Below, one piece after another: positions 1 to 13,634 of a stretch of 13,634 nucleotides of DNA (its first letter is position 1; every line of letters starts with the position of its first letter). The stretch covers positions 1-13,634 of the forward strand of contig JAVYNJ010000017.1 of the NCBI GenBank assembly GCA_038735675.1, read 5' to 3'. This DNA is from Nanopusillaceae archaeon. GTDB lineage: Archaea > Nanobdellota > Nanobdellia > Nanobdellales > Nanobdellaceae. The position numbers were made by a program, and so were the translations under genes. A model generated the notes under the pieces. It saw only the letters and a list, made by a program, of their open reading frames with translations, was not told where the DNA came from and searched no databases.

Positions 1-189
1 GATGGCAATATTCTCCCAGATTGTTATCTTTTACCTAAAGGAAGCAAAGCTTTAGATTTAGCGTTCAAAATTCATTCTGAAATTGCAAAGAATTTTGTTA
101 AAATTGTAGATATGAGAACTAAAAAATCTTATGGAAAAGATTATGAGCTAAAACATCTCGATGTTTTACGTATTATTACAAATAAATAA
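1..189 (+). CDS. 3' fragment (62 codons + stop) of an Obg/DRG/YchF-family translation-associated GTPase, covering the C-terminal TGS-like domain
   Basis: Frame +1 is open from the window edge to TAA at 187-189. The translation DGNILPDCYLLPKGSKALDLAFKIHSEIAKNFVKIVDMRTKKSYGKDYELKHLDVLRIITNK fits the LPxGS..D.A..IH......F..A.d.rt....G.dYeL...D pattern at the C-terminus of archaeal TGS-domain GTPases. It is missing from the ORF track because its start lies outside the window. Confidence 0.6.
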   Translation, partial: DGNILPDCYLLPKGSKALDLAFKIHSEIAKNFVKIVDMRTKKSYGKDYELKHLDVLRIITNK

Positions 190-190
190 A

Positions 191-198
191 TTTATAAA
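191..198 (+). promoter_or_regulatory. Candidate TATA box for a leaderless rpoN transcript
   Basis: TTTATAAA is centred about 27 nt upstream of the ATG at 222. That is the spacing expected for an archaeal TATA box and a leaderless mRNA, and no Shine-Dalgarno motif is present. Specificity is low in so AT-rich a background. Confidence 0.35.
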
Positions 199-221
199 AA
201 ATTTTTCGAAATTAAATAAGA

Positions 222-419
222 ATGATCTTCCCAATTAGATGTTTTAGTTGTGGAAAACCAATAGGACACCTTTGGTTTAAATATAAAGAATTATTAAATA
301 GTGGTAAGAGTCCAAAAGAAGCATTTGAAGAATTAAATATAGAAAAAATGTGTTGTAGACAGGTTTTTTTAGGTCATGTAGATTTAATAGAGACTGTAAC
401 TAAATTTAAAAAGTTTTAG
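222..419 (+). CDS. rpoN: DNA-directed RNA polymerase subunit N (Rpo10 / Rpb10 homologue)
   Basis: 65 aa. The N-terminal MIFPIRCFSCGKPIG carries the CxxC zinc motif, and the downstream MCCRQVFLGHVDLI carries the CC motif. Size and pattern are characteristic of archaeal RpoN. Confidence 0.9.
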   Translation: MIFPIRCFSCGKPIGHLWFKYKELLNSGKSPKEAFEELNIEKMCCRQVFLGHVDLIETVTKFKKF

Positions 420-489
420 GGGCCGTAGGCTAGTGGAAGGCTTCCGGGTTCGGGTCCCGGAGATCGGGGTTCAAATCCCCGCGGCCCCA
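419..489 (+). tRNA. tRNA-Pro, anticodon CGG, no intron, CCA not encoded
   Basis: Hand-folded cloverleaf: acceptor GGGGCCG/CGGCCCC, D arm GGCU-AGUGGAA-GGCU, anticodon stem CCGGG/CCCGG with loop UUCGGGU (CGG at positions 34-36, G37), 4-nt variable region AGAU, T arm CGGGG-UUCAAAU-CCCCG, discriminator A. Total length is 71 nt. Confidence 0.9.
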
Positions 490-1052
490 GAAGAGTCTAG
501 TCTTTTTATTTCAATCTTTTTATTATCAATAACTATAAAACCTCTATCCAAGAAATAATGCTTTGTGGTAAGAGTACCGGCTGAATAAGCTTTTATTAGG
601 ATTGATTTTCCAATTAAATGTGAATGTCCCAGAACGATATTAACCTTAAGTTTTCTATATTTAAAAAATCTAAAAAAATAGAGCTTCAGCAAAAGCTTTT
701 TTGATTCCAGCAAAAGCCTTTTTGATATTTTTTTAATAATCTTAGCAACTAATTTTGTAAAGTTTTCATTAATAATATTTGAGCTATCTCCATGTATAAA
801 TAGAATTTTATTTTGTATATAATAATTCTTACATTCTATTCTATATTTTTTTTCATTATCTCCACATACAACAATTATTTTTTTATTTGTAAATTTTTTT
901 AGTTTCTTAATAAACTCGTAAAAATATTCTAAATTTTCTGCTACATCCCCTAATAAAATAATTTCCTCTGGATTTTCATATTTAATTATATTATATATTT
1001 CTTCAATATTACATTTTGGATAATGAATGTCGGCTAATACTAGAATTTTCAT
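471..1052 (-). CDS. Calcineurin-like metallophosphoesterase (small, LpxH/YfcE-like architecture), substrate unknown
   Basis: 193 aa with ordered metallophosphoesterase motifs: LADIHY (DxH), LLGDV (GD), CGDNE (variant of GNHD/E), FIHGD (H), GHSH (GHxH). The last 19 nt of the ORF run antisense through the 3' part of tRNA-Pro, and its TGA stop is the complement of the T-loop. Confidence 0.75.
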   Translation of the reverse strand: MKILVLADIHYPKCNIEEIYNIIKYENPEEIILLGDVAENLEYFYEFIKKLKKFTNKKIIVVCGDNEKKYRIECKNYYIQNKILFIHGDSSNIINENFTKLVAKIIKKISKRLLLESKKLLLKLYFFRFFKYRKLKVNIVLGHSHLIGKSILIKAYSAGTLTTKHYFLDRGFIVIDNKKIEIKRLDSSGAAGI

Positions 1053-1061
1053 GAAAGTAAG

Positions 1062-1069
1062 TTTTATTA
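1062..1069 (+). promoter_or_regulatory. Candidate TATA box for dcd (leaderless)
   Basis: TTTTATTA is centred about 28 nt upstream of the ATG at 1094. Confidence 0.3.
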
Positions 1070-1074
1070 GAATG

Positions 1075-1082
1075 TTTTTAAA
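1075..1082 (-). promoter_or_regulatory. Candidate TATA box for the metallophosphoesterase gene (leaderless)
   Basis: The minus strand reads TTTAAAAA, centred about 26 nt upstream of the minus-strand ATG at 1052. It lies on the far side of the dcd TATA candidate, so the two divergent promoters interleave. Confidence 0.3.
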
Positions 1083-1093
1083 TAAATAGATTT

Positions 1094-1705
1094 ATGATTT
1101 TGTCCGATAAAAAGATAAAAGAATATATAAATAATAAAAAGATTATTGTAGAGCCTTTTGAAGAATCTTTAGTGGGTCCAGCATCTTTAGATATAAGATT
1201 GGGATTTAAATTTAGAGTATTCAAAAATATAAACAAAGAATCAATTGATATTAAAAACTATAAAGATGAAATAATATATCGCTCCGAAGAGAAAGATTAT
1301 GTTATATATCATGGAGAATATTCAGATCTGTATAATGTTAAGAGAGAAGATATTCCAATTGTTATTCATCCAGGAGAATTTATATTGGCGTCAATTTATG
1401 AATACATAGAATTACCTAAAAATATTGCTGCGCAGATAAATGGAAGATCTTCTATTGGAAGATTGGGTATTTTAGTTCATACATCTGCTGGATGGATAGA
1501 TCCAGGATATGCGGGTCATTTAACTTTGGAAATTTATAATGTTAATAAGTTTCCAATAAAATTATATCCATTAACTAAAATTGCACAAATAGTGTTTCAT
1601 GAACTAGATGAAGATGTAGAGTTTTCTTATAGAGATAGAAAAACATCCAAATATGTATTTGAGGATGGCGCTACGGAATCAAGAATATCTAGAGATTATA
1701 GATAG
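1094..1705 (+). CDS. dcd: dCTP deaminase, possibly a bifunctional dCTP deaminase/dUTPase of the archaeal MJ0430 type
   Basis: 203 aa. MILSDKKIKEYI...EPF...GPASLDIRLG, HPGEFILASIYEYIELP, AAQINGRSSIGRLGILVHTSAGWIDPGYAGHLTLEIYN and RKTSKY closely track my recollection of the dCTP deaminase/dUTPase-fold family sequence. Confidence 0.9.
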   Translation: MILSDKKIKEYINNKKIIVEPFEESLVGPASLDIRLGFKFRVFKNINKESIDIKNYKDEIIYRSEEKDYVIYHGEYSDLYNVKREDIPIVIHPGEFILASIYEYIELPKNIAAQINGRSSIGRLGILVHTSAGWIDPGYAGHLTLEIYNVNKFPIKLYPLTKIAQIVFHELDEDVEFSYRDRKTSKYVFEDGATESRISRDYR

Positions 1706-1706
1706 A

Positions 1707-2720
1707 CTATTTCATTATTTCTTTTATTAAATGATTTTTTAAACTAGGAGTTATATCATATACGTATTTTCCCCTAACTTTAGTTCTTATCAAATACTCA
1801 GATTCAACCATTCTCTTTAATATATTTGATAAAGCATGTAAGCTCATGTCGTTATATCTATCTCTTATTATTTTTAAAAGTTCATTTGCGGTTTTAGGAC
1901 CATATTTTACTATAGTTTCTGCAATATATCTTTGCTTTTCAGTTAACTTTAATATAGTATCTGGTGGTCTTTTTTCTTCATATATTTTTTCTACTACATC
2001 TAAATCTACGATTTTTTTCCCCATTTTATACGCCAATATCAAACATTCATACGATATTTTTAATATTTCTCTTGGAAAACCTCCAGCCATCTTGTAAATG
2101 CTTTCAATAGCTTCTTCAGTGAATAAATTTGGATTATTTGCATATTCTAATCTCTTTTTAATCAGAGTTTTTCCACTTTCTGGATCTAAAGATTTTAAAT
2201 ATAATTTAGTCGTAATTCTTTCATAAAAAGTTCGATGTTCACGTAATAGTCTTTCCTCTAATTCTGGTAAACCAGCAATAACAAATAGAGATTTTGTGTG
2301 ATCTATTAAAGTTTTTAGATATTCTATCATATCATCAGTTAAAAAAGTGGCTTCATCTATAAAAAACACTATTTGTTTTTTATTTATAATACTTGAACTA
2401 TTCTTTGAAAATATTTTAAATATACGATCCAAAAATGTTGAAAATCTTTTTTCGGCTTCTTTTTCAATTTCTTCTTTTTTCGAAAATGGCCTATAAAAAA
2501 ATATTTTATATTTATAATTATAGTTATTAAATACCCATAAAAGTAATGTCGTTTTTCCAGCTCCGGTTGGTCCACTTACAAAAATCAATTTTTCTTTATT
2601 GTTTAAAGCATTCATCAATTGTTCTCTTTCTGCTTTATAACCAACAAAAGTTTCTAAAATTACTTCTAATTTAAATGGGTTATCTTTAAGTCCAAAAAAA
2701 GATAGTATATCTTCACTCAT
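1707..2720 (-). CDS. AAA+ P-loop ATPase of the ExeA/AAA_22-like (or archaeal ATPase_2-like) type, fused to a C-terminal winged helix-turn-helix
   Basis: N-terminal FFGLKDNPF resembles the ExeA-family opening motif. Other motifs are Walker A GPTGAGKTT (nt 2550-2573), Walker B VFFIDEATF, and GGFPREILKISYECLILAY, which resembles the ExeA GGiPRliN helix. The C-terminal ~70 aa (YIAETIVKYGPKTANELLKII...LSNILKRMVESEYLIRTKVRGKYVYDITP) looks like a MarR-type wHTH. The ORF track starts it at 2768. I prefer Met17 (ATG at 2720) because a TATA-like element sits 21-30 nt upstream of it, whereas the longer form would start 10 nt from the tRNA-Gln gene. Confidence 0.7.
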   Translation of the reverse strand: MSEDILSFFGLKDNPFKLEVILETFVGYKAEREQLMNALNNKEKLIFVSGPTGAGKTTLLLWVFNNYNYKYKIFFYRPFSKKEEIEKEAEKRFSTFLDRIFKIFSKNSSSIINKKQIVFFIDEATFLTDDMIEYLKTLIDHTKSLFVIAGLPELEERLLREHRTFYERITTKLYLKSLDPESGKTLIKKRLEYANNPNLFTEEAIESIYKMAGGFPREILKISYECLILAYKMGKKIVDLDVVEKIYEEKRPPDTILKLTEKQRYIAETIVKYGPKTANELLKIIRDRYNDMSLHALSNILKRMVESEYLIRTKVRGKYVYDITPSLKNHLIKEIMK

Positions 2721-2740
2721 TATTAAGTATTTTTTAGATT

Positions 2741-2750
2741 TTAAATTTAA
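2741..2750. promoter_or_regulatory. Palindromic TATA-like element TTAAATTTAA between the divergent ATPase gene and tRNA-Gln
   Basis: This self-complementary 10-mer is centred 25.5 nt from the ATG at 2720 (minus) and 33.5 nt from tRNA-Gln +1 at 2779 (plus). It could serve either or both directions. Confidence 0.3.
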
Positions 2751-2778
2751 GAAAACTTTTCTAAACAAAATATATTAT

Positions 2779-2851
2779 AGCCCCGTCGTCTAGCGGCCTA
2801 GGATGCGGGGTTTTGGTCCCCGAGACCGGGGTTCAAATCCCCGCGGGGCTA
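2779..2851 (+). tRNA. tRNA-Gln, anticodon UUG, no intron, CCA not encoded
   Basis: Hand-folded cloverleaf: acceptor AGCCCCG/CGGGGCU (A1:U72 pair, which I recall as usual for archaeal tRNA-Gln), D arm GUCU-AGCGGCCUA-GGAU, anticodon stem CGGGG/CCCCG with loop UUUUGGU (UUG at positions 34-36), variable AGAC, T arm CGGGG-UUCAAAU-CCCCG, discriminator A. Total length is 73 nt. Confidence 0.9.
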
Positions 2852-2889
2852 GTAAAATTTAAATTTTAGAAATTAGTAATTTATTCTGA

Positions 2890-3501
2890 ATGGAAATATC
2901 ATACGAAATAATATTTAATTATGTTAAATCAATATCTTACATATTCCTTATAATATTAATAGGATATATTGTTGGCAGATTAACAAAATTGATTATTAAA
3001 ATATTACTTTCTAAATTTTTGGGTATAGATAAATGGTTAGAAATGAAAAATATAAAAATATTTGATGGAAAGTTTTCTAATGTAATTTCAAACCTAGTTA
3101 AAGATTTTATGTATCTTATTTTTTTCTCTTATGCTTTAATGTATAGCGATATAGAAATTTTAATTTGGATAGGAAAATTAGCATTGAGCATAATAATGAA
3201 CTTATTAGTATTAATAATTATACTGATAATAGTTCATTTATTTGCCAAAATGTTTTTAGAAGATTTTTTATCAAAAATTACATTTTTTAAAGAAATAGAA
3301 GAATTAAAAAAACCAGTATATATAATAATATACTTTGTATCGATAATTATTGCTTTAGATTATTTAGGATTATTATCAAAAGCCTTATTATATATCTTTT
3401 TGATTTCTTTCTCTGCAATAATTATTTTTATATCTATAGTTTTTGGTATAGCTTATGGTGAAAAGATAAAGGAAAAAATAAAAAATAATGAAAAAAGATA
3501 A
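2890..3501 (+). CDS. Small integral membrane protein. It has two copies of a TM-helix plus amphipathic basic segment, reminiscent of the conserved TM-helix repeat at MscS-like channel N-termini. Function is unknown.
   Basis: 203 aa with about 4-5 hydrophobic spans. The repeated pattern is ILIGYIVGRLTKLIIKILLSKFLG and LIIVHLFAKMFLEDFLSKITF. A TATA-like AAATTTAAATTTTA lies about 28 nt upstream of the ATG. The ORF overlaps the next gene by 14 nt. Confidence 0.55.
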   Translation: MEISYEIIFNYVKSISYIFLIILIGYIVGRLTKLIIKILLSKFLGIDKWLEMKNIKIFDGKFSNVISNLVKDFMYLIFFSYALMYSDIEILIWIGKLALSIIMNLLVLIIILIIVHLFAKMFLEDFLSKITFFKEIEELKKPVYIIIYFVSIIIALDYLGLLSKALLYIFLISFSAIIIFISIVFGIAYGEKIKEKIKNNEKR

Positions 3502-4624
3502 GCTTGTTATAGCAATATATTCTTTTTTTACCAGTCTGAGTTATTCTTTGATGTTATATTCTATTAGAAATTTTGGATATAATGATGTATATTATAGTTA
3601 TTTTTTAACATGTGTTAATTTTGGAATTCTTTTTTCATCTTTGGTGTACGGAAATATAAAAATAAATGAAAAAAACTATTTTTTATATAATTTTATAGGA
3701 TTTTTTGCAATATTACTTTCTTTTTTCTTTTTATACTATGCCGAGAACTTCTTTTATCTACTATTATCATCTATATTTATGTATTTTTTAGGATCTTCAA
3801 TTAATTTTATTATAATTAGATCTAAAAAAGATATAAGTTTATATTATTATTTTTCTTTATATGGATTATTTGGATTATTAGCAATTCAAATTTTCTTATT
3901 TCTTAATTTGAATTTTAAAATTATTGTTTTATTATCTTTTTTCTTCGTATTTTTATCTATAATTTTCTTGTTTTCTTTTTACTTTAAAAAGCTTCTTAAG
4001 ATATTATTTTATTATTTTGCCGAAGAGTATGGTATTTTGGCAACAACAGAAAAAATATTAAATTATATAGAGAATGAAGATGGAAGTGATTTATTTAGAT
4101 TTGTAGGAAAACCTTCTAAAATATCAATAATAAATTTTATAATCGCCTTTTTTTATCTTATTTATTGGACAGCTTTAATAACGATTTCTTCAGCATATAA
4201 TACTTTTTTTCCAATTTTTCTTTTTCTAAATAATTTAGGTTTAACCGTATCTTATAAAATATTACCTAAAAAGGAAAATAATTCAGATCTTTTTTTAAAT
4301 TCTTTATATGGCTTAATTTTAAGATTTTTTGGGGTATTATTTTTGCTTTTCGTTTATAATATTGGTTTTTATAATGTTCTTCTTCTTAGTTTATTTTATC
4401 TTTTAGCTTCTATTTCTTGGGGCATATTTTCATTTTATATGGATGATTATATATTGAATAAAAAAGAAAATGAGTATGGTTTCGTATCTTTTTTTAGAAA
4501 TTTAGCTGCTATTTTGGGATCTATTTTTGTAGGAATTTTTGGTATAGAATTATCTTTAATTTTTTCTATTTTCGTTTTCCTTCTAATATTAATTTTAATA
4601 TTTATTTTTAGAAAATATATATAA
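3488..4624 (+). CDS. Polytopic membrane protein, possibly an MFS-type transporter (two hydrophobic halves split by a central soluble loop)
   Basis: 378 aa, almost entirely hydrophobic helices (about 10-12), with a hydrophilic loop FAEEYGILATTEKILNYIENEDGSDLFRFVGKPSK near the middle. I recognise no catalytic motifs. Confidence 0.55.
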   Translation: MKKDKLVIAIYSFFTSLSYSLMLYSIRNFGYNDVYYSYFLTCVNFGILFSSLVYGNIKINEKNYFLYNFIGFFAILLSFFFLYYAENFFYLLLSSIFMYFLGSSINFIIIRSKKDISLYYYFSLYGLFGLLAIQIFLFLNLNFKIIVLLSFFFVFLSIIFLFSFYFKKLLKILFYYFAEEYGILATTEKILNYIENEDGSDLFRFVGKPSKISIINFIIAFFYLIYWTALITISSAYNTFFPIFLFLNNLGLTVSYKILPKKENNSDLFLNSLYGLILRFFGVLFLLFVYNIGFYNVLLLSLFYLLASISWGIFSFYMDDYILNKKENEYGFVSFFRNLAAILGSIFVGIFGIELSLIFSIFVFLLILILIFIFRKYI

Positions 4625-6060
4625 TGGAAGTTATAAAAGTGTCTGAAAATATATACGAAATTCCAAAGAGGGAGAGAATGAATGTTCCAGTTAGAATATA
4701 CGCTTCAGACAAACTTTTAGAAAAAATGAAAGAAGATAAAACGTTAATACAAGCATCTAATGTTGCTAAATTGCCAGGAATCAGAAATTGGGCCGTAGTT
4801 CTTCCAGATGGTCATGAAGGATACGGTTTTCCAGTCGGAGGTGTAGCTGCCTTTGATCTAAAAGAAGGGATTATTTCTCCCGGAGGAATAGGTTATGATA
4901 TTAATTGTGGTGTTAGAATACTTAGAACAAATTTAAATCAGGAAGAAATAAAATCAAGATTAAAAAACATTGTAGAAGAAATATTTAGAAATGTTCCAGC
5001 TGGAGTAGGAGAAACAGGACATTTAAAATTATCCATCGGAAAATTTAGAGAAGCTGTTGAAGAAGGATTAGAGTGGACTTATAGAGAAGGATATGCATGG
5101 AAAGAAGATATAGATTCTGTAGAATCTTATGGAAAATTAGAAAATGCTAGTTTAGACGCAGTTTCAGATCTCGCGATAAGAAGAGGTTTAGAACAATTCG
5201 GAACTTTAGGATCGGGTAATCATTTTTTAGAAATACAAGTTGTTGATAAAATTTTTGATTTAGAATTAGCTAAATATCTAGGAATAGAAAAGGAGGGACA
5301 AGTAACAGTTATGATCCATACAGGATCTAGAGGATTTGGCCATCAAATCGCTACAGATTATATAGATTTATTTATGAAAAAATATAGGGAAATTATCAAA
5401 ATTTTACCAGATAGAGAATTAATTTATGCTCCATTTAGTTCTGAAGAAGGTCAAAGATATTGGAAAGCGATGGCTGCAGCAGCAAATTTTGCTTGGATCA
5501 ATAGACAGATAATTACTTATTGGATCCGTAGATCTTTTGAAAGAATATTTAAGGCCTCTCCAGAAGATTTAGGATTGTATACAATATACGATGTTGCTCA
5601 TAATATTGCAAAAATAGAAACTCATTTAATTGATGGAAAAAAAGAAAAAGTTATAGTTCATAGAAAAGGAGCTACTAGAGCTTTTCCACAAAATCATGAA
5701 GATCTACCAGAAAAGTATAAAAAAATTGGACAGCCAGTATTGATACCAGGATCAATGGGTACAGCATCCTATATTTTAATTGCAGGTGCTAATTCTATGG
5801 AACTCTCTTTTGGATCCTCTGCGCATGGAGCTGGCAGAATGATGTCTAGAGCAGCAGCTAAGAAATCTTTTACTTATACAGAAATTATAAGAAGATTTGA
5901 AAGAGAAGGAATTATGGTGAGATCTACAACTAAAGAAGGTGTAATAGAAGAAGTTCCAGAAGCCTATAAGAATATAGATGAAGTAGTGAGAGTAACTCAT
6001 GATCTTGGAATATCTAAAATAGTAGTTAAGTTAAGGCCAATTGCAGTTATAAAAGGTTAA
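4624..6060 (+). CDS. rtcB: RNA-splicing ligase RtcB (3'-phosphate/5'-hydroxyl tRNA ligase)
   Basis: 478 aa with hallmark RtcB blocks: PDGHEGYGFPVGG, GYDINCGVR (metal-binding Cys), GSGNHFLEIQ, HTGSRGFGHQ, and SSAHGAGR (the His that is guanylylated). It is contiguous with no intein-sized insertion. Its ATG shares one base with the upstream TAA (TAATG). Confidence 0.95.
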   Translation: MEVIKVSENIYEIPKRERMNVPVRIYASDKLLEKMKEDKTLIQASNVAKLPGIRNWAVVLPDGHEGYGFPVGGVAAFDLKEGIISPGGIGYDINCGVRILRTNLNQEEIKSRLKNIVEEIFRNVPAGVGETGHLKLSIGKFREAVEEGLEWTYREGYAWKEDIDSVESYGKLENASLDAVSDLAIRRGLEQFGTLGSGNHFLEIQVVDKIFDLELAKYLGIEKEGQVTVMIHTGSRGFGHQIATDYIDLFMKKYREIIKILPDRELIYAPFSSEEGQRYWKAMAAAANFAWINRQIITYWIRRSFERIFKASPEDLGLYTIYDVAHNIAKIETHLIDGKKEKVIVHRKGATRAFPQNHEDLPEKYKKIGQPVLIPGSMGTASYILIAGANSMELSFGSSAHGAGRMMSRAAAKKSFTYTEIIRRFEREGIMVRSTTKEGVIEEVPEAYKNIDEVVRVTHDLGISKIVVKLRPIAVIKG

Positions 6061-8468
6061 TGAAATTTTTTATTTTATCTCTAGAGCATGAAAAGGATAA
6101 AATAATAATATATGCTCGCGATGAGAATAAAAATAGATGCAAAATTGAAGCTGAGTTTCCTTTTTATATTTATGTAATTCCGTATAATAATTATTTTAAC
6201 GAAGTATATCGAAAAATAGATGATTTAGAAATAGAAAAAAAATTAATAATTGAAACTAAAAAATGGATGGGAAAGGAATATAAAGCAATAAAAGTTATTT
6301 TTAAAGAAGAAGATTATGAAAAGATAAAAAAAATTTGTGATCTTTTAAAAGAAGAAGGAAAAATCATTGGAAAAAAAGAAGTAGATTTATCTAGATTAAA
6401 AAAATTTTCTATAGATAATAATTTGTATCCTCTTTATTGGTATGATTTAGATGTAGAATTAGTTAGAGAAACTAAAAATTTTAAAGTATACAAATTAAAA
6501 AATATAAATCAGCGCTTAAATGATAGTTACGATTTTAAAGTTGTAGCTGTTGATATAGAAGTGTTAGCAGAAGGAATTTATATTCCAGATCCTGAAAAAC
6601 ATCCGGTTCAGGTTATAGGGATATACGATGGAGAGAAATATTTTATAATATACTGGGGAGCTACATCTAATACAGGTATTCAAGTAAAAAATGAATATGA
6701 ATTATTCGAAAAATTTAATGAAATTATTAAAGATTTGGATCCCGATGTTTTAGTGGGATATAATTCTCACAATTTTGATTTAAATTATTTATATGAAAGA
6801 TGTAAAAAAATAAATTTTAGATTTAGCTTTGGTTGGGATGAAAAAGGAATTATATTAACTAAAAAAAGAGAGGAAGATAGAAGATATAAAATTTCTGGTA
6901 TACAACATGTCGATCTTTTTATATTTTTATCAAATATTTTCTCTGGACAATTGAAATCAGAAACGCTATCTTTAGATAGTGTAGCAAAAGAAATTTTGGG
7001 ATATGGTAAAGAAGAAATGGATTTAAATATGATAAGAAATGCCCTAAAGCAAAAAGATTTTTCTAGTATAGTAAAGTATAACCAGAGAGATGTTGAAATA
7101 ACTTATAAACTGTATAAGCATTTTGAGCCAATACTAATAGAATTATCTAAAATAACAGGACAATCTTTGTATGAAACTTCTTTATCTACTTATGGAACCT
7201 TAATAGAAAATTATTTAATAAAAAAAAGTAGAGAACTTGGAGAAATAGTTCCAAATAAGCCTAAAATTGAAGAAATTGAAGAAAGATCTAAGAAAACGTA
7301 TACAGGAGCATTTGTTTTAGAACCAGAACCAGGTTTTTATAAAAATATTGCCGTATTTGATTTTAGATCGCTTTATCCATCTATAATGATAGCTTATAAT
7401 ATATCTCCCGATACTTTAAATTGTGATCATGATTATTGTAAACAAGATTCGATAGAAATAGAAACAAATGAGGGAAAGATGAATGTTTGGTTTTGTAAAA
7501 ATAGAAAAGGATATGTTCCAACAATATTAGATGAAATATTTAGAGAAAGATCGGAATTAAAAAAGAAATTAAAGCAAAAAAATTTAGATTATACAGAGCT
7601 TAAAATATTGGATGCAAAACAGTATGCTTTAAAAATATTATTGAACTCAATGTACGGTTATTTAGGTTTTTCAGCATCTAGGTGGTATTGTATAAATTGC
7701 GCTGCAGCAATAACAGCTTATGGACGTCAATTTATTAAAAAAACTATAGAATATTTAGAAAAGAGAGGTTTTAAGATTATATATGGAGATACTGATAGTA
7801 TTTTTGTTATTTTAAATTCTAAAGAAGATTTAAGAATAATTGATGAAATAAATTCTATTTTACCAAAGCCAATGGAATTAGAATTGGAGAATTTTTACAT
7901 TTCTGGAATTTTTGTAGGAAGAAGAGGAGAACATAAAGGTGCAAAGAAAAAATATGCTTTATTAGCAGAAGATGGTACTATAAAACTTAGAGGATTCGAA
8001 GCTGTTAGAAGAGACTGGTCAGAACTCTCAAAAATGGTTCAAGAAAATGTTATAAAGTTAGCATTGAGAGAGGACAAAGATGGTATAATAAATTACTTAA
8101 GGGAAATAATTAACAAAATTAGAAAAAAAGAGCTTCCATTGGAGTATTTTATAATAAGAGAACAATTAAGAAAAAGTTTGAATAAGTATGAAGTTGAAGC
8201 ACCTCATGTTGTTGCAGCAAAAAAATATAGAGATATTGGATATAAAGTAAATGAAGGCTTTATAGTGGAATATATTATTTGTAGTGGTAAGGAAAAAATA
8301 TCTGATAAAGTTAAAATTCCAAATGAATGTAAAAATAAAGAATATGATCCAGAGTATTATATAGAAAAGCAAGTATTTCAACCAATAGAAGGAATAATCA
8401 AACTTTTTAATATAAATAAAGAAGTCATAATCTCGGGACAAAAGGATATTTTAAGATTTTTTAAATAA
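6060..8468 (+). CDS. polB: Family-B DNA polymerase (PolB), with apparently complete exonuclease and polymerase domains
   Basis: 802 aa. Exonuclease motifs: Exo I VAVDIEV, Exo II YNSHNFDLNYL, Exo III YNQRDVEITYKLY. Polymerase motifs: A DFRSLYPSIMIAYNISPDT, B KILLNSMYGYLG, C YGDTDSIFV, and the KKKY motif GAKKKYAL. The N-terminal FPFYIYV resembles the FRPYIY uracil-pocket segment of euryarchaeal PolB. There is no intein. It is TAATG-coupled to rtcB. Confidence 0.95.
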   Translation: MKFFILSLEHEKDKIIIYARDENKNRCKIEAEFPFYIYVIPYNNYFNEVYRKIDDLEIEKKLIIETKKWMGKEYKAIKVIFKEEDYEKIKKICDLLKEEGKIIGKKEVDLSRLKKFSIDNNLYPLYWYDLDVELVRETKNFKVYKLKNINQRLNDSYDFKVVAVDIEVLAEGIYIPDPEKHPVQVIGIYDGEKYFIIYWGATSNTGIQVKNEYELFEKFNEIIKDLDPDVLVGYNSHNFDLNYLYERCKKINFRFSFGWDEKGIILTKKREEDRRYKISGIQHVDLFIFLSNIFSGQLKSETLSLDSVAKEILGYGKEEMDLNMIRNALKQKDFSSIVKYNQRDVEITYKLYKHFEPILIELSKITGQSLYETSLSTYGTLIENYLIKKSRELGEIVPNKPKIEEIEERSKKTYTGAFVLEPEPGFYKNIAVFDFRSLYPSIMIAYNISPDTLNCDHDYCKQDSIEIETNEGKMNVWFCKNRKGYVPTILDEIFRERSELKKKLKQKNLDYTELKILDAKQYALKILLNSMYGYLGFSASRWYCINCAAAITAYGRQFIKKTIEYLEKRGFKIIYGDTDSIFVILNSKEDLRIIDEINSILPKPMELELENFYISGIFVGRRGEHKGAKKKYALLAEDGTIKLRGFEAVRRDWSELSKMVQENVIKLALREDKDGIINYLREIINKIRKKELPLEYFIIREQLRKSLNKYEVEAPHVVAAKKYRDIGYKVNEGFIVEYIICSGKEKISDKVKIPNECKNKEYDPEYYIEKQVFQPIEGIIKLFNINKEVIISGQKDILRFFK

Positions 8469-8486
8469 GAAAATCTATTTAATTTT

Positions 8487-8819
8487 ATGTTAGAGGAGGA
8501 GAATATTATAAAGGAATTGGAAAACAAGATTCGAGAATTGGAAAAATTAACTTATAAGTATAAAAAAGCTTATTTTCTAATTTTTAATAAATTTAATAAG
8601 TTTATAAACAAGAAAAATAAAGAAAATGCGAAAATAAAACATTTGATCGAAAAATTAAGTGAGATGATAGAAAATATAAATTCGAATTTTTATAAGCTCG
8701 ATACTCTTGAGAAGAATTTAGAAATTTTAAAAAAAGAAATTGAAAAATTAAAAATCAGGTTAGATAGGTTAGAAGAAAAGTATTTAAAAATAGATAAAAA
8801 AATAATAGAAAATGAGTGA
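8487..8819 (+). CDS. Small coiled-coil protein, function unknown
   Basis: 110 aa, K/E/L/I/N-rich with heptad-like spacing (IKELENKIRELEKL, LEKNLEILKKEIEKLKIRLDRLEEKYLKI). It overlaps the next ORF by 8 nt (ATGAGTGA). Confidence 0.55.
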   Translation: MLEEENIIKELENKIRELEKLTYKYKKAYFLIFNKFNKFINKKNKENAKIKHLIEKLSEMIENINSNFYKLDTLEKNLEILKKEIEKLKIRLDRLEEKYLKIDKKIIENE

Positions 8820-10047
8820 TATTGATTTTTCTTCTATAGCTGAGCAAATTTTAGATATTGTAAAAAATTTACAAATAAGAATCTCAAACATAGAGAAAAA
8901 AAGTAATAAATTTTTAGAAAATAAAGTCTTTTATGATACTATAACTGAGATAAAGAAAAAATTGGATAATCTAGAAGATAAAATATTTGAAATTTCAAAA
9001 ATAGCGGATAAGGATTTCTTAGAAAATGTAAGAAATTTAAATAATTTAAAAACGAAAATAGAAATCTTAGAAACAGAATATAAAAACTTAATAAAAGATT
9101 CAGATTTTTTAGAAATTAAGTCAGAATTATTGAAGCTGGAGAAAAGACTTAAAAAGCTTGAAGAATATGCGAAAATAGATGAAATTTTAACAGAAATAAA
9201 CAATATAAAGAGCGTTATAAATCAAATTTCTAGTGATTTAGAATTAATAAAGTTGAATTATATAGATAAAGACAAATATAACGAATATTTTGAAAAAATG
9301 AAGGATGTAGAAAAAGCAATATCTAGAATTTCTTTTGAATTAAAGCAAAAAATAACGGATATTATCAAAATTAATGATAGATTAGATAAGATAGAAAATG
9401 AATTTTTGCCGAATATACAAGCTTCTTTAGAAAGATCTTTAAATGAATTAAAAACCGATATAGGTAAAATTAAAGAAAAAATTCAAAATAGCAAAATATT
9501 AGAGATGATTAGCGAAGAGGATATTAAAAATATACGTGAATTGAATTCTTATAAGGAAGCATATAAGAAAATATTAAATTTGGAAAACAGATTAAATAAT
9601 ATTGTTAGTTCTTTGTATTCATTAGAAGATGAAATGCGAAATAGTTTTAGAGAAGAGTATGATAAAAAAGTTGAAAGAATAAAAGCTATAGAAAATAGAA
9701 TAGATACTAATGAAAAGTTAATAAATAATTTTAGAAGTTCTATAGATGGTCTAAGAAAGGAAATAACCGATCTTCGTGATATAATGTTATATTTAACTAA
9801 AGAAAATGATAAAACTAACGAAAAGATTAAAGAGTTGGAGAATAAAATAAAATTAGCTAATATAGAAGAGCTTTATGATTATATAGAAAGATTAAAGCTT
9901 TTAGAAGCAGAAATTGAAAATTTAAAAAGAGAATTAATTAATAGAGACAACTTTGATAGAGAAAGAATAAAAAATATAGAGTATGCATTAAAAAAGCTTT
10001 ATGATAGGCAAAACGAAATTTTGGAAAACTTGAAGAGAAGAATATAG
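8812..10047 (+). CDS. Long coiled-coil protein, function unknown
   Basis: 411 aa that look like coiled coil almost end to end, with recurrent (I/L)EN(K/R)(I/L) segments: NLENRLNNI, AIENRIDTN, ELENKIKLA, DKIENEF. It has no P-loop, no TM segment and no Cys/His cluster. Confidence 0.65.
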   Translation: MSDIDFSSIAEQILDIVKNLQIRISNIEKKSNKFLENKVFYDTITEIKKKLDNLEDKIFEISKIADKDFLENVRNLNNLKTKIEILETEYKNLIKDSDFLEIKSELLKLEKRLKKLEEYAKIDEILTEINNIKSVINQISSDLELIKLNYIDKDKYNEYFEKMKDVEKAISRISFELKQKITDIIKINDRLDKIENEFLPNIQASLERSLNELKTDIGKIKEKIQNSKILEMISEEDIKNIRELNSYKEAYKKILNLENRLNNIVSSLYSLEDEMRNSFREEYDKKVERIKAIENRIDTNEKLINNFRSSIDGLRKEITDLRDIMLYLTKENDKTNEKIKELENKIKLANIEELYDYIERLKLLEAEIENLKRELINRDNFDRERIKNIEYALKKLYDRQNEILENLKRRI

Positions 10048-10413
10048 TTATTTACTTTTTACTATTTCTATAATTTTTATTAATTTTTCTATTGTATAAG
10101 TTAAATTTTTCATTACTTTATTTAAATATTCTTTTTCTTTATCTTTAATGTGATTATAAATTCTTTTAATAGAGTTTTCATCTATTAATTTATCGTCTTT
10201 AACAATATATATTTCATCGTAAAGATTGTTTTTACTTAAAATGTTTAAATCTTTTGCTAAATTTTTTATAAAATTTCCTTCAGTAGTAGAATATTCTTTT
10301 TTAAATATTAAAACTATTTTTCTATTTTTTATCATTTTTTTACGTTCTTTGATCTTTTCTATTTTTTCAGATTGTATTTTTAGAAATTGAGGTGATAAAG
10401 AAATAATTGGCAT
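10048..10413 (-). CDS. Hypothetical 121-aa basic protein (orphan)
   Basis: The ORF has no motif I recognise: a lysine-rich N-terminus, a predicted beta-alpha-beta core (KIVLIFKKEYSTTEGNFIKNLAKDLNIL...EIYIVKDDKL) and a helical tail. An alternative start is Met27 (ATG at 10335). The only support for coding is ORF length and position. Confidence 0.45.
   Translation of the reverse strand: MPIISLSPQFLKIQSEKIEKIKERKKMIKNRKIVLIFKKEYSTTEGNFIKNLAKDLNILSKNNLYDEIYIVKDDKLIDENSIKRIYNHIKDKEKEYLNKVMKNLTYTIEKLIKIIEIVKSK
10056..10060 (+). terminator. Possible oligo-T terminator for the long plus-strand transcription unit
   Basis: This is the first T5 run after the TAG at 10045-10047. It lies inside the 3' end of the convergent minus-strand ORF because there is no intergenic space. 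T-runs are common in this genome, so specificity is low. Confidence 0.25.
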
Positions 10414-10447
10414 AATATTCTATTCTTTTTTATATTTCTTAATATTT

Positions 10448-10500
10448 TCAGTAGCTACTCCCATCATCATCAATCAGGGGGTGCTCACCAACATCATCAA
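10448..10500 (-). ncRNA. Box C/D sRNA candidate (2'-O-methylation guide), 53 nt
   Basis: The minus strand reads 5'-UUGAUGA|UGUUGGUGAGCACCCC|CUGA|UUG|AUGAUGA|UGGGAGUAGCUA|CUGA-3'. That parses as a canonical C box (UGAUGA), D' box (CUGA), 3-nt loop, C' box (AUGAUGA), an exactly 12-nt guide, and D box (CUGA). It sits in a GC-rich island within an AT-rich 122-bp intergenic region. A TATA-like TTTTATTTTT is centred about 25 nt upstream (10521-10530, minus strand). Caveat: the C-to-D' spacer is 16 nt with the canonical C register, or 13 nt with the shifted AUGAUGU register, not the usual 12. Confidence 0.65.
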
Positions 10501-10535
10501 TTTTTATTAAATTTTATCATAAAAATAAAAATCTT

Positions 10536-11522
10536 ATGGATATTAGTTTTGTTTCAAATACAGTTTTTATTTCGATATTACTTCTAGCATCTATTCAAGA
10601 TTTTCTAAAAAAAAGTGTTAGTGATTCAATACATTATTTTTTAATTATATTTGCCTTTTCAATTACTATATACAATTTATATATCGGAAATCTCCCTCAG
10701 AATAGCTTTCTATCTTATTTAATTTTAATTTTTTTCTTTTTAATGTATCTTCTTAAGTTTTTGGCAATTGGAGATCTATATATTATGTTTTCATTATTTT
10801 TTTTCTTATCAAATTTTAGTTTTCAACAAATTTTTAAATTTTTGATAATGCTAGCAGTGGGTGGTAGTATTGTTCATGGTTTTGAGGCTTTAAAGATATT
10901 TTACAGAAACAAGGAATTTAAAAATCTTTTTTTTATAATTTTTTCAATTTTATCAAGCCTAATTGCTGGAATAATGTATTTAATTTCTTTTTCTAATTTC
11001 TTAGAAAAGTATCCATTATTCTTTTTATCTTCTCTTTTATTTCTAGTTTCGGCAACAATTTTGAAAATTTATGAAAACAGGTTAAAAAAAGAATTAACCT
11101 TTGAAAGGACAATAGACGAACTTGTAGAAGGAGATTGGATAGAAAATGAATTGTTTATAAATGAAATTCCTGAAAATCTATCAAAAGACTTTGAAGAAAA
11201 CTTTTTTTTAGAAAGGAAAGAGAAAGGATATATAATAAAATTAAAAAATCCTAAAAAAGAGTTTCGATTTTTAGTTTTTCTTATTTTTTTAGCGCCTTTA
11301 GTTTTTCTTAACGTTGTTGAAATGTTTATGATTTCTACAATGTTTGTAATTTTCTTTTTAACCATTATTCATGACAAAATATTTAAGGATGACTTGGGTC
11401 TTTCGAGAAAACAAATAGAATTATTAAAGAAAGTTTTTGATAAAAATACAAAATTTATTGTAAAAGAAGGGGCTCCTTTTGTACCAGCAATAACCTTAGC
11501 TTATATTTTTTCTATGATTTAA
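10536..11522 (+). CDS. Archaeal A24-family aspartyl signal peptidase (FlaK/PibD-type preflagellin/prepilin peptidase) with an enlarged soluble insertion
   Basis: 328 aa, polytopic. LLLASIQDFLKKSVSD matches the first catalytic-Asp motif as I recall it from FlaK (ASVQDFRSREIED); this is D22, nt 10599-10601. LAIGDLYIM is the GxGD-type second Asp; this is D80, nt 10773-10775. The C-terminal APFVPAITLAYIFS parallels FlaK IPLIIPITLSYL. A hydrophilic ~65-aa domain (aa ~181-245, containing VEGDW) interrupts the TM bundle, as in FlaK. Confidence 0.7.
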   Translation: MDISFVSNTVFISILLLASIQDFLKKSVSDSIHYFLIIFAFSITIYNLYIGNLPQNSFLSYLILIFFFLMYLLKFLAIGDLYIMFSLFFFLSNFSFQQIFKFLIMLAVGGSIVHGFEALKIFYRNKEFKNLFFIIFSILSSLIAGIMYLISFSNFLEKYPLFFLSSLLFLVSATILKIYENRLKKELTFERTIDELVEGDWIENELFINEIPENLSKDFEENFFLERKEKGYIIKLKNPKKEFRFLVFLIFLAPLVFLNVVEMFMISTMFVIFFLTIIHDKIFKDDLGLSRKQIELLKKVFDKNTKFIVKEGAPFVPAITLAYIFSMI

Positions 11523-11525
11523 AAA

Positions 11526-12530
11526 ATGAAATACGAGTTTTTGGATAAAAAAACTTTGAAAGTTTACATTGAGAAAGATAGAGATTTGATATCTATTTAT
11601 AAAATAATAAATCCAGAAGATATAATTGAAGGTTATGATTATCGAGTTATTGAAATAAATAATCAAAAAGAAAGAAAAAAAGTATGGGTAAAAATAATTG
11701 TCGAGGATATTTACTTTTCAGAATATTCTGATAGTTTAAGAGTTTCTGGGAGAATTTTAGAAGCATCAGAAGAGGTTAAAGGACATTATCATACTTTTGA
11801 TTTAAGAGTAGGATCCGAATTTATAATTAAAAAACAAAAGTCTTTTAGTTTTTACGATATTAAAGAAATAGAAAAAAGTAAAGAAAGAAAAAGTTTTTAT
11901 ATTGTTTCTTTAGATAGTAATTCAATTGCAGTAGCAAAAATAGGAGATAAAATAGAAATTCTCTATGAAAACGATTTTTATATCTCTAAGGAAGATCCAG
12001 AGAGAGATAGTATAATCAAAAAGATATATTCTGATGCTATAAATACTATAAAAGATGATTTAGATTCAATTATAGTTGTAGGTCCTATTTTTTATCCGGA
12101 GAAATTTTCTGAATATTTAAAGGAAAAAAGGCCAAATAAAAAAATATTTTCTTTTAAAGTTTCTACAGGTGGTATTCCTGGAATTTATGAGTTTTTAAAT
12201 AGAAAAGAATATAGAGATTTTTTAAAAGACTTAGAAATTGCAGATGTAAACAGAATAATTGACGATTTTATACTTTTTATGACTAGGGATAAAGTTTCTT
12301 TTGGTTTAGATGATGTATATGAAAAAATAAACGAATGTAATGTCGATTATATTTTAATTTCTTTTGAATGGTTTAAAAAAATAAAATCAGATAAATTAAA
12401 TTTTAAAAAATTATTAGAAATCATTGATAAAGCAGAAATGTGTAAATCATCAATATATTTTGTTTATAAATACAATAAAAACTTTGATCTAATCGATAAA
12501 TTTGGTATAGTTTGCAAAGTTAGATATTAA
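11526..12530 (+). CDS. pelA: mRNA surveillance / ribosome rescue factor Pelota (Dom34 homologue)
   Basis: 334 aa with three-domain Pelota collinearity. The N-terminal Sm-like domain includes LRVSGRILEASEEVKGHYHTFDL. The central domain includes IIVVGPIFYPEKFSEYL and STGGIPGIYEFLN. The C-terminus ends DKFGIVCKVRY. It has no GGQ or NIKS motif, so it is not aRF1. Confidence 0.85.
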   Translation: MKYEFLDKKTLKVYIEKDRDLISIYKIINPEDIIEGYDYRVIEINNQKERKKVWVKIIVEDIYFSEYSDSLRVSGRILEASEEVKGHYHTFDLRVGSEFIIKKQKSFSFYDIKEIEKSKERKSFYIVSLDSNSIAVAKIGDKIEILYENDFYISKEDPERDSIIKKIYSDAINTIKDDLDSIIVVGPIFYPEKFSEYLKEKRPNKKIFSFKVSTGGIPGIYEFLNRKEYRDFLKDLEIADVNRIIDDFILFMTRDKVSFGLDDVYEKINECNVDYILISFEWFKKIKSDKLNFKKLLEIIDKAEMCKSSIYFVYKYNKNFDLIDKFGIVCKVRY

Positions 12531-12559
12531 AATATATGAACGTATACTATAATTAAAAT

Positions 12560-13612
12560 ATGAAAAATCAACTTATGGTTGTAGGTATATTTTTAATAAT
12601 AATTGGGATATTGATATTTGTGTATTGGATATTACTTCCTATACCTGAAAAAGAAAAAATACTTGAAGAAATTTATGGAAAAGAAAATATCTCGGAAAAT
12701 AATAGTTATATCACTGAAAAAAATTCTTTAAACAAAAATATGATCGAAAATATATATCTTTATGCTGGGAAAAAAGAGATGATTATAGCAGAAAATTATT
12801 CTTTGGGGGAATTAATTAGTTTTTACGAGATTAATTTTGAAGATGTTTCTATTAAAACTAATATTTTTTCTGGAATTAAAAGTAAAAAATTAACCTTTTC
12901 TTATTATGAAGGGGAAGGAATTGTATTTAACTTTGTTTCTAAGTGTGTTAATGGAAAGATAGAAATTTTTATTAATGATATATTATTTTTTGAAGGTTGC
13001 CCAAATAATCTTAGTAGCCTTTACATTCAAAATGAATATCTAAAAAAAGGTAGCAATAATTATATAACAATTAAATTTTATCCAAAATCAATATTTTCTG
13101 ATGCAATATTTGAAATGAAAAATTTAAAAATACTTTTTGTAAAGAGAAGTGAGCTATCTTTTGATTATTTTTTTAGTCAAAATGAAAATGTTTTTTTAGT
13201 TTATAATTTTTGTCCTACGGATCCAAATTCTTTAAAATTATTTATAAATGGAGTTGAAATACCAATTTATTCTTGCATTCACAATTCTTTTGATATCACG
13301 AGATATCTAAATAGTGGAAAAAATACTATAAAATTTGTTTCTAAAGTTAAAACACATGTTAATTTGAAAATTCAAACATCATCTAATATTTTTATGCAAA
13401 TTCTCAATTTAACCAAAAAAGACTATATGCTTTATGTTACAAAAAATCGAGGATCCGGAGAAATATATATAAATACCTGTAAATTTTATTTAGAACCCTA
13501 TAAAGAAGTATTTAATTTTTTAGTTAATGAAAAATGTATAAATAATGGAGAAGATATAATAATTATTAAGCCGGGGACTTTTCTTGAAATAAGCAATCTT
13601 TTAATAGTATGA
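12560..13612 (+). CDS. N-terminally membrane-anchored (or secreted) protein with three internal beta-rich repeats, a putative surface protein
   Basis: 350 aa with a single N-terminal hydrophobic span (LMVVGIFLIIIGILIFVYWILL). The remainder is hydrophilic and beta-rich with spaced Cys residues. Internal repeats share the pattern F.C....(I/L)FIN......C.....YL..G.N.I.(I)KF. A TATA-like TTAAAATATAT overlaps the pelota stop about 25 nt upstream of the ATG. Confidence 0.6.
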   Translation: MKNQLMVVGIFLIIIGILIFVYWILLPIPEKEKILEEIYGKENISENNSYITEKNSLNKNMIENIYLYAGKKEMIIAENYSLGELISFYEINFEDVSIKTNIFSGIKSKKLTFSYYEGEGIVFNFVSKCVNGKIEIFINDILFFEGCPNNLSSLYIQNEYLKKGSNNYITIKFYPKSIFSDAIFEMKNLKILFVKRSELSFDYFFSQNENVFLVYNFCPTDPNSLKLFINGVEIPIYSCIHNSFDITRYLNSGKNTIKFVSKVKTHVNLKIQTSSNIFMQILNLTKKDYMLYVTKNRGSGEIYINTCKFYLEPYKEVFNFLVNEKCINNGEDIIIIKPGTFLEISNLLIV

Positions 13613-13634
13613 ATGAAATGGACTTACCAAATAT
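13609..13634 (+). CDS. Possible 5' end of the next gene (MNEMDLPN...), truncated by the window edge
   Basis: An ATG at 13609 overlaps the TGA at 13610-13612 as ATGA, the same coupling style seen elsewhere in the window. Only 8 codons are visible. Confidence 0.25.

Follow-up and report, generated by a model that had tools for sequence, protein, structure and literature searches.

In archaea, the C/D and C'/D' box pairs of a box C/D sRNA form a k-turn or k-loop that takes up L7Ae and then Nop5 and fibrillarin, and the target nucleotide facing the fifth guide position upstream of D or D' then receives a methyl group on its 2'-OH from fibrillarin. In yeast, snR52 and Spb1 provide routes to 2'-O-methylation at or next to the position equivalent to E. 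coli U2552 of 23S rRNA. The bacterial enzyme RrmJ/FtsJ/RlmE places a 2'-O-methyl group at or beside this position as a stand-alone protein without a guide RNA, and loss of the A-loop U2552 methylation slows the growth of E. coli (review PMC7994747). N. equitans encodes fibrillarin (NEQ125) and Nop56 (NEQ342), and its sRNA10 (sR10) is listed with the D' guide AGUGAACACCCU against 23S GGGGUmGUUCACC (Randau, 2012, PMC3491384). This guide, aimed at 23S-2630 (alignment U2826), has been assigned to E. coli U2552, a site predicted in five of seven species (Dennis et al., 2015, PMC4644070), and the D guide of the same sRNA, AAAAUCCACACA, to C2606. N. equitans sRNA14 (sR14), for which PLEXY gave 'no prediction' (Randau, 2012, PMC3491384), carries the D guide AAGGAGUAGCUG, a CAGA D box and the D' guide GAAAGCACAAU. 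The 23S rRNA of this organism has AAGCUACUCC at the U2438 region and reads GACGGAAAAGCUACUCCGGGGGUAACAGC in a published alignment, where N14 stands first among the labels over the block starting at the site (Dennis et al., 2015, PMC4644070). Methanococcus maripaludis sR106 has the D' guide ACGGAGUAGCUU (Dennis et al., 2015, supplement), and the 23S rRNA of the same species reads AAGCUACCCC. A description of C/D sRNAs of Nanopusillus-type genomes was not found in the literature searched.

We analysed a 13,634-nt stretch of DNA (the window) and located a candidate box C/D sRNA gene at 10497..10448 on the minus strand, 50 nt from box to box. We are highly confident that this element is a box C/D sRNA of ~50-57 nt that would act as a double guide for the U2552- and U2438-equivalents in a hyperthermophilic Nanopusillaceae archaeon. 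The window DNA is archaeal, with 24.4% GC, and its protein genes include those for RtcB, a family-B DNA polymerase, dCTP deaminase and Pelota; the Pelota protein is 99% identical to that of the 'Nanopusillaceae archaeon' MAG GCA_038896015.1. Genes for fibrillarin, Nop5 and L7Ae were not found inside the window. At the Rfam gathering thresholds the only matches in the window were two tRNAs (67-69% GC). One of them, tRNA-Pro(CGG) at 419-489, overlaps by 19 nt the 3' end of a minus-strand phosphoesterase-like ORF (471-1052), whose final residues (…SSGAAGI) come from the GC-rich tRNA and may be non-coding.

The candidate lies in a 122-bp spacer (10414-10535) between the ORFs 10048-10413 (minus) and 10536-11522 (plus). 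Hyperthermophiles with low-GC genomes typically carry high-GC RNA genes, so that a spacer with a GC-rich island makes a sensible lead. The preliminary description had pointed to such an island here, and its length and borders for the spacer agree with ours; GC content peaks at 0.42 at the element against ~0.2 in the flanks. Its statement that this is the only sizeable intergenic region does not hold, since the region 2769-2889 is equally long, but contains tRNA-Gln. Window 8487-10047 encodes adjacent coiled-coil proteins of 110 and 411 aa with only faint Pfam matches; this pair keeps its position in all four clades considered below (L002-L004, L183-L185), as does a 121-aa protein, also without annotation, that is encoded downstream of the sRNA.

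Read on the minus strand from 10497 to 10448, the element is AUGAUGU-UGGUGAGCACCCC-CUGA-UUG-AUGAUGA-UGGGAGUAGCUA-CUGA. The C box AUGAUGU (10491..10497), a variant of RUGAUGA with a 3' U, is followed by the 13-nt D' guide UGGUGAGCACCCC (10478..10490; N+5 position A10482) and the D' box CUGA (10474..10477). A 3-nt loop, UUG (10471..10473), leads to the C' box AUGAUGA (10464..10470), the 12-nt D guide UGGGAGUAGCUA (10452..10463; N+5 position A10456) and the D box CUGA (10448..10451). The C-D'-C'-D order, the 3-nt loop, the guides of 12-13 nt and the total of 50 nt are those of archaeal box C/D sRNAs, and the letters that form tandem G.A pairs (UGAUG and CUGA) can be read in the element. The candidate boxes C/D and C'/D' would fold as a k-turn and k-loop and recruit L7Ae, then Nop5 and fibrillarin.

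Relatives were reached by a Pelota protein search followed by contig look-ups, which gave six genomes beyond the window: L002, L003, L004 (Candidatus Nanoclepta minutus), L183 (Nanoarchaeota strain YN1, complete genome AP031373.1), L184 and L185. All six keep the same gene order, with the 121-aa gene (minus), a spacer of ~120 bp, the membrane-protein gene and Pelota. The Pelota proteins of the seven genomes are 45-77% identical and fall into four clades (~45-60% between clades). All seven genomes have the UGAUG of the C box (10496-10492), the D' box CUGA, the C' box AUGAUGA, the D box CUGA and the same guide cores, and the remaining spacer diverges; the loop keeps its length of 3 nt and varies in sequence (UUG, AAA, UGA, AGG). 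The preliminary description had named conservation of the boxes in related genomes as a check, and all boxes are indeed kept in the same spacer of the six relatives. Separately, three independent contigs with the Pelota P0014 of a candidate lineage (L193:1-504, L194:1-489 and L195:3-491) all start within the membrane-protein gene, ~500 bp ahead of Pelota; from this shared start, the P0014 assemblies break at one point, which lies shortly before the sRNA spacer is reached. Scans of viral contigs for the sRNA and for the 23S variant described below gave no matches.

The alignment of these copies also settled the register of the C box. The minus strand had been parsed with a C box UGAUGA, which corresponds to 10499-10494 and leaves a 16-nt spacer to D', with 13 nt given as the value in a shifted register. 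We rejected the UGAUGA register because Nanoclepta reads UGGUGA there, which abolishes that box; Nanoclepta has UUGGUGAUGU in the C box region, and R-UGAUG-N remains as the register. The conserved box is AUGAUGU (10497-10491), and the 16-nt spacer is an artefact of the wrong register. A profile of N. equitans sRNAs (profile R1, below) likewise aligns the C box at 10497-10491, which makes the spacer 13 nt in the window. The rest of the earlier parse, namely the D' box CUGA, the 3-nt loop, the C' box AUGAUGA, the 12-nt guide and the D box CUGA, was retained. In L003, YN1 and L184 the C-to-D' spacer is 12 nt, and in YN1 and L184 it follows a canonical AUGAUGA. The window copy has U, not A, at the end of its C box. 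UGAUGU-type boxes occur in N. equitans, where sR13 has one as its C box and sR15 and sR26 each have one as their C' box (Randau, 2012, PMC3491384). The lack of a terminal stem had been described essentially correctly, and the same is published for the C/D sRNAs of N. equitans, some of which are circular (Randau, 2012, PMC3491384). The features listed earlier as oddities are therefore no anomalies: the long spacer was a register error, and both UGAUGU boxes and unpaired termini are found in N. equitans.

A pattern scan found the C-D'-C'-D layout once in the window, on the minus strand. The strict pattern was absent from all of 2000 dinucleotide-preserving shuffles, and with a looser pattern the shuffles had 0.0005 matches each on average. 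We then built a profile (R1) from 22 N. equitans C/D sRNAs (Randau, 2012, PMC3491384), leaving out sR10 and sR14 because they have guides in common with the candidate. Applied unfiltered to the whole window, profile R1 gave a single full-length match, at 10497-10448 (minus), with 19.8 bits and an E value of 8.6e-6; the runner-up was partial (E 0.83). On 146 kb of related loci, only the six syntenic copies reached E <= 1. In a permissive Rfam search of 191 nt, the best match was RF00095 (snoPyro_CD), a Pyrococcus family, with 32.4 bits, a local E value of 2.2e-5 and the full model length (1-58), and many other C/D families ranked below it. The element has the same box order and spacing as RF00095 but lacks the terminal stem of that model. 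At gathering thresholds Rfam did not call the sRNA, the RF00095 score being 32.4 against a gathering score of 45. Since its score is under this threshold, the sRNA is assigned to the general archaeal C/D class and not to the Pyrococcus-centred RF00095. The YN1 homologue (L183:4941-4989, minus) has fully canonical boxes and scored 24.8 bits with the N. equitans profile, yet gave no Rfam match even at E <= 0.01. The covariance-model or profile search suggested in the preliminary description thus picks out the site in two ways, by RF00095 below its gathering score and by the N. equitans profile. An unannotated box C/D sRNA on the minus strand, as first proposed, is borne out by the unique layout, the profile match and the conservation in six relatives.

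A chance resemblance, or a decaying and non-functional sRNA relic, would fit the Rfam score under the gathering threshold, the non-canonical C box and the tandem UGAUGAUG repeats, which could be low-complexity sequence. The empty set of shuffles and the boxes held invariant over four clades, in a spacer that diverges around them, speak against such a reading; its probability is close to negligible, and conservation has largely refuted it already. The secondary structure bears on the same point. When 10442-10504 (minus) is folded as a single sequence, one guide can pair with the other (MFE -11.2 kcal/mol, z -1.9). A conserved hairpin between the guides was rejected, as the consensus fold reached only -1.3 kcal/mol, showed no covariation and had one pair broken in YN1 and L184. 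Because this internal hairpin is not conserved, the conservation follows the boxes and the guides.

The targets of the two guides were looked for in 23S rRNA genes by a metagenome scan requiring both predicted targets ~100 nt apart, which returned 57 loci. Two of these, L142 and L153, contain complete 23S genes of 62% GC within DNA of 27-30% GC, with A loops at L142:7055-7067 and L153:13279-13291; L188 is a third contig with the same gene set as L153. All three have GGGGUGCUCACC in the A loop of the 23S gene, and the D' guide UGGUGAGCACCCC forms 12 Watson-Crick base pairs with it. These are 23S genes of related, unlinked hot-spring Nanoarchaeales whose Lon-like gene is nearest to that of YN1, which has the other guide type. 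The Lon-like protein beside the L153 23S gene is 74% identical to that of YN1, 72% to that of Nanobdella aerobiophila and 52% to that of N. equitans, and L153 is also present in a Great Boiling Spring 85 °C enrichment sample. On the three 23S sequences the A loop was the best site for the D' guide, and only 3 of 3000 shuffled guides did as well. Searched against 174 kb of related DNA, the D' guide had just one other match, its own antisense strand. The target predicted earlier for this guide, 5'-GGGGU*GCUCACC-3', agrees letter for letter with the A loop of these three genes. With U2552 and U2438 numbered on E. coli rrlH, the D' guide would place a methyl group on the U2552-equivalent of the 23S A loop, an assignment that is well supported.

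Several observations were made on the contigs that carry these 23S genes. An archaeal RNase P RNA (RF00373, 88-92 bits) lies ~1.6 kb upstream of the 23S gene, at L153:8755-8993 and L142:2512-2749; N. equitans is reported to be without RNase P (PMC3491384). A ProRS gene (L189:4320-5813) adjoins the 23S gene of the L153 lineage, and its nearest named homologues beyond a few AT-rich-genome relatives are from Desulfurococcales (~50%). A search with this protein gave no named Nanopusillaceae or Nanoclepta protein among the matches, and the YN1 ProRS was absent from the top 120. The likeness to Desulfurococcales, the order of typical hosts, may reflect plain conservation or host-related gene transfer. 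P0151, the best candidate for linking a 23S gene to a genome with the window-type sRNA, had no 23S gene adjoining.

A-loop sequences vary between lineages, and the D' guide varies with them. In N. equitans, the published guide AGUGAACACCCU, with the dinucleotide AA, faces the A loop GGGGUGUUCACC (UGUUC) of the same genome. The 23S gene of YN1 was found via its Lon-like gene on L187, which belongs to the same replicon (AP031373.1) as the sRNA locus L183; its A loop lies at ~18207 (reverse-strand coordinates) on the minus strand. Here the D' guide UGUGGACACCCC, with GA, forms 11 Watson-Crick base pairs with the A loop GGGGUGUCCACC (UGUCC) of its own 23S. In the window type, the guide UGGUGAGCACCCC, with AG, matches the A loop GGGGUGCUCACC (UGCUC), guide and 23S coming from different genomes. 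When the YN1 and window-type guides were swapped between the 23S sequences, the A-loop match was lost. Covariation of D' guide and A loop across the three lineages is thus well supported, as judged by comparing the guides with the rRNA genes. A scan of genome contigs showed GGGGUGUUCACC...GAGCUGGGUU as the common form of the A loop and its surroundings among DPANN archaea, Thermococcales and MAGs carrying the label Methanosarcinales. GCUCACC also occurs in the A loop of two archaeal MAGs, L044 and L119. A special meaning of the A-loop variation, which falls at E. coli 2554/2555, was rejected: crenarchaeal 23S sequences read UGCCC at these positions (alignment of Dennis et al., 2015, PMC4644070), so that such variation is not unusual.

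These results also bear on whether the spacer holds an RNA gene at all. The island might instead be conserved as DNA, for example as a bidirectional promoter or a protein-binding site of the divergent genes; this would account for a divergent, intergenic spacer in which AT-rich upstream sequence, including a TWATAA box, is conserved as well. Such an element would not be expected to show all four boxes in the order C, D', C', D at spacings of 12-13 nt, to match an independent C/D profile or to contain two co-varying segments complementary to 23S rRNA, and we consider this explanation extremely unlikely.

The second guide of the candidate sRNA points to a site in the same region of the 23S rRNA. 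The core GGAGUAGCU of the D guide forms nine contiguous Watson-Crick base pairs with AGCUACUCC in the 23S of L142, L153 and YN1, all of which have AAAAGCUACUCCGGGGG, as N. equitans does. Its N+5 pair falls on the U of GCU*AC, which is E. coli U2438, 114 nt upstream of U2552. The guide positions that pair are also those that are conserved: positions 2-9 (GAGUAGCU) are invariant in 7/7 genomes and position 10 in 6/7, and the unpaired positions 1, 11 and 12 vary freely. The D-guide duplex is as long as the nine base pairs that Dennis et al. (2015, PMC4644070) asked for in a guide-target duplex; the same authors call guides acting within ~100 nt 'double guides'. By itself the D match is weak, as 292 of 3000 shuffled guides (~10%) reach 9 bp somewhere in a 23S, and a search tolerating G-U pairs gave many comparable sites in AT-rich coding DNA. 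The U2438-equivalent is therefore a predicted target of the D guide with weaker support than that for U2552. The D target had been given as 5'-UAGCU*ACUCCCA-3'; 9/12 nt of it are present in 23S, as AAGCU*ACUCCGG, and the remaining three are not. With this reservation for the D target, both targets anticipated in rRNA were present in the 23S of related Nanoarchaeales.

Other targets were rejected. Neither of the two window tRNAs is complementary to either guide, which removed tRNA targets from consideration. For the D guide, a 16S target was discarded because the 16S alignment that Dennis et al. (2015) give for seven species does not contain GCUACUCC; gap characters in it could hide a match.

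A transcript of the island could also act on the gene downstream of it. The 121-aa gene (10413..10048) has the same orientation as the island and begins 34 nt downstream of the D box, and the sRNA-plus-ORF arrangement is present in 7/7 genomes. In the window and L002 there is no oligo-T run or terminator between the D box and the ORF, and read-through into the 121-aa gene is thus possible. The island might then be mainly a cis-acting 5' leader of this gene, with k-turns that bind L7Ae to control translation or processing and with the guide role secondary or absent; L7Ae binding of mRNA leaders has been reported for archaea (PMC5539422). Such a leader would leave unexplained both the conservation of the guide cores and the joint change of the D' guide and the 23S A loop. 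In YN1, L184, L185 and L003 there are T-runs 3' of the D box, so that separate termination is possible there. We regard a mainly leader function as very unlikely. A leader role would be compatible with the guide role and would add to it, not replace it.

For the guide sRNA, transcription would probably start at a purine from its own promoter. A possible TATA-like element, UUUUUAUUUUUAUGA, lies at 10515..10529 (minus), ~26 nt upstream of the C box, as suggested by its sequence and a conserved upstream block. AT-rich DNA yields TATA-like matches cheaply; the upstream block is conserved in the window and Nanoclepta clades. The D' guide UGGUGAGCACCCC of the RNA would pair with the A loop (helix 92) and direct 2'-O-methylation of the U2552-equivalent, and the D guide core GGAGUAGCU would pair with AGCUACUCC, 114 nt upstream, and direct that of the U2438-equivalent. 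The sRNA would thus be a double guide serving two segments of domain V that adjoin the peptidyl-transferase centre. Most likely, it directs methylation of two 23S nucleotides near the catalytic centre, including the universally modified A-loop uridine. Site choice would lie in base pairing, unlike that of RlmE.

Compared with the described sRNAs, the candidate is closest to N. equitans sR10 and sR14. It shares with sR10 the A-loop uridine aimed at by the D' guide and a compact form; sR10 measures ~55 nt, its guide being 12 nt and its loop 3 nt long. It differs from sR10 in two letters of the D' guide, in which sR10 fits the different A loop of its own 23S, in an unrelated D guide and in its genomic location. 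With sR14 it has in common the core GGAGUAGCU of the D guide; sR14 differs in its CAGA D box and in an unrelated D' guide. The Nanopusillaceae RNA thus has an sR10-like and an sR14-like module in one sRNA. In N. equitans, the homologues of these two guide modules were abundant in RNA-seq, with 3,200 and 29,900 reads (Randau, 2012, PMC3491384). The D' guide of M. maripaludis sR106 includes the GGAGUAGCU core as well, but it stands at D' and not at D, the other guide of sR106 is unrelated, and pairing with the species' own 23S leaves one internal mismatch. As judged from these comparisons, the candidate is an ordinary addition to a known class, both of its guide modules having counterparts in N. 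equitans.

A wider proposal can be offered only tentatively, and we think it rather doubtful as a whole. The D' module of sR10 (U2552) and the D module of sR14 (U2438), which N. equitans has on separate sRNAs, may have been joined in one Nanopusillaceae RNA that would methylate both nucleotides and transiently tether two strands of domain V, 114 nt apart and on either side of the peptidyl-transferase centre, thereby acting as a folding chaperone of the large subunit in a symbiont of 0.6 Mb, with the D' guide tracking the drift of the A loop (UGUUC, UGUCC, UGCUC) by compensatory change.

An RNA gene missed in the annotation of Nanopusillaceae is now added, and annotation based on Rfam will miss this sRNA family. 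The finding leaves the knowledge of C/D RNPs unchanged. Guide modules may be re-assorted between sRNAs, and the family is a clean, small case in which a guide RNA co-evolves with the rRNA that it targets. The finding also suggests that these symbionts, for all their extreme reduction, retain a guide dedicated to the A-loop Um2552-equivalent, which fits this methylation mattering for ribosome function.
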